A DNA stretch of 64,000 bases from a virus (Duplodnaviria; Caudoviricetes), in the IMG/VR virus record IMGVR_UViG_3300020360_000085, positions 160,001-224,000 of that record; one strand, 5' to 3'. The position numbers and the translations under genes are program-made. The first letter of the stretch is position 1; each line of letters starts with the position of its first letter. This document shows positions 1 through 64,000 of the stretch, one piece after another. The notes below the pieces were generated by a model. That model was not told where the DNA came from, did no database searches, and saw nothing but the letters and a program-made list of their open reading frames with translations.

Positions 1-1
1 A

Positions 2-262
2 TTACTAGGTATAGAAGCAGATTGTATATTAGAAAATATAGACGAGGTTCCTACATTTATACACATGAAAAGTCATATACAAAATATACCAGACACTAGA
101 ATTAGTAAAGATTGGACTCAAACATTACCAACTTATTATAATTCTTATAAAGACTTTAAGATAGGAAATTTTCAACAACTGTTTCCATTTCATTATGTCG
201 AAAAAGACTGGCTAGATAAAAATAAAATACAGCAAATTGAGAAAGATTATGGTATCAAGTGA
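2..262 (+). CDS. 5'-truncated ORF, C-terminus of a probable glycosyltransferase-like phage protein
   Basis: Frame is open from base 2 (LLGIEADCILENIDEVPTFIH-MKSH...) to the stop at 262, so the track start at 65 is internal. Ends in FPFHYVEKDW; family assignment is by resemblance only. Confidence 0.5.
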   Translation, partial: LLGIEADCILENIDEVPTFIHMKSHIQNIPDTRISKDWTQTLPTYYNSYKDFKIGNFQQLFPFHYVEKDWLDKNKIQQIEKDYGIK

Positions 263-902
263 AGCAGAAAAAAGACTTAAAAGATTCTTAAATGAAAAAA
301 ATAAATTTAATAGTTTTACTGATCTCGTTAAACATCAAAAACAAAAAGATAAAACAGTTTGGTTCGACAATGAAGGAAATATTTTACAAATAAGTTCAGA
401 TTATAAACGTAAAAAAACTGTAAAAGAAAAAAGTGCAGTATTTACACAAGAGCAATTAAGTATATTGGAGGGCAAAGACGTAAATCTATACAGAGTTGTC
501 CAAGACGCAGAAATTGAAACAGTATTTACAATTGATTTAAAATTAGTAGAAAGTCCTTTTGTAGAAAATGATAAAGAGTTTTTACAACTTATTCCTGAAT
601 CCAATAGTAAAGTTTTTGATGTAGCAGTTACAAATAAAAATAATAAATTTACAGTACAATTACATAGTAAAATAATAAAAAAATATAAAGACATAGAACC
701 TAATATTGCAGTAGCAAATGGTAAAAAAGTTTTTAAATTTTATTTTACAAGTAAAAACAACCCTCATTTTATGATTAGCAGTTTAAACATACCTCTATCA
801 GAACTATTAAAAAAAGAAAAAATTACAAAAAATATATCTAAAAACTTAGATCAATGTAGCATATATACTATAAAACTATTCGATAAATATGTGTGTAGAT
901 AA
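249..902 (+). CDS. hypothetical protein
   Basis: Long Lys-rich ORF; ATG at 249 overlaps the upstream gene end; no motif recognised. Confidence 0.6.
   Translation: MVSSEAEKRLKRFLNEKNKFNSFTDLVKHQKQKDKTVWFDNEGNILQISSDYKRKKTVKEKSAVFTQEQLSILEGKDVNLYRVVQDAEIETVFTIDLKLVESPFVENDKEFLQLIPESNSKVFDVAVTNKNNKFTVQLHSKIIKKYKDIEPNIAVANGKKVFKFYFTSKNNPHFMISSLNIPLSELLKKEKITKNISKNLDQCSIYTIKLFDKYVCR
884..889 (+). promoter_or_regulatory. putative T4-like late promoter (TAAATA)
   Basis: gaTAAATAt about 40 nt upstream of the ATG at 926, followed by an AC-rich leader with acagga. The same motif recurs before other late genes, but it is short for an AT-rich genome. Confidence 0.4.
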
Positions 903-925
903 AAATACAAACACAGGACGACAGA

Positions 926-1924
926 ATGGCAAAGATCGATGTTACAGAATTAGACATATTCTATATTTCTTATGATGAACCCAACTGCGAAGAGCATTGG
1001 GCAGACTTACTAAACAAAGTACCTTGGGCAAAAAGGGTACACGGCGTAAAAGGATTTGACGCCGCACATAAAGAAGCCGCACAACAATCTGAAACTGACC
1101 GATTTATCACAGTAGATGGTGATAATATTGTTATGGATGATTTCTTTGAACAAGTACTAGATGTTCCAGACCAAGATCATGATGGAAACAATATTTCAGA
1201 AAGTATTTTTAGTTGGAATGCCAAAAATATTCTAAATGGTCTAGTATATGGTAATGGAGGCCTAAAATGCTGGCCTACCCAATATGTATTAGATATGAAA
1301 ACACACGAAGCGGCAGACGACGGTGAAGGTATGGAGTTTTGTTGGAAACTTAACTACATACAACTGAACGATACGTTTTCAGAAGTACATCAAACGGCAA
1401 GTCCTTTCCAAGCCTTTAGAGCAGGATTTAGAGAAGGTGTTAAAATGAGTTTGGATCAAGGAACCAGAATTCGTGCTGATGAATTTAAAGATAAAATATG
1501 GTGGCAAAATTACAACAGACTGCAAACATGGTGTAACATAGGTACAGATGTTGAAAATGGTTTGTGGGCAATTTATGGTGCAAGACTTGGATGTCAAATG
1601 ACTGTACTAAGTGATTGGGATACAAACAGTATAAGTGATTATGACTGGTTTAAAAAGTTTTTTAATAATGATATTTTGCCAAGATTTCCAGGAGATGAAG
1701 TTTGTAAATATTCAAAAGTAACATGGAATCCAGAAATGCTTTATATTGCTATACAAGATTTAGGAGTAACACTAAATGAAGGCATTAATGAAATGATGTT
1801 ATTTGATCCTAACAGAAAAATGTGTAAGTTTTTTAAAACAACTTATGTAAATCCAAGACGTTGGGGAGTAATGATAAGAGAAAAGCAAATTCAAGAATTA
1901 CTGGAAAAAGGATTAATACAGTAA
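926..1924 (+). CDS. GT-A-like glycosyltransferase-family phage protein
   Basis: DIFYISYDEP...HGVKGFDAAH...ITVDGDN (DxD)...YGNGGLK...QAFRAGFREGVKM; homologous to the last module of 19622-22675. Confidence 0.6.
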   Translation: MAKIDVTELDIFYISYDEPNCEEHWADLLNKVPWAKRVHGVKGFDAAHKEAAQQSETDRFITVDGDNIVMDDFFEQVLDVPDQDHDGNNISESIFSWNAKNILNGLVYGNGGLKCWPTQYVLDMKTHEAADDGEGMEFCWKLNYIQLNDTFSEVHQTASPFQAFRAGFREGVKMSLDQGTRIRADEFKDKIWWQNYNRLQTWCNIGTDVENGLWAIYGARLGCQMTVLSDWDTNSISDYDWFKKFFNNDILPRFPGDEVCKYSKVTWNPEMLYIAIQDLGVTLNEGINEMMLFDPNRKMCKFFKTTYVNPRRWGVMIREKQIQELLEKGLIQ

Positions 1925-2634
1925 TGAGTAAAATTTGGTTTTTTGGTGATAGTTTTGCCCATCCACCTTACATAAAAGATTTGTCTGAGGACAAAAATAA
2001 TTATTGGTGGGGTACAAAATTGTGTCAAAAGCATAATTTAACACCTAGAGTTATGTCAGAGCCTGGTAGTAGTTTAACATATACACACGAACAATTATTA
2101 AGATTTAAAAATCTTATAAATGAAGGAGATTTAGTTTTTATTTTTTACACTACTCCTTACAGAATGGATTTTGGTAAAAAATCTGTAAGTATAATTTCAA
2201 ATGGTATGACTCCTGCAGGAAAATTAATACCTAGTATAGACCCTGAACATGTAGTATCAGATGAAAGATTAAATAAAATTTTAAATATGTATATTGCATT
2301 AGGCTTAGATTTAGAAAGACATCTTAATCAACAATATGCTACAGTAAATTATATACAACATGTTTTAGTACCAGACATTTTACAAAAAAGAAAGCCTAAA
2401 AAAATATTAGAATTTTACTCTTTTAGGAGAACACAATTATGTCATAGTAATGTTGTTAATCCAGAAGAAAGTTTGCTTAAATTTTTACCCGAAGCGATGG
2501 AATGGATAAAAGATATTTGTGCAAAAGATAATGTTAATGTACAAGAAATTTTTTCTGATCCTTCACATTTTGGTAATGCTAAAGTAGGAGATTATAACGA
2601 AAAATATTTAGAATATATTGAAAGTTTATTATGA
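1924..2634 (+). CDS. SGNH/GDSL-like hypothetical protein
   Basis: True start is probably the ATG at 1924 (TAATG overlap). N-terminal WFFGDSF block-I-like motif and C-terminal DPSHF. Confidence 0.5.
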   Translation: MSKIWFFGDSFAHPPYIKDLSEDKNNYWWGTKLCQKHNLTPRVMSEPGSSLTYTHEQLLRFKNLINEGDLVFIFYTTPYRMDFGKKSVSIISNGMTPAGKLIPSIDPEHVVSDERLNKILNMYIALGLDLERHLNQQYATVNYIQHVLVPDILQKRKPKKILEFYSFRRTQLCHSNVVNPEESLLKFLPEAMEWIKDICAKDNVNVQEIFSDPSHFGNAKVGDYNEKYLEYIESLL

Positions 2635-4166
2635 GTAATTATGACCAGGCCGCAGATAAGGCCAAAAAACAGTTAGACAAAATAAGTCCAACTATGTGCT
2701 ATGCAAAATGGTCACAAGTTTCTATGCATTTACATAACGGCATGACTCATAGTTGTTATCATCCGCCTACACATAAAGTTGATTTAGAAGAATTAAAAGA
2801 AAATCCTACAGCACTTCATAATACAAAAGAGAAAAAAGAACAACGTAGACAAATGTTAGCAGGTGAAAGGCCAGAAGGGTGTAGTTACTGTTGGCGTATA
2901 GAAGATGTTGGTGGAAGAAGTGATCGTGTGTATCGTAGTGGCGAATATTGGGCTCAAAATGCTAGAGAAGAAATAGCAGAAGCAGGTGCAGATGGAAATA
3001 TAAATCCACGTTACGTTGAAGTAAACTTTAATCAAGCATGTAATTTAAAATGTAGTTATTGTAGTCCACATTTAAGTAACACTTGGGAGAAAGAAATAAA
3101 ACAATTTGGACCATACAATATAGTCCAAGGAGAACATAATAATTTAAATAGTTTAGGTAAAACTGGACTTATGCCATTAAAAATTTCACAAGCAGATAAT
3201 CCATATGTTACAGCCTTTTGGAAGTGGTGGCCTGATCTTTACAAAAATATAGAAGTTTTTCGTATGACAGGAGGAGAGCCACTAATGGATAGCAACACAT
3301 TTAAAGTATTAGACTATGTGTATAAAAATCCAAATGCCTGGCTTGAAATATCTGTTACATCAAACATGTGTCCACCTAAGCCAAAACTAATGGACATGTT
3401 TATAGAATCGCTACAAAGATTAGAAGAGATACAAATTTGGGAAGACCCAGAAAAGTTTAATCCAAACTCGGGGAACAACTGGTATGTAGCACCAGCATGT
3501 AAGAACTTTGCAACATTTGTATCATGTGATGGATATGGACCTCAAGCAGAGTATATGCGTAATGGTATGGACTTTAAAATGTTAGATAAAAATGTAAACA
3601 GAATCTTAGAGGATACAACTCATAGCACAATTACATTTATTAATACATTTAATGTACTAAGTTTAACAAGTTTGAAAGAATACTTACAATGGATTTTAGA
3701 ACTTAGAGATAGATATGCTAAGGATAGACAAGGAATAAAATATATTCCTATACCAGACAATGGCGGACATAAGCACCCAGATTATGAAGTAAGACCTAAA
3801 CAAAGAATATGGTTTGATATTCCATTGCTTAGAGCACCACTTTGGCAATGTATTCAAATAATGCCTGATTATTATCAGAGTTATTTGGAAGAAGCAATAG
3901 CATTTATGGAATTAAATAGAGCAGATGAAGTAAATATAGACTATAGAGGATTTAAAGATTTTGAAATAGATAAAGTAAGACGAAATTTAGAGTGGATGAA
4001 GGCCGGCTCTATTATGGATAAAGATGAATTACTTAAAGCAAGAGCAAATTTTTTTAAATTTTTTAGTCAGCATGATGAAAGAAGAAAAACAAACTTCTTA
4101 CAAGTTTTTCCAGAAATGGAAGATTGGTGGAATATTTGTAAAGAAGCAGAAGCATTAATAATATGA
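2631..4166 (+). CDS. radical SAM protein with N-terminal SPASM/twitch-like domain (#1)
   Basis: CNLKCSYC and MTGGEP; N-terminal C...SCYHPP...CSYCW. Confidence 0.9.
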   Translation: MSNYDQAADKAKKQLDKISPTMCYAKWSQVSMHLHNGMTHSCYHPPTHKVDLEELKENPTALHNTKEKKEQRRQMLAGERPEGCSYCWRIEDVGGRSDRVYRSGEYWAQNAREEIAEAGADGNINPRYVEVNFNQACNLKCSYCSPHLSNTWEKEIKQFGPYNIVQGEHNNLNSLGKTGLMPLKISQADNPYVTAFWKWWPDLYKNIEVFRMTGGEPLMDSNTFKVLDYVYKNPNAWLEISVTSNMCPPKPKLMDMFIESLQRLEEIQIWEDPEKFNPNSGNNWYVAPACKNFATFVSCDGYGPQAEYMRNGMDFKMLDKNVNRILEDTTHSTITFINTFNVLSLTSLKEYLQWILELRDRYAKDRQGIKYIPIPDNGGHKHPDYEVRPKQRIWFDIPLLRAPLWQCIQIMPDYYQSYLEEAIAFMELNRADEVNIDYRGFKDFEIDKVRRNLEWMKAGSIMDKDELLKARANFFKFFSQHDERRKTNFLQVFPEMEDWWNICKEAEALII

Positions 4167-4426
4167 AAGACAGAAATAAATTTTTAGAATTAGCAAAAAA
4201 AGGTATAGTTACAGTAGAATTTAGAAAAATAGATACACAAGAATTAAGAATTATGCCCTGTACGTTAAATAATAAATTAAGCAATGGAAAAGTTCCAGAC
4301 GGAATGAAACAAAATGCAAACAATGATGATTTTGCAGTATGGTCTCTAGATAAAAATGCATGGAGAAGTTTTAGAACTAATACTGTAGAAGATTGGTATG
4401 AAGGATATCCTAAAGAGGAAAATTAA
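4163..4426 (+). CDS. WYL_2/Sm-like SH3-fold small protein
   Basis: VTVEFRKIDT.ELRIMPCTL...AVWSLDKNAWRSFR pattern typical of T4-like phage DUF2693/WYL_2 proteins. Confidence 0.65.
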   Translation: MKDRNKFLELAKKGIVTVEFRKIDTQELRIMPCTLNNKLSNGKVPDGMKQNANNDDFAVWSLDKNAWRSFRTNTVEDWYEGYPKEEN

Positions 4427-6087
4427 TGGGAAGAAAGCAAGGAGAGTCACATAGAGAATATAAGAAAAGGATGATAGATCCTGTTTCTGAAAGTTTCTGT
4501 GGAGCAAAGTGGTACAATGCTACTATATGGTTAGGGCATGGCGGTACTACGAGTTGTCATCACCCTCCTGCTCACCAAATAGATTTAGAAGAAATTAAAA
4601 CAAATCCAAGTGCTATCCATAACAGTAGGCATAAAAAGAAAATGCGTCAGATGATGCAAGAGGGTACTAGACCCAAAGAGTGTGAGTACTGTTGGAAGAT
4701 TGAGGACATGGGTAAAGATGCAGACGGTAATGAGCCAGTAAGTGATAGAGTTTACAAAACGGTAATATACGAAGACGAGGATTTACATACTGCGGCAACT
4801 TTAGACCCGCAGTTTGACGTAAACTTAAAAACATTAGAGATTGCATTTAACAGAACATGCCAGTTAGCATGTAGTTACTGCAACCCTGCATTCTCCTCTA
4901 CATGGGTAAAAGACATTAGAGTAAATGGCGGATATCAAGGCATAAAAAGTGATGCTAGAGGACACTTTATTGATGATGCCCCCTACGCCGAACCATTTGA
5001 TCAAGATCAATTTAATCCATATGTTGATGCTTTTTGGAGATGGTGGCCTGAACTAAGTACAGAACTAGAAGAGATTAGAGTTACAGGTGGAGAACCACTT
5101 ATGACTCCAGACATTTATCAATTATTTGATTGGTTCGAAACAACAGACGAGCCTAATAAAGACAATATGAGATTTGCAATCAATAGTAACCTTATGGCAA
5201 AAGACAGCCTATTAGACAAAATGATTGCAGGCACACAAAATATTAATAGATTCCATTTATATACAAGTTGTGAAGCATTTGGTCCACAAGCAGAATACAT
5301 TAGAGATGGCTTGGATTGGGATAAGTGGACAACAGCATTTGAAAAGGTTTGCAGTGAAGCAAACATAGAAGGTTTACACATGATGATGACTATCAATGCA
5401 TTATGCCTTGATACCATTGTTGAATTTTTCGACTGGATGCTAGAGATGAAACGTAAATACGGTCATAATCGTCCTGGATTTACCTGTAACATTTTACGTT
5501 TCCCTAGTTTCCAGTCACCCTTAACATTACCAGACCATCTACGTGCAAAATATCATGATGAGGTTTACACATGGTTACAAAAAGTTAGAAGAAAGCAGGA
5601 AAAAGATTCTACTGGACAACTTTTAGTGCAACCTTGGGAGCAAGATCAAGTAAGCAGACTAATAGAATATTTAGACGTTGTAAAAACACCACATAGAAAT
5701 ACTGCTGATAGAGAACTACTTGAACATGATTTTAAATTGTTTTATGAGCAGTATGATGCAAGACGTGGGTTAAATTTTAGAGAAACTTTTCCAAGATTAA
5801 TAGAATTTTATGACAGTATTAAATTACAAGAATTCGATACTAATGAGCAGGATATACAAGCACCTAAAACAGCAGGAGTTACAGGCGGACTTTATGCAAA
5901 ACGTGTTGTAACAGAGGACGGCGAAGTAAAAGTTGTAGAAATGAAAATGCGTAATCGTAAAACAGGCGAAAGTGAAGACGACTATGATGATGAAAAATAT
6001 GCAGAAGATGAAAAAATTAATAAAGCAGGTAGCAGTATAGGTTGGGATACAGAAACAGATGGATTAGGCGGAGCAATTGATGATTAA
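4426..6087 (+). CDS. radical SAM protein with N-terminal SPASM/twitch-like domain (#2) and acidic C-terminal tail
   Basis: CQLACSYC and VTGGEP; N-terminal C...SCHHPP...CEYCW. Confidence 0.9.
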   Translation: MGRKQGESHREYKKRMIDPVSESFCGAKWYNATIWLGHGGTTSCHHPPAHQIDLEEIKTNPSAIHNSRHKKKMRQMMQEGTRPKECEYCWKIEDMGKDADGNEPVSDRVYKTVIYEDEDLHTAATLDPQFDVNLKTLEIAFNRTCQLACSYCNPAFSSTWVKDIRVNGGYQGIKSDARGHFIDDAPYAEPFDQDQFNPYVDAFWRWWPELSTELEEIRVTGGEPLMTPDIYQLFDWFETTDEPNKDNMRFAINSNLMAKDSLLDKMIAGTQNINRFHLYTSCEAFGPQAEYIRDGLDWDKWTTAFEKVCSEANIEGLHMMMTINALCLDTIVEFFDWMLEMKRKYGHNRPGFTCNILRFPSFQSPLTLPDHLRAKYHDEVYTWLQKVRRKQEKDSTGQLLVQPWEQDQVSRLIEYLDVVKTPHRNTADRELLEHDFKLFYEQYDARRGLNFRETFPRLIEFYDSIKLQEFDTNEQDIQAPKTAGVTGGLYAKRVVTEDGEVKVVEMKMRNRKTGESEDDYDDEKYAEDEKINKAGSSIGWDTETDGLGGAIDD

Positions 6088-6841
6088 ATTATTTGCTAAC
6101 ATTGGAGTAGGACACGAAAACGATTGGCAAACAATTAAAGGCAGAGTTGTTGCGGCCGCTCAGTGTAATGCTGATGCAATAGTAATTACAAAGTCAACGC
6201 CAGATATTATTATACCAAAGCATAAAAGATATGTAGCAATGGAAAGTAAATGGGGAGAACTGCCATATATAGAAGTAGCAAATAAAAGTGAATTAGACGA
6301 TTTAACTGTTAAAAAATTAAATGACTTAGTAGAGCAAATAGGCATACCAGTAATATGGTGCATTACAGATATACAGGCAGGAGATTGGGTATTAGAACAT
6401 ACAAATTGCAAAGATATTAAAATACATTTTGACTCTCAAAATGATTTAGATTTATTAGAGTTTTGTTATAATAATTTTGAAAAGGTTAGATATTGTGGTA
6501 ATGAAGAAAATATTAAAATATTATATAATATGTATCCTAGTAAATCAGTAAGGAGAGAACATTTATTTTTATATCATACTACAATTAAATTTCCTCCACA
6601 AGTAGAAGAATTAAAATTAAGTAGAATAGACAATTTAAAAAAATTATTTCCTGATGCAAATATAGGATTTGAAGGACGATGTGAATCAATATATCCTGAT
6701 TGTGCTGTTGCACTTAAAGATGTAAATTATATTGAAAAATATTTGGGGGACGAAGAAGAATTTAATCCTGCTGTTTTAAGTCATCAAAAATTTTATGACT
6801 TTTTTGTAAATATGAACCAACTAGAGATAGCAAATGGCTAA
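6080..6841 (+). CDS. degenerate NeuB/SpsE-like (sialic acid synthase fold) protein
   Basis: FANIGVGHEND...AAAQCNADAI resembles the NeuB AEIGxNHNGD...AAxAGADAVK motif; IGFEG...YIEKY resembles VGYSDH...IEKHF; no SAF domain. Confidence 0.55.
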   Translation: MIKLFANIGVGHENDWQTIKGRVVAAAQCNADAIVITKSTPDIIIPKHKRYVAMESKWGELPYIEVANKSELDDLTVKKLNDLVEQIGIPVIWCITDIQAGDWVLEHTNCKDIKIHFDSQNDLDLLEFCYNNFEKVRYCGNEENIKILYNMYPSKSVRREHLFLYHTTIKFPPQVEELKLSRIDNLKKLFPDANIGFEGRCESIYPDCAVALKDVNYIEKYLGDEEEFNPAVLSHQKFYDFFVNMNQLEIANG

Positions 6842-8237
6842 AGTTAAGCCTAAATGGGAACACGGACAAATGAGTCCAGATTCAGAAAACAAGGTGTTTT
6901 GTACAGCACCTTGGACCCATACCTATATTAGTCCACAAAGTGAAAGACGCATGTGCTGTGCTAGTAGAGAAGATCATATGATGCAAAGGCAGTATATAGA
7001 TGCAAGTAATGATAAAAGCACAGGCAAGTATAAAGAAGTAGGAACTATTGCAGATTATAAACCAGTAAGTTTGAAAGAACACTGGAATAGTCCTTACATG
7101 ATGGACATAAGAAAAAAACTTATGGCTGGCGAAGAGATTCCACAATGTGCAGTATGTAATGATAGTATTTTAAGTCAAAGTACATACAGACAATGGTTTA
7201 CTGGATTTTTATTTGAAAAATATATAGACAGGTGTTTTGAGGAGACAGATGAAAATGGATATACTAATATGGAACCAATTTCTTTTGATTACAGGGTCAG
7301 TAACCTGTGTAATTTTAAGTGTCGTATGTGTGGCGAACCTCTCTCGTCTGCTTGGGAAGGAGAGAAAAGAAAACATAATCTTTGGAGTCCGGAAAACCAA
7401 CCTTTTATGGTTCCCGAGAATAAAAAGATTATCCAGAAATTTCAGAAGGAAGTAGTTGAAGAAGAATTTTGGGACGCCATTTGTAGAGGCATTGTAGAAG
7501 AAATTTATTGGGTAGGTGGAGAACCACTAATGTATGACATTCATTGGCGTAGCATGGACAGATTAGCAAAAGATAATAATCTTAATAAAGTACATTTAAG
7601 ATATAATAGTAATTTAAGTCGTGTACGTTTTGGAGATCATTATTTGTACGACTGGCTACCACAAGCAAAAGATTGGACTATGTGTGCCAGTATAGATGGC
7701 ACGGGAGATATAGGCGAGTATATAAGAACTGGACTTAATTGGGAACAATGGGATAAAAACTTCAGAGAAGGTGTAGCATTACCAGGAGGTAATGATAAAA
7801 TGTTAATGGATTTAACATTAACAGGCCCAGGCATGTTTGATCTTAAAAACTTTTTTGATTATGCATTAGAACTAGATGTTAAGATAGAAACAAAACGCAT
7901 GTTCGCTTTCCATCCTGATATAGTAATGAGTGCTATGGCATGGCCTAGACATATACTTGACAGAATAATAGATGATGTGCTAGAATATATAAGGCCTAGG
8001 GCCACAGAAAAGCAACAAACATTAATAAGAGAATTAGAAGGCATGAAACAATCGCCTACTTTTCAAGAACAATGGCCAGAGGAGGCAGAAGATGCCTTTT
8101 TTAAAGGTAGAAATTGGCAAGATCAAATTGCAAATATTCGACCAGACGAAAAATTGCGTATAGAGGATATCTATAAGGAAGATAATGAATTATATGATTG
8201 GTGGATGAGAGTAGACCGCAAACACAATCAGCGATAA
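6834..8237 (+). CDS. radical SAM protein with N-terminal SPASM/twitch-like domain (#3)
   Basis: CNFKCRMC and WVGGEP; N-terminal C..PW...MCC...CAVC. Confidence 0.9.
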   Translation: MAKVKPKWEHGQMSPDSENKVFCTAPWTHTYISPQSERRMCCASREDHMMQRQYIDASNDKSTGKYKEVGTIADYKPVSLKEHWNSPYMMDIRKKLMAGEEIPQCAVCNDSILSQSTYRQWFTGFLFEKYIDRCFEETDENGYTNMEPISFDYRVSNLCNFKCRMCGEPLSSAWEGEKRKHNLWSPENQPFMVPENKKIIQKFQKEVVEEEFWDAICRGIVEEIYWVGGEPLMYDIHWRSMDRLAKDNNLNKVHLRYNSNLSRVRFGDHYLYDWLPQAKDWTMCASIDGTGDIGEYIRTGLNWEQWDKNFREGVALPGGNDKMLMDLTLTGPGMFDLKNFFDYALELDVKIETKRMFAFHPDIVMSAMAWPRHILDRIIDDVLEYIRPRATEKQQTLIRELEGMKQSPTFQEQWPEEAEDAFFKGRNWQDQIANIRPDEKLRIEDIYKEDNELYDWWMRVDRKHNQR

Positions 8238-8274
8238 TATACCACAAGCAACAAAACCCCCCAAAAAGACTCGA

Positions 8275-8336
8275 TAAATAGTGTAGTAATATGACTTTGT
8301 TATATTACACACATATTAACACAACAGGAGATAAAG
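8275..8336 (+). promoter_or_regulatory. putative late promoter TAAATA, 5' hairpin and AC-rich RBS leader
   Basis: TAAATA at 8275-8280; hairpin GTGT-A-GTAATATGAC/TTT/GTTATATTAC-ACAC at 8281-8312; acaacAGGAG before the ATG at 8337. Confidence 0.6.
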
Positions 8337-9671
8337 ATGGCCTCAGTCGGATTTATCGGTGTAGGTAAGTTAGGACAAGCCTGTGCCGAGATGGTCGCTG
8401 AAGTACATGATGTTGTTGGGTATGATGTTAATCCTGTAGAGCCTGAAAACTTTACAATGAGCGACACATTGGAAGGAGCAGTACTAGGACAAGATATTGT
8501 TTTTATTGCTGTACCTACACCACATGACCCACAGTATGATGGAAAAGCACCAACCAGCCATTTACCAAATAAGGACTTTGACTACGGTTTAGTTAAGCAA
8601 GTACTTTCAGAGGTAAATGCGGTTGCAACAAAAGACCAATTAGTAGTCCTTATATCAACAGTCTTGCCTGGTACAACCAGACGAGAATTCATTGATTTAA
8701 TTCCAAATGCCAGATTCGTTTACAACCCATACTTAATTGCTATGGGCACAGTTAAATGGGATATGGTAAATCCAGAAATGGTAATGATTGGAACAGAAGA
8801 TGGAAGTGAAACAGGTGATGCAAAACAACTTGTAGACTTTTACAAAACAATAATGCAAAACGATCCTAGATATATTATAGGTACTTGGGACGAAACAGAG
8901 TGTATAAAAGTTTTTTATAACACGTTTATTTCTGCCAAAGTATCTTTAGTAAATATGATACAGGACGTTGCAGAAAAGCAAGGCAACATAAACGCAGAAG
9001 TTGTTTGTGACGCTCTTGCAACATCAGACAGACGTATTATGGGTCCAGGTTACATGAAGCCGGGCATGGGCGATGGAGGTGCTTGCCACCCCCGAGATAA
9101 TATCGCACTTCGCTGGATGGCAGAAGAACTAGATTTAGGATACGACTTATTTGATGCTGTAATGTTAAGTAGAGAAGTACAAGCAGAAAATATGGCTAAA
9201 AAATTAAGCGAATATGCAGGTGGAGATTACCACCCTACAACAAAAACTATGGTAAATTCGTTACCTATTATAATTGTAGGTAAAGCATATAAGCCTTTAG
9301 TTGAATATGAAGCAGGTTCAAGTAGTATGTTAGTGGGACATTACATAGATAGTATGGGTCACGAACTGTATTACTACGATGAAAAAACAGGAGATATACC
9401 TCCACAACAAGTTTTAGATAAACCAGCAGTATATTTATTAGCACATAATCCTAGTATTACATACGGTGATCAGTTGGATACAGTACCTGGTTGGTATAAT
9501 GGCGAACACAATGTAACAGATTGTGATACAGCACTTATTTCAACAGGTAATGGTACAGAATTATATTTTGCACCAGACAGTATTGTTATTGATCCTTGGA
9601 GGAAAACACCACATATAATGGGCGTAAAAGTAGTACATTATGGAAACACTCGTAAAGAGTCTATGAGATAA
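8337..9671 (+). CDS. ugd: UDP-glucose/GDP-mannose dehydrogenase family protein
   Basis: GFIGVGKLG Rossmann motif, FIAVPTP, STVLPGT, YNPYL, KVFYNTF, catalytic GDGGACHPRD. Confidence 0.9.
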   Translation: MASVGFIGVGKLGQACAEMVAEVHDVVGYDVNPVEPENFTMSDTLEGAVLGQDIVFIAVPTPHDPQYDGKAPTSHLPNKDFDYGLVKQVLSEVNAVATKDQLVVLISTVLPGTTRREFIDLIPNARFVYNPYLIAMGTVKWDMVNPEMVMIGTEDGSETGDAKQLVDFYKTIMQNDPRYIIGTWDETECIKVFYNTFISAKVSLVNMIQDVAEKQGNINAEVVCDALATSDRRIMGPGYMKPGMGDGGACHPRDNIALRWMAEELDLGYDLFDAVMLSREVQAENMAKKLSEYAGGDYHPTTKTMVNSLPIIIVGKAYKPLVEYEAGSSSMLVGHYIDSMGHELYYYDEKTGDIPPQQVLDKPAVYLLAHNPSITYGDQLDTVPGWYNGEHNVTDCDTALISTGNGTELYFAPDSIVIDPWRKTPHIMGVKVVHYGNTRKESMR

Positions 9672-9672
9672 A

Positions 9673-11004
9673 ATGGCAGAACCTAGATATTGTAGTTTAT
9701 TATGGTCACATCTGAGCAATGAACCATTAGGGCATGTAAGAACATGTTGTATTGCTAAAGAGCGAGTAAAAGACGACAATGGTGAAGATTTTACACTAGG
9801 TTCTACGTCAGTTAGAGATATTTTTCATAGCAACTACTACAAAAAGATAAGGCAAGAAATTAGAGAAGGTAAATTACCAGATAATTGTGAGCCTTGTTGG
9901 CGAGAAGAAGATAACGGAAAAAGATCCAAAAGACAAATTTACAATGAATATTCCTCTTGGAGACTTGATCCTATAGATTATTCTATAGAGCCAGACATGC
10001 CTCAAGATATGCAACTTATTTTAAGTACAACGTGTAATTTAAAATGCAGAAGTTGTAATCCAAATTACAGTAGTAAATGGGTAAAAGAAGCAGATGCAAG
10101 AGGACTTCCATATTTTAAGGAAATGGTACAAGTACCTATGGGAGATCAGGAACGGTCTAAATTTTGGACTCAAATGGACGATTGGATTCCGCACATAAAA
10201 AATTTAGAGATTATGGGCGGAGAACCATTGTACATGAAAGAGTTTAAGGATTTTGCAGGTAAACTGATCGATAGAAATTTAGCAAAAGATATTGAAATTA
10301 ATTTTAGTACAAATGGAACACAGGCAGGAGGAGAATTTTTAGATAGTATTGTTGAAAATTTTAAAAATGTTTCTTTTAATGTTAGTATAGATGGTATAGG
10401 AAAAAGATTTGAATATTTGAGATTTCCAGGTAAATGGGACAAAGTAGAACAAAATTTAGATAAGATACACAAATGGAGAGAAGAAGGAAAAATTCATGTG
10501 GGTGTAACCAATACAGTAACAATATTAAACTTAATGTATTTGTTAGAATTTCATGTAGAGTTCGCGAAGCGATGGCCTTTATTTGATATCTTTCATAATA
10601 TAGCAAATTTACCAAGTTGGTTTAATCCTAATGTTTTGCCTGATCACATGAAAGAAAAATCTGTTGAAAGTTTACAACGTGGATTAAGAGAAAATAAATT
10701 TCCTACTGAATTACTAGGAGATATAAAAGGTATAATAAAACATGCAACTGCTTTACAAAAAGATGTAATAAGACCTTATGGCTCTTTAGAAGAAGGGCAT
10801 ACTATAGAAGGAGAGATTGCAGTACGTTGGAATATGTTTAGAAAACAAGTTGTTGCAGGAGACGAATACAGAAAAGAAGATTTTAGACAAGTTTTTCCTG
10901 AATTATGGGAAATTGTAAAAGAAGATTTTAATTATGATTTACTATACTCTAGGGCACAAAAAGACCCTATGTATAGTTCAATAGAAAAAGGAACATTTAT
11001 ATAA
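9673..11004 (+). CDS. radical SAM protein with N-terminal SPASM/twitch-like domain (#4)
   Basis: CNLKCRSC and IMGGEP; N-terminal C..LW...TCC...CEPCW. Confidence 0.9.
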   Translation: MAEPRYCSLLWSHLSNEPLGHVRTCCIAKERVKDDNGEDFTLGSTSVRDIFHSNYYKKIRQEIREGKLPDNCEPCWREEDNGKRSKRQIYNEYSSWRLDPIDYSIEPDMPQDMQLILSTTCNLKCRSCNPNYSSKWVKEADARGLPYFKEMVQVPMGDQERSKFWTQMDDWIPHIKNLEIMGGEPLYMKEFKDFAGKLIDRNLAKDIEINFSTNGTQAGGEFLDSIVENFKNVSFNVSIDGIGKRFEYLRFPGKWDKVEQNLDKIHKWREEGKIHVGVTNTVTILNLMYLLEFHVEFAKRWPLFDIFHNIANLPSWFNPNVLPDHMKEKSVESLQRGLRENKFPTELLGDIKGIIKHATALQKDVIRPYGSLEEGHTIEGEIAVRWNMFRKQVVAGDEYRKEDFRQVFPELWEIVKEDFNYDLLYSRAQKDPMYSSIEKGTFI

Positions 11005-12251
11005 TGGGTGCTTATGACGACAAATTTTGTCCATTACCTTGGATACATCTAGGTACGCACCCTCACGGCGGTGTTACCCCTTGTTGCATATCAGATATGA
11101 CAGCAGGAAAAAATAGAGCAAGAAATTATGGTAAAGAACAGGATCAGTTCTTTAATTTAAATGATAACACTATAGCCGAACATATGAATAGTGATTATTT
11201 TAAACAAATTAGATTGGAGATGTTAAATGATGTGGAGCCTAAAGCATGTAGCAGATGCTACGAGGAAGAAAGAAAAGGAATTGAGAGCAAACGTATCCAC
11301 GAGTCCAAGGTTTATAAGAACATTGACCCCGATTACGCATCCAGACTTACAAGTAAGGATGGTAGCATACCTTTGGACCTTCGTTTTGTTGAGTTGCGTC
11401 TTGGCAATGTATGTAATGTCCGTTGTCGTACTTGTAATCCAGCAAGTAGTTCAAGGTGGGTTAAGGATTATAAAGAAATTGTGGATTCCCTGGACTTCGT
11501 AAATGATGGATACAGTTGGTTAGATCATAAACACGATTTTCAATGGCCTGAAGACGATGAATTTTATAGAGATTTATTTAATTGTGCACCTAATTTAGAG
11601 GTACTTTATATAAATGGTGGAGAGCCTACACTTATTAAAGCACATTGGAAGTTTTTAGAAAGGCTAGTTGAAAGTGGACGTAGTAAAAATATAATATTAT
11701 GGTATAATATTAATATGACACAAGTTCCAGACAAAGCGATTCCTTTATGGAAAGAATTTAAAGAAGCCAGAGTATGTCCTAGTATTGACGACTTGGATTA
11801 CAGAAATAAATTTATCAGATACCCTACAGAATGGTCAGATGTAGAGCAAAATTTAGAAAAAATTATGCAGGTACCTGAACTTACTGTAAGAATTACTCAA
11901 ACAGTAAGTGCATACAGTTATATCTATTTAGACGAATTTTTAAACTGGGCACCAGTGCCTGTAGATATGAACTTTGTATATGACCCTGATTACCTATCGC
12001 CTGGAATATTACCTCCTGTCGTGAGACACGAGGCCCATGCCAAGTTTAGAAAAACGATGGGTAACAGACATGAACTTGGAACATTGTTAAGCATGTATAA
12101 TGACGATAATTGGGACGAAGTTAAATGGGAACACTTTTGTCGGTACAATGACGAGTTAGACAGAATACGCCAACACGAACAAGGTTGGAGGGAAGTTTTC
12201 CCAGAATTAATAGAAATATTGGATAAACATGGAATACAGCACAAATATTAG
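11004..12251 (+). CDS. radical SAM protein with N-terminal SPASM/twitch-like domain (#5)
   Basis: CNVRCRTC and INGGEP; N-terminal CPLPW...PCC...CSRCY. Confidence 0.9.
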   Translation: MGAYDDKFCPLPWIHLGTHPHGGVTPCCISDMTAGKNRARNYGKEQDQFFNLNDNTIAEHMNSDYFKQIRLEMLNDVEPKACSRCYEEERKGIESKRIHESKVYKNIDPDYASRLTSKDGSIPLDLRFVELRLGNVCNVRCRTCNPASSSRWVKDYKEIVDSLDFVNDGYSWLDHKHDFQWPEDDEFYRDLFNCAPNLEVLYINGGEPTLIKAHWKFLERLVESGRSKNIILWYNINMTQVPDKAIPLWKEFKEARVCPSIDDLDYRNKFIRYPTEWSDVEQNLEKIMQVPELTVRITQTVSAYSYIYLDEFLNWAPVPVDMNFVYDPDYLSPGILPPVVRHEAHAKFRKTMGNRHELGTLLSMYNDDNWDEVKWEHFCRYNDELDRIRQHEQGWREVFPELIEILDKHGIQHKY

Positions 12252-13365
12252 TAAAACTAAAAATAATTTAGACGTTGTACATGCAAATCCTGATGGGTAT
12301 AGTGATATTTTAGATAGTGTAAAAAATGATAGTTTTACAAATATAATTGATTACACAGAAATAAGTAGTGCAAATATAACTAACTTTACTAAAAGTGCAT
12401 TAGAAAAAATGCCTAAAAAAGAATGCATTATATTAATACATTTGACAGAAGCATTTAGTAGTGTTTATTGGAATATAGTATTTGAAATTGTAAAAAGTTA
12501 TGGTGTTAAAAAAATTATTTGGATAGACGGAGGACTTACTCCAGGATATTTGTATAGGCATTTAAATGATATAACAATTTCACATAAACCTTCATATTAT
12601 TTTTTTACTAGATTGCTAGAAGAAAAAAATAATTTATATAATAAAAATTTAGTTTATAAGGATAAAAAATATTACTATGTAAGTTTAGGAAGATTAACAA
12701 GACAAGAAAGAGTTTATTTAACAAATAAAATTATAGAGGATACAGACTTAAAAAATAAAGGAATTATAAGTTGTGGATGGGGCAACAATGAGGAAAATAC
12801 TATATGGAAAAATAGTTATCATTTACAATGTGCAGAGGATTTAATAGGCAATACTGTAGGGAAATTTCCTATTAGTTTAGGAGATATAGATTCAGAGCAA
12901 TACGATATTTTACATGATTTTGATTTAGCAGTATTTAACATTGTACAAGAATCATCAGTAGGATTTAACAGTATAAGTCATAATACAACTTATTCTGAAA
13001 ATCCTTATTGGAGTTCTATAGATAGTGATAGACATTTTTTTACAGAAAAATCTGCAAAGGCATTTTTAATGGGACAGATACCATTATTTTTAGCAACTCC
13101 TGGATATGTGCAACAATTAAGAAAACTAGGATTTGATGTATTTGATGACATTGTAGATCATGATTATGATAAAGAAGATTATGTAATTAAAAGGTGTAAT
13201 GAAGTTTATAAAGAATTAAAACGTATTAGTTTACAAGATCTAAAACACTTAGATTACAAAGTTAAAACTTATTGCTACCAGAGATTACAAAATAATATAG
13301 ACAATTTAATAAAATTAGGTAATAAAGAAAATTTAATAGAATGGATAAACAACCAGATAGCATAG
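12229..13365 (+). CDS. putative GT-B/GT10-like glycosyltransferase-family phage protein
   Basis: C-terminal FNIVQES...FFTEKSAKAF..GQIPLFLATPG...LRKLGFDVFDDIVDHDYD, similar to the GT10 TEK motif; paralogue at 47282-48580. Confidence 0.45.
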   Translation: MEYSTNISKTKNNLDVVHANPDGYSDILDSVKNDSFTNIIDYTEISSANITNFTKSALEKMPKKECIILIHLTEAFSSVYWNIVFEIVKSYGVKKIIWIDGGLTPGYLYRHLNDITISHKPSYYFFTRLLEEKNNLYNKNLVYKDKKYYYVSLGRLTRQERVYLTNKIIEDTDLKNKGIISCGWGNNEENTIWKNSYHLQCAEDLIGNTVGKFPISLGDIDSEQYDILHDFDLAVFNIVQESSVGFNSISHNTTYSENPYWSSIDSDRHFFTEKSAKAFLMGQIPLFLATPGYVQQLRKLGFDVFDDIVDHDYDKEDYVIKRCNEVYKELKRISLQDLKHLDYKVKTYCYQRLQNNIDNLIKLGNKENLIEWINNQIA

Positions 13366-14576
13366 ACTTTAACGAAGTTAAAGACAACGATGTAATGTGT
13401 ATCCTACCATGGATTCATATGCACCCTTGGCCTAACGGAAAAACAATGTTATGTTGTGACTCTCCTTGGGAGTCGCATATTGGTGATTTAAGAGAAAATA
13501 GTTTACAAGAAGTATGGAATAGCGAAGACATGAAACAGGTACGTCTTAAAATGCTACAAGGTAAAAAATGTAAACAATGTGTACGTTGTTACGAAAAAGA
13601 AAAATATGGACATGACAGTTTAAGAGTAAGAAGTAATAAAGACTGGTTAGAAAAGCATTGGGACAAAGTAACAAAAACTAATCCAGATGGCAGTCTAGAT
13701 GATTTACATATTGTGTATTTAGATTTTCGCTTTAGTAATGTTTGTAATTTACGTTGTAGATACTGTGGTCCAGAATTAAGTAGTAATTGGTTTAAAGATG
13801 CTGTAAAAAGTTCTTGGAATATTACACCTACAGAGCAAGTAATACAGATTAGAAATGATGTTGATGGATTTATGGGAGAGTTTGAGCCTATGTTAGAACA
13901 CATAGAGCAAATTTATTGGGCAGGTGGAGAACCAATTATAATGGACGAACATTGGGCCATAATGAATAAACTTGTAGAAATGGGTAAAACCGATATACGA
14001 ATATTTTACAATACAAACTTTACAAAATTAAAATATAAAAAATTTAATGTTCTCGACTTATGGAAAAACTTTGATCATATTAGTATAGGTGCTAGTTTAG
14101 ATGCCGAGGGAGCCAGAGGAGAGTATCAACGTAAAGGAACTAAATGGGCAGATGTAATTAGTAACATTGAACAATTAAGAGAACAAGCACCTGAAATAGA
14201 TTTTTATATTAGTGCAACAGTAAGTGCCTATAATGCCTGGCATATTACAGACTTCCATAGAAATTGGGTTAAGAAAGGTTATATAAAACCAGGAGACTGG
14301 TATATGAATGTACTTTTAAATAATCCACGTTTTAGAATGAGTGTTTTACCTAAAGAATTTAAACAAGAGATTAAATACAAGTGGGAAAAACATTTAAAAT
14401 GGTTAGAGCCACAGGATCATATAGGCAGAGCAACTGAAGGTTACAAGAGTGCTATAAAATTTTTAGATGATGATCATACAGAACTGTGGCAAGAGTTTAA
14501 AGATTTCAATATAGAATTTGATAAACTAAGGGAGGAAAACTTTGAGGAAGTATATCCAGAGTTAGCAAAATTATGA
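13341..14576 (+). CDS. radical SAM protein with N-terminal SPASM/twitch-like domain (#6)
   Basis: CNLRCRYC and WAGGEP; N-terminal CILPW...LCC...CVRCY. Confidence 0.9.
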   Translation: MDKQPDSIDFNEVKDNDVMCILPWIHMHPWPNGKTMLCCDSPWESHIGDLRENSLQEVWNSEDMKQVRLKMLQGKKCKQCVRCYEKEKYGHDSLRVRSNKDWLEKHWDKVTKTNPDGSLDDLHIVYLDFRFSNVCNLRCRYCGPELSSNWFKDAVKSSWNITPTEQVIQIRNDVDGFMGEFEPMLEHIEQIYWAGGEPIIMDEHWAIMNKLVEMGKTDIRIFYNTNFTKLKYKKFNVLDLWKNFDHISIGASLDAEGARGEYQRKGTKWADVISNIEQLREQAPEIDFYISATVSAYNAWHITDFHRNWVKKGYIKPGDWYMNVLLNNPRFRMSVLPKEFKQEIKYKWEKHLKWLEPQDHIGRATEGYKSAIKFLDDDHTELWQEFKDFNIEFDKLREENFEEVYPELAKL

Positions 14577-15766
14577 GTAAACATTTTTGTCCAATGCCGT
14601 TTGTAAACTTAGAAGCCAGAACTGATGGCTCTATGTCTATATGCTGTCAAATGGACGAACTAATTAATGATAATGGTAAAAATTTATCACTTACAGAAGA
14701 TGTTTTAACAGACGGCTGGAATAGTAATTGGTTAGCAAACTTAAGAAAAGATTTTTTAGATGGTAAAAAACCTAAGTCTTGTTACAGTTGCTGGACGGCC
14801 GAAGATGCAGGAATAGATAGTAAAAGACAAAGAGCATTAAGGGATTTTCCTAATGCTTTAGAAGAAGCATTAAATAAAAAAGAAAATATAAAGCCTAAAT
14901 CCATGGATTTAAAGTTAGGTAATGTATGCAATAACAAATGTAGAATTTGTAATAGTTTTGCTAGTAGTTTATGGGTACCAGAAGAAAAGAAACGAGATGG
15001 TACAAACAATTTGTTTTGGGATAGGATGAGAGTTGTAGGAAGATGGCCTGAAACAAATGAAGAATTTTGGCACGATTTTGAAGATCTTAGTGATGATTTA
15101 GAAGTTTTAGAATTTTATGGTGGCGAACCTTTATTAATAAAAAGACATTATGACATATTACAAGACTTAGTAGATTCTGGAAAAAGTAAAGATATAAAAT
15201 TACTTTATAACACAAACGGATCAATATATCCTGAAAGAGGCTTAGAACTTTGGCCGCATTTTAAAAAGGTAATGTTAAGTTGGAGTTTCGATGGTGTAGG
15301 CTCTCAATTCGAATATATTAGGCATCCTGCAAAATGGGATCAAGTACAACAAAATTTACAAAAAGTAATAGATAAAAATATTCCCAATATATATTTAGAT
15401 ATTTGTTATACTGTAGGTATATTTAATATATACTATATGGAAGAAATATTGAATTGGAGAGACAGTTTCAAAAGTGATTTGCCAATTTATTTTAATCATG
15501 TTTACACACCAGAACATTTTAGTTGTAAAGTATTACCAGAAGCAGTTAAACAAAAAGTTGTAGAAAAATATAAAGATAGTACACATCCAGATATTATTAG
15601 TTCTGTAAAATATTGTACAGATGTAAATTATGATATAGAAAAGATGAATATGTTTTACAGTCAAGTTAAATATAGTGATGATTTTAGAGGTGAAAGTTTT
15701 GCAAAAACATTTCCTGAATTTTACGAATTATTAAAAAATTATGCAAATGCACCAGAGGATTTTTAA
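14573..15766 (+). CDS. radical SAM protein with N-terminal SPASM/twitch-like domain (#7)
   Basis: CNNKCRIC and FYGGEP; N-terminal CPMPF...ICC...CYSCW. Confidence 0.9.
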   Translation: MSKHFCPMPFVNLEARTDGSMSICCQMDELINDNGKNLSLTEDVLTDGWNSNWLANLRKDFLDGKKPKSCYSCWTAEDAGIDSKRQRALRDFPNALEEALNKKENIKPKSMDLKLGNVCNNKCRICNSFASSLWVPEEKKRDGTNNLFWDRMRVVGRWPETNEEFWHDFEDLSDDLEVLEFYGGEPLLIKRHYDILQDLVDSGKSKDIKLLYNTNGSIYPERGLELWPHFKKVMLSWSFDGVGSQFEYIRHPAKWDQVQQNLQKVIDKNIPNIYLDICYTVGIFNIYYMEEILNWRDSFKSDLPIYFNHVYTPEHFSCKVLPEAVKQKVVEKYKDSTHPDIISSVKYCTDVNYDIEKMNMFYSQVKYSDDFRGESFAKTFPEFYELLKNYANAPEDF

Positions 15767-17076
15767 TGTCTAAGGAATACAGTAAAACATTTTGTCCGTA
15801 TCCTTGGATACATGTAATGACACAACCAACTGGTACTATTAGTTGGTGTTGTGTTGCACGAGATAATTTTAAAGACGACCATGGTAAAATGGTAGATCTA
15901 AATCAAGGACATAAAATAGAGGATGTCTGGAATAGCAATCATATGCGTAAAATCCGCCAAGAAATGATCGAGGGAACAGTGGTAAAAGGTTGTGAGCATT
16001 GTTATGATTTAGAAGATATGGGTTTCCCTAGTTATAGAACAAACTATATTAGGGATTGGTTTGAATACAGTGGAAAAGGAGAAGAAATCCATGAACGTAT
16101 AGAACGAAGTATAAGCAATAACTTTAGAGTAGAAGAACCCCCAATGTACTTGGATTTTAGGTTAGGCAATATGTGTAACCTGAAGTGTAGAATGTGCCAA
16201 CCCCAAAATTCAAGTCAAATACAGAAGGAATATAAAAAAATAGAAACGGCTGACCCAAGTGCAGGAAAGTTCATTAAGGACAACTTCACTTGGGGACAGT
16301 TTGCAGATCATATAACACCATGGCAAGATGATCCTGAGTTTCTAAGACAAGTGGAAGAATGGTTACCAGGTGTAAACAAACTTTATTTTACTGGCGGAGA
16401 GCCAACTATTATAGAACGTGTTTATTGGATTATGGAAAAATGCGTAGAAATGGGCATAGCAAAAGATATAGAGTTAGTGTTTAACAGCAACATGACCAAC
16501 ATTCAGAAACGTTTTCTGGACTTGGTAGAGCAGTTTAAAAATGTATTAATGTGCATAAGTGTAGATGCTTATGGACATGAAAACGAATATATTAGAGGTG
16601 CAAGTCATTGGAGTAGAGTTGAGAAAAATTTAAGAACATATTGTGCTAGTGATGTTGTTGGAACTGTACTGTTTAGTCCTGTAATACAAATTTATAATGT
16701 ATTAACAATTACAAAACTACTGGACTTTTGTGAGGAATTAGAATTAGAATATGGAAGAGAAGTATTTGTAACATTTTTAATTTGTGACTACCCTACAAGT
16801 TTAGATTTTAGAAATTGTCCAGAGCAAGTACGTGAAGTTGCCGCAGGTAGACTAGAAATGTGGCTCAAGCAAAGTAAAATTTTAGCAAATAGACCTGAAA
16901 ATGTGCAATCCATAAATGCAACAATAAAGGCACTTAAAGAAAACCGTAAAGAAAATTGGCGACAGGAACTAATCACATTCCAAAAATATACAGAAATGTT
17001 AGATAAGCAAAGAAGTGAAAGTATGCAAGAAGCACTTCCAGAATTATATAATCTAATGTATAACAGTAACAGATAA
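15766..17076 (+). CDS. radical SAM protein with N-terminal SPASM/twitch-like domain (#8)
   Basis: CNLKCRMC and FTGGEP; N-terminal CPYPW...WCC...CEHCY. Confidence 0.9.
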   Translation: MSKEYSKTFCPYPWIHVMTQPTGTISWCCVARDNFKDDHGKMVDLNQGHKIEDVWNSNHMRKIRQEMIEGTVVKGCEHCYDLEDMGFPSYRTNYIRDWFEYSGKGEEIHERIERSISNNFRVEEPPMYLDFRLGNMCNLKCRMCQPQNSSQIQKEYKKIETADPSAGKFIKDNFTWGQFADHITPWQDDPEFLRQVEEWLPGVNKLYFTGGEPTIIERVYWIMEKCVEMGIAKDIELVFNSNMTNIQKRFLDLVEQFKNVLMCISVDAYGHENEYIRGASHWSRVEKNLRTYCASDVVGTVLFSPVIQIYNVLTITKLLDFCEELELEYGREVFVTFLICDYPTSLDFRNCPEQVREVAAGRLEMWLKQSKILANRPENVQSINATIKALKENRKENWRQELITFQKYTEMLDKQRSESMQEALPELYNLMYNSNR

Positions 17077-17112
17077 TTACCAAATAAGTGCTGTAAAATA
17101 AAGCATCTTAAG

Positions 17113-17118
17113 TAAATA
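17113..17118 (+). promoter_or_regulatory. putative late promoter (TAAATA)
   Basis: agTAAATAttgttATG, 5 nt before the start at 17124, implying a nearly leaderless transcript. Confidence 0.4.
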
Positions 17119-17123
17119 TTGTT

Positions 17124-17717
17124 ATGTCAGAGCCTATTGTAATAGACAATTTTTTACCTAAAAATGTTTTAGAAAAGATTGATCATTTTTACAAAACTGC
17201 ATCATTAAAATTATCTATGGGAGAAATAGATGATACACCTACTTTTTTACAATGTTCTATAGGTGTTGAGGAACTTCTAGGTGTATTTGAGTTAGATACT
17301 TATATAGAAAAACATTTAAATAATACATATAAAAATTGTACATTTAAAAATTTAGAAAGATTTTATATCAATATACTTACTAATGCAGAAAAAAATAAAA
17401 TGGTAGGGCATAGGGACATAAATGAGAGCGATTTAACAGAAGATGATTTTTATTTAATTAGTATAATTTTTTTAAATCCAGAAGGAAATAAAGATACAGG
17501 TATTTACATTAACGAAAATTATTATGAGGACGTTTATAACAGAATGATTTTATTTGATGGTACAAATTGGCATAAAGCGGTTGCTCCACAGGACGACTAT
17601 GTAAGAATTACATTTTATGCAAATTTTTCAAATCGTATATCTAAAAATAATGTATTTAGACAATTAAAAAATGCAGATGCATGTTCAAAATATTTTAAAA
17701 ATGTTTATAGGAAATAA
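17124..17717 (+). CDS. 2OG-Fe(II) oxygenase superfamily protein
   Basis: HxD (GHRD), distal His in NRMILFDGTNWHKA, and Arg in RITF. Confidence 0.7.
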   Translation: MSEPIVIDNFLPKNVLEKIDHFYKTASLKLSMGEIDDTPTFLQCSIGVEELLGVFELDTYIEKHLNNTYKNCTFKNLERFYINILTNAEKNKMVGHRDINESDLTEDDFYLISIIFLNPEGNKDTGIYINENYYEDVYNRMILFDGTNWHKAVAPQDDYVRITFYANFSNRISKNNVFRQLKNADACSKYFKNVYRK

Positions 17718-17718
17718 G

Positions 17719-17904
17719 ATGGAAGAGAGAAATCAGAAACATAAACAACAAGATTTAACAGAACTTAATAGTGATGGTAATCGAGAAAGAGGTAGAGAAG
17801 GTGAAGACTTATCTAATGAAATACAACTTACAAAAGAAGAAGAAGAGCAGTTGAAAAAGAAATTAGAAAAATTAAGACAGCAAGATCCTTTTATATATAG
17901 ATGA
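17719..17904 (+). CDS. small charged hypothetical protein
   Basis: ATG at 17719 directly after the upstream stop; Glu/Lys-rich; ends DPFIYR with an ATGA overlap into the next gene. Confidence 0.6.
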   Translation: MEERNQKHKQQDLTELNSDGNRERGREGEDLSNEIQLTKEEEEQLKKKLEKLRQQDPFIYR

Positions 17905-19415
17905 GAATTTTAGGATTAAGTTTTGGTTTTCATGATGCAGGTGCTTGTATGCTTGACTTTAAAAACATAGAGTTTGCAAGTCATTCAGAAAGATATACCA
18001 AAGTAAAAAACGATCCATGGATAAATCATGACCTAATAGATGCGGCAATAGAAAATGGAAAGCCTGATATAATAGTTTTACACGAAAAAGCATGGGCAAA
18101 AAGAATTCGTAATTTACTAAATGCAAATTTTAGAGCCCTAAGAGAACCAACTCAAAGACAATGGATTAAAAAATTTTATCCCCAACTGAAAGATATACCT
18201 ATAAAAGATTATTGGCATCATGAAACACATGCGGCCGCAGGTGTATTAAGTAGTAATTTTGATGAGTGTGCTGTAATGGTAATAGATGCTATTGGAGAAT
18301 TTAATACAGCAACAATTTGGCAATGGAAAGATGGTAATTTAAAAAAATTACATAGTGTAAATTTTCCAAGCAGTTTAGGTTTATTTTATAGTGCTGTAAC
18401 AAGTCATGTAGGTCTTAAACCTATGGAAGACGAATATATTTTAATGGGAATGGCCGCATATGGTAAAACAGAAAACTGGAAACCATTATCAAGAAAAATG
18501 GGTAAGAAATTTTTTAAATTTAAACATCCATGGATAAGTCATAGGCAAACAATAGACGGAATTTATAATTTACAAAGAGGACTACCTAAAAACAGTTTTG
18601 TAGGTGTTGATGAATTTGATATGGCCGCGGCCGCACAAAATCAAGTTGAACAAAGGGTAAAAGCATTTGCTCAACATGCCAAAGAAATTACGGGTAGTAA
18701 TAATTTAGTTTACATGGGAGGAGTAGCACTTAATTGTGTAGCCAATAGTAAACTATTTGATATTTTTAAAAATATTTTTATAATGCCTAACCCAGGAGAT
18801 TGTGGGAGCAGTTTAGGTGCGGCCGCACTTGAACTTTACAATCAAACTGGAGAAAAAATAAATTGGAAAACGCCTTACACAGGATACAATATACCTGGAA
18901 AATATCCAATTAAAAAGGCATTAGCAAGTTTAAAGGCGGGGGAACTATTTGGTATAGCAAATGGCAAAGCGGAATTTGGGCCACGTGCATTAGGCAATAG
19001 AAGTTTATGTGCAGATCCTAGAGGACCAGACGTTAAGGATAAAATGAATGTAATTAAAAAACGTCAAAAGTTTAGACCATTCGCACCAATGATATTGGAA
19101 GAACATGTGCATGATTATTTTGAAATGCCAGGTGGCATTACTCATGCACCGTATATGCAATTTGTTGCAAAGTGCAAAAATCCAGAAGAGTTTCCTGCTA
19201 TAATACATGAAGACGGTACAAGCCGTGTTCAAACAGTTCGCAAGGAAGAACATCCTGATTTACACGATCTGCTATCAAAATTTTACAAACAGACAGGTTG
19301 CCCTATGTTACTTAATACAAGTTTAAACATTAAAGGACAGCCAATTGTAAATGATGAAAAAGACGCAGAAGCCTTTGCTCAACATTATGGAGTAAAGGTA
19401 CATGTCAGAGATTGA
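17901..19415 (+). CDS. carbamoyltransferase (NodU/CmcH/TobZ family)
   Basis: ILGLSFGFHDAGA, HHETHAAA, SLGLFYS, EYILMGMAAYG, GGVALNCVAN, PGDCGSSLGAA, EFGPRALGNRS, FRPFAP, LLNTSLN. Confidence 0.93.
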   Translation: MRILGLSFGFHDAGACMLDFKNIEFASHSERYTKVKNDPWINHDLIDAAIENGKPDIIVLHEKAWAKRIRNLLNANFRALREPTQRQWIKKFYPQLKDIPIKDYWHHETHAAAGVLSSNFDECAVMVIDAIGEFNTATIWQWKDGNLKKLHSVNFPSSLGLFYSAVTSHVGLKPMEDEYILMGMAAYGKTENWKPLSRKMGKKFFKFKHPWISHRQTIDGIYNLQRGLPKNSFVGVDEFDMAAAAQNQVEQRVKAFAQHAKEITGSNNLVYMGGVALNCVANSKLFDIFKNIFIMPNPGDCGSSLGAAALELYNQTGEKINWKTPYTGYNIPGKYPIKKALASLKAGELFGIANGKAEFGPRALGNRSLCADPRGPDVKDKMNVIKKRQKFRPFAPMILEEHVHDYFEMPGGITHAPYMQFVAKCKNPEEFPAIIHEDGTSRVQTVRKEEHPDLHDLLSKFYKQTGCPMLLNTSLNIKGQPIVNDEKDAEAFAQHYGVKVHVRD

Positions 19416-19629
19416 TTGGCATAAAATACACAGCAAATTGCAAGGCACATGTACAACATGTGGAGGAGAGTTGCCTAACCATAAGGGTGTATGCCCTGTT
19501 GAAGGCCAGCAACTACTAGCAAGATTAGAACAGATTGACAATAGTGTAAAACATGTAGGCGATATTGCTGAAGACTTGATTAAAAGTTATAAAAAAATGA
19601 AAAGGTCATTTAAAAATAAAAATGTTTGA
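19402..19629 (+). CDS. small hypothetical protein with CxxC...HxxxC putative Zn site
   Basis: CTTCGGELPNHKGVCP followed by a coiled-coil-like segment; overlaps both neighbours. Confidence 0.55.
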   Translation: MSEIDWHKIHSKLQGTCTTCGGELPNHKGVCPVEGQQLLARLEQIDNSVKHVGDIAEDLIKSYKKMKRSFKNKNV

Positions 19630-22600
19630 TATATTTTACATAGGAGATAATCCCAAATTAAAAGAACTGTTGCCGTTTGCAAAACAGATAAATGATGTTG
19701 GCGAAATACAATCAAAAACAAGAATGTGTTGGTTAATAGAACCAAATATAGAAATAGTAGATATAGATATTTTTAATTTTAGGCCTGATATGTATGACAT
19801 GAAATATGAACATGTTTGGAAATGGGATTCAAATAATTATGGTGGTATAAGATTACTGCCTAAAACACAAAATGATGGTGTAAAAGAAATCAATAAAATT
19901 GTTTGTAAAAAAAGTTTTGAAATTTTAAATACTAAAACTCCTGCAAAGTATTTTGATAATAATCCTTATGCTACACATGTATGGTGCATAGATAAAGATT
20001 ATAAATTACCTGAAGATATAAATTGGGCACCTGATAATTTTGAACCAGATTTTATACATAGTTTTCATTTAAGAGGTCAATTAGAACATAAGTACCCTGC
20101 AGAAGAAGGCGGCATCAAATTATATCCTAAAGATTGGAAGACAGCAGATACAAAATATCATGGATTTTTAGATGCACAAATAATTTTTCCAGTATTTTAT
20201 GTAAAAGATGTAGAAGATTATTCACAACGCAATATCTTTTTAGATGATTATGTTTGGCTTGTAGATTCTAAATATAAAATAAATGCTAATTCGTTAGATT
20301 GGGTTCCTAATCCTTTTGAGGATAAAATGATACACAGTTTTAGAATGCCTTACCAACTTACAGAAAAATATCCAGACGAAATGGGCGGTATTAGATTAGT
20401 ACCTAAAGATTGGAAGACAGCAGAAACTAAAATACACAAAGATTGTCCTATTGAAGATGAAAATTATGATGTATTTTACACAAACAAAAAGTTTAATGCA
20501 GAAACATTTGAGTATTATGCTAAACGATCTGAAACAGATTGGTTTTGGGTAGTAGATAGAGACTATGATTTTAATGGAAAACTATTATATGTTCCTGCAA
20601 GGCATGAACGTGATTATATACATGTTTTTAAATGGGGACTAGAACATAGATATAGGCCTGAAATAACAGAACTTTGGGACGACAGAGTTTCAGGTATATT
20701 TCTAGTTCATAAAGAGTTTGACTTCACAAAAAGAAAACTGCATACAGATATAGTGCCTGTAAAATACGATATTTTCTTTACTAATGACATAAATGATTAT
20801 GTTACCTATAGTAGAAAAAGCAGAACAGATGCTTTTTGGTTAGTTGATGAAGAACATGTATTAACTGAAAATATAGATTATGTTCCAGAATATAGTGAGC
20901 AAAAGTATATTAATATTTTTAAAATACCTAAGCAATTAGAACACAAATACCCACGAAGTGTTACAAATGTAAGTGATAATCGTTGTGGTGGAATAAAACT
21001 TGTACCTAAAGATTTTAATACAGAAGATGTAAAATATCAAGGTTTACTAACAGATATAGAAATTATAGAATATGAAAAATTTGATAATGAAAAAGAAGGT
21101 AGGTCAAAGAGTAAAAACGATTGGTTTTGGGTTATAGACCCTGATGTAGAAGTTCTTGAGGACTTTAACTTTGACTTTATACCAGATACATGGGACGAAG
21201 GCAAAACTCATGTATGGCAAAAACTAAATCCAGTAACTGGCAGACAGTATGATTATGGTGGTGTTAGTTTATTTCCTAAGGTTGCACAAACAAAAGGAAG
21301 ACCCAAATACATAAGAGAACCAGCATGTACACAAAAAGAATATCCTGTATATAATCTTACTGCTTCTGACTATAAAAACGGCTTACAGAGCATTTACGAG
21401 CGTCTGACAGGGCAAACAAATACAGAAATGTATTGGGTAGTAGATGCTTTTACACGGCTGTCTGAGGACTTTGACTTTAGTTACTATCCTACACAATGGG
21501 ATAAAAATAATGTACATGTATTTGCAAATGAAGATGGAGAATACAGAAATGTACGTTTAGTGCCTAAAAAAACATTTTTAGAAAAACAATTTACAGACAA
21601 GGAAATAGCAAACAATAGTTTTGATAATTTAAAAGAAATGAATACAATAGCAAGTTTAAAACCTAAATGGCCTGTAGTTAAGTTAGATAATTTATCTGCT
21701 AAAGATTTTTACGATAAATTAAAAGATATTAAAGAGCCATTTGTTTGGACCATAGATCCAGATGTAAGAGAAAATTTTAAAGTTTTAAATGAAGGGTATA
21801 TGCCTGAAATTACAAATGTAGATAAAATACATTCTTGGCAAAAACAAAATTCATTAAACAATAAAGTGCATGGATATGGCGGCCTACGACTATGGCCCAC
21901 TAATATAGATTTTAAATCTATAAAATCAGAGCAACTGAAACTCAATAGATTTAAAAATTTACAATATGTAAAAGAAATAGGTTCTATAAGTAAACCATTT
22001 GACGTGGTTTACATAAGTTATCATGAACCATTTGCAGACAAAAATTTTACTAAATTACAGGATCATATTAGAAGCACAGATTCAACACTAAAACTTATAT
22101 GGATAAGAGATGTAAAAGGTATTTTTGAAGCACATAAACAAGGTGCTAATAGAGTACAAAGTAAAATGTTTTGGGTAGTAGATGCAGATGCAGTAATAGA
22201 CCAAGATTTTAAATTTGATTATATACCAGATGTATATGATGAAGAAGTTGTCCATGTTTGGGCGAGTAAAAATCCAATAAATGAACTTGAATATGGATAT
22301 GGAGGCGTAAAACTATTTCCAACAGAAATGGTTCAAAACGCAAACACTTGGGGGATTGATTTCACAACTGGTCTTAGTAATAGATTTAAGTCTATGCCAC
22401 AGGTTAGTTGTGTTACCAAATTTAATACAGATGCATTTAGCACTTGGAGGAGTGCATTTCGTGAATGTGTAAAATTAACACTTAACGAAGATGAGGAAAG
22501 TAAACAGCGATTACAAGCCTGGTTAAACACTAGGGGGAAAGGAAATTATACTAGGTCAGCAGTAAAAGGAGCATTAGAGGGGAACCAATTTGCAGAAGCA

Positions 22601-22675
22601 AATAAAAATAATGTAACTGAATTAAATAAAATAAATGATTATGAGTGGTTAAATGGACAATATAATAAGTCTTAA
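19622..22675 (+). CDS. multi-module GT-A-like protein (nine tandem repeats)
   Basis: Nine W-x-x-D/E...H-x-W/F...GG-x-x-L-x-P modules; the last module (VVYISYHEP, VKGIFEAHK, WVVDADA, YGYGGVKLF, WRSAFRECVKL) matches 926-1924. Confidence 0.7.
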   Translation: MFDIFYIGDNPKLKELLPFAKQINDVGEIQSKTRMCWLIEPNIEIVDIDIFNFRPDMYDMKYEHVWKWDSNNYGGIRLLPKTQNDGVKEINKIVCKKSFEILNTKTPAKYFDNNPYATHVWCIDKDYKLPEDINWAPDNFEPDFIHSFHLRGQLEHKYPAEEGGIKLYPKDWKTADTKYHGFLDAQIIFPVFYVKDVEDYSQRNIFLDDYVWLVDSKYKINANSLDWVPNPFEDKMIHSFRMPYQLTEKYPDEMGGIRLVPKDWKTAETKIHKDCPIEDENYDVFYTNKKFNAETFEYYAKRSETDWFWVVDRDYDFNGKLLYVPARHERDYIHVFKWGLEHRYRPEITELWDDRVSGIFLVHKEFDFTKRKLHTDIVPVKYDIFFTNDINDYVTYSRKSRTDAFWLVDEEHVLTENIDYVPEYSEQKYINIFKIPKQLEHKYPRSVTNVSDNRCGGIKLVPKDFNTEDVKYQGLLTDIEIIEYEKFDNEKEGRSKSKNDWFWVIDPDVEVLEDFNFDFIPDTWDEGKTHVWQKLNPVTGRQYDYGGVSLFPKVAQTKGRPKYIREPACTQKEYPVYNLTASDYKNGLQSIYERLTGQTNTEMYWVVDAFTRLSEDFDFSYYPTQWDKNNVHVFANEDGEYRNVRLVPKKTFLEKQFTDKEIANNSFDNLKEMNTIASLKPKWPVVKLDNLSAKDFYDKLKDIKEPFVWTIDPDVRENFKVLNEGYMPEITNVDKIHSWQKQNSLNNKVHGYGGLRLWPTNIDFKSIKSEQLKLNRFKNLQYVKEIGSISKPFDVVYISYHEPFADKNFTKLQDHIRSTDSTLKLIWIRDVKGIFEAHKQGANRVQSKMFWVVDADAVIDQDFKFDYIPDVYDEEVVHVWASKNPINELEYGYGGVKLFPTEMVQNANTWGIDFTTGLSNRFKSMPQVSCVTKFNTDAFSTWRSAFRECVKLTLNEDEESKQRLQAWLNTRGKGNYTRSAVKGALEGNQFAEANKNNVTELNKINDYEWLNGQYNKS

Positions 22676-23339
22676 AAGTTGGAAGGAAGTTACAGAATAT
22701 ATAGATAATGGATTCTGGAAACCTACACCTAGTTACTTTGAACACATTGTACAACATAATAGTTATTATCCAAATCATGCTTTTAGCAAAGGACAATTAG
22801 CAAGTAAGAGTTGGCTACTAGAAAAATTACACAAAATTAATTGGAGACATCAACCTAATAGCGATGTAGTGGTAATTTTAGGCAGTTGGATAGGTGCAAT
22901 AGTAGAACCTTTGCATAAAACTTTTGATATTGAAAGAATTTACGGTATAGATTTAGATGCTACAGCAATAGAAAAATCAGAAAAGTTAAATCAAAAGTTT
23001 GTTCAAGACAATTGGAAATATAAAGGTGTTGTACATGACGTTGACTTAATAGAGTGTGATAATATGCAATTTCAAACAGGTGGAGAACTTATAAATTGTA
23101 AACCAAACTGGATTATTAATACAAGTTGTGAACACATGAGCACACTTTGGTATGATACAGTTGATAGCAATCAACTAATTGTAATGCAAACAAATAATTC
23201 TAAAGAATTTGACGGTCATATTAATCCATGTTATACTCTCGATGAAATGCAGGAAAAATATCCTTTAAAAGAAACACTATTTATTGGTGCTTTAGAAACT
23301 CCTGCTTACACAAGATTTATGCAAATAGGCTACAAATAA
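22653..23339 (+). CDS. class I SAM-dependent methyltransferase-like protein
   Basis: VVILGSWIG (motif I-like), YGIDLD (motif II), INTSCEHM. Confidence 0.6.
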   Translation: MDNIISLKSWKEVTEYIDNGFWKPTPSYFEHIVQHNSYYPNHAFSKGQLASKSWLLEKLHKINWRHQPNSDVVVILGSWIGAIVEPLHKTFDIERIYGIDLDATAIEKSEKLNQKFVQDNWKYKGVVHDVDLIECDNMQFQTGGELINCKPNWIINTSCEHMSTLWYDTVDSNQLIVMQTNNSKEFDGHINPCYTLDEMQEKYPLKETLFIGALETPAYTRFMQIGYK

Positions 23340-23908
23340 TGAAAACAAAAGTTATAAATTTTTATGGCGGTCCTGGATCAGGAAAAAGTACTAAAGCCGC
23401 AGGACTATATTACAAAATGAATATGGCTGGATTTAGTGTAGAATTAAATAATGAGTTTGCAAAAGAATGCGTATGGGAAGACAATGTTCCTATGTTAAAG
23501 GACCAATTGTTTATGTTAGCACATCAGCACAGAAAAATTTTAAGATTAGTTGATAAAGTAGAATATGTAATTACAGATTCTCCTGTAATGTTAAGTGGAA
23601 TATATAGAGAGTTGTATAATGGTCCTTTATATAGTGATCTAATAGATAAGTTAGCAAGAGAATGCTATGACAAATATGAAAACATAAATTTTATGTTAGA
23701 CAGACCTAAAAAAATATTTAATCAAAAGGGGAGAGCACAAAACGAACAGGGTAGTATTAATATAGATAATGCAATAATAGAAATGTTTAAAACCGAAAAA
23801 CTTCCGTTTTTTTGGTTAAAAGGTCTAGAAGAAGAGGCTGTAGATATTGCTTTTAAATATATTGCTAAAAAAGGTTCTAAAGAACAATGGGAAAAATATT
23901 TATTTTAA
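23339..23908 (+). CDS. P-loop kinase/ATPase (NadR/AAA_28-like)
   Basis: Walker A GGPGSGKS, NEFAKE, YVITDSP. Confidence 0.8.
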   Translation: MKTKVINFYGGPGSGKSTKAAGLYYKMNMAGFSVELNNEFAKECVWEDNVPMLKDQLFMLAHQHRKILRLVDKVEYVITDSPVMLSGIYRELYNGPLYSDLIDKLARECYDKYENINFMLDRPKKIFNQKGRAQNEQGSINIDNAIIEMFKTEKLPFFWLKGLEEEAVDIAFKYIAKKGSKEQWEKYLF

Positions 23909-26335
23909 ATTAAATCTAAATCCTAACTGATAAATTTCTCTATTTTCAGTATCTAATTCAGCAGTTAAGTAAAATATTCCAAATGTATGTGTAAATCCAA
24001 ATTTGCCTACATATAAATCTTCTTTATGAGAATAATTTAAATTATTGTAACTTAGATAAGGATTATTTGAAAAAATAATATCTATTTTTCTAGTTTCGTA
24101 ATATTCTGCACCTAATGAAATATATGTATTACCTAATTTAGATTTAAAAACTTTTCCTATATCTGCAAATAAACTTCCTACAGTCATATCAAACTCATCT
24201 ACATGAACATTAAAGGTACTTTCTTCCTCTGTAAACTCTTTTACTTTACTTTGATGTACTGTAAAACCAATTTTACCAAATAATGTATCTGTGAATCCAT
24301 GTGTATATTCCATAAACATATTAATAGACTCTAATTCTAAATCTGCATTACCTATGCCGTACCATTTAGTTTTATTTGTTCCTACAAAATTATTTGTACT
24401 TAAACTTATTCCTGCATGAATGTTATCTTTACTTTCAAAATCAATACCTATAACTGATCCATTATATCTACCTGAAAAATCACCTACATATAATCCATAT
24501 CCATTATCATTACTGTAACTGTAGCCTATCATATTTGTATTATCTACAATTTTACCAAATAAATTATTGCCTTTAGTTTGATTTCTTAAATCATTTAAAA
24601 TCATTGTGCTTCTAAAAACACTATTTGCATAGCCTAATGGCTTTGTTACAATATCGTGTTGCATTTCAGCAAAAGGAGGATCTAAAACTTGGAAAAATGT
24701 TGCAGTTCTATAACTGTCATTATTATTTTCTCTCCAACCAATAAAATCGTACCAGTATTCCCCGTCTATTTCAACAGGATGATATTGATTTCCATTGTTA
24801 AATCTAGGAAAATCATTATATAATCTAAATGTATTACCGTCATTTAGTAAAACATAAGTTTCACTATTACTATCTACAATGTCTAAATCTCCATCATTAT
24901 CAAAATCTACAATAGTAAGATAGCCTTCTCCGTTCCATAAATTAGGATTGTTTAAACCACCATTTGCATAAGTTGTATCTCCATATTGATTTGTAACATC
25001 TGTAAAACTATTGCCTCCATTGTTTTTAAAGAATTGTATCATTCTTCCTGTGTAATATGGATTATGCTTTGTACTGGCAACTACAATATCTAGAAAGCCA
25101 TCATTATCAAAATCAATAACAGCCATACTATTTGCATTACCGTTTTCGCCATAAAAGTTATCTGGTAGTTCTAACCAAGGTCTATTTCTCCAATCATTAT
25201 TTCCGTCATTAAAAAATACTGCACCTGCACTATTTTCAAATGTTTCTCCAAAGCCATATTCTTTTGCCCATCCTGGATTAAACCAACCCACAGAAACATC
25301 TCCATGGCCATCATTATCAAAGTCTCCTATTGCGGCCGTTGTCGCCCACAATCTTTTACCATGATCTAATCCAACTGTATAAGGTTCAGGTATTGAAGGA
25401 AAATTTTGATTTGTTATAAAGTTTCCTGTGCCGTCATTTATTAGCATTGTAAAAGGCACTTGTTTATGATCCCAAGTATATCTATTTACAGGGAGAAAAA
25501 TATCAACATCTCCGTCGCCCTCACTATCTCCTATAGCAATATCGTGTGACCACATAGGACCAATGTCTGTATTAAAAAAGAAGTCATGTGGTAAGTTTGT
25601 GTGGCTCACATCAACTAATTTACCATTATTACTTAAAATAAGTTTACTTACAGAAAAGAAATCGTCTATTCCATCTCCATTAAAATCTGCAACTGCAGGA
25701 TTTCTAAAAGTACCACTCCAACCACAATCTCTAAAAGGATCACCTTGTGCTTCTTGTGTTGTAAATTGCAAATTAGGTCCTCTTCCGTATAAACAAGGAG
25801 CACCGCCCTCAAAAATATCTTGTCTTAGTTCAAAATGACCTGTACCATCATTTATCCACGCCATGAGTGTAGATTCTGGCACATAGTCTTCGTCTCCTCC
25901 ATACCACATCCACAAATAAAAGTCCCAATGCCCATCTCCGTTAAGATCTGCTTGTCTAACCATGCCATCAGATACAAATGCAGTTGGAGTATTACCAGCA
26001 GTACCACAATCATCAATTGTACAACCATTATGTTGACCATATATTGTAGTTTGCAAAAAACCATAATCTGCTATCTTATATTTTTCTGTAGGTGCAGGTA
26101 GTCCTGATGTAGTAAATGGTGTCATAGTATGTACAACTTTTATTTCATCACTATAACCATCAATGTCAACACTTGTAACAATTTCCCAATCATCAAATGG
26201 AATACGTTTATCAGTGTTTGTCGTTGTGCCTCCGCTTGTTGGAGGTGTAGGTGTTTCTGTAGAAGAACCTCCTCCGCTACTAGCACAGGCGGTCATTAAA
26301 AGTATAATTAAAACACTAGCAATATTCTTTAACAT
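23900..26335 (-). CDS. lipoprotein with FG-GAP/VCBS repeats and a C-terminal autotransporter-like beta-barrel
   Basis: Lipobox MTAC followed by an S/G/T/P linker; six D-x-[DNE]-x-DG-x-x-D loops; amphipathic C-terminal strands ending YQLGFRFNLK. Confidence 0.75.
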   Translation of the reverse strand: MLKNIASVLIILLMTACASSGGGSSTETPTPPTSGGTTTNTDKRIPFDDWEIVTSVDIDGYSDEIKVVHTMTPFTTSGLPAPTEKYKIADYGFLQTTIYGQHNGCTIDDCGTAGNTPTAFVSDGMVRQADLNGDGHWDFYLWMWYGGDEDYVPESTLMAWINDGTGHFELRQDIFEGGAPCLYGRGPNLQFTTQEAQGDPFRDCGWSGTFRNPAVADFNGDGIDDFFSVSKLILSNNGKLVDVSHTNLPHDFFFNTDIGPMWSHDIAIGDSEGDGDVDIFLPVNRYTWDHKQVPFTMLINDGTGNFITNQNFPSIPEPYTVGLDHGKRLWATTAAIGDFDNDGHGDVSVGWFNPGWAKEYGFGETFENSAGAVFFNDGNNDWRNRPWLELPDNFYGENGNANSMAVIDFDNDGFLDIVVASTKHNPYYTGRMIQFFKNNGGNSFTDVTNQYGDTTYANGGLNNPNLWNGEGYLTIVDFDNDGDLDIVDSNSETYVLLNDGNTFRLYNDFPRFNNGNQYHPVEIDGEYWYDFIGWRENNNDSYRTATFFQVLDPPFAEMQHDIVTKPLGYANSVFRSTMILNDLRNQTKGNNLFGKIVDNTNMIGYSYSNDNGYGLYVGDFSGRYNGSVIGIDFESKDNIHAGISLSTNNFVGTNKTKWYGIGNADLELESINMFMEYTHGFTDTLFGKIGFTVHQSKVKEFTEEESTFNVHVDEFDMTVGSLFADIGKVFKSKLGNTYISLGAEYYETRKIDIIFSNNPYLSYNNLNYSHKEDLYVGKFGFTHTFGIFYLTAELDTENREIYQLGFRFNLK

Positions 26336-26645
26336 GTTTACAAGTCCCCCTAAAAGTGAATCCAGGACAAGTGCAAGTGCCCTTTTCTGTATCTATATGA
26401 TAAATGTTTCCTTTAGAACCTGTAACCTGTATAATATGACTTTGTAATTCCTCAGGTCTCTCTCCAATTTTTTTAAACTTACGTCTTGATTTACTAAATT
26501 GTGTGCTAGGCACATTTAATACTTGTACTTCAGAATCTATGTTTGGTTGATATGCTATTAGTTTACCTGCAGAGTTTATATGGTAAATGCCATTGTTTAC
26601 TTTGTACTTACCCCAATCAGTAACTTCTTGTAATATCTCGATCAT
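26316..26645 (-). CDS. SWIM zinc-finger protein
   Basis: C-terminal CTCPGFTFRGTCKH (CxC...CxH). Confidence 0.8.
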   Translation of the reverse strand: MIEILQEVTDWGKYKVNNGIYHINSAGKLIAYQPNIDSEVQVLNVPSTQFSKSRRKFKKIGERPEELQSHIIQVTGSKGNIYHIDTEKGTCTCPGFTFRGTCKHVKEYC

Positions 26646-26703
26646 AATTTACTCCTTACCTTAAATTATTAGTATATTATAGCAAATTATATGTAAAAGT
26701 CAA
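26643..26703 (-). promoter_or_regulatory. sigma70-like promoter (TTGACT-N16-TATAAT, TGC extension) and RBS hairpin leader
   Basis: -35 at 26698-26703, -10 at 26676-26681; leader ATAATTTAAGGTAAGGAGTAAATTATG. Confidence 0.75.
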
Positions 26704-26714
26704 GCAGATTTACA

Positions 26715-26796
26715 TAAATACGGGTACATCACAAACAACCCCACACAGAAATTTGCAAATTTTTATGTATATACACATAAACAACAGGAGAAATTT
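26715..26796 (+). promoter_or_regulatory. putative late promoter and AC-rich leader
   Basis: caTAAATAc at 26715-26720; palindrome AAATTTGCAAATTT; aacaacAGGAG before the ATG at 26797. Confidence 0.55.
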
Positions 26797-27384
26797 ATGT
26801 ATTATTCAGAATCAATGATTCAGATGGTCGAGGATTTACATGCTCAAGCATCTGCAATGGAGAAAGAAGTAAAGCATATGATGGAACTTGAAGGTCGTGC
26901 ATTAGGTATAGAATTAGACAAAAGAAAAAGTCCAAGAGATTTATACAACGAACTTATGGAACATCAAAATGCTAAGGCAGAAGAAGAAGCAATGACATGG
27001 GCATACGTTCCATGCCAAATGGCAGAAGAAGATCCTAATTGCTATCCAGCAGATAGTTTTGATCATTCTTATGATGACCATGCTGAAGTTCATGTTGAAG
27101 AGGAAGCCTGTGTGCATGTTGAAGAACATGTAATTGAAAGCGAAGCACCCGCAGATATGCCGGTAGAAGAACATGTAGAACCTGCACCAGCAGAAGAGCA
27201 TGTTGAGCCTGCACCTGTAGAGGAACATATGGAACCTGCTCCAGTAATGGAAGAGGCACCAATGGAAGAACATGTAGAACCTGCACCAGCAGAAGAGCAT
27301 GTTGAAGCACCAGCAGTTCAAGAACCAGGTTTTGACGCAAGTGCAGAAGCACCTGCAGAAGACCCTAATCAACCAGCAGGTTAA
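26797..27384 (+). CDS. acidic Glu/His/Pro-repeat protein (EEHVEPAP repeats)
   Basis: Strong RBS and downstream hairpin; N-terminal helical region, then about 110 aa with no Lys/Arg. Confidence 0.75.
   Translation: MYYSESMIQMVEDLHAQASAMEKEVKHMMELEGRALGIELDKRKSPRDLYNELMEHQNAKAEEEAMTWAYVPCQMAEEDPNCYPADSFDHSYDDHAEVHVEEEACVHVEEHVIESEAPADMPVEEHVEPAPAEEHVEPAPVEEHMEPAPVMEEAPMEEHVEPAPAEEHVEAPAVQEPGFDASAEAPAEDPNQPAG
27166..27305 (+). repeat. 41-bp exact direct repeat inside coding tandem repeats
   Basis: gaagaacatgtagaacctgcaccagcagaagagcatgttga at 27166-27206 and 27265-27305. Confidence 0.9.
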
Positions 27385-27390
27385 TTAGTC

Positions 27391-27418
27391 AAAAAAAAGG
27401 CCCCGTTGAGGGGCCTTC
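27391..27418 (-). terminator. rho-independent terminator between convergent genes
   Basis: AAGGCCCC/GGGGCCTT stem with a 5-nt loop; the A-tract on + gives a U-tract on -. Confidence 0.85.
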
Positions 27419-27420
27419 TA

Positions 27421-27471
27421 AAATCCGTGTGCCTTAGGTAGGGAGTAACATAGGTAGGCGCACAAGGATTT
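27421..27471. ncRNA. candidate structured RNA hairpin with an SD/anti-SD loop
   Basis: AAATCC-GTGTGCCT / AGGCGCAC-AA-GGATTT stem enclosing the 21-nt loop TAGGTAGGGAGTAACATAGGT. Confidence 0.45.
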
Positions 27472-27479
27472 TAAACCGT

Positions 27480-28592
27480 TTACACGATATATTTAATGTA
27501 TCTTTTACTGAAAGTCTCCCTTAACTCTTCAGTAAGATCAGTTCTTACATTAAACTTGATTTGATAGTCCTTCATAATTGTTCTAAATAAGAACACAACC
27601 ATTTCAGGTTCAAAGTTATCAAAACTAAACTTTACAATATTGTTAAGTCCTTTTTTCAACTCATCTGAGAAGACACCTTCATTTTTTTCGTATCTTTCAT
27701 TAAGTTCGTATGCAAGTCCTACTACTAGTGAGTATTTTGCACTGATTTCTGAACTAACTTTATTATCCAGTTTTTTAACTTTACCATCTAATACCTGATC
27801 AGGATTTGGCAAATGTTGTGCAACTTTTCTGTGCTCAACAAATTTAATTGCCATACCTTCTCCTATAGCACCTGCAATCTCGGCTTTTTGCTCGAAATTA
27901 CTAGCATTATCAAAACCATCTGCTCCTAGCATTTCACTAACAAAAGTCCAACTTCTTGGTGTAGCGAATGCTTGGGAACTAGATTTTGCATCAAAGTCAA
28001 ACAAGTCACCTTTACTGTAAGTTAAATAACCTACAACATCAGGGTGTACATTGTTATTAACCGCCCATTGTTGCCAATCATCAAAATTGACGTCCATGTT
28101 GATGTGACGGAATCTGTTTGCCAACGGTGCCGGCATACGGAAAGTTACACCTCTGTCTGTTTCACGGTTACCTGCCGCAACAATTCTTACATTATCAGGT
28201 AAAACATATTGTCCTACTTTTCTGTTAAGAACTAATTGGTAAGCCGCCGCCTGTACACTAGGAGGTGCTGAATTCAACTCATCTAGGAAAAGTACCACAG
28301 TATCAAATTCACTTGCGAATTCCATACTAGGTAGGTCACTTGGAGGGGACCATTCCATTAAGTTGCTTTCTGGATTTCTAAAAGGATATCCTCTTAGATC
28401 AGTTGGTTCAAGAAGTGCTAAACGCATATCTATCATAGTAGCATTACCTATTTCGCCACTATTAACAATTTGTTCAACAAGTTCTGATTTGCCTATTCCT
28501 GGTGCTCCCCAGATAAAAATAGGCCTGTTTACTTGAAGTGCCCTCTTAATGATAGGCTTTACTTCAGTTGCTCTAGTTTTTAAAGTTTCCAT
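27480..28592 (-). CDS. MoxR-like AAA+ ATPase
   Basis: Walker A GAPGIGKS, Walker B LFLDELN, AAGNRETD, PLANRF, ATPRSW. Confidence 0.9.
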   Translation of the reverse strand: METLKTRATEVKPIIKRALQVNRPIFIWGAPGIGKSELVEQIVNSGEIGNATMIDMRLALLEPTDLRGYPFRNPESNLMEWSPPSDLPSMEFASEFDTVVLFLDELNSAPPSVQAAAYQLVLNRKVGQYVLPDNVRIVAAGNRETDRGVTFRMPAPLANRFRHINMDVNFDDWQQWAVNNNVHPDVVGYLTYSKGDLFDFDAKSSSQAFATPRSWTFVSEMLGADGFDNASNFEQKAEIAGAIGEGMAIKFVEHRKVAQHLPNPDQVLDGKVKKLDNKVSSEISAKYSLVVGLAYELNERYEKNEGVFSDELKKGLNNIVKFSFDNFEPEMVVFLFRTIMKDYQIKFNVRTDLTEELRETFSKRYIKYIV

Positions 28593-28680
28593 AATTTACT
28601 CCTTACCTTAAATTATGTATATATAATAGCACAAAAATAGGTCTTGTCAACACTTTTTTTAACTTTTTTTTAACTTTTTT
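28590..28680 (-). promoter_or_regulatory. sigma70-like promoter (TTGACA-N16-TATTAT) with A-tract UP element and RBS hairpin leader
   Basis: -35 at 28645-28650, -10 at 28623-28628; three A-tracts at 28654-28680; 27-nt leader identical to 26643-26669. Confidence 0.75.
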
Positions 28681-29117
28681 TACTGAATTATGTCGATAAA
28701 CGATTCTATATCGTTTCCATTGAGTTTATACCAACTAGCATCTTCGCGATTATAGAGAACCATTTTTTTCTTAGTAAAATAGTAAGGCCATTGCATTTGA
28801 TTATCTAAAACAAGATACATTCTGGGTGTAGGCATAATAGAATGATTAAATTCAAAATATTCAAAATTACGTTTTAGTAATTCATTACCTAAATGTGTAA
28901 GTCTTAAACCTTGTGGCTGTCCTCTACGAACTCTGAAATTTTGAAATATTTTATATCCTAACTTGTCTTTGGGTATAGATTTAAATACTTCATAATGTTT
29001 ACTATTTTTAGGAATGCCTGGTATTCTAGATGAATTTTTAAGTAACCCTTCTTTGATAATTTTGTAAATTGTGTCTATTACTTTATATTGTAACGGTTGT
29101 TCACTTTTTGAGTTCAT
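28680..29117 (-). CDS. hypothetical protein
   Basis: Probable start is MNSKSEQ at 29117; the track start at 29168 lies deep inside the upstream gene. Confidence 0.6.
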   Translation of the reverse strand: MNSKSEQPLQYKVIDTIYKIIKEGLLKNSSRIPGIPKNSKHYEVFKSIPKDKLGYKIFQNFRVRRGQPQGLRLTHLGNELLKRNFEYFEFNHSIMPTPRMYLVLDNQMQWPYYFTKKKMVLYNREDASWYKLNGNDIESFIDIIQ

Positions 29118-29403
29118 CTTCAGAGACTTCAGGTCCTTTGACCATTTGACAAACTTTAAAATCATCACAAGAAAAAATATTATTAAGTCTTTCTGCTAGA
29201 TTAAAGGCATGTCCAGGATTACTAAATGAAACTTTTTTGTATTTAGGGCCAGGATAACTTACTAACGTATGTAATGTTCTTAAATTGATAGGTGTGTCTT
29301 TATAGAATACACTAAAAATCGCACTTGCTTCTAGCACTTGTTCTGCCTTGTAAGTTTGTTTATTAATTGCTTCTAGCAATACTGTTGGTTTAGGTCTGCT
29401 CAT
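29101..29403 (-). CDS. conserved large-phage hypothetical protein (MSRPKP family)
   Basis: MSRPKPTVLLE...YPGPKYKKVSFSNPGHAFNLA; own TAAATA and RBS. Confidence 0.7.
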   Translation of the reverse strand: MSRPKPTVLLEAINKQTYKAEQVLEASAIFSVFYKDTPINLRTLHTLVSYPGPKYKKVSFSNPGHAFNLAERLNNIFSCDDFKVCQMVKGPEVSEDELKK

Positions 29404-29430
29404 GTGTATAGTCTCCTATACACTTATTTA
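29404..29430 (-). promoter_or_regulatory. late promoter followed by an RBS-sequestering hairpin
   Basis: TAAATA at 29425-29430; GTGTATAG-GAGA-CTATACAC directly before the ATG. Confidence 0.65.
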
Positions 29431-29461
29431 TCTTATTTTGCTATTAAAACTGTTGTTAATA

Positions 29462-29695
29462 TTAGGAATCTTGCTTATCAACAAGTGCTTTAAACTCAGT
29501 AAAACCGCCTATTGATTGCCCTTCAACAACGATTTGAGGGAATGTTCTTGCAGTAGGAAATTTTTCCATTAATTCTTCTCTTGTAAAATCATCAAAAAGC
29601 ATTTTATAAGTGTAATCGAATCCTTTTTGTTCACATACAGCCTTGGCCATATCACAATAAGGACATTCAGGTTTGCTCCAAATTTCTACTTTCAT
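29462..29695 (-). CDS. glutaredoxin
   Basis: CPYC active site, TFPQI, IGGF. Confidence 0.92.
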   Translation of the reverse strand: MKVEIWSKPECPYCDMAKAVCEQKGFDYTYKMLFDDFTREELMEKFPTARTFPQIVVEGQSIGGFTEFKALVDKQDS

Positions 29696-29699
29696 ATTA

Positions 29700-29972
29700 T
29701 TATTTATTATATTCTATTAATAGTTTTACATTAATTAGATCTGTTTCTAATTCAAATGAGAGATAACAATTTTGATTTTCATACCAGTCATCTCTGGTGT
29801 AATCCATATCTTTATGAGGTCTAAAATGCCAACCCCATTTACCTTCGCATAATTTATGAATTTGTGGTATTAAACTTCCAGATAATCCGTATGTTCTAGT
29901 TTTTATTTGATGTTTAAATATGTGATTATAACCGTAACCGTCTGGTAGTTCTAATTCGCTATACTTAGTCAC
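29700..29972 (-). CDS. hypothetical protein
   Basis: ORF in an operon-like overlap arrangement; no motif. Confidence 0.55.
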   Translation of the reverse strand: MTKYSELELPDGYGYNHIFKHQIKTRTYGLSGSLIPQIHKLCEGKWGWHFRPHKDMDYTRDDWYENQNCYLSFELETDLINVKLLIEYNK

Positions 29973-30486
29973 TATGCTTTCTTAATTCTTTATTTAGAAG
30001 TTTAAGTGCTTGTCTGCATTCTATTTCTGTTTTATAAGGTCCTTCAAAACCATAATTTACAATAGTAGAATACTTAGGCCCATTTGCATGTTTCCAGCCT
30101 TTATCAAACTTAATACAATACCAACCTGCCGCATAATAGATATCGCTATCTGATGTTTTACTAAACAAAGGTACGTCTGGATTGTAATCTGGGTGCCCAA
30201 AGTCTATAGGATACGGATTGGGATAATCAACTTTATGTCCTTTAATATAAAATTCTTCTATAAAGTTTTCAGGCATTTCAATTTGTTCACTAAACAAGTT
30301 TACATTACCAAAATAATCAGTAACTTCTTGTTCATCGTTTAGAGCAACAAATTCTTTACCTGTTATATAGAAATAATGTTCCTGTATATCCTTATTTAAA
30401 ATACCTAATTTTCTTGGTCCTTGTCTTACAAGCCAAGCAACGTCAGATATTTGTTGTAATTGTGCTTTATTTTTTAATTTAGTCAT
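29965..30486 (-). CDS. hypothetical protein
   Basis: Aromatic-rich ORF (YYAAGWYCIKF...GFEGPYKT); no assignable motif. Confidence 0.6.
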   Translation of the reverse strand: MTKLKNKAQLQQISDVAWLVRQGPRKLGILNKDIQEHYFYITGKEFVALNDEQEVTDYFGNVNLFSEQIEMPENFIEEFYIKGHKVDYPNPYPIDFGHPDYNPDVPLFSKTSDSDIYYAAGWYCIKFDKGWKHANGPKYSTIVNYGFEGPYKTEIECRQALKLLNKELRKHSD

Positions 30487-30715
30487 GTGTTATCTCCTGT
30501 GTTCCGTAGTCCCTATCAACGGCAACTACTGTTCCGTCTATAGAATATAATTGTTTAATAGGCTGTCCTTTTATATCTTTAAAATGTTCAGGACAGACAT
30601 CTGTTCTCATCGCTCTATAAACACGATTGCCACCATCTGGACTAGTATAAATCCAAAATGGATTCGAAGGCCAATCGTCTGTTAATCTTTTAACTGCTCT
30701 ATCTAACTTGTCCAT
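30479..30715 (-). CDS. hypothetical protein
   Basis: WIYTSPDGG motif; overlaps both neighbours. Confidence 0.55.
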   Translation of the reverse strand: MDKLDRAVKRLTDDWPSNPFWIYTSPDGGNRVYRAMRTDVCPEHFKDIKGQPIKQLYSIDGTVVAVDRDYGTQEITHD

Positions 30716-31691
30716 TTAAAAACTCAGCATAGGCAGTTGCGTCATCGCTCATTCTTTGTAAGTTCCATTTAGAACAGAACTTCATAAAATGTATTCCGAC
30801 TTGTGTAGCAGGTTCCTTGTTTACTGCATTAGCAACTATTTGTCTTGCTTCTGCTTTTATTTCATCAGGTTGTGCTGTTAAGTCTATTAATATTTTATTT
30901 CTTTCGAAATCGTCTTTTACTCTATGTTCAACTTCTTCATGATCTACCCATCTTTGTAACATAAAGTTATTGTAATTAAACCCGCCAGTATTTCTATCAT
31001 TATATGCTTCTAGTATTCCTGTTTTGTTTTTTGTGCCTTTACTTCTTGCACCTGGATAGGCACTAAATACGTTATCTGAACTATCTCCCCTAACACATTT
31101 TTCAAATAAAACAAATTCAGGATCTATTGCTTTTTTAGGTTCATTTGTTTTTTTATCTATAACAGTCTCTCCTGTTTTAGCATTTTTAAATCCATCTAAA
31201 CTAACTATTTGATCAGTAGTACCATTATATTGTATTACATTATCATCTAATAATTGATAAAAATCACTATCTGTACTTATAATTACATGTTTGTCTTCTG
31301 GGTGTTGTTGTATCCATGTAGCAATTAAGTCATCTGCTTCTGCATTAGACTGTTGTATGACACTACAATTTGTTTTAGCATTAAAAAACTGTATCATATC
31401 ATCATATGCTTCAAAAAATAGTTCATCGTCTTCCATTTGCTTGGGTGTACGTTGGTCCATTGTAACTTTTCTGTTTGCTTTATAAGGCTTGTAAAAGTCT
31501 TTTCTCCAACTTCTGCCTTCTAAACACATTACAACATGATCTCCTTCAAACTCACGCCATACTTTTTTAATACTATTAAACATAATATGCATAGCCATAC
31601 CCACTCGCATATCTATATCTTTACCACCCCCAACATGTTTTGCTCTCATAAACATATTAAGGCTATCTACTAAAATATAAGTCTTACTCAT
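30699..31691 (-). CDS. rnh: T4 RNase H-like 5'-3' exonuclease/flap nuclease (PIN fold)
   Basis: ILVDSLN, EADDLIA, ISTDSDFYQL, VRGDSSDNV. Confidence 0.85.
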   Translation of the reverse strand: MSKTYILVDSLNMFMRAKHVGGGKDIDMRVGMAMHIMFNSIKKVWREFEGDHVVMCLEGRSWRKDFYKPYKANRKVTMDQRTPKQMEDDELFFEAYDDMIQFFNAKTNCSVIQQSNAEADDLIATWIQQHPEDKHVIISTDSDFYQLLDDNVIQYNGTTDQIVSLDGFKNAKTGETVIDKKTNEPKKAIDPEFVLFEKCVRGDSSDNVFSAYPGARSKGTKNKTGILEAYNDRNTGGFNYNNFMLQRWVDHEEVEHRVKDDFERNKILIDLTAQPDEIKAEARQIVANAVNKEPATQVGIHFMKFCSKWNLQRMSDDATAYAEFLNGQVR

Positions 31692-31697
31692 AGTCTA

Positions 31698-31955
31698 TTA
31701 TAATTCCTTCGTATTAATGCCCAAGTCTTCATTTATTATAGCATCAAAAGGAGATTCTTTCAAGTTTTTTTCACGTTTTTCTTCAAAGTTTCTTTTTAAA
31801 TCGTATGTTAAATACTTTGAATAGTTTTCTAATACATATCCAATCTCTTGTGAACTCATATCTTCTATAACTTCTTTTATAACAAAGTCTAACTTTGCAG
31901 ATAATTCTGCAAGTTTAATCTTCGCTGTTGTTTCCAGATTGTTTGATGACGACAT
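31698..31955 (-). CDS. hypothetical protein
   Basis: Helical ORF filling the gap before rnh. Confidence 0.5.
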   Translation of the reverse strand: MSSSNNLETTAKIKLAELSAKLDFVIKEVIEDMSSQEIGYVLENYSKYLTYDLKRNFEEKREKNLKESPFDAIINEDLGINTKEL

Positions 31956-32433
31956 CTTGTCCTTCCATTTGCATATCTTCTTGTAGACCGTAATCTTGGT
32001 CCGCCATTTCTTGTACTAAAACAGTTCTGCAAACATCATTAAACCATTTGTTTACTACTGCTTCATCACTTTCACCTGTATAGCCATTACTATGTAAAAA
32101 CTTAACAAAGTGATCGTTCCAATCAAGTTCCATATATCCTGCTTTTGCATTTTCAGGATTTACATCTAATTTAAGAACATTAACATAAGGTTGTTCCTTT
32201 AATTCAGCAACTTTTTTGTCGAACTCATATTGTCCAATTTTTCCATTTTTAAGTTGAACTTCTAATTTTGCAAGTTCTTTATCGCTATCAGAGTCAGCAT
32301 TTATTTCTGCTAACATTTCCTCAAGTTCATCTCCTTCATAATAATATTCTGCTTCTGCTATTGCACGAGTCTTACCACTAAGACCCCAACTGGCAGGCAT
32401 CATACTAAATGGAAGTTTAGTTTTCTTTGCCAT
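31915..32433 (-). CDS. hypothetical protein
   Basis: Acidic ORF with ELDWND.FV..L...GY.G; no function recognised. Confidence 0.65.
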   Translation of the reverse strand: MAKKTKLPFSMMPASWGLSGKTRAIAEAEYYYEGDELEEMLAEINADSDSDKELAKLEVQLKNGKIGQYEFDKKVAELKEQPYVNVLKLDVNPENAKAGYMELDWNDHFVKFLHSNGYTGESDEAVVNKWFNDVCRTVLVQEMADQDYGLQEDMQMEGQDVVIKQSGNNSED

Positions 32434-32434
32434 A

Positions 32435-33043
32435 TTAACCTCTTATATCCTCTATATTTTCTACTTTAGGTACTTCAATAACTTTCTTTTGGATACCTAC
32501 AATAGAACAAATCCTATTCTGTAAATCCCAATCTTGTAGTTTCTTTTCAACATCTTCTCTAGTTAAAGATTCTTTTAACTTAGGATTACCAAAATTATGA
32601 AAAGGATCTCTATATGTAAGAGCAAAATCTCCTACATTTAAAGCACCGTCACCTTTAGTCTGCCATTGAAAAGTATCTATTGGTGTCAGTTTACAATCTA
32701 CTAAAATTGTATATGTAACATTGTCTACATATAATTCTAACGAACTTTCATTAAGAATTTTTTCTGTTACTTTCTTTATACCTTTGATTTGAATATCTAA
32801 CTGTCTAAGACCCAATGCTTTATAGTCCATATCTTCATTAGGTATATCTGATTGATAAACTGGCAAACCATCATGTGTATATCCTACAATACCATCATTT
32901 GCCATATCAATATTAGCCTTTTGCCTTTCATAATTATCATCATCATGATCTGCAAATGCTAATAAAGTCATAAGTGCGGCACCCATTAATAATGTAGTTA
33001 ATAGTGCCCATGGACTTTTAATATCTAAGTTTATTTTATTCAT
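32435..33043 (-). CDS. exported or membrane-anchored hypothetical protein
   Basis: Hydrophobic N-terminus WALLTTLLMGAALMTLLAFA with an AxA cleavage-like site. Confidence 0.6.
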   Translation of the reverse strand: MNKINLDIKSPWALLTTLLMGAALMTLLAFADHDDDNYERQKANIDMANDGIVGYTHDGLPVYQSDIPNEDMDYKALGLRQLDIQIKGIKKVTEKILNESSLELYVDNVTYTILVDCKLTPIDTFQWQTKGDGALNVGDFALTYRDPFHNFGNPKLKESLTREDVEKKLQDWDLQNRICSIVGIQKKVIEVPKVENIEDIRG

Positions 33044-33052
33044 ATTTTCTCC

Positions 33053-33940
33053 TTATTTTCCGATTGCATTACCGTATATGTGTACATGTACTCTACTTGT
33101 ATAGTAGTAACCACGTTTAATGGCTTCATCGGCAATAGTGGCCTCAGTTTGTATGAGACCTTCAAATGTTCCACCTACTCCCATAATCCATACAGGAAAG
33201 TTGCAACCGGCGTCACGGAACATTCTAGTGTTTTCTTCCACTTCCCTCCAACTTTCATCTGTGCCATTAACAACAAACTTTAGTTGACCGTGTGGACTAA
33301 TTTCTGCGTATCTCCCTATAACATCAGGCTTTATTGCTTTTTTAGATTGCTCTCCAGCAGTTGCCCATAGTTTAGGGGATAAACTCCAATACCATTCCCT
33401 AGTACCATCATATGTAAACCATGCAATATAATCTTCTAGTTCTTGTGTAATAGGTCTAGTACCATTAGTTTCTATAGTCACATAGTTAGGCATATTTTCT
33501 CTTCTTTGGAACTCTTCTAATACTCCAATCATTGCTGGTTGTGTATTTTTAAGCATAGGCTCTCCGCCTGTAAATACCATGTGAGTTTCTTGTCCTGTAT
33601 CTGGATGTATAAATTTACCTTTAGGTAAATGAGCAGTAAGTTCATCACATGCTTCTTCTACAGTTTTATCTGTTATTAAATGGCTATATTTTTTTGCCCA
33701 TGTATATGAACTATCACAGCCTTTATCAAAAACAGGTAAATCAAATACATTTGTAATATCTGTAATGTCTAGTTTTTCATAAGGTAATTCATATGTACTA
33801 GGATCTGTAGGATCTTTTTGTCCAAAACCATTACATTGTAAATTACATAGAAAAAATCTCATCCAAAGACTAGGAATACCGACATATTTGCCTTCTCCTT
33901 GTGCTGAATAAAATGTTTCGCTATATTTTACTGTTGTCAT
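33053..33940 (-). CDS. queE: 7-carboxy-7-deazaguanine synthase QueE (non-canonical Cys spacing)
   Basis: YSETFYSAQGEG..VGIPSLWMRF, CNLQC...GCDS, VFTGGEP, IETNGT, LSPK, RVHVHI. Confidence 0.85.
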   Translation of the reverse strand: MTTVKYSETFYSAQGEGKYVGIPSLWMRFFLCNLQCNGFGQKDPTDPSTYELPYEKLDITDITNVFDLPVFDKGCDSSYTWAKKYSHLITDKTVEEACDELTAHLPKGKFIHPDTGQETHMVFTGGEPMLKNTQPAMIGVLEEFQRRENMPNYVTIETNGTRPITQELEDYIAWFTYDGTREWYWSLSPKLWATAGEQSKKAIKPDVIGRYAEISPHGQLKFVVNGTDESWREVEENTRMFRDAGCNFPVWIMGVGGTFEGLIQTEATIADEAIKRGYYYTSRVHVHIYGNAIGK

Positions 33941-34436
33941 CTTCTTTTAAAAATTTTAAAATAGTACCTGGTTCTATATCAGGAACCGCATTACTAATAG
34001 CACTATTTACAATACTATGTATATCACTTACTTCCTCTAAAAGGTTATCCCCATTTACTTTGTCTTCATAAGATTCAATAGCAAGTGTTCTAAAACCTAT
34101 TTCATATAAATCACTTATGTCTGTAATATTTATGTTCGTATTTCTTCCCATTTGCAACACTTTTAAAAAAATTGTATCTGCAATACTAGTGGTTGCTAAA
34201 GTAATTTCTTGATTATCAACAGACTGATTTACAACAACCAATCTATCATGTACGCCTATTGTATCATGATCTGCAACTGCATCTAAACACTCAAAAATTT
34301 CTTCAACAGAGACAGGAAACCTTTTTTGTATTACATCTACTGGATTTCTGTCTAAAATAGAATCAGTAATATTTCTTACAGGAACCTTTAATGCTCCTAT
34401 AACAAGTGTGCCATTTAGATTACTAATATTACTCAT
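33921..34436 (-). CDS. hypothetical protein with DUF433-like N-terminus
   Basis: VIGALKVPVRNITDSI...KRFPVSVEEIFECL resembles the DUF433 HTH pattern. Confidence 0.4.
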   Translation of the reverse strand: MSNISNLNGTLVIGALKVPVRNITDSILDRNPVDVIQKRFPVSVEEIFECLDAVADHDTIGVHDRLVVVNQSVDNQEITLATTSIADTIFLKVLQMGRNTNINITDISDLYEIGFRTLAIESYEDKVNGDNLLEEVSDIHSIVNSAISNAVPDIEPGTILKFLKEDDNSKI

Positions 34437-35126
34437 TTATTTTCCACATGAGAATTCTTGTTGTAGTTTAATATTATCAAAAAATTCTTTCTTAGTTGAG
34501 GCGTCGTCCATAAATCTGCCTTCTAATACTGTAGTTTGTGTTAAACTGCTATGTGCCATAACACCTCTGTTCTCTACGCAACCATGTGTTGCTTGTACAT
34601 AAACACCTACATCATTACTGCCTGTTGCTTTCATAATCTCTCTAGCAATATCAGTAGCAAGTTCTTCTTGTAAAGTACCTCTACTAGCACACCATTGTGC
34701 TATTCTAGTATATTTAGACAAACCAATAAGTTTTGCCCCTGCAATGATGCCAATATACGCCGTTCCTTTAACTGTTTGATGATGATGCGAACACATACTA
34801 GTAAGTTCACTTCTTACTACAAGCATACCTTTATATGCTTCTTCTGTATCATTAGGAAATGCAGTAGCCTTAGGCATTGGCTCATATCTACCAGACATAA
34901 GTTCATTGATGTACATTTTTGCAAGACGCCTTCCTGTGTCCATACTGTTAGGATCATTTTCAGTATCTATAACTAAGCCTTTAAGAACATCTTCAAATTT
35001 TACTGATAGTTCTTCAATTAGTGCTTCTTTGTCTCCAGGTTCAATAAATTCACTAATATTATCTCCTGCCCAAAACTTTGCACCTGCTTCTTGTAGTCTT
35101 GCTCTTATTTCATCACTTTTGGCCAT
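34437..35126 (-). CDS. folE: GTP cyclohydrolase I
   Basis: SMCSHH, IGLSKYTRI, LQE, HGCVENRGV, TTVLEGRF. Confidence 0.95.
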   Translation of the reverse strand: MAKSDEIRARLQEAGAKFWAGDNISEFIEPGDKEALIEELSVKFEDVLKGLVIDTENDPNSMDTGRRLAKMYINELMSGRYEPMPKATAFPNDTEEAYKGMLVVRSELTSMCSHHHQTVKGTAYIGIIAGAKLIGLSKYTRIAQWCASRGTLQEELATDIAREIMKATGSNDVGVYVQATHGCVENRGVMAHSSLTQTTVLEGRFMDDASTKKEFFDNIKLQQEFSCGK

Positions 35127-35138
35127 TAAAAAGGTCTC

Positions 35139-35627
35139 CTATTTCCACCATTCTTCATATGGAAAGACTATCCATCTTTCCTGATCTGGCAAAACAACGT
35201 TTGCCGTAAATTCTACTTCATTAAACTCACTGCTTTCTTTATCAAACAAAGTTGCAAATTTAATACCCTCATGTAAAGTAAACATATTGTTATTTTGTTT
35301 ACTATCAAAATCTTTAATTACAGACAATATACCATGTAATGTCTTACCAGAATCATTAATATCATCTACAACTAAAATGTTTTTACTAATGTATTTAGAC
35401 AAAATGTGTTTAAGAGTCTCAGAATCTTCGATTTTTCCGTCTCTTGTTTGCCATCTAAATGCTTCAAAAGGCACCTCAAAGTAGTGGCTTAACATAACAC
35501 CAAAAGGATATGCTCCTCTACCAGGGCCTATAATTACATCAGGTTTATAACTTTCATGTGCCATTTCTCTAGCAATGATTCTGCAGTCAGAAACCAAGTC
35601 GTTGTATGAGTAATATAATTTATTCAT
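35139..35627 (-). CDS. type I purine phosphoribosyltransferase (Gpt-like)
   Basis: PRPP loop ILVVDDINDSGKT, IIGPGRGA, C-terminal WIVFPYE. Confidence 0.85.
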   Translation of the reverse strand: MNKLYYSYNDLVSDCRIIAREMAHESYKPDVIIGPGRGAYPFGVMLSHYFEVPFEAFRWQTRDGKIEDSETLKHILSKYISKNILVVDDINDSGKTLHGILSVIKDFDSKQNNNMFTLHEGIKFATLFDKESSEFNEVEFTANVVLPDQERWIVFPYEEWWK

Positions 35628-35633
35628 AATTAC

Positions 35634-35661
35634 AGTATAACATCATTTTACTTGATGTCAA
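35634..35661 (-). promoter_or_regulatory. sigma70-like promoter TTGACA-N16-TATACT
   Basis: -35 at 35656-35661, -10 at 35634-35639, TGT extension. Confidence 0.7.
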
Positions 35662-35662
35662 T

Positions 35663-36619
35663 TTATTTCTTAGACTGATATGCAATTTCATCAGCAACAA
35701 TTTCTTCTAATGTATTTTGTGGTTCCCAACCTAACATCTCAAATGCTTTTACTATATTTGCATCTGTTCTTTCAGCATCGCCATCTCTTTTAGGGCCAAC
35801 TTCTACATTAATTTCTTTTTCTAATTGTTTTTCTACTTCTGCAATAACTTGCTTTATACTTGTTCCAGATCCGCCACCAATATTAAATATATTACTATTG
35901 CCACCATCCATTAAATAGTTTAAAGCAGATACATGAGCAGATGCTACATCAAAAACATGAGTGTAATCTCTAATACATGTACCATCAGGTGTTTCGTAAT
36001 CGTCTCCATTTACTGTAAAAACTTCGTCATTTAAACCAGCATTTACTAGTATAGGTACTAAATGTTGTTTTGGATTAAGTGTATATCCTAATCCTTGATA
36101 ACTACCTGCGGCATTAAAATATCTTAAACTTGCAAAATTAAATTCATAAGCATCTGCATAGTCTTTTAAAACATTTTCTATAATTAACTTACTTCTACCA
36201 TATGGTGTTTTAGGATTAGGAATGTCGCTTTCTGCATTTAGAATAGTTTCTGAGTCTCCGTAAACAGAACTTGAACTACTAAAAATAAAATGCTTAACTC
36301 CTGCATTTATAGAATGATTTAAAAGAGATATTGAGTTTGCCACATTATTAGCATAAGTAGAGGCAGGATCTTGTATGCTTAAAGGCACACTATGATCAGC
36401 CGCTAGATGAATAACTGCATCTGGTTTTGTTAATTCTATTACGCCTTTTAATTGATGATTATCAATATCAAAAGGATATTGTGTGACACCTTCTTGCTGT
36501 CTTTTTACCCTGTCAATATTAATAACATTATAGCCTGAATCAACAAGTAATTTACAGGTTACACTACCTATAAATCCACTACCACCAGTAACTAAAATAG
36601 TTTTTTCTTCATTATCCAT
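35663..36619 (-). CDS. galE: UDP-glucose 4-epimerase
   Basis: LVTGGSGFIGS, FSSSSSVYG, YGRSK, LRYFNAAG, DGTCIRDYTHV. Confidence 0.9.
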   Translation of the reverse strand: MDNEEKTILVTGGSGFIGSVTCKLLVDSGYNVINIDRVKRQQEGVTQYPFDIDNHQLKGVIELTKPDAVIHLAADHSVPLSIQDPASTYANNVANSISLLNHSINAGVKHFIFSSSSSVYGDSETILNAESDIPNPKTPYGRSKLIIENVLKDYADAYEFNFASLRYFNAAGSYQGLGYTLNPKQHLVPILVNAGLNDEVFTVNGDDYETPDGTCIRDYTHVFDVASAHVSALNYLMDGGNSNIFNIGGGSGTSIKQVIAEVEKQLEKEINVEVGPKRDGDAERTDANIVKAFEMLGWEPQNTLEEIVADEIAYQSKK

Positions 36620-37599
36620 TATTTCTCACTAAACCAGGAATCAAATACTTGTTCACTATCACAAACATTGATTCCGTTAAAATTAAAGTTAGTAATTGCA
36701 TCTACAGTCATATCCACACTTTCTTCAAATCTGTCAAACAGTTTTAAGTTTGGATACAACTCTGGATACACTAACCTATTAGGAAGTACAGGCGTACAAC
36801 CTAAATACACGGCTTCAGCAACACCAAAGCCAAAGTTTTCTTGTAAAGCATAACTTACGATTGCTTTACTTTTGCCAAGTAAAGAATAGTATTCTTCCTT
36901 GGAAAGATTTTGTTCCTGTGTTTTTACAAACTGTACCGGAACATTTACCTTTTCAGATACTTGTTTTTCTAATTCATCAAACAACCAAGGTTGTTTTTCA
37001 TCACAAAGTCTTCCATTAAAGATAACAATATTTTCTTTTTGTTGCCCTTTGTGTGAATCGAGCCCTGTGTAGTCTACAGGCAAACCTGTAACAACTAACT
37101 TGTCAGGGCTCACGATACGTTTTTTAATTATATCTTGTTTAATAAATTCACTTGCACAAAAAATTGTATCGCTTATATCAAATATAATATCCTCAAAATT
37201 CTTTGCCCAACGTTCCATATCGCGAACAAAATCTGTATCTGTAAAACTTCCTGCATGAATTATACCTGTAATCTTTACATCAACTTTGTTAAAGTATTTC
37301 ATATAGGCAATGTTTTCAATACCAGGAAACCAAATGTCACTAAAGAAGAATCTGTCGCCATCTGCAATTTCTCCTCTTTCAAACATAGCAGATATTTCTG
37401 CCATTTGTAAAGATTTAAATTTACTTGTAAAGGCGGCATTTAAAAATTGACCTTCAGGCAAAGGAGGTGTTTCATAAGTAGGCATAATTTTAACATACTC
37501 TAAATTTTTATCCTGTAGATATTTTTCAATATCTCTGTCCATATGAACAGTATATCTACCATCAATATGTTCTAAAGGTATGTAAATTATTTTACTCAT
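36619..37599 (-). CDS. GT-B (GT4-like) glycosyltransferase
   Basis: FNGRLCDEKQ and the EX7E motif ENFGFGVAE. Confidence 0.8.
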   Translation of the reverse strand: MSKIIYIPLEHIDGRYTVHMDRDIEKYLQDKNLEYVKIMPTYETPPLPEGQFLNAAFTSKFKSLQMAEISAMFERGEIADGDRFFFSDIWFPGIENIAYMKYFNKVDVKITGIIHAGSFTDTDFVRDMERWAKNFEDIIFDISDTIFCASEFIKQDIIKKRIVSPDKLVVTGLPVDYTGLDSHKGQQKENIVIFNGRLCDEKQPWLFDELEKQVSEKVNVPVQFVKTQEQNLSKEEYYSLLGKSKAIVSYALQENFGFGVAEAVYLGCTPVLPNRLVYPELYPNLKLFDRFEESVDMTVDAITNFNFNGINVCDSEQVFDSWFSEK

Positions 37600-37738
37600 T
37601 TTCGTTTTCGTCTCCTAAACCTTCTCCATAATCTACAACGTGAGTTATTTCATCGTCAAGACTTTGAGCATAATCATTATTTTTATCTGCCTCTGCTTTA
37701 CTAATTTTTTTAGGCTTTTTCTTCTCTTCTTCAGTCAT
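37592..37738 (-). CDS. small acidic hypothetical protein (48 aa, absent from the ORF track)
   Basis: MTEEEKKKPKK...GLGDENENE; TAATG overlap upstream and overlap with the GT start. Confidence 0.5.
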   Translation of the reverse strand: MTEEEKKKPKKISKAEADKNNDYAQSLDDEITHVVDYGEGLGDENENE

Positions 37739-37914
37739 TACATTGAGTTCTTTTTATCTTGGATTTCAGAACGTCTAACTTTTGTTAATTTGCTGATTTC
37801 CATTAATGCCTTTCTTGCTCTTGTGGCACTTGCTTTTACACCATTATTTTCGAACTTGTCTTGTTCCATAATGTATTCTTCCATCAGTGCTTTAAGTTTT
37901 AAATGTGTTTCCAT
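37738..37914 (-). CDS. Hc1/histone H1-like basic protein (58 aa, absent from the ORF track)
   Basis: METHLKLKALMEEY...NGVKASATRARKALMEISKLTKVRRSEIQ; RBS AAGGAG; G-x-KAxxTRARKA pattern. Confidence 0.7.
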   Translation of the reverse strand: METHLKLKALMEEYIMEQDKFENNGVKASATRARKALMEISKLTKVRRSEIQDKKNSM

Positions 37915-37925
37915 ATCTTTCTCCT

Positions 37926-38300
37926 TTATGGTACTTTTATGTATTCCATTTCACAGCCATTTTCATTATCCTCGGCTACTGAAATCTTTACCCAACGACC
38001 AGGATACCTATCTTGTATCTGTGTCGCTAAATCATCTGCGATCATTTCGCATGACTTGTTATTAAGTTGTATAACATCTTCATTATACAAACTTTCAAGC
38101 CATCTTTTAAATTGTATAAACTCGATATCTCTGTCATCATGAAACACTTCTATCCACACTTTAAAGTGAAATATGTGTCTGTGTTTATACCCCAAAAAAC
38201 TTACGTCATACTCGTCTCCTGTAGCAGTAGCAGGATTTGTATCTGCTCCAGGATAAAAGTGTATTCCCTCTTTACTGAATGTTACCCAAATACTTCTCAC
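37926..38300 (-). CDS. dpdL: QueD-paralogue T-fold protein with LxxxHRHxF motif (DpdL-like)
   Basis: FLGYKHRHIFHF, RDIEFIQFK, KSCEMIA, AEDNENG; probable GTG start at 38300 behind GGAGG; lacks the CxxxHGH of canonical QueD. Confidence 0.65.
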   Translation of the reverse strand: MRSIWVTFSKEGIHFYPGADTNPATATGDEYDVSFLGYKHRHIFHFKVWIEVFHDDRDIEFIQFKRWLESLYNEDVIQLNNKSCEMIADDLATQIQDRYPGRWVKISVAEDNENGCEMEYIKVP

Positions 38301-38328
38301 GACCAACCTCCATCAATTGTTTCCATTA

Positions 38329-38445
38329 CTATAACTCCTTATTCTCTTGTTTGTCATTATTATAACCGCCAACTAAAAATATTGTTGCAAAGGCAACACT
38401 GAAGCACACTAAACTAACAAAAAATACTAATTGTGTTAATTCCAT
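38329..38445 (-). CDS. small single-TM membrane peptide (38 aa, absent from the track)
   Basis: MELTQLVFFVSLVCFSVAFATIFLVGGYNNDKQENKEL; TAATG overlap. Confidence 0.45.
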   Translation of the reverse strand: MELTQLVFFVSLVCFSVAFATIFLVGGYNNDKQENKEL

Positions 38446-38852
38446 TATGCCTCCTTATTTGGGTTCCAAATAGTTAGATTTTTAGTTTTAAGTCTATTAG
38501 CAACAATTTTGTATCTGGACTGCTCTTCCTTCCATTCCTTTAACCATTTATGGCCATCTCTTTCTGCATCTACAAAAATAGCATTTGTAAAGGCCAAAGG
38601 AATTAAAATTGCACAATGTATTATAATACTTGCTACTGTATTATAACCAAACCATCCGAGATAGTGTGCCGCAATAAATCCAAAAAATACACTCCACATA
38701 ACAAACAGCACTAACATAAAGTATGTTTGTAAACTTGGATCTGGTATATACTTTAATGGATTATATCTAACGTCCATTACTCTTCTCCAGCCATTTACAA
38801 GACCTAATATTGCCCTTCTAAATAGGCTTGGCTTCTTCATTAAAGGTTCCAT
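38445..38852 (-). CDS. membrane protein, hypothetical
   Basis: Two hydrophobic segments; YNPLKYIPDPSLQ; RBS AGGAG. Confidence 0.7.
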   Translation of the reverse strand: MEPLMKKPSLFRRAILGLVNGWRRVMDVRYNPLKYIPDPSLQTYFMLVLFVMWSVFFGFIAAHYLGWFGYNTVASIIIHCAILIPLAFTNAIFVDAERDGHKWLKEWKEEQSRYKIVANRLKTKNLTIWNPNKEA

Positions 38853-38860
38853 ATTTTCTC

Positions 38861-38965
38861 CTATTCAATATGATTTCTTATATATTCTTTTAATACATGC
38901 ATACCATATGATATCCAAGTAATAAAAAAAAGACTCCATAAAACTAATTGAAGAATTTCAATCAT
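38861..38965 (-). CDS. small single-TM membrane peptide (34 aa, absent from the track)
   Basis: MIEILQLVLWSLFFITWISYGMHVLKEYIRNHIE fills the gap exactly. Confidence 0.45.
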   Translation of the reverse strand: MIEILQLVLWSLFFITWISYGMHVLKEYIRNHIE

Positions 38966-39149
38966 TAACTGAATCCGCTTCAGTTAATCTGTCTAACTCC
39001 TCAATATCATGTTCACCAATAATTTCAACATCAAAGTTTCCATCTGGTGTTCTATCAACAGTAAATGACATATCATATCCTTTACTTTCTAAAGTATCTA
39101 CTTTAGCACAAAATTCATTAAATTCGCTAGTGGTTAATGTTGCTTTCAT
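38958..39149 (-). CDS. small hypothetical protein
   Basis: RBS AAGGAG; ATGA overlap. Confidence 0.55.
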   Translation of the reverse strand: MKATLTTSEFNEFCAKVDTLESKGYDMSFTVDRTPDGNFDVEIIGEHDIEELDRLTEADSVND

Positions 39150-39274
39150 TCTGACTCCTTGTCATTATTTTCTGCTTCTTCATTTGCAGTTTCATTATTT
39201 TGCTTCTGCTTTTTTAGTATTTCAGCAATAGCACTTTCGTAACTTAATGGTTGTTCTTTTTTATCTTCTGTCAT
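39146..39274 (-). CDS. small hypothetical protein (42 aa, absent from the track)
   Basis: MTEDKKEQPLSYESAIAEILKKQ...; ATGA overlaps at both ends. Confidence 0.45.
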   Translation of the reverse strand: MTEDKKEQPLSYESAIAEILKKQKQNNETANEEAENNDKESE

Positions 39275-39432
39275 TTTTCTGGGTCTTCTAAAATATCTTG
39301 TTTCTCTTCTATTACCTTTCTCATAACGTCATGCTCTGTAGTATCACACCAATTGCAAGGCTGTCCATATGGTATTTGTGTTTCTCCAACATCTTTACAA
39401 ACATGTGTCCACCATTTACCATTCTGCTTCAT
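39271..39432 (-). CDS. small H/C-motif protein (53 aa, absent from the track)
   Basis: MKQNGKWWTHVCKDVG...PCNWCD; HxC...CxxC possible Zn site. Confidence 0.5.
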   Translation of the reverse strand: MKQNGKWWTHVCKDVGETQIPYGQPCNWCDTTEHDVMRKVIEEKQDILEDPEK

Positions 39433-39604
39433 CTATAAGTTCCTGTATCTCATCAGGTATTTCTACACCTGTTCTTTTAAGAAACACAAATAACTTAACA
39501 AAAAATCCTTCCCAATCTTCTATTTCAGTAAAGTCTCCATCAAACTCAACACTTGATATTATATTATGTTCGTCCGTTCCTGTCAACTTATATTTTACAG
39601 CCAT
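39416..39604 (-). CDS. small acidic hypothetical protein
   Basis: TAATG-coupled ORF. Confidence 0.5.
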   Translation of the reverse strand: MAVKYKLTGTDEHNIISSVEFDGDFTEIEDWEGFFVKLFVFLKRTGVEIPDEIQELIDEAEW

Positions 39605-40080
39605 TATATAATCTCCGCCCTATTAGTATATTTTATATAAGGCTCAAAATAACTTTTTCTAGTCATTTTTTCTATAGACTCTGAAAATATTCCATCATTA
39701 GAATATGTTAAATACTTGTCATTTATTTTATAACAAGTATTTTCGTTGTATTCTGCTAAATCTGGAATAATAAAATTTAAAATTGGAATAAAGTTATTAC
39801 TGTTATTGCATTCCATGTTTATTATATCTGGGCAATAATTAGGAGTAAATTCTAAAGATATATATAAATCTTTTACTGCTAATAACTCTTTTAAAAGGTC
39901 TGCCCATAAATTAAATTGATTTCTGTTACCTGGATTAAAATTAGTAAAATGGATATGATGTACTTTATTGTTTAATGCTCGTGCTAATATTTCTTCTTTA
40001 TGTTGCCAGCCATGTACAAACAAAGTTTCCTCACCTTTCATAATTGTGTTATCAACTTCGCTACCTAAACTATAAATCAT
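39604..40080 (-). CDS. hypothetical protein downstream of dpdA
   Basis: ATGA overlap with the dpdA stop; no motif. Confidence 0.6.
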   Translation of the reverse strand: MIYSLGSEVDNTIMKGEETLFVHGWQHKEEILARALNNKVHHIHFTNFNPGNRNQFNLWADLLKELLAVKDLYISLEFTPNYCPDIINMECNNSNNFIPILNFIIPDLAEYNENTCYKINDKYLTYSNDGIFSESIEKMTRKSYFEPYIKYTNRAEII

Positions 40081-41609
40081 GCCTCAAAATCTCCTGACAT
40101 AATTTCATGTGTCATTGCATTTACATCATCGTCCTGATCAAATTCTTCTTCCTCAAAAAATGCACCAAATCCTGCATTTGTTTTAGCACCAAAACTCATC
40201 TCATCTAGTAATTTAACATTTTCTTCTATTAGTTCATATGGATTAGGACAAGCAGGATCTAATACTTCCTGGCAAAAACTATCAAAGTATAATGCATTTG
40301 CAGGAACATAAGGACTAAATTCGTTACTCTTGCCTGATTTTTTATCATTAATATAATCAGTATAATGTACATTAGTTCTATATTTTTCTACATCAGCAAG
40401 TCTGTTTGCTTCTTGTACCGCAGTAATATGATTGTACACACTATGAGCCATATAATATAGATATGTTTGTGTGTCCCAACTTGTAGATGTTGCACTCTTG
40501 GCCTTTCCGTTTTTATCTAGATCGCCTTCTGACATGGCACATATATCTCCTACAGTAAGTCTTTCCATTATAGGAGAATGTGCAAATGGCATAGGCAACT
40601 TGGAGCCTTTTAATTGTTGATTGTCTATCGCTCTATCCATTAAGTAACTAAACTTTTTAGGATGGAAACTGTTATGTGTATATGTGCTACCATATGCACT
40701 ATTAACAAACGGACTGGCGGCATCCATGCTCAAACATATATCTGGACTGTCATGTTTCCTTAACATTCTTTGTATGCTAGTTAAGTAACAGGCCCAATTA
40801 AGTTTACCTGTACCCAAGAAATGTATCCAGCCTTTGCCTTCCAACAATCCATCTTCCCTGAGTTTAAGTATCCTTCTTAGGGCCATTCTCATATTACGTT
40901 TTTGTAAATCAGCAAATGCGTATCCTTCTAATGCAAGTTCGCTATTGCCATATGCTTCTTTACAAAATTTAGGGTCACTAAAATGTTTAACTTTTTCATA
41001 CCACTCATCACAAGTAGGCTCATCAACTCCACTCATTACATTTAAGAACTTACACTTACCTGGTGTTCTGTTCTTCATATAGTAGTCCAAGTTGTACAAA
41101 CTAATTTGCATAGTTTGTTCAAAAGTTTCTAATCCTGTTTTTTTATTGAAAGGAGGGAAGGCCGCAAAAGGAGGAACATCTAATGTCATTGCCCAATCGC
41201 ATTGTTCCTCTTCCCATTTAAGAATTTTATTTACAAGTTTTTCCCTTTCAGGATCATCTGGATTTATAGCATTTGCCCAATCCATTTTAATAACACCAGT
41301 TGCAATCTGGAAACCGCCTGAGTCTCCAAGTATTAGTGTTTTACTTCTATCTCTATCAGTAATCATAGGCTCGCCATCAAGTTTATCTAAATCTAACTGA
41401 GCATGACCGGCAGAGTATAATCCCCAAGGATAGTAATAGTAAGTGTCTATATCTTTTAGGAAATCCATGCCCTCATGACCTAATTCAAGTCCTTCAGGTA
41501 CTCTAGGTGCTCCTTCTTTTTGTAATTTTTCTAACTGCTTTACATAAAAACTACTAATAGCAGGTAAAAATATTGCATAGTCTCTTTGTGTTTTTCCTAA
41601 ATTTTTCAT
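40077..41609 (-). CDS. dpdA: DpdA-like (TGT-fold) 7-deazaguanine DNA transglycosylase
   Basis: ILGDSGGFQ (TGT catalytic Asp), MTLDVP, IHFLGTG, SMDAASP; no TGT Zn-binding Cys cluster; lies among folE, queE and a queD paralogue. Confidence 0.8.
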   Translation of the reverse strand: MKNLGKTQRDYAIFLPAISSFYVKQLEKLQKEGAPRVPEGLELGHEGMDFLKDIDTYYYYPWGLYSAGHAQLDLDKLDGEPMITDRDRSKTLILGDSGGFQIATGVIKMDWANAINPDDPEREKLVNKILKWEEEQCDWAMTLDVPPFAAFPPFNKKTGLETFEQTMQISLYNLDYYMKNRTPGKCKFLNVMSGVDEPTCDEWYEKVKHFSDPKFCKEAYGNSELALEGYAFADLQKRNMRMALRRILKLREDGLLEGKGWIHFLGTGKLNWACYLTSIQRMLRKHDSPDICLSMDAASPFVNSAYGSTYTHNSFHPKKFSYLMDRAIDNQQLKGSKLPMPFAHSPIMERLTVGDICAMSEGDLDKNGKAKSATSTSWDTQTYLYYMAHSVYNHITAVQEANRLADVEKYRTNVHYTDYINDKKSGKSNEFSPYVPANALYFDSFCQEVLDPACPNPYELIEENVKLLDEMSFGAKTNAGFGAFFEEEEFDQDDDVNAMTHEIMSGDFEA

Positions 41610-41846
41610 GTTCCAAATCCTAATTGACCGTTTACATAGTCATTAACGTTTTTATTTTCTTTTTCTTTTGTATCAAAAACTTTTTCCTCATGTTTAAGTT
41701 GAGCCCAATTTTTTTCTCTACGTTCCTCGTCTGCCCAGCCACTTTCTATATGTAGTCCTGCAGGTAATGACATATTTTTCTTTTCAGTTTTACTTTCCAT
41801 TTCACTATTTTTTAATAGTTCTTCTTCAGAAATACAACCACACATT
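41606..41846 (-). CDS. small hypothetical protein (start uncertain)
   Basis: Open frame ending in an ATGA overlap with dpdA; the track N-terminus overlaps the upstream gene and is probably not translated. Confidence 0.4.
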
Positions 41847-42530
41847 TTACCACTTAACTCCAACATTAAAACTAAACACATTAGTATCAATAGGATCTTC
41901 TGTGTAAGTGTTTGCAATACTTAATACTAAGCCACTATCTAAATTATAATTTAAAGCAGTTTCATTTCTTATATAAACATCACTATCACTACCTTCTTCA
42001 TAAAGAAACTTATTTGTAAAAGTAATTTTTTCAGCAACTTTGTAAAAAAACCATAAACTGTTTCTAATAATTGCTTCATTTATAGAGTCTGTTTGTAAAG
42101 TTGCAATAGAAAATTCGTTACTTGCTTTCATTCTGTCTGTTCTTAAAAGTTTGTATCCATATCCAACACCTAGTACTTTCCTATCTCCGTCTGCTCTAAA
42201 TTTATCATTATCATAACCTAGCACACCAAATACATATTGCTTTGGAGAAAATGTATAATTAGTTTTTGTATTAAACACAAACTCATTTAAAATTTCTTCG
42301 CTATCCTCTTTTTTGTAAACATAGTCTGTTTCCAATGTTTGTTGCCACTTATTCTGTTCCCACTGATAGTCAAAACTACCATTAACAGTTACAGAATGGC
42401 TATTGATTAAAGTACCACCAAGTTTTGCACTTCCAGATGCATTTAATGGATTAGACAATATCATAAAAAATAAGAATAGCAGACTACATACTGCTATCTT
42501 ATAATATTTTTCTACCTTTTCGTCAGACAT
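41847..42530 (-). CDS. outer-membrane beta-barrel protein (DUF481/YdiY-like)
   Basis: Signal peptide ending LNA; alternating beta-strands; C-terminal FSFNVGVKW. Confidence 0.7.
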   Translation of the reverse strand: MSDEKVEKYYKIAVCSLLFLFFMILSNPLNASGSAKLGGTLINSHSVTVNGSFDYQWEQNKWQQTLETDYVYKKEDSEEILNEFVFNTKTNYTFSPKQYVFGVLGYDNDKFRADGDRKVLGVGYGYKLLRTDRMKASNEFSIATLQTDSINEAIIRNSLWFFYKVAEKITFTNKFLYEEGSDSDVYIRNETALNYNLDSGLVLSIANTYTEDPIDTNVFSFNVGVKW

Positions 42531-43277
42531 TTAACTCCTTGCTGGAAGTAGATAAGTATATTTTCCTATACCACTGTCTACAATAATTTGCAATAAACCT
42601 TGATCATTAATACTCATTACACAATTACCAGACTCACTTAATCTTAAAATTTTAAGAACTATGTCTAAAGGCCATCTCCAATCTTTAGTAATACTGCCTT
42701 CTATATCATTACTAATTAAAATTTTTGTTCTATCACTTACACCATCACCAATATGGAAAAATAGTTGTGTACCATCAGTTTTAGGACTAAAGTTTGCCTC
42801 AAATCCGCCTAGCACACTATTAAAGTAACCTAAATCTTTTAAGTTCTTTTGTGTAGGCACAATGTTTACATCAAACTCTGCACCTTTAAATTTAATTGCT
42901 TTTAACTGCTGATTAATTACATCTGCCAACATAAATCTGTAATGTGCATCATTACCATCTTGTGCAGTAAATTTAATTTCTACAGGAACATTATCTCCAT
43001 TCCTTTCTTGCATCACAACTTCTTGTTTTGCATTTTCATCATCAAAGCCAGGATATTGCAAGTACCCTTGTAGTACTCCCATTCTGCTTAAACCAATTGT
43101 TGAGTCCACAAAGTCAGCAACTGCATTATGTGTCTCTCCTTTAAAAATTACAGTCTTGTCTGCATCAACAGTTTCTACTTCTGTTTTGTCCAATGTGCCT
43201 GTAATTTTAACCATTTCAAAAATGCCTAAACTATGTGTGTGTTTTAGAACATCTTTAAATACATCTTTAATAGCCAT
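42531..43277 (-). CDS. putative DNA polymerase sliding clamp
   Basis: 248 aa, adjacent to PolB, two-domain beta-rich pattern ending KYTYLLPA; resemblance-based. Confidence 0.55.
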   Translation of the reverse strand: MAIKDVFKDVLKHTHSLGIFEMVKITGTLDKTEVETVDADKTVIFKGETHNAVADFVDSTIGLSRMGVLQGYLQYPGFDDENAKQEVVMQERNGDNVPVEIKFTAQDGNDAHYRFMLADVINQQLKAIKFKGAEFDVNIVPTQKNLKDLGYFNSVLGGFEANFSPKTDGTQLFFHIGDGVSDRTKILISNDIEGSITKDWRWPLDIVLKILRLSESGNCVMSINDQGLLQIIVDSGIGKYTYLLPARS

Positions 43278-43302
43278 ATTTTATCTCCAAGAATATAACA
43301 AT

Positions 43303-43330
43303 ATTATACATTATTATTTAGATAAGTCAA
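43303..43330 (-). promoter_or_regulatory. sigma70-like promoter TTGACT-N16-TATAAT
   Basis: -35 at 43325-43330, -10 at 43303-43308. Confidence 0.7.
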
Positions 43331-43354
43331 CATATTTTTTCCAGTTTTTTTCGG

Positions 43355-46036
43355 TCATAATTCGAAAAATTTTTGTAATGTTTCACTCTCCGTTGTTTTA
43401 CTTAATTCAAATCCTAAAGGACCTAAAACGTTTTCTACTTTTTTGTCCACAACACTTTCTTCCATTGCTTCTTCATCAAAGGGCAACTCCTTAAACCATT
43501 GTGGCAAATTTAATTCATCTGTAGGGTATGCAACACTAGTATAACCCATAGGATTATTTTTAAGTTTACAAACAACTACCTTCATACCATCAGTTATAGG
43601 CAGACTGTAGTTATCACTGTTTGCTTGTCTTAAATTATTCCAATTTATACTTGCCCTGACATGCCCAGGAATCATGTTACTTTGTCCTTCATTTTTTACA
43701 GCATCTAACTTATGCAATCTGTAATTTTCAGGCACTTTAGCCTTAGCCATTAGTTTTGCGGTGTACATTGTAACATTATTAGCACGTTTAGGCATACCTT
43801 TTTTCCAAGGATCTAAACTTTTAAAGTAATCTTTAAAGTCTCTAATTTTTTGTATTGCATGTTCTTCTCCCATACCTTTTAAGGAGTCAATTAATACTTC
43901 CTCTAAAAAGTCTTGAATAAATTCAGGAGTATCAGAACGTTTTATTTCTAATCCCATTGCCTTAAGTTTGCCACCCTCAGGCTGATATCCTTCTATATCT
44001 AAACACAGTATTGCGTACCTTTTCTTTGTTAAAAATAGTCCTGATCTGCCTACTACTTCTCTTCCTGCTTTCATTACTTGTCCAGTGTCTAAAGGAACAT
44101 TAAAAGTATCTTTTAGATATTGCGGAAAAGTTTCACTTACATTTTCAGATATATGATCATACAATTTTATTGCACTATCCATTTCCAGTTTTTCACCTTC
44201 AGGTAAGGCCGGAGTAGCAGTAAAGTAAACAGAATCTGTGTCTCCATATATAATACAATCTCCTTCATGATCATATTCTCCAGTCAACATAAGATTAGTT
44301 TGAGCCCCCATATGCCTAGTAATGCTCCTGCCAGTTAGTGTAGTACTTTGTCCTATACGTTTGTCATAAAATCTACAACCAGGATTTAGTATTGCACCAT
44401 ATAAACTATTAAGTTGAATCTTTTTAACTAACTGCCTTTTATCCCAAAAAGCAATCTCTTCAGACGTTGTTGCTTCTTTTTTCTTCTTTTGCATTTGTTG
44501 TCTTTCTGCATACCAACGTTCTAATAAGCCAGGCACAATGCCTTGGAAGTCTGTTTTAAATATTGTGCCATTTGCACTTATATTCCAAGGTTGCCCACTA
44601 TTAAAAACTAAATTGTAAACATCAGCACCTGTAACTTTATGTGTAGATCCATCTTCCATATCCAAATCCATCATATGATCTACATCTTTATTTTTAACAA
44701 ACTCATATTCATCTGTTCCAAACTTGCCATGCCAAGCATCACTAAATGTTTTTTTCTCTAACTTCATTGCATTAGTAATTGTTTCTTCTGTATAATCCAA
44801 ACGTAACTGCCCAACAATAGTTTCAGGCGCCATATTTAAGGCCCTAAATACACTAGGATACAGACTGTTTAAGTCCATACTGCCTACCCATTCATGAAAA
44901 CCTTTTTTAGGAGTTGCCACAAAGGCACCAGCCGCCTGATCTCTTTCTGATGCTTTAGGTCTGTCAGGAACTACAAACTCCCTCCTGTGTGCTTCATTAA
45001 TAATTGCTTGTTCTGTTGTTGCTACCGCCCCCATTGTTGCCGGCAATAGTATTGTATTTTCATGTGCAATAATATTTGCAAGATCGATAAACATTAATTT
45101 TTTATCCATTTTTGCAAGTAGCATAACGTCTTGTATGTTGTATTCTAAAAATTTTACAAAGTCATAATTGTAAAGTCTATCTAGACTACCTTCATAAGGG
45201 ACTTTTTTCTCCCCTATTTCCATTTCCCCTATATAGTCTAGCCTATAACTATGTCGTTCCTCATAATTGTATTTCCTATATAAGTTCAGGTAGTCTAGAT
45301 GAACTCGACCTACTAGGTCATAACTGACAACTTCTTTGCCATATTGCTCAAACTTCCTTTCTTTAGGAAGTTTTTTCATAAGGCACAGTCGCCTAGTTTC
45401 TGCTTTACCCATTACTCTGGTAATTCTGTTTACTATGTAAGGTATATCATAACCTTCACTGTTCCAACCACTTATAATATCTGCGTCATCTATAAGTGTA
45501 AGAAAAGCATCTAGCATTTCTTTTTCTGTTTTATATAAAATAACTTCAGGCATATCCTTTGTCATTTCATTTGCTTGTTCAAAAGATATCCTTTTAGGAG
45601 GAACAGCAAGACATATCATTGTCTCCATCCAATCTAAATATATTCCTATTGCAGTAATAATAGAATAGGGATCTTGAGGACTACTATATCCTCTGCTAGG
45701 ATCAAAGTCTGATTCTATATCTATAAATGCTGTTTGTAATTTAGGAGCAGGAGAATTAGTATAATTATCTGCAAGTGTTTTGTTAAGAGGCCTTATATCA
45801 CTTTCATAAAGACCGTTGTGTTTGTTTATGCCTACATTCTTTTTAAAATCTTTTATGTTTGTGCAACGAACTTCTGTTACAGGATCACCATATATACTTT
45901 TAGTTTTGCCATTAGGATCTTTATAATAAAAATTGTGTACAGGTTTAAGTTCTTTTACAACTCTTTCTCCATCCACACGTTCTACGACTGTTACAACGTC
46001 TTTCGATTGTTCGTAAAATGCGTCTACATAACTCAT
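43355..46036 (-). CDS. family B DNA polymerase (gp43-like)
   Basis: Exonuclease motifs FIDIE, GWNSEGYD, YNIQD; polymerase motifs DLNSLYPS, KIQLNSLYG, YGDTDS, KKRYA. Confidence 0.97.
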   Translation of the reverse strand: MSYVDAFYEQSKDVVTVVERVDGERVVKELKPVHNFYYKDPNGKTKSIYGDPVTEVRCTNIKDFKKNVGINKHNGLYESDIRPLNKTLADNYTNSPAPKLQTAFIDIESDFDPSRGYSSPQDPYSIITAIGIYLDWMETMICLAVPPKRISFEQANEMTKDMPEVILYKTEKEMLDAFLTLIDDADIISGWNSEGYDIPYIVNRITRVMGKAETRRLCLMKKLPKERKFEQYGKEVVSYDLVGRVHLDYLNLYRKYNYEERHSYRLDYIGEMEIGEKKVPYEGSLDRLYNYDFVKFLEYNIQDVMLLAKMDKKLMFIDLANIIAHENTILLPATMGAVATTEQAIINEAHRREFVVPDRPKASERDQAAGAFVATPKKGFHEWVGSMDLNSLYPSVFRALNMAPETIVGQLRLDYTEETITNAMKLEKKTFSDAWHGKFGTDEYEFVKNKDVDHMMDLDMEDGSTHKVTGADVYNLVFNSGQPWNISANGTIFKTDFQGIVPGLLERWYAERQQMQKKKKEATTSEEIAFWDKRQLVKKIQLNSLYGAILNPGCRFYDKRIGQSTTLTGRSITRHMGAQTNLMLTGEYDHEGDCIIYGDTDSVYFTATPALPEGEKLEMDSAIKLYDHISENVSETFPQYLKDTFNVPLDTGQVMKAGREVVGRSGLFLTKKRYAILCLDIEGYQPEGGKLKAMGLEIKRSDTPEFIQDFLEEVLIDSLKGMGEEHAIQKIRDFKDYFKSLDPWKKGMPKRANNVTMYTAKLMAKAKVPENYRLHKLDAVKNEGQSNMIPGHVRASINWNNLRQANSDNYSLPITDGMKVVVCKLKNNPMGYTSVAYPTDELNLPQWFKELPFDEEAMEESVVDKKVENVLGPLGFELSKTTESETLQKFFEL

Positions 46037-46059
46037 AGATAGGCTACCTGTAAAATGTT

Positions 46060-46087
46060 ATTATATAACTTATTTGGAAATTGTCAA
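46060..46087 (-). promoter_or_regulatory. sigma70-like promoter TTGACA-N16-TATAAT
   Basis: -35 at 46082-46087, -10 at 46060-46065, upstream of PolB. Confidence 0.7.
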
Positions 46088-46090
46088 CGA

Positions 46091-46354
46091 TTATAATGTC
46101 TTACCAACAACTTCCAAAATAGTTTCTAACTCATCGAAATTATCCCTCTCATCGGTAAATTTCGCCTTGTGAGCAACCTTAATGGCCTTCATAAGAATGC
46201 CAGGTTTTAACTCCATTTCTTCTGCTATTGCTTTGACAGTTTCTCTTAATCCTGTGTTAAGAGCGTCAACTTCGTGTAATACTTGATCGCCTTCTTGCAC
46301 TAATTTTTTTAGTCTAGCGATTTCTTCTTGATTGAATACTTTATTGAACGACAT
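46091..46354 (-). CDS. small helical dsDNA-binding-like protein (T4 DsbA/GapR-like)
   Basis: 87-aa helical pattern LKKLVQEG...LRETVKAIAEEMELKPGILMKAIKVAHK; resemblance only. Confidence 0.45.
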   Translation of the reverse strand: MSFNKVFNQEEIARLKKLVQEGDQVLHEVDALNTGLRETVKAIAEEMELKPGILMKAIKVAHKAKFTDERDNFDELETILEVVGKTL

Positions 46355-46395
46355 ATTTATTCCTTTATATACTTTTATTTAATTGATTAAATTAT

Positions 46396-46423
46396 AGTAT
46401 AACAGGATTTCTGGCTATGTCAA
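46396..46423 (-). promoter_or_regulatory. sigma70-like promoter TTGACA-N16-TATACT
   Basis: -35 at 46418-46423, -10 at 46396-46401. Confidence 0.7.
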
Positions 46424-46621
46424 GATATTTACTTGTATTCCTAAAGGATTTGTGTTAGGTAGGTCAGGAGTGTAATTTTTTACTTCAATGTTAAACACAC
46501 TTTTATAACCAGGAGGTTGTATAAAAGATAGTTCATTAAGTATGTTTCTATCTCTTACTCTATTTCCTTGCTTATCAAAAACTACGAATTCGTTTGCTAG
46601 ATAATGTACTTCTAGAATCAT
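46415..46621 (-). CDS. hypothetical protein
   Basis: ATGA-coupled small ORF. Confidence 0.5.
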   Translation of the reverse strand: MILEVHYLANEFVVFDKQGNRVRDRNILNELSFIQPPGYKSVFNIEVKNYTPDLPNTNPLGIQVNILT

Positions 46622-46926
46622 ACCTCAACAGAGGCTTCGAAAGTAAATTGAGTATCGTCAAATTCTTCAAAAAGCATTTCAGATATCTTATCACCTTCGT
46701 CAGCATCTATCTCCTCTAACAAAATAATTTCATATATCCACATAAGACCTTCTGAGTCCTCACTAGTATATGCAATTACTTCTATGCCTACTTTTGATTT
46801 TTCTTCATCATAGGCAACTAATACTTTTGTAGGTACAACACTTTGAACAATGTCGTGATAAGTTATGACGTCCTGATCATCTAACTCGTCTCTACATAAT
46901 ATTCTTACAAAGTGTTTTATAAACAT
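46618..46926 (-). CDS. acidic hypothetical protein
   Basis: Highly acidic 102-aa ORF. Confidence 0.6.
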   Translation of the reverse strand: MFIKHFVRILCRDELDDQDVITYHDIVQSVVPTKVLVAYDEEKSKVGIEVIAYTSEDSEGLMWIYEIILLEEIDADEGDKISEMLFEEFDDTQFTFEASVEV

Positions 46927-46928
46927 GA

Positions 46929-47228
46929 TTAATCGCTTTTATCTTTATCTGTTCCTGCATACAAACCAAACCAGGCCGCACCAGCACCAACAATAATACT
47001 TATCAAACCAGATTGTTCTAATGTTGGTTCTTCGAGTCCCATAAACCACATAGTGGAATAATACAGTAAAAATACATAAACACTTAAAAATAAACGTGGA
47101 AAAATTCTCCATGCGTCTACGGCTCTTGCCATATGTATCCAACCCTGATAAGGATTTTTACTACTGTCTACTGTTTTTGTATCAACCTCTAGGTCTATTT
47201 GTACAGTTCGTTTTTCAATGTCTGCCAT
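46929..47228 (-). CDS. two-TM membrane protein (possibly holin-like)
   Basis: DAWRIFPRLF followed by two hydrophobic helices; late promoter and RBS upstream. Confidence 0.5.
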   Translation of the reverse strand: MADIEKRTVQIDLEVDTKTVDSSKNPYQGWIHMARAVDAWRIFPRLFLSVYVFLLYYSTMWFMGLEEPTLEQSGLISIIVGAGAAWFGLYAGTDKDKSD

Positions 47229-47260
47229 TGTTACTCTCCTTTTAAAACTGTGTGTATTAC

Positions 47261-47276
47261 TATTTATCTATAAATA
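47261..47276. promoter_or_regulatory. back-to-back divergent late promoters
   Basis: TATTTA-tcta-TAAATA; the + copy reads TATAAATA, the exact T4 late consensus. Confidence 0.6.
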
Positions 47277-47281
47277 TTGAT

Positions 47282-48580
47282 ATGATTCAGATAGTAGTAG
47301 AACATATATCAGATAACAGTTTTCTTACTATTAATGACATGGTAGATCATAAAATATCTGAATATTCACGTGTACAAGAAAATAATAACTGGAGAGAAAG
47401 CAACCAATTATCCTGGAATAAAAAATTTTTTAATGGTAAACACTTTAAGGTTATAACTTTAGATGAATATGATAGTAGTATTCCAGCACTTTATCTAGTA
47501 AATTTAAATCATTGTGTAGATAGATTTAATCCTACTTGGGTACGATTATTAAGGGAGGATACTGTAAAATTTTTAAGAACTACAAATATGCCTATAATAT
47601 TATCTCAACCTATAGAGCATACATATGATTTTATTTCTCAGTCGCATGGAGAAAACAGGCTGTCAGAAAGTTTAAATTTTTTAGATCATTTGCTTTGTGA
47701 AAGAGGTTTGCGGACTAATGATATATTAATACATGGCATATCAAAAATACATAGAAAATCTTGGACATTAAATCAAAGAAGACTAACAGACGTATTTTCC
47801 TATCATTTTTTAGACGAAGCAAAAAATTACAATGAATATGGCAACTCTATAAAATTTCAAGAACATGTAGAGAATTTTGATAATAAACAGAAAAAATTTA
47901 TATGTTTAAATAGAGTGCCTAGAGAAATCCGGACTTTATCTTTTTTAAAAAATAGAAAATTTTTAGATAATAGTTATTACACCTTTTTAGGTGAAGAGCC
48001 TCCTTGGAGACAAATGTCACCACATGAACTGAATATCAGATTTGAAGAGTCTTGCAAATCTAATCCTGATTTAGAGTCTTTAATTAAATACAAAAATGAA
48101 ATTATACACATGATACCATTAACATTACCAGGAGACGATACTACAAATCAAAGAGAAAATTCAGATTTAAATCAATATAGAAAACATGTTTGGTACGAAA
48201 TAGTAATGGAAACTCATGATTATTATTATCACAATATTCCTATGTCTATATTATCTGAAAAAATTACATGGCCTATTTTAAATCATTTGCCATTTTTTAC
48301 TGTTGGACATCGTATGAATAGTTCATTTTTAGAGAAATTAGGATTTCAAACATTTGATGATATATTTTTTACTCCAGGAGAATATAGACATACAGGCACA
48401 GATGTTTCAGAACTTTTAAATTGCATACACGATGCAATAGAAAATTTTAATAGTAAATGTAATAAAGAAACTTTTATGGAATTAAAAGAAAGGCTAGAAT
48501 ACAATTATAATCATTTGGTGCAAACAGATTGGTATGAAAGAGAAAAGAACGATTTGTTAAATCCATGGGGATTATATTAA
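47282..48580 (+). CDS. putative GT10-like glycosyltransferase-family phage protein
   Basis: YEIVMET...LSEKITWPI..HLPFFTVG...LEKLGFQTFDD; paralogue of 12229-13365; ATG at 47282. Confidence 0.45.
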   Translation: MIQIVVEHISDNSFLTINDMVDHKISEYSRVQENNNWRESNQLSWNKKFFNGKHFKVITLDEYDSSIPALYLVNLNHCVDRFNPTWVRLLREDTVKFLRTTNMPIILSQPIEHTYDFISQSHGENRLSESLNFLDHLLCERGLRTNDILIHGISKIHRKSWTLNQRRLTDVFSYHFLDEAKNYNEYGNSIKFQEHVENFDNKQKKFICLNRVPREIRTLSFLKNRKFLDNSYYTFLGEEPPWRQMSPHELNIRFEESCKSNPDLESLIKYKNEIIHMIPLTLPGDDTTNQRENSDLNQYRKHVWYEIVMETHDYYYHNIPMSILSEKITWPILNHLPFFTVGHRMNSSFLEKLGFQTFDDIFFTPGEYRHTGTDVSELLNCIHDAIENFNSKCNKETFMELKERLEYNYNHLVQTDWYEREKNDLLNPWGLY

Positions 48581-49389
48581 TCGCTATATCTAAAATTATA
48601 CATATTATCATTACTCATTTGTTTTGATATTAAACTACCTATTCTTTTACCACGTAATTTATTAAACTCCTTAACTTTTCTATTATCTTCTTGACTTGTT
48701 AAAACCAATTTGCTTTCTAGTTCTTCTGCGTATTCATCAGATATAGCAAACTCAGGACATATACTTTTTAGATATTGATTATGCATAGTTATAGTAGGAT
48801 GTGCGTCTACAACATCAGTATCTTCATAACTATACCCTGAAAAGAAAGGTTGTTCATGTAAGTATGTATAAAATCCTTTTTTATCTAACTCAAATAAACT
48901 TTCTAATGCATCTATATAGAAATCTAATTCTATACTTTCATAATTCTGTCTTAATTTATTTGTATCAAATCCTTTAAACAAATAAAAATTTATACCTTTA
49001 GATTTACAAATTTCCTTTATAGACTTTAAACTTGCGTAACTTTGCATTAAACAATAAGCATTACTATATGTGTACTTTAAAAAATCTTCTGAAAATTTAC
49101 CTTCCTGCCAAACATTACCGTTGCCTTGCCAACCCCAACTACCAAGTTTACCTTCATGAGGTAGCCATACATCATGTCTTACAAAAGAGGAGGACATTAA
49201 CATAACTGTATCTCCTTCTCCTAAGTTAAGAATAGTATCTGCTTCATTAAATATCACATGCATAAATCCGTGACCAGATCCTGCATTACCCAGATTAAAA
49301 TATTCATCAAAATGTGTGCCTGCCATGTCGGCCCATGTGGGATAAACGTATTCGGTAAGACTACAGCCAATAGTAATTAATCTACTCAT
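48577..49389 (-). CDS. SGNH-like hypothetical protein
   Basis: ITIGCSLT, NLGNAGSG, C-terminal DAHPT (DxxH-like). Confidence 0.5.
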   Translation of the reverse strand: MSRLITIGCSLTEYVYPTWADMAGTHFDEYFNLGNAGSGHGFMHVIFNEADTILNLGEGDTVMLMSSSFVRHDVWLPHEGKLGSWGWQGNGNVWQEGKFSEDFLKYTYSNAYCLMQSYASLKSIKEICKSKGINFYLFKGFDTNKLRQNYESIELDFYIDALESLFELDKKGFYTYLHEQPFFSGYSYEDTDVVDAHPTITMHNQYLKSICPEFAISDEYAEELESKLVLTSQEDNRKVKEFNKLRGKRIGSLISKQMSNDNMYNFRYSD

Positions 49390-49401
49390 ACAAGTATTTA
49401 G

Positions 49402-50061
49402 TTACTTGTCTTCTACTATTTTAATTCTATTGAGTATTGTTTCTTGTCCGTTGTGATAACGGCCTCTTTTTTGATCTTTAACATAGCCTTCAACTTGAAT
49501 TGTTTTGCCTACGTTTTGCATGTTGCTAGAAAAGAACTTTACAATATGTTTATTATCAACACTAGAAGTAATTAAATAACTCATTGTCCTAGGTATGTAT
49601 CTGCAAAATTCTACTTTTAAACTAAATTTACCACGTTTGTTAAGTGTACCAACAGGCTGACTAGATCTTGATAAAACATTTTCTCTGTCAGTCCAGTTAT
49701 CTTGCTCTAGTTTATTGTAATAAACTTTAGGCAAACTAGATGCAATACCTATTTTATCTTTTTCTATATTTTCGCTTGTAACTAATTTGAGAACATTACG
49801 TTCAAAATCAGTTAGTTCTCGTTCTATTGCTTTAAAAGATAGACCTTTAAGATAATCAATAATAGTGTTAGCCATTTCACGATCTTCTTCAGTAATTGCT
49901 AAAAAGAACTTTTCTCTGTAAAAATGATCATATAGTAAATCACTATTGCTTTTTGAATTTTGGTATTTAAGATCGAACTTAACTTGATCTTTTTTAAGAA
50001 AACCTTTGTTTAGTCTATGTGCCGCCGCACTTGCTGATAATACTTCTATTGTTGGGAACAT
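49402..50061 (-). CDS. early hypothetical protein, possible C-terminal OB fold
   Basis: First gene after a strong promoter; beta-rich C-terminus. Confidence 0.6.
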   Translation of the reverse strand: MFPTIEVLSASAAAHRLNKGFLKKDQVKFDLKYQNSKSNSDLLYDHFYREKFFLAITEEDREMANTIIDYLKGLSFKAIERELTDFERNVLKLVTSENIEKDKIGIASSLPKVYYNKLEQDNWTDRENVLSRSSQPVGTLNKRGKFSLKVEFCRYIPRTMSYLITSSVDNKHIVKFFSSNMQNVGKTIQVEGYVKDQKRGRYHNGQETILNRIKIVEDK

Positions 50062-50093
50062 TCTTCTCTTTTTCCTTACCTTACTATATATTT

Positions 50094-50121
50094 ATTATAG
50101 CAAAAAAAGAGAGTATGTCAA
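50094..50121 (-). promoter_or_regulatory. sigma70-like promoter TTGACA-N16-TATAAT
   Basis: -35 at 50116-50121, -10 at 50094-50099, TGC extension; RBS AAGGTAAGGA. Confidence 0.8.
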
Positions 50122-50128
50122 GTATTTT

Positions 50129-50473
50129 TTAAGATTTTTCTGGAAATATTTTTGATAATATATCGTCAGAGCCTTTGTTTAAAAAGCCTTTAACGTTGTT
50201 AAGATCTAATATAATTTCTATTATTTCAAGATGACCATCGTAACTGTAGTCAACATCTTTAATAATATCTAAAGGATCATTTAATGATATAGTTTTTGGA
50301 ATATCTGACTTAGGTATTTCAAATACAAAATTGTCATCGTAACAAAAAGAAATACTGTAAATAAAATCACAAGGCAAAGACTTAGGAAAGAGATCTTTAA
50401 TTAAACTTTGAAGATTCTCTCCTTCGTCTGTCCTTTTGCCCATGAGCACTATTTTGGTGCTCTTTCTAGTCAT
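50129..50473 (-). CDS. hypothetical protein
   Basis: TAATG-coupled ORF. Confidence 0.55.
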   Translation of the reverse strand: MTRKSTKIVLMGKRTDEGENLQSLIKDLFPKSLPCDFIYSISFCYDDNFVFEIPKSDIPKTISLNDPLDIIKDVDYSYDGHLEIIEIILDLNNVKGFLNKGSDDILSKIFPEKS

Positions 50474-51048
50474 TATTTGGCTTTAGATTTTTTAGGCTTT
50501 AAACTAGGATCTAGTTTATATGCTTCTGCTTTTTTACTCTCTGCGTCTTCCATTAGTTGTTTAGCATCTTGTTCAATCATTTCTGCTTGTACTAATAGTC
50601 CTTCTGCCGCACTGGCATCTCCTGTAACCTCTACTGGGTTTGGAGTTTGCAAAGTGTCAGGATCAACATCAACATTTAATGGTGGATTAGATCCTGTTTC
50701 TAATTTGTTAATTTCAGCATTAACTTCCTGTAATGATATTTTTTGGCTAGGTGTAGGAGTCAAAAATACCATATCAACTGGAACTTTAATTAACTTTTTA
50801 CTAAAATGTAAATCATTAAGTATATTAGTACCGTCACTAAACTGACGTCTTGATAAAACTTCAGATACATTATTAGATTCTTGTGCTTCTAAACTAGCAA
50901 CAATATTCATTAAATCGTCGTGTTTAGAATCTTCAAGTGATGCTGATTCAACAATTAAGCAGTTATCTGGTTCATTAGGAACTTCCCTGAATACAACTAC
51001 GCAAGGTTTTTCTCCATAAGAACCGACATGTTTCATTAATTCTGCCAT
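50473..51048 (-). CDS. hypothetical protein
   Basis: MAELMKHVG...VVFREVP; C-terminal coiled coil. Confidence 0.7.
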   Translation of the reverse strand: MAELMKHVGSYGEKPCVVVFREVPNEPDNCLIVESASLEDSKHDDLMNIVASLEAQESNNVSEVLSRRQFSDGTNILNDLHFSKKLIKVPVDMVFLTPTPSQKISLQEVNAEINKLETGSNPPLNVDVDPDTLQTPNPVEVTGDASAAEGLLVQAEMIEQDAKQLMEDAESKKAEAYKLDPSLKPKKSKAK

Positions 51049-51049
51049 A

Positions 51050-51355
51050 TTATTCTCCGTCGTTTGACTCTACAGGTGCTTCTGCTGGTGCTTCACCATC
51101 TGCTTCTTGAGCCTGAGTCTGTTGCTCTGCAACGTACCCTAAAAAATTACTTAGTTTATCGTACACACCACCAACTTGTGATAGTTCGTTGCCTCTAAAG
51201 GCACCTCTTTGTGTTGCTAAATCTACAATCTGTGCTAACAGTTGCAAATCATTTAAACCAATACTCTCTGGTACTTGTTGTCCTTCTTCAGCAGAAACTT
51301 CTGGAGCAATTTGCTCCTCTACTTCCGCTTCATTTGAAATTTGTTCTTCAGCCAT
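51050..51355 (-). CDS. hypothetical protein
   Basis: Acidic termini; IVDLATQRGAFRGNELSQVG core; RBS AAGGAG. Confidence 0.7.
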   Translation of the reverse strand: MAEEQISNEAEVEEQIAPEVSAEEGQQVPESIGLNDLQLLAQIVDLATQRGAFRGNELSQVGGVYDKLSNFLGYVAEQQTQAQEADGEAPAEAPVESNDGE

Positions 51356-51416
51356 TATAACTCCTTATTAATATTTATATTTAACTTAATGGTAATTAAG
51401 GTTGTAGGAAAAATGG

Positions 51417-51710
51417 TTAGTTTTCTTTTCCTATTTCTTTTATACCTTTATCTGTATTGTAAAAGTGTATAAAATTTTGCATATCTAAGGGACTTTCAAA
51501 ATAAACATAATATGTTACATGGCCATATACATTATCACTTTGATAATATACTAAAAATTCAGGAACTTCTTTAATATAGTCTACTATATCTAAGACAGAA
51601 TCTTTAGAACTCTCTACACGAACTTTGTGCCTTAACATAGTAATATATAATTCATTACCATGTAAATTTTCCCAATCATTATCACTAAGGCAAGTCGTTC
51701 GATGTATCAT
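51417..51710 (-). CDS. hypothetical protein
   Basis: ORF overlapping the upstream gene end. Confidence 0.5.
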   Translation of the reverse strand: MIHRTTCLSDNDWENLHGNELYITMLRHKVRVESSKDSVLDIVDYIKEVPEFLVYYQSDNVYGHVTYYVYFESPLDMQNFIHFYNTDKGIKEIGKEN

Positions 51711-52338
51711 ACAATCCCTCAGGTGGATAAGAAATATAATATATTTCTCTTTCTTCTTTTATTATGCCATATAACCAACTTTTGTCTTTAGTTACCTCTG
51801 TTATAAGTGTAGCAATATATCTAGGCCAGCCTACCACATCTTTAATATGTGCTGGACAAATACCATATGAATCGATACCATTTGCTCTTTGATTTTGTAT
51901 AATTTGGTAATCTACTGCTCGTTGCATTTTATATGTTAGTAAATTTTTAAATTCAGGATTTGTGTCTTTTGCAATTTGGCTAGTGATATGTGCTATTTCT
52001 CCTTTAAAATTATTTTCTATAAGCCAATCAAACACAAATACTTTAAAAAAATTAGTGTCTAAATTGTTTTGATACCATTCATTAAAAATTATTTTTTGCG
52101 TATCAACATTTTGATTATGTATAGGATGATTTAATTCGAAAGGTACACCAACATTAATATTAAACACAACATAGTCAGGAAAAGGTAAATTTTCTTTTGC
52201 TTGTTCTATAAATTCGGCAGGGTTTGTATAATTTACATTTTCCCTGCCTAATTGTGTTACTTTATGACCGTCCTCATGCCATTGGTCTACCATATGCTGA
52301 CTAAAGTCTGAACTTTTGCCAAATAACCAAATGTTCAT
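51685..52338 (-). CDS. degenerate SDR/Rossmann-like protein
   Basis: MNIWLFGKSSDFSQ...GHKVTQLGR, YVVFNIN, HITS, TYKMQR (YxxxK not intact). Confidence 0.45.
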   Translation of the reverse strand: MNIWLFGKSSDFSQHMVDQWHEDGHKVTQLGRENVNYTNPAEFIEQAKENLPFPDYVVFNINVGVPFELNHPIHNQNVDTQKIIFNEWYQNNLDTNFFKVFVFDWLIENNFKGEIAHITSQIAKDTNPEFKNLLTYKMQRAVDYQIIQNQRANGIDSYGICPAHIKDVVGWPRYIATLITEVTKDKSWLYGIIKEEREIYYISYPPEGLYDTSNDLP

Positions 52339-53675
52339 TCTTCGTCTTTTCTAGTATAAGGAATAGTTATTCCAAATGGTGCTTCAGGACTTCTGTCTCC
52401 ATAACCACCATGCACAATAAACAATGTATCACAGTAATGCTCATCTCCCCAACTTCCATAAGGATAGCCGTCAGTAAACATTACATGCTTCTTAGGAGTA
52501 ATACCGTTTTCTTTCATGTAATCAAATACACAATCAAAATCAGTACCGCCACCACCATGCAGTTCGTATTCCATAAACTCGCCCATGTTACCCTGATCAA
52601 ATACTTGAGGGTTGTAAACATCTGTATCAAAACAAACTAAATGTATTTTAAAGTCTGTGTATTGGTCCATAACACCTTTAACTTCTCCTAAAAAGTCTCT
52701 AGCCATATCGTCAAATATAGAACCTGACATATCCATGGATACAAAAATATCTATTGTTGTTTCCCTATCTAATCCAGGAAAGTAGTAACCTTCTTCTCTA
52801 CCTTTTCTGCTAGGAGTTTGCATAGTGTAATCACTTCTCATAACACTTTGTATTTGCATAGCAAGTAATTGTCTCCAATCAAGTTGTGGATTCAAAAACT
52901 TATCTAGCAATCTTTTTACTCCGCCTGGCAAGTTACCAGCACCTGCCGCCTTGGCGGCCTGCATAGTAGCATTCTGGAACTCTTGTTTTATTTGTTCTTT
53001 TTCTTCAGCAGTATATTGTGCAGGACCGTCTTTGCCTTCCTCGTCTCCATCTGAATTGCCTTTGTTTACAGAGTCAGGACTTGCATCGTCACCTTCCTCT
53101 CTATCTAAATGCACATCAAAAGTATCTTGATTTACTTCAATAATTTGTCCATTTTCCTGCATTTCGTCAAAAAGTTCATCGTAAATTTCTTCAGATATTT
53201 TACCTCTGTATTTCCAATCATGACATATTTGCACAATTTTTATTTCTTCGCCTACTCTAGCATCAATAAGATCAGCATTAATAACATAATCGTTTGCTAT
53301 GTTCCATAATACAGGATGTCTGTCTCCTCTCCTAGTAACATCCATATGATCATATACACAATGTAAAACTTCGTGACCCATAAGGAATACAGTTTCTTCA
53401 TCGCTTAAAGCACCTACAAAATGCTTGTTGTAATAAAAATATTTGCCGTCAGTTGCGGCTGTAGGACACCATTCTGTAGCATCTTTAAGGATTAGTCTAG
53501 TTGCTAAGTTGCCAAAGAAAGGTGCTGACATCAGCATTTCTATTCTGGCTTTAATAAGTTTATCTAGTATTTCCTCATCAGAAAGACTAGTTTCTGGTAT
53601 ATCTACTAATGTTTTACTAGATCTATCAGAAGCATTACCTTTTGCTTTTGGTGTTTTATCTAAAATATCTGTCAT
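52335..53675 (-). CDS. VWA-domain metallopeptidase-like protein (DUF2201-like)
   Basis: AATDG and HEVLH (HExxH); VWA MIDAS-like DMSGS, GGGTDF, FTDGY. Confidence 0.85.
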   Translation of the reverse strand: MTDILDKTPKAKGNASDRSSKTLVDIPETSLSDEEILDKLIKARIEMLMSAPFFGNLATRLILKDATEWCPTAATDGKYFYYNKHFVGALSDEETVFLMGHEVLHCVYDHMDVTRRGDRHPVLWNIANDYVINADLIDARVGEEIKIVQICHDWKYRGKISEEIYDELFDEMQENGQIIEVNQDTFDVHLDREEGDDASPDSVNKGNSDGDEEGKDGPAQYTAEEKEQIKQEFQNATMQAAKAAGAGNLPGGVKRLLDKFLNPQLDWRQLLAMQIQSVMRSDYTMQTPSRKGREEGYYFPGLDRETTIDIFVSMDMSGSIFDDMARDFLGEVKGVMDQYTDFKIHLVCFDTDVYNPQVFDQGNMGEFMEYELHGGGGTDFDCVFDYMKENGITPKKHVMFTDGYPYGSWGDEHYCDTLFIVHGGYGDRSPEAPFGITIPYTRKDEE

Positions 53676-53699
53676 AAGTTACTCCTAACTATGTATAAT

Positions 53700-53727
53700 A
53701 GTATAGCAAAATTCACAGATATGTCAA
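53700..53727 (-). promoter_or_regulatory. sigma70-like promoter TTGACA-N16-TATACT
   Basis: -35 at 53722-53727, -10 at 53700-53705, TGC extension. Confidence 0.75.
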
Positions 53728-53746
53728 GTAGTTTTTTCATTTATTT

Positions 53747-53878
53747 TACCCTAATCAGAGTTGTCGCCTATTCGTTTTACCGCGTCGGAGAATCTAGATC
53801 ACGGAGTGTCTACGATTCGATAGTTGCCCAGCCAACTACCTCGTTTGCCCTGTCAAACGAACAAGTGCTAATAGGGTA
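53747..53878 (-). ncRNA. candidate structured ncRNA (multi-hairpin, about 48% GC)
   Basis: Non-coding GC island with hairpins TCGTTTG/CAAACGA, GTAGTTG/CAACTAT and GAATC-TAGA-CAC/GTG-TCTA-GATTC, flanked by TACCCTA/TAGGGTA; own TTGACA-N16-TACCCT promoter. Confidence 0.6.
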
Positions 53879-53900
53879 GCATGAATTTTTTATTTGTCAA
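53873..53900 (-). promoter_or_regulatory. sigma70-like promoter TTGACA-N16-TACCCT for the candidate RNA
   Basis: -35 at 53895-53900, -10 at 53873-53878 with TGC extension; same geometry as the other nine. Confidence 0.55.
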
Positions 53901-53909
53901 GTCTTTTTA

Positions 53910-54374
53910 CTAGATTATTTGTATATTGTGGTATAGTAAATCTTTATCGTCTTGGTGAGGATTTGTTAAAGGCATAATACAACATAACTCTCTTTTAACA
54001 TAATAATTAATATTAGGGAGAGATTTTTGTAATCTGGTAACTGCACTATGAACACACATTCCATAATGCATTCCACAAAATACTATATGGGAATAAATTT
54101 TTGCGTCAATAGTTAATTGATGTATAGTAGAATATCTTGGATAATCTTTATAAAGACTATGTATTGGAGATGTTGCCTCCTGAAATACAACAACATTTTT
54201 AGCATGTTGTATATCGTGGAAAAGTTTATCTAAAAAAAGATGATTATGTTGATTAATATCAATACCTAAATCTAAAAATTCTAATTGGTCTTTTTCAGGC
54301 TGATTTAACCAAGGATCAACAATTACCCATAAGGCGTCTTTTTGTAAAAATTTGTGATCATTGTGTAAATGCAT
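53910..54374 (-). CDS. isochorismatase/cysteine-hydrolase-like hypothetical protein
   Basis: LWVIVDPW ... IVFCGMHYGMCV. Confidence 0.45.
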   Translation of the reverse strand: MHLHNDHKFLQKDALWVIVDPWLNQPEKDQLEFLDLGIDINQHNHLFLDKLFHDIQHAKNVVVFQEATSPIHSLYKDYPRYSTIHQLTIDAKIYSHIVFCGMHYGMCVHSAVTRLQKSLPNINYYVKRELCCIMPLTNPHQDDKDLLYHNIQII

Positions 54375-54394
54375 ACTGATATTTATTGTATGCT

Positions 54395-54424
54395 AAAAAA
54401 ATAAAGCCTTGTCCTGAACAGGTT
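54395..54424 (-). terminator. possible rho-independent terminator
   Basis: Imperfect ACCTGT/ACAAGGC stem followed by TTTATTTTTTT on -. Confidence 0.4.
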
Positions 54425-54436
54425 AAGATTTTTTAA

Positions 54437-54880
54437 TTAGACGCCGTATTTGACATTACCTCTTAAGGCAAAATATAATGCAACTACATATAAACTAACA
54501 TGTAAGTAATCGTATAAAATAACATCTAATAAACTTGCAGGTTTCATTAACCATAAGACTCCTGTAACTACGCAGGTCATTGTGATTGCACTAAATCTAG
54601 TTAATAAATCTCCTAAGTTCCAAATAACAGTTTGCATAAATTCACTAAACCATCTGTGCCATGGCATGACACCAATTAAGCCACCTACTAATAATCCTAT
54701 TGCGGCGCCTATTTCACCAAATGTTACAAACCACCAAACAATATAGGGTAGGTTCCACATCTCTGCTTCTAATCCCATATTTCCATTGTACTTTGCAAAA
54801 CCCTGTTGGAAAAACATTACACTCAATGGAATTCTTAATAAAAATGTGGCTAGTGGTGCCGGTGCTTTTAATATATCCAT
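54437..54880 (-). CDS. DoxX-family membrane protein
   Basis: FLLRIPLSVMFFQQGFAK, GEIGAAIGLLVG, GDLLTRFSA; four TM segments. Confidence 0.7.
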   Translation of the reverse strand: MDILKAPAPLATFLLRIPLSVMFFQQGFAKYNGNMGLEAEMWNLPYIVWWFVTFGEIGAAIGLLVGGLIGVMPWHRWFSEFMQTVIWNLGDLLTRFSAITMTCVVTGVLWLMKPASLLDVILYDYLHVSLYVVALYFALRGNVKYGV

Positions 54881-55476
54881 TATGTCTCCTTATAGGTAAT
54901 TATGTCGTATATTTCTTTCCAATTTTTAATAACTGTAGCATCTCCAATGTAATCCATGTTATGTCCATGCTCTACTAATATGCCATTTAATCCTGCATCT
55001 ATACCCCAATTTACATTTTCAGGCTTGTCTTCTATCCAGTAATTACCAGGATAATTTTCTCCATACTCCTGTAAAATAGTATCTTTGTCTGCGCCTGTGT
55101 CTAAACATATTACATCTATAAATGCATCTCCAAATAGTTTTTTAAGATTTCTTTCTCTTAAATATTTTGCATATGGATCTAAACTTAAACTTGTAATAGC
55201 AATAAATTTATACTGATGTTGCTCATGTAATTTTTTAACAAAAAATTGTGCATCACGTAATGGAGGTAAAAACCCTATTGCGGCACTTTCATTAAATTGC
55301 TTAACTAATTTGTTGCCGGCTTCTGAGGACATGCCATATCGTTGACCAATATTATACAAATACTGATAACCTTCAACTTTTTCATGCCCATGATGTTCCA
55401 TCCAAACTGAGAAACCTTCTTCCCAATCTAGTATTACACCATCACAATCTGTAAGTATTATTTTATCTTTTTTCAT
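54880..55476 (-). CDS. HAD-family 5'(3')-deoxyribonucleotidase-like phosphatase
   Basis: ILTDCDGV (DxDG), AITS, WIEDKPEN. Confidence 0.8.
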   Translation of the reverse strand: MKKDKIILTDCDGVILDWEEGFSVWMEHHGHEKVEGYQYLYNIGQRYGMSSEAGNKLVKQFNESAAIGFLPPLRDAQFFVKKLHEQHQYKFIAITSLSLDPYAKYLRERNLKKLFGDAFIDVICLDTGADKDTILQEYGENYPGNYWIEDKPENVNWGIDAGLNGILVEHGHNMDYIGDATVIKNWKEIYDIITYKET

Positions 55477-55497
55477 AAATTTTTACTCCCATAACTT

Positions 55498-55525
55498 ATT
55501 ATACTAGAAAACAAGTATTTGTCAA
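55498..55525 (-). promoter_or_regulatory. sigma70-like promoter TTGACA-N16-TATAAT
   Basis: -35 at 55520-55525, -10 at 55498-55503; back-to-back with TAAATA at 55537-55542 on +. Confidence 0.75.
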
Positions 55526-55547
55526 GCATAAAAGGTTAAATAGTAAT

Positions 55548-56105
55548 ATGAAAACAATTAACGTATTTCCTAACAGAGTCTTTACAGAAAATCTACAATT
55601 AACTAAAGAGCAAAATGATTCTATATTAGACGAAGTGGATTATCTTGTAGATAGAGAGCAAGTAGATGATACACATTTTGGCTGGATTACACCAAATGGT
55701 AGATCTATGGGAGAGCAAACAGGTAAATTAACCAAATTAGTTGTAAACAGATTTGCAAGTGAAATAACACCTCAATTTAATACAGGAAACAAAAAAATTG
55801 AAATGGCAGATTTAAAACTGTCTATGATAAGACCTGGCCAAGCAGTTCCACATTTTGTAACAAAATATAGTTGGTACACGGCTATAGTATTTTTGCAAAC
55901 CACAAACAGAGGTAGTCATTTATATTTTGATGATATGGGTCCAAGGCACTTTGCAACACCTAAAGGTTTCGACGAATGGTCACATTATATAAAACCCGCA
56001 AAAAACAAAGTTATATATTTTCCAAGTCATTTAATAACAGGATTTACATCTAATGAATCCATGATAAACAATATCACTTTATCACTTAACTTCCTAGTTA
56101 AGTAA
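55548..56105 (+). CDS. 2OG-Fe(II) oxygenase-fold protein, apparently degenerate
   Basis: DSBH pattern (PHF...YTAIVFL...LYFDD...IKP..NKVIYFPSHL), but the HxD/H ligand set and distal His are not intact. Confidence 0.5.
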   Translation: MKTINVFPNRVFTENLQLTKEQNDSILDEVDYLVDREQVDDTHFGWITPNGRSMGEQTGKLTKLVVNRFASEITPQFNTGNKKIEMADLKLSMIRPGQAVPHFVTKYSWYTAIVFLQTTNRGSHLYFDDMGPRHFATPKGFDEWSHYIKPAKNKVIYFPSHLITGFTSNESMINNITLSLNFLVK

Positions 56106-56157
56106 CTAAATATCACTGTACAATAAAGTACAACACACATACACACAGGAGAAAAAA

Positions 56158-56373
56158 ATGTCAGAATATAGATCTGGGTTCGATATCAGAACCATGTTAC
56201 TTTCACAAGCACAAAGTATCCATATGGATAACTATGATAGAATGAAAGAATCAGTTTTTACACACAATGATCTCTTTCCTAATGATAAGAAAGAACTTCC
56301 TGCAGTAGAAATATCTGCAGAAGATATTATTGCAACTGCAAAAGAACTGAACACATTTGTAAGTGAAAAATAA
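56158..56373 (+). CDS. small conserved phage protein
   Basis: GFDIRTMLLSQAQ...AEDIIATAKELNTFV; TAAATA at 56107 and acacacAGGAG leader. Confidence 0.7.
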   Translation: MSEYRSGFDIRTMLLSQAQSIHMDNYDRMKESVFTHNDLFPNDKKELPAVEISAEDIIATAKELNTFVSEK

Positions 56374-56400
56374 AAAAAGGGCGGTATAAAACCGCCCCTT
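56372..56400 (-). terminator. rho-independent terminator between convergent genes
   Basis: GGGCGGT/ACCGCCC stem with an A-tract on +. Confidence 0.85.
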
Positions 56401-56427
56401 AAATAGTCTTTAAACTATTGGATTACA

Positions 56428-59400
56428 TTACACATAGTTGTAATGAACTGTTGCCACCATGGCACCTGCAGTGGTTGTTGCCGCTGAGGATCCATTAGAT
56501 TGCATAAACTGTACTTGAACAGTTGCATTTTTTGTAAGTGTATCATCACCATCTAATTCAATGATGTAAGATCCGGCCGTTGCCGCATCGGCATCTGAAG
56601 AAGCAACTAATGTGTCTCCTGATCCACCATTTTCTTTAATTAGTATGTGGTTAAATGATCCACCACTAAATGCTGTACTTACTTTTAATACAATTTTATC
56701 TGCGTAATAAGTTCTACCTGAAACATTTGGTACTGTACCAATGTTAAAAGTTGTATCTGAACTGTTTGCAGTAAATGTACTTCTAAGTATAAGTCCATCA
56801 CCACCGTTATTGTCAACATAGTCTTTAACAGCCGCTGAAGTTGGTATTGTAGTATCATTATCATTGTTACTAATACCATCTGATTCATCAACAAACTTAG
56901 TAATTGATATACTCTCACCTGAGTCTGTTAATGTTCCAAAACTTACAGCACCACTGATTGTAGCACTTGTACCTATAAATCCAGCCGCTTCAAAATTTGT
57001 TGCCGCTAATGTTAGGTCGCCACTGCCACTACCGTCTGCAGTAGTTGTTGCCGCCACAAACCTATCAACACTTTGGTCCCATCCTAAGAATCCGTTGTTA
57101 CCATCTGATCCTCTTTCGTAAATGTGACCTATGTCATTAGGGTTAGCACCTGATAATCCAGACTGTAGAACAACTAATGTATCTGCAATAGTTGTGTTAG
57201 TCGAATTTACACTTGTTGTTGTACCACTAACTGTTAAGTTACCACCAACTGTAACATCACTTGAGAAAGCACCAGTTGTTGCTCCACTAAGAGCACCACC
57301 TGTTAAAGTTGCTGTTCCGTCTGTTAATGTTGTTGATGTAACACTTGTTAAACCTGTCAAAGTTGCATCTAGGTTTACAGTTAATGTATTACCACTTCCT
57401 ACTGTAGTGATATTAGTACCACCAGCAATATCAAGTGTTTCTGAGTCTAGATCAATTGCTAAAGCACCACCACTATCGCCTTGGAAGTCCAAGTCTTGTG
57501 CAGTAAGTTGAGTATCAACGTATGCTTTAACTGATTGCTGTGTAGGAACAAGTGAAGCACTATCACTAGCCATGTTGTCTTCGTCAACAAATGCTGTAAT
57601 TGTGATTGAACCGTCACTTAATGATCCGTATTGTACAGTACCACTTGCTGTGATGTTTGTTGCACCTGTAATAGCACCACTAGAAGCACTTAACGTACCA
57701 TCTGTTAGTGTACCACCTTGTACTGAGCCACTGAATGTAGCCGCAACACCACCAGTTAGTGTACCGTCGGATAAAGTTGCCGCACCGTCAGTAATAGCAC
57801 CAGCAGTAACTAGGTTACCTGCTGTTATGTTGCCACTTACTGTTGGAGCATTAACAAGTCCTACTGTAATTGTGTTGTTAGTAACTGCTGTTTCGATCTC
57901 ATTACTTGTACCTGAAATAGTTAGTTTTTCACCACCATTTACAGTATCCTCAGTACCACTATCAGCATCAATATTGAAACTTGTTGTTATTGAGGTATTA
58001 GAGGCCGCTGTTATACGTCCTTGAGCGTCAACAGTAATTACTGGAACTGCTGTTGCGCCACCATATGAGCCAGCACTTACGGCTGTATTATCTAGATTTA
58101 ATGTTACTGTTTGGCTACCTGCCGCGGATGTAAGACCTGTACCACCTGCAATAGTTAGTGACTGTGAGTCTAAGTCGACAGCACCTGTTCCACTATCACC
58201 TGCAAGGTCTAAGTCTTGTGCAGTAATATTTGTATCTACATAATTTTTAACTGCCGCTGATGTAGGTATAGATGTGTCATTGTCATTACTTCCAATGCCA
58301 TCACTTTCATCAACGAATTTTGTGACTGCAATTGACTCACCTGAGTCTGTTAGAGTTCCAAAACTTATAACACCTGAAGCAGTTAAGTTTACAGCACCTG
58401 TCATAGATCCTGAAGCAATTTCCATTGTTCCATCTTTAAATCTACCTGCTGTTACATTACCACTTGCTGTAACTGTTGTTGCACCACTTAAAGCACCACT
58501 TGTTAGTGTTGCTGTTCCGTCTGTAAGTGAACCACCTGTTACTGCACCTGTTGTTGTATATGCACCTGCTTTAACTGTTTCTGAACCGAAGTCCCATTGA
58601 GTTGTAGCCGCTTTATAAAGTATCTGTTTGATACTTCCGTTTGCATTTGCTTCGAAACCAGCATCGGTATTTGCACCGCCACTGTTTACTCTAAATATTG
58701 CGTCTGCTGTTTCAACTGTTGTTGAATTTACTGTTGTCTGTGTACCTTGTACCGTTAGGTTACCTGTAATAATCGCATCACCTGTAAGACTAACTGTTGT
58801 TGCTGTAATGTCATCTGAAAGGAAACTACCTGTTACGGTTAAGTTATTCCCTACTGTGACATTATTTGGTAATCCAATTTGGATTTGGTTATCTGAAACT
58901 GTTGTTTCGATTTCGTTACTTGTACCCACAAAGTTTAGGGTGTCTGTACCAACTGTAACAGTATCATCTGAACCGGAATCTGCTCCGATTGTCAATGTGC
59001 TAGATGTAGAAGCAGTACTTACTGCTGTAATTCTACCTTTAGCATCTACTGTTATAACTGGAATAGCACTACTGCCACCATAACTACCAGCACTAACACC
59101 TGAGGCCGCCAACGTTGTTGTCAACGTTATGTTTTGACTACCGTCAAAAGTTGTAGCACCTGCAGTTGTATCACCTGCTATTGTTATCGTTCTACCTGTT
59201 TCAAGTACGGTTGCATTTGCGGCCGTACCTGTTAAGTCACCAGTAATTGCACCAGAGGCGTTGACAGTTGTAAAACTACCTGCCGCCGCAGAAGCGCCGC
59301 CAATGACTGTGCCATCGATTGCACCGCCATCAATATTGACGTTATTACTGGCCTGTGTAGCAATATTGCCTAAGCCTAAATTTGTTCTGGCGTCTCCGGC

Positions 59401-59739
59401 ACCTGTTGCACCTGTACCACCATTTGCAACTGGTAATGTACCACTTACATCTGATCCTAATGCAACTGCACCTGCAGACATAGTACCTGATGAAACCTTA
59501 ATAACACCTGATGATGAACTAAAGTTTTGCCCTGTACCACCGAACTGAGTACCTATAGCAGTACCATTCCAAGTACCACTACCTACTGTACCGAAACGAA
59601 CATCTTCCAGAGTGGAACCATTTGATTGCGTGAAGTCAAATCTGGTATTACTTGAGTCGTAGACAAGTCTACCACCACTTTTACCCATTTGCACGTCGGC
59701 CGCAATACCTTTGATTCCAAAGTTCTTAATGTCAGCCAT
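56428..59739 (-). CDS. tail fibre / virion structural protein
   Basis: 1103 aa, G/S/T/A-rich; repeated GSYGG..AIPVITVDA.GRITA and PTSAAVK.YVD modules. Confidence 0.8.
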   Translation of the reverse strand: MADIKNFGIKGIAADVQMGKSGGRLVYDSSNTRFDFTQSNGSTLEDVRFGTVGSGTWNGTAIGTQFGGTGQNFSSSSGVIKVSSGTMSAGAVALGSDVSGTLPVANGGTGATGAGDARTNLGLGNIATQASNNVNIDGGAIDGTVIGGASAAAGSFTTVNASGAITGDLTGTAANATVLETGRTITIAGDTTAGATTFDGSQNITLTTTLAASGVSAGSYGGSSAIPVITVDAKGRITAVSTASTSSTLTIGADSGSDDTVTVGTDTLNFVGTSNEIETTVSDNQIQIGLPNNVTVGNNLTVTGSFLSDDITATTVSLTGDAIITGNLTVQGTQTTVNSTTVETADAIFRVNSGGANTDAGFEANANGSIKQILYKAATTQWDFGSETVKAGAYTTTGAVTGGSLTDGTATLTSGALSGATTVTASGNVTAGRFKDGTMEIASGSMTGAVNLTASGVISFGTLTDSGESIAVTKFVDESDGIGSNDNDTSIPTSAAVKNYVDTNITAQDLDLAGDSGTGAVDLDSQSLTIAGGTGLTSAAGSQTVTLNLDNTAVSAGSYGGATAVPVITVDAQGRITAASNTSITTSFNIDADSGTEDTVNGGEKLTISGTSNEIETAVTNNTITVGLVNAPTVSGNITAGNLVTAGAITDGAATLSDGTLTGGVAATFSGSVQGGTLTDGTLSASSGAITGATNITASGTVQYGSLSDGSITITAFVDEDNMASDSASLVPTQQSVKAYVDTQLTAQDLDFQGDSGGALAIDLDSETLDIAGGTNITTVGSGNTLTVNLDATLTGLTSVTSTTLTDGTATLTGGALSGATTGAFSSDVTVGGNLTVSGTTTSVNSTNTTIADTLVVLQSGLSGANPNDIGHIYERGSDGNNGFLGWDQSVDRFVAATTTADGSGSGDLTLAATNFEAAGFIGTSATISGAVSFGTLTDSGESISITKFVDESDGISNNDNDTTIPTSAAVKDYVDNNGGDGLILRSTFTANSSDTTFNIGTVPNVSGRTYYADKIVLKVSTAFSGGSFNHILIKENGGSGDTLVASSDADAATAGSYIIELDGDDTLTKNATVQVQFMQSNGSSAATTTAGAMVATVHYNYV

Positions 59740-59750
59740 TATGTTCTCCT

Positions 59751-59812
59751 AATACTAGTATTTGTTCTAATTCGAATTAAACGGTTTTTTGCTGAACCGT
59801 TACAAGTATTTA
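59751..59812 (-). promoter_or_regulatory. late promoter and palindrome-rich leader
   Basis: TAAATA at 59807-59812; AACGGTT/AACCGTT hairpin; palindromes TAATTCGAATTA and AATACTAGTATT before AGGAG. Confidence 0.55.
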
Positions 59813-59832
59813 TCTTAAATTAAGGAATTTGT

Positions 59833-61848
59833 TTAGACGTATGTTAGTTTGACTGTAACGTTTCCGTTCGATGCAGAGTAATGATTACAACGTACCCTAA
59901 TAGTTTGGTCTTGAGTTTCAGTTGCAGGGTAAACATAATCTGGAGTACATACATATGAGCCTAATGTTGTTAAATCATTACTAGGACTATCACAATATAT
60001 GTCTGCATCGCCAAGTGTTCCAACTTCAACATTTGGTAATACATTACCTGTGTAACTGCTAAATGCTGTATCAACGTCTACATAAACTGATATAATTTTT
60101 CTTCCAGGAGATATATTTCCAATGTTTTGTGTTGTACTGGTTCCAAATCCACCTGCCGGCATTGTAAATGTTGTAGTAAGTGTTTTAGCATCAACGTTTG
60201 CACTATCCTGATCTGAAACTTTGACCCAGGCACTACCTGTATAAAGATAAAGTCCCCATTCGCCGTCACCTTTATTAGTAACGTATGCTTGGTCACCTGC
60301 TTGTGAACTTAAGGCATCTCTGCTACTAACGTCTGCTACAAGTGTTGTACCTCCTGTTCTAATACCCTGTTCAATATTCAATGCTAACGGGAACATTCCA
60401 GTATGTCCACTTGCTATGCCTGTGTTTACACGAAAGTTTTCTGTACCTTCGTAAAGATCAATTGGTCCACCATCGCTTCTGGTTAGTTTTAATCTTTCAG
60501 TACCAGTTGCACTAGTAGTTGCAGGAAGTCCAGAAGTGTTACTACCGCCTACATAACCGTAGCCACCTGTGTCTGCGTTCCCATTGTATAGGTTTATTGC
60601 GTTACCGTTGCTTTCTGTAAGTGTCAGTACTGTTGCTGTTGCAGTTACAGTAAGGTTACCTATACCTGCGGCATCTATATCTGTTTTCATATCTTCTGGC
60701 GTAGATACACCTGCATACTGTGAACCGTTAGTTGTAAAGTTTACAAGAGTGTTACCACTACCACTATCTATGTATGCACTAAATGGTGTATAACCACCTA
60801 CAAGTCCGTAAATTGTGTTAGGTCCGTCAGATGTAATAATTGTTGGTGTTGGCGTTGTATTTGCAACAACACTAGTATTACTAGTATGACTGTTAATCTG
60901 TGTAGCAACTAGCGATACATTTAAATTACTGCCACTGCCATCAAAGGCAATACTTTGGCCATTTAAAGATATGGTATGAGAGTCTGGAATCTCTGGACCA
61001 TCAACATTTCCTGTTAATACTGTGGGTATAGCATCTTGTATTTTTAAAAAAGCAATTTTACCTGTATCGCTTGTTGTAAATTCTCCTGTATTGCTCACGT
61101 AAATATAATCGCCCTGTGAGCCTGGAATACTAGGCTCAAAATCTATAATCTGATTGTTAGGCATTACCATAAACTGATTAGGACCAGGTCCTGCTTCAGT
61201 TACAACACCTATCATTTTTGCCATTGTGGCTGTATTTGCTTTAGTAAATCCTGCACTACTAACAGCAACAATATCTCCTTTAGATAAACCATGAGATGTT
61301 TGCTCTAATACATAATTTTGTTGTGGATTTAAATATTCAAATCTACTTGCTACAGTAGGATAAAATTGTGCCGCCGCCGTTGTAGGCAGAGGATCTAACA
61401 TTGGTACGCCTTTCTCGTTTAGGGAAAATACAACTGCTGATCCTGAAGTAGGAGCACCATTACCTGTACTTGCTCTAAATGTATTATAACGTAGCCAGTC
61501 CTCTACAATACATGTAACACTATTTGCTGTTTTGGCTGATATGGAATGTATTTTCCAACATAATCCTGAGTTTGCCATTGCTATCCAATCGCCTACTACA
61601 ATATCTAATCCATTAAAAGAAAAGTCGTCTCTTGTTAAGTGGGAACCATGTGATTGTGCTGTAACACTAAATGTAATTTCCCATCTGTAATATTTTTTAG
61701 TTGCACCTGCACCCTCATACCACTGATCGCCTGTGCCATTCTGGTGTGGCCAATATGCGTTACCTGATACTGCTGATATACTTGTACCTAAAACTTTATT
61801 TGGTACGTTAAGTACTATTTGCGAGGATTTGAAGTTAGTTAAAGCCAT
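59833..61848 (-). CDS. virion structural protein
   Basis: 671 aa, G/T/S-rich beta protein between fibre genes; the C-terminal VKLTYV resembles ATVHYNYV of the neighbour. Confidence 0.7.
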   Translation of the reverse strand: MALTNFKSSQIVLNVPNKVLGTSISAVSGNAYWPHQNGTGDQWYEGAGATKKYYRWEITFSVTAQSHGSHLTRDDFSFNGLDIVVGDWIAMANSGLCWKIHSISAKTANSVTCIVEDWLRYNTFRASTGNGAPTSGSAVVFSLNEKGVPMLDPLPTTAAAQFYPTVASRFEYLNPQQNYVLEQTSHGLSKGDIVAVSSAGFTKANTATMAKMIGVVTEAGPGPNQFMVMPNNQIIDFEPSIPGSQGDYIYVSNTGEFTTSDTGKIAFLKIQDAIPTVLTGNVDGPEIPDSHTISLNGQSIAFDGSGSNLNVSLVATQINSHTSNTSVVANTTPTPTIITSDGPNTIYGLVGGYTPFSAYIDSGSGNTLVNFTTNGSQYAGVSTPEDMKTDIDAAGIGNLTVTATATVLTLTESNGNAINLYNGNADTGGYGYVGGSNTSGLPATTSATGTERLKLTRSDGGPIDLYEGTENFRVNTGIASGHTGMFPLALNIEQGIRTGGTTLVADVSSRDALSSQAGDQAYVTNKGDGEWGLYLYTGSAWVKVSDQDSANVDAKTLTTTFTMPAGGFGTSTTQNIGNISPGRKIISVYVDVDTAFSSYTGNVLPNVEVGTLGDADIYCDSPSNDLTTLGSYVCTPDYVYPATETQDQTIRVRCNHYSASNGNVTVKLTYV

Positions 61849-61860
61849 TAACTATACTCC

Positions 61861-63999
61861 TTAATCGTAAACCACAAACTCAATCCATGCGTGAGTGGTT
61901 GTTCCAAAACTTCTACTTGCACCTGTTTCTGCCTCTCTCAATCTCAGTTTAAGTGCTATAGTTGACGAGCCATTAAACAATGTAGGTGAACCACTGGAGC
62001 CTCCTCCTGCTAATTCTCTAAGTCCCATTGTTGTTTCTAATGGTACAACCAGATATTTGTTATTTGCGTAATCGTATCCATACATCATAATACTTGCTGG
62101 AGGATAAGTTATTGAACTATCAAATGTTACTGTTACATCTCCACCACTTGCACTATCTATACTGATACTATCTATTAAACTTGTTTTGTCAGATGTTGTG
62201 TCTAATTGTCCACTAGAGTTATAATTTAATTTAAATCTTTGTATTGTGGCACCTGAACCTCCGCCACCGCCACTAATGTTTACATTTGAAACACCTGTAA
62301 TTCTACCTTGTTGGTCAACTGTTATTTGAGCACTTTTTGATGCACTACCATATACACCTGGTGTTACGGCTGTGTTTGCCAAGTCTAGTGTAGCATCTCC
62401 TGAAGTTGCGCCTCCACTAAGTCCTGTTCCTGCCACAACACTAGTGATATCTCCACTACCACCGCCACCACTTATGGCAACGTTTGTAACATTAGTAATT
62501 CTTCCAACTGCATCTACAGTAAACTGTGGAGTTGTTGTAGCATTACCATATGTTCCTGGTGTAACAGACGTGTTTGCAAATTTATATGATATAACATTAG
62601 TTGCAACTTCTACATTCATTTCACCTGAAGTGCCAAGGAATGTTAATGTTTCAGTTGGCCCATCAAATGTATGTGTACCTGTATTACCTGCAATTCCAAA
62701 ACTTGTATTAGAAGCAGTTTGTAATACTGTTGTTAGATCTACATTACCTGATTGTCCTGATAAACTAATTACATTACCTGCTAAGGTTAAATCTTGTGCA
62801 TCTGTATCAGTATCTCTCATTTTTTGTAATACAGTTGTTAAATCTACTGTACTACCAGAGCCTGATATCGTAATAACGTTACTTGTATTATTAATGCTTA
62901 TTGTTTGGTCAACAGCACCGTCGGCACCTCTAACATTACCTGCGTCTATTGTACTTGCATTACTTAATGTAAGTATTAGATTACCTGAACCATTTACAGT
63001 AGCAGTTGATGTGCTTATTCCATCATTACCTGCGGCACCAGTGGCACCTACATTACCTTGTGGTCCTTGTACACTACCAACATCTTGTGTTGATGTGTTA
63101 CTGTATGTTAGTATTAAATTACCACCACTAATAGTAGCGGCTGTTACTCCATTACCTGTGGCACCGGTGTTACCTACGTTTCCTTGTGGACCTTGTGGTC
63201 CTGTTGCGCCTACTCCTGATAAATCTACTGTTGTTCCGTCATATGTTAAATCACTATTTGCTAGTGTTAAAGTTGGTCTACTTGCTACATCACTGAAATT
63301 ACCAGTAAATGCAACTGTGCTTAATTCTGTATTACTATTTGCTAATGCATTGGCAACTTCCGCCAAACTGTCTAAATTTACATTAGCACCGCCTATTAAT
63401 GTGTTGACTTCTGCATCAACATAGGCTTTCATATTTGTATTTGCTGTTGTTATGTCACTTGTTATTGGTATTTTAACCCAAGCACCACCATGTGCAAAGT
63501 ACATGGCCGCGTCAGCATGTGAATGAGCAATAGCACCATGGTATGTTGTAGCATTAGGAAAATCTGATTGATTTGCATAATAAAATCTAGTTTTTCCTAC
63601 ATCTACTGTGCTGTTACTTCCACTTATTGTAATTATATTTGCACTTAAAGATAATGTTTGCTGTAAAGCAGATAAGTTTGCAGATGTACCATTAGTAATT
63701 TGTAATGTTGTATTTGCGGCATTCCATGTTAAATTTTGTGCATCTCCGTCAGCAACCCAGGCATAATCACTTCCATTCCAACTTAATACCTGATTAGATG
63801 TTGCACTACTTGTATTTAAGTGTGCATCAACATTTGCGTCTGCATAATTACCTGCAACACTACCTAGTAACGATGTTAAATCTACATTACCTGATTGTCC
63901 TGTTAAACTAATTACATTACCTGCTAAGGTTAAGTCTTGTGCATCAGTATCTGTTGTTTGAGCAATCCAGGCATAATCTGAACCGTTCCAACTTAATAC
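61861..63999 (-). CDS. long tail fibre protein, 5'-truncated by the window end
   Basis: Frame stays open from 63504 to the window end (VLSWNGSDYAW x2, FPNATTYHGAIAHSHADAAMYFAHGGAW); collagen-like GPQGPQG; PGTYG...VDAVGRIT repeats. Confidence 0.85.
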   Translation of the reverse strand, partial: VLSWNGSDYAWIAQTTDTDAQDLTLAGNVISLTGQSGNVDLTSLLGSVAGNYADANVDAHLNTSSATSNQVLSWNGSDYAWVADGDAQNLTWNAANTTLQITNGTSANLSALQQTLSLSANIITISGSNSTVDVGKTRFYYANQSDFPNATTYHGAIAHSHADAAMYFAHGGAWVKIPITSDITTANTNMKAYVDAEVNTLIGGANVNLDSLAEVANALANSNTELSTVAFTGNFSDVASRPTLTLANSDLTYDGTTVDLSGVGATGPQGPQGNVGNTGATGNGVTAATISGGNLILTYSNTSTQDVGSVQGPQGNVGATGAAGNDGISTSTATVNGSGNLILTLSNASTIDAGNVRGADGAVDQTISINNTSNVITISGSGSTVDLTTVLQKMRDTDTDAQDLTLAGNVISLSGQSGNVDLTTVLQTASNTSFGIAGNTGTHTFDGPTETLTFLGTSGEMNVEVATNVISYKFANTSVTPGTYGNATTTPQFTVDAVGRITNVTNVAISGGGGSGDITSVVAGTGLSGGATSGDATLDLANTAVTPGVYGSASKSAQITVDQQGRITGVSNVNISGGGGGSGATIQRFKLNYNSSGQLDTTSDKTSLIDSISIDSASGGDVTVTFDSSITYPPASIMMYGYDYANNKYLVVPLETTMGLRELAGGGSSGSPTLFNGSSTIALKLRLREAETGASRSFGTTTHAWIEFVVYD
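62735..63955 (-). repeat. near-identical direct repeat of about 75 bp in the tail fibre gene
   Basis: DTDAQDLTLAGNVISL(S/T)GQSGNVDLT at about 62735-62810 and 63875-63950, with few nucleotide differences. Confidence 0.8.
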
Positions 64000-64000
64000 A

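What the first reader, a model, noticed from the sequence alone, without database searches (positions are those of the whole stretch)
53747..53900. Candidate novel structured ncRNA with its own promoter and self-complementarity to that promoter
About 130 nt at roughly 48% GC in a genome of about 30% GC, between two promoters. On the - strand it forms twin 7-bp hairpins with similar loops (ACAGGG, GCUGGG), a long bulged hairpin (53795-53819 region) and a UUGU/ACAA closing helix. Its 3' end (UAGGGUA) is the exact complement of the promoter -10 region TACCCTA. On the + strand the long hairpin shows an ACGGAG (CsrA-like) loop. I do not recognise it as tRNA, tmRNA, 6S, SRP or a known riboswitch or ribozyme.
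Basis: partly seen in the sequence, partly recalled or inferred. Interest (0 to 1): 0.7.

Follow-up and report, generated by a model that had tools for sequence, protein, structure and literature searches.

The report
Orphan structured RNA leader, ocean phage
An uncultured giant ocean phage carries, between two genes, a short non-coding insert with its own promoter that folds into a few RNA hairpins. It matches no known RNA family, occurs only in this phage's closest kin, and most likely serves as a folded leader or small RNA of unknown job.

Summary
Window 53745-53870 is a 48% GC, ORF-free block in a 33.5% GC marine jumbo phage. It lies on the minus strand between two sigma-70-type early promoters. 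It is non-coding: the 62-aa plus-strand ORF is frame-shifted in 6 of 8 natural variants. Rfam 15 and ARAGORN find nothing.

The block and its upstream promoter form a cassette found in only two close sub-lineages. The cassette is absent from the same spot in 26 other relatives, one of them with a 91% identical neighbouring protein. Mosaic break points lie at the promoter and inside the next gene.

Both sub-lineages give the same predicted fold. A closing helix starts at +2 of the predicted transcript and encloses two hairpins and an invariant purine-rich strand. Support for the fold is modest: one base pair shows two independent compensatory changes, loop indels are tolerated, and the 5' 77 nt are 91% conserved against 75% at third codon positions.

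Contigs from three metatranscriptome runs cover the block. There is no terminator, so it is most likely a structured leader or 5' fragment of a second transcript of the DUF2201 gene. A trans-acting role is not excluded. The complementarity to the -10 is real but probably lies outside the primary transcript. This is a new orphan member of a known kind, of moderate interest.

The parts
53873..53900 (-). Distal early promoter of the cassette: -35 TTGACA (53900-53895), 16-nt spacer, extended -10 TGcTACCCT (53881-53873). The predicted start is near A53866.
   Evidence: fits the genome's TTGACA-N-TGnTAnnnT template. The -35 and -10 are invariant in all variants while the spacer varies at 53882 and 53884. 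The start site is inferred, not mapped.
53855..53865 (-). 5' strand of the closing helix P1' (CUUGUUCGUUU). It pairs with 53777-53767. Part of it can instead form hairpin A.
   Evidence: Minimum-energy and centroid structure in the window type and in the L043 type. The helix is 11 bp here and 14 bp in the L043 type. No variation within the 11 pairs except one U-A to U-G change.
53841..53860 (-). Hairpin A (7 bp, loop ACAGGG), or alternatively an invariant junction strand GACAGGGCAAACGAG.
   Evidence: Every position is invariant in all 9 aligned variants, including the type that is 14% diverged over the core.
53819..53840 (-). Hairpin B (8 bp, loop GCUGGG).
   Evidence: Natural 1-nt insertions occur in the loop (L030 and L038 carry an A; RNA-run contigs carry a C after 53826). 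One G.U becomes A.C in L043.
53790..53818 (-). Hairpin C (12 bp, two bulges, loop UCC).
   Evidence: Pair 53811/53794 is U-A in most variants, C-G in L026 and L027, and A-U in the L043 type, so two independent compensatory changes. One G-C becomes A.C in L026. The bulge G becomes A in several variants.
53778..53789 (-). Variable linker, present as three haplotypes with indels.
   Evidence: A contig of RNA run X17 carries the same indels as L029.
53767..53777 (-). 3' strand of the closing helix P1' (AAACGAAUAGG).
53747..53758 (-). Segment CUGAUUAGGGUA, complementary to the -10 region (53878-53868). It is also an SD-like AGGG placed 8 nt before a 22-codon upstream ORF.
   Evidence: G becomes C in L039 (breaks a pair). 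U becomes A in L043 (removes the bulge and gives 9 contiguous bp).
53672..53740 (-). 22-codon upstream ORF (MKKLLDISVNFAILLYIVRSN-L/T/I). Its stop TGA overlaps the ATG of the DUF2201 gene. It spans the proximal promoter.
   Evidence: It is open in all 8 variants (start TTG in L031) and absent in L003 and L004. Its sequence is constrained by the promoter, so coding is not shown.
53700..53727 (-). Proximal (resident) early promoter of the DUF2201 gene.
   Evidence: It is orthologous to the single promoter at this site in relatives L003-L025.
52335..53675 (-). Downstream gene: DUF2201_N metallopeptidase-like domain plus a VWA-like domain, 446 aa.
53910..54374 (-). Upstream 154-aa gene with no Pfam family, hypervariable between strains.

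Best explanation
The stretch is a lineage-specific, non-coding promoter-plus-structured-RNA cassette of an uncultured marine jumbo phage. An early promoter of the host sigma-70 type (53900-53873) starts transcription near 53866.

The first ~100 nt fold into a three-way junction. A closing helix begins at +2 and encloses hairpins B and C and an invariant purine-rich strand, which can alternatively form hairpin A.

There is no terminator. The polymerase therefore runs on over the resident promoter into the DUF2201 VWA-metallopeptidase gene. The element is thus the 5' leader of a second, longer early transcript of that gene.

I infer that the helix closing the 5' end protects this RNA from 5'-end-dependent decay. 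That would raise expression of the downstream genes, and the folded 5' piece could persist as a small RNA.

The cassette was gained by recombination at the repeated early promoters, and it is exchanged between strains the same way.

Shown: non-coding status, promoter match, restricted distribution, mosaic borders, the same predicted fold in two diverged types, and presence in RNA-library contigs.

Inferred: the start site, the read-through, the stabilising role, and any activity of the fragment.
For: Non-coding: all three minus-strand frames are closed. The plus-strand ORF is frame-shifted in 6 of 8 variants.

Promoter: it fits the template of the genome's 14 early promoters. Its hexamers are invariant while its spacer varies.

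No terminator between 56376 and 44828 on the minus strand. Both flanking genes are on the minus strand.

Contigs of three metatranscriptomic runs from two studies cover 53709-53859 (depth 7.8 and 19.8) and 53698-53850 (depth 2). They run from the core into the resident promoter. Another contig bridges the upstream gene's end and the distal promoter into the core.

Distribution: the cassette is present in 17 contigs of two sub-lineages. It is absent at the same site in L003-L025, L048 and L050. Identity drops at 53880-53940 and near 53480. This is the pattern described for promoter-mediated shuffling in T4-type phages (PMC2839356, PMC4122927).

Fold: the same minimum-energy and centroid structure appears in both types. 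The closing helix is 14 bp in the L043 type, because its changed linker pairs with invariant UGAC. One pair has three Watson-Crick forms. Loop indels are tolerated.

Strand: the minus strand folds better than the plus strand (-34.8 against -23.0 kcal/mol).

Constraint: 53790-53866 is 90.9% identical between types, against 74.9% at third codon positions of the DUF2201 gene.
Against: No start site, end, strand or level of the RNA has been measured. The contigs cannot give them, and RNA libraries can contain DNA.

Covariation is one pair. Three other changes break or weaken pairs.

The excess of variable columns at unpaired positions (6/62 against 15/46, p = 0.006) depends largely on one linker. 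That linker may have changed in one or two events.

The 3' 45 nt of the block evolve at the neutral rate (77.8%). Against third positions of only the first 100 codons (78%), the whole core is not significantly conserved (p = 0.16).

The window type's fold z-score is only -1.6.

The -10 TACCCT is a weak hexamer.

Close relatives do without the cassette, so it is dispensable.

A stabilising role is an analogy with 5'-terminal stem-loops of E. coli mRNAs (my own knowledge), not a test.
Confidence: 0.45

Rival explanations
1. It is a stand-alone trans-acting small RNA of about 160 nt. It is made early from its own promoter and ends by processing or pausing near the resident promoter. It acts on a phage or host RNA or protein through the invariant strand GACAGGGCAAACGAG or through the twin GGG loops.
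For: The 45 nt from the promoter through hairpin A are invariant in all variants, even in the type that is 14% diverged over the core. The twin hairpins share loop-plus-closing-pair words, as protein-bound hairpins do. RNA-library contigs of about read length cover 53698-53859.
Against: There is no terminator, and no defined 3' end can be read from contigs. No complementary target turned up in the phage genome: the only 13-nt match (window 21404-21416) has the same sense as the RNA and lies inside a plus-strand gene. The host is unknown. The CUCC anti-SD-like motifs are lost in the L043 type.
Confidence: 0.2
2. It is a functionless passenger: a remnant of foreign or decayed sequence trapped between two copies of the early promoter by illegitimate or promoter-mediated recombination. 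It is transcribed only because it lies inside an operon.
For: The distribution is narrow, and the cassette is absent from a relative with a 91% identical neighbouring protein. The 3' third evolves at the neutral rate. Covariation is weak. The fold z-score is modest in the window type. Identity of the block among strains is similar to that of the adjoining 5' part of the gene.
Against: The hairpin part is more conserved than third codon positions (90.9% against 74.9%). One pair has two compensatory events. The same fold, with a longer closing helix, appears in the diverged type (z = -3.0 to -3.8). The promoter hexamers are kept intact. No source sequence was found in the own genome, in 22 relatives' records, in IMG/VR or in GTDB genomes.
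Confidence: 0.2
3. It is a promoter-proximal RNA that modifies RNA polymerase in cis. This would be processive antitermination or anti-pausing, as by the put RNAs of phage HK022, or by a nut-like hairpin bound by a phage protein.
For: Two adjacent stem-loops separated by one nucleotide start a few nucleotides after an early promoter's start. putL is similar: about 70 nt, two stem-loops, just downstream of PL (PMC9378689). This part of the RNA is invariant.
Against: There is no sequence or Rfam match. The stems are much shorter than those of put. No terminator-like site lies downstream for 9 kb on this strand that would need bypassing. The optimum fold uses the first hairpin's strand for the closing helix.
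Confidence: 0.05
4. It is a DNA-level site. Either two 7-6-7 palindromes 21 bp apart serve as operators for a dimeric phage regulator just downstream of the promoter, or the block is a small mobile element bounded by the inverted repeat TACCCTATTAG/CTGATTAGGGTA.
For: The palindromes lie two helical turns apart directly after the start site. An 11-bp terminal inverted repeat exists. The element shows presence/absence polymorphism.
Against: The spacers (the RNA loops) are conserved rather than the outer half-sites. This fits an RNA hairpin or a duplication better than an operator. There is a single copy in the genome and none elsewhere. There is no target-site duplication. The borders of the gain are the promoters, not the inverted repeat. 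G.U pairs make the minus-strand RNA fold clearly better than the plus strand.
Confidence: 0.07

Closest known systems
PeSL cassettes (promoter-early stem-loops) of T4-type phages (Arbiol et al. 2010, PMC2839356; Comeau et al. 2014, PMC4122927)
   Same: Strong sigma-70-like early promoters are repeated through a variable region. They act as the points where modules are gained, lost and swapped between close relatives. Here the cassette lies between two such promoters, and the mosaic break falls on one of them.
   Different: A PeSL is a terminator stem-loop joined to a promoter, and it brackets ORFs. Here the module itself is a ~120-nt non-coding multi-hairpin block downstream of the promoter. 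It has no U-tract terminator.
HK022 putL/putR RNAs (Hwang et al. 2022, PMC9378689)
   Same: A phage early promoter is followed at once by two adjacent stem-loops in the nascent RNA. The RNA is cis-acting and needs no ORF.
   Different: There is no sequence likeness. The stems here are 7-8 bp, against long bulged stems with a triplex in put. No downstream terminators need bypassing. Polymerase binding was not tested. The alternative closing helix consumes hairpin A.
5'-terminal stem-loop stabilisers of bacterial and phage mRNAs (the E. coli ompA leader is the classic case; my own knowledge)
   Same: The predicted helix starts at +2 of the transcript, leaving almost no single-stranded 5' end. 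That is the feature known to slow RNase E-dependent decay.
   Different: The start site is only predicted. The host and its RNases are unknown. No half-life data exist.
Small stable RNAs of phage T4 (species 1/2, or band C/D RNAs) and other phage-encoded small RNAs (my own knowledge; overview in PMC10884466)
   Same: A phage-encoded structured RNA of 100-170 nt with no assigned function, made early.
   Different: The T4 species lie in the tRNA cluster and are processed like tRNAs. This element is not near the two tRNA genes found in the record and shows no tRNA-like features.

Membership tests
Any Rfam 15 family (riboswitches, ribozymes, 6S, SRP, tmRNA, ToxI, IMES, GOLLD/ROOL and others) | A covariance-model match at the gathering score, or at least a suggestive E-value | tested here: not met
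   There were 0 matches at gathering score in the whole window. At E up to 10 on 53600-54000, the only match was a chance Tetrahymena snoRNA outside the core. There were 0 matches on the diverged variant.
tRNA / tmRNA / tRNA-like | A cloverleaf with D, anticodon and T arms that ARAGORN can detect | tested here: not met
   ARAGORN found none in the window. It found none at an 80% threshold, and only junk at 60%.
CsrB/RsmZ-type CsrA sponge (plus-strand reading) | Several conserved GGA motifs displayed in hairpin loops | tested here: not met
   There are only two GGA motifs on the plus strand. One is lost in the L028/L029/L035 haplotype. The loop GGA becomes GAA in the L043 type. The window's plus-strand fold has z = +0.06.
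HK022 put-type antiterminator RNA | About 70 nt just downstream of an early promoter, forming two long bulged stem-loops | tested here: inconclusive
   The position and the presence of two adjacent hairpins fit. The stems are short, and hairpin A competes with the closing helix.
HK022 put-type antiterminator RNA | Binds the beta-prime zinc-binding domain and suppresses downstream terminators | not testable with these tools
   No strong terminator-like site lies downstream on this strand for 9 kb. This makes the role unnecessary here but does not test it.
PeSL cassette of T4-type phages | A strong sigma-70-like early promoter repeated in a variable region and serving as a recombination point | tested here: met
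PeSL cassette of T4-type phages | A stem-loop that is an effective terminator joined to the promoter | tested here: not met
   No G+C-rich hairpin followed by a T-run lies in 53676-53909 on either strand.
Classical terminator-ended trans-acting sRNA gene | Its own promoter plus its own intrinsic terminator, giving a discrete RNA | tested here: not met
   The promoter is present but there is no terminator. A discrete species is not shown.
Small protein gene (62-aa plus-strand ORF) | The reading frame is kept among relatives | tested here: not met
   The frame is broken by 1- and 2-nt indels in L028, L029, L030, L035, L039 and L043 and in RNA-run contigs.

The most novel reading that the evidence does not exclude
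The RNA is more than a leader. It would be a new kind of early phage RNA that acts on the transcription machinery or on a host factor.

One route is the invariant promoter-proximal twin hairpins, acting like put RNA or as a protein decoy. The other is the 3' segment that is complementary to the non-template strand of its own -10 element, giving self-limiting promoter control.
Probability: 0.08. Interest if true: 0.75.

Novelty: new member of a known kind. Interest (0 to 1): 0.35.

Why it matters
Giant marine phages are known almost only from metagenomes, and their non-coding RNAs are nearly uncharted. This element shows that the promoter-mediated module shuffling described for T4-type phages can move a purely non-coding RNA cassette as well as ORFs.

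It also offers a compact test case of about 230 bp. The case is set up by nature, because close relatives with and without the cassette exist. It could show what a folded leader adds to an early phage gene.

If the RNA proved to act in trans or on RNA polymerase, it would be a new regulatory RNA class. On present evidence it is an orphan of limited spread and unknown importance.

Tried and rejected
(1) Known families. Rfam at gathering score and at E up to 10 on two variants, and ARAGORN at lowered thresholds, found nothing.

(2) Homologues elsewhere.
- BLAST and a covariance model (R1) against the rest of the genome and 22 relatives' records gave only chance hits, with E above 0.2.
- Five exact or degenerate word scans of IMG/VR found 0.
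- Two scans of GTDB genomes found 0.
- One scan of JGI metagenomes found 4 contigs, all at the same locus.
- The phage GenBank collection gave only AT-rich chance matches.
- Word scans need exact matches, so distant homologues could have been missed.

(3) Coverage in RNA runs. In X15-X17 I saw no contig at 95% or better over the flanking genes. In X16 only 53710-53859 was covered. I do not use it as evidence of a discrete or abundant RNA, and the contig ends (53859; 53709/53710; 53698) are not evidence of RNA ends. DNA run X13 gave only two short, partial matches under 90% identity.

(4) Anti-Shine-Dalgarno idea. ACUCC in the loop of hairpin C and UCUCC after it could pair with the AGGAGU ribosome-binding site. 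Both motifs are lost in the L043 type.

(5) CsrA sponge on the plus strand. The motifs are not conserved.

(6) Target search. The only GC-rich 13-nt match in the genome is the same sense as the RNA, inside a plus-strand gene, so it is not a target.

(7) MITE or mobile element. There is a single copy, no target duplication, and the borders are at the promoters.

(8) RNase III site. The outer helix is 11 bp and not coaxial with the second 8-bp repeat, so it is too short.

(9) Kinship with the genome's other GC-rich ORF-free islands (115188-115665, 247457-247872, 250113-250519 of the record). No similarity was found.

Full report
**Setting.** The window is bases 160001-224000 of a 250.5-kb IMG/VR virus record, estimated 66% complete and 33.5% GC. 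This makes it an uncultured marine jumbo phage. Earlier notes of this scan call it T4-like. The finding lies in the 234-nt gap 53676-53909. The gap separates two minus-strand genes:
- a 154-aa gene without a Pfam family (53910-54374);
- a 446-aa DUF2201_N/DUF2201 metallopeptidase-VWA gene (52335-53675).

Upstream on the same strand are DoxX-like and NT5C-like genes behind a perfect TTGACA/TATAAT promoter at 55525. No terminator-like site with a well-paired stem occurs on this strand between 56376 and 44828.

- The block 53751-53880 is 48% GC.
- Of 26 ORF-free gaps of at least 150 nt in the record, only five reach that level, and one of them holds the two tRNA genes found in the record.
- Both promoters exist on the minus strand and fit the genome's early template TTGACA-N-TGnTAnnnT, of which there are 14 copies.
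- The twin hairpins, the bulged hairpin and the TACCCTA/TAGGGTA complementarity are as described.
- Statistically the fold is only moderately unusual. The z-score is -2.4 for 146 nt with the outer helix and -1.6 for the 122 nt from the predicted start. The window's plus strand scores +0.06.
- The 7-mer TACCCTA occurs at chance frequency in the window.

**It is non-coding and in no catalogue.**
- All minus-strand frames are closed.
- The 62-aa plus-strand ORF is destroyed by natural 1- and 2-nt indels in six of eight variants and in RNA-run contigs.
- Rfam 15 gives nothing at gathering score in the whole window. At E up to 10 it gives only a chance snoRNA match outside the core, and nothing for the diverged variant.
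- ARAGORN finds nothing even at an 80% threshold.

**Distribution.** Twenty-three related viral contigs were fetched through the DUF2201 protein (61-82% identity). All keep the proximal promoter and ribosome-binding site. None has the GC-rich block, by BLAST, nhmmer or eye. Their whole records lack it too, by BLAST and by a covariance model. L004 has the orthologue of the 154-aa gene running straight into the promoter.

Contigs fetched through closer protein relatives show the block, with its upstream promoter, at the same place in two sub-lineages:
- The window type comprises L026-L031, L035-L039 and L049, and is 97-100% identical.
- The L043 type comprises L043-L047. Its core is 86% identical and its DUF2201 protein 92% identical.

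A relative with a 91% identical protein (L048) and one at 79% (L050) lack the block.

Sliding identity shows mosaic borders at 53880-53940 and near 53480. Strains whose 154-aa protein is only 50-60% identical carry an identical cassette. L049, whose DUF2201 protein is 84% identical, carries it too. Gain, loss and exchange of the unit at repeated early promoters is what was described for PeSL cassettes of T4-type phages (PMC2839356, PMC4122927). The difference is that this module is non-coding and has no terminator.

No other copy or source was found in this genome, IMG/VR or GTDB genomes. One scan of JGI metagenomes found only four contigs, all at the same locus.

**Structure.** If the RNA starts where the promoter predicts (A53866), the minimum-energy and centroid folds agree in both sub-lineages. 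A closing helix uses +2 to +12 (53865-53855) and 53777-53767. It encloses hairpin B (53840-53819) and hairpin C (53818-53790).

The strand GACAGGGCAAACGAG is then unpaired. Alternatively it forms hairpin A with part of the closing helix's 5' strand. The two arrangements exclude each other.

In the L043 type the changed linker (GUCGAA) pairs with the invariant UGAC. This lengthens the closing helix to 14 bp, and the fold scores z = -3.0 to -3.8.

Variation:
- One pair of hairpin C is U-A, C-G (L026, L027) or A-U (L043 type). These are two independent compensatory events.
- 1-nt insertions fall in the loop of hairpin B.
- A bulge varies.
- A 12-nt linker exists in three haplotypes.

Against the model, three changes weaken pairs: G.U to A.C in hairpin B, G-C to A.C in hairpin C, and C-G to C.C in the outer helix of L039.

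Variable columns are rarer at paired positions (6/62 against 15/46, p = 0.006). However, the linker may represent only one or two events, so this test is soft.

Shuffle controls reach the observed count of double changes in 5-7 of 500 trials. All other measures are unremarkable. The set is too shallow for a real covariation test.

**Constraint.** Between the two types, 53790-53866 is 90.9% identical, about the same as the promoters (about 91%). The 3' part, 53745-53789, is 77.8% identical. Third codon positions of the DUF2201 gene are 74.9% identical, or 78% in the first 100 codons.
- The whole core against all third positions gives p = 0.01.
- Against the adjacent 100 codons alone it gives p = 0.16.
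- Everything from the -35 through hairpin A is invariant.

**Transcription.** Context alone makes minus-strand transcription near certain: the genes are co-oriented, no terminator separates them, and there are two promoters. In addition, contigs of three seawater metatranscriptomic runs from two studies cover 53709-53859 and 53698-53850. They show no substitutions, only the loop and linker indels. One contig bridges from the upstream gene's end across the distal promoter into the core. Contigs cannot show strand, ends or level, and RNA libraries may hold DNA. I therefore take this only as support for presence in RNA.

**The self-complementarity.** The 3' segment CUGAUUAGGGUA pairs with UACCCUAUUAG of the -10 region. 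With a start near 53866, that 5' arm is not in the promoter's own transcript. The helix can form only in read-through RNA from upstream.
- It loses a pair in L039.
- It becomes a perfect 9-bp repeat in the L043 type.

So it is neither clearly selected nor clearly neutral. The same AGGG is a plausible ribosome-binding site for a 22-codon upstream ORF (53740-53672). That ORF's stop overlaps the DUF2201 start as ATGA. It is open in all variants and absent in relatives without the cassette. Because it overlaps the constrained promoter, I do not claim that it is translated.

**What it most likely is.** I take it to be a promoter-plus-folded-leader cassette. It gives the DUF2201 operon a second early transcript whose 5' end is closed by a long helix. 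Its 5' part may persist as a fragment (confidence 0.45). The rivals are:
- a true trans-acting small RNA (0.2);
- a passenger without function (0.2);
- a DNA-level site or mobile element (0.07);
- a put- or nut-like polymerase modifier (0.05; features of put from PMC9378689).

**Novelty and score.** The sequence family is new to Rfam and to the collections searched. The kind is familiar: phage early leaders and small RNAs, shuffled at promoters. The scan's own earlier notes list several such cases in other phages. These are leads only; I did not check them. With narrow spread, thin covariation and no functional handle, interest is moderate (0.35).

Noticed in passing
window 27400-27480 (minus strand); also L005-L007, L018-L022, L024, L025 just upstream of their DUF2201 promoter: A second conserved non-coding element. 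It is a hairpin whose ~26-nt loop (CCUACCUAUGUUACUCCCUACCUAAG) contains GUUACUCC, the exact complement of the phage's consensus ribosome-binding site GGAGUAAC. A GC-rich intrinsic terminator follows. It sits behind a conserved gene's stop codon and gave no Rfam hit in the window scan.
   Followed up: partly
window 53910-54374: The 154-aa gene upstream of the cassette is hypervariable. Its protein is 50-89% identical between strains whose neighbouring DNA is 95-100% identical. The identity drop begins exactly at the distal promoter. It has no Pfam family.
   Followed up: partly
window 53672-53740 (minus strand): A 22-codon upstream ORF with an SD-like AGGG. Its stop overlaps the DUF2201 ATG (ATGA). 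It is present only in cassette-bearing strains.
   Followed up: partly
window 53715-53722 and 53665-53672: An 8-bp complementarity between the proximal promoter's spacer (AUAUCUGU) and codons 2-4 of the DUF2201 gene (ACAGAUAU). It encloses the ribosome-binding site and start codon. It can form only in transcripts that start upstream of the proximal promoter. Seven of the 8 bp are kept in L003 and L004, and it is lost in more distant relatives.
   Followed up: partly
L016:2740-3000: At the same position upstream of the DUF2201 promoter, this relative has a different ~110-nt GC-rich ORF-free unit. It lies between two intrinsic terminators and contains hairpins GGCCAAAGCGGCC and GUGCUACUUAG...CUAAGUAGCA. 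The site seems to collect small non-coding units.
   Followed up: no
G000:C1:247457-247872 and 250113-250519 (outside the window): Two further ORF-free stretches reach 48-52% GC in 100 nt. They are unrelated in sequence to the finding and hold no tRNA. A third, 115188-115665, is the large RNA already followed up in this scan.
   Followed up: no
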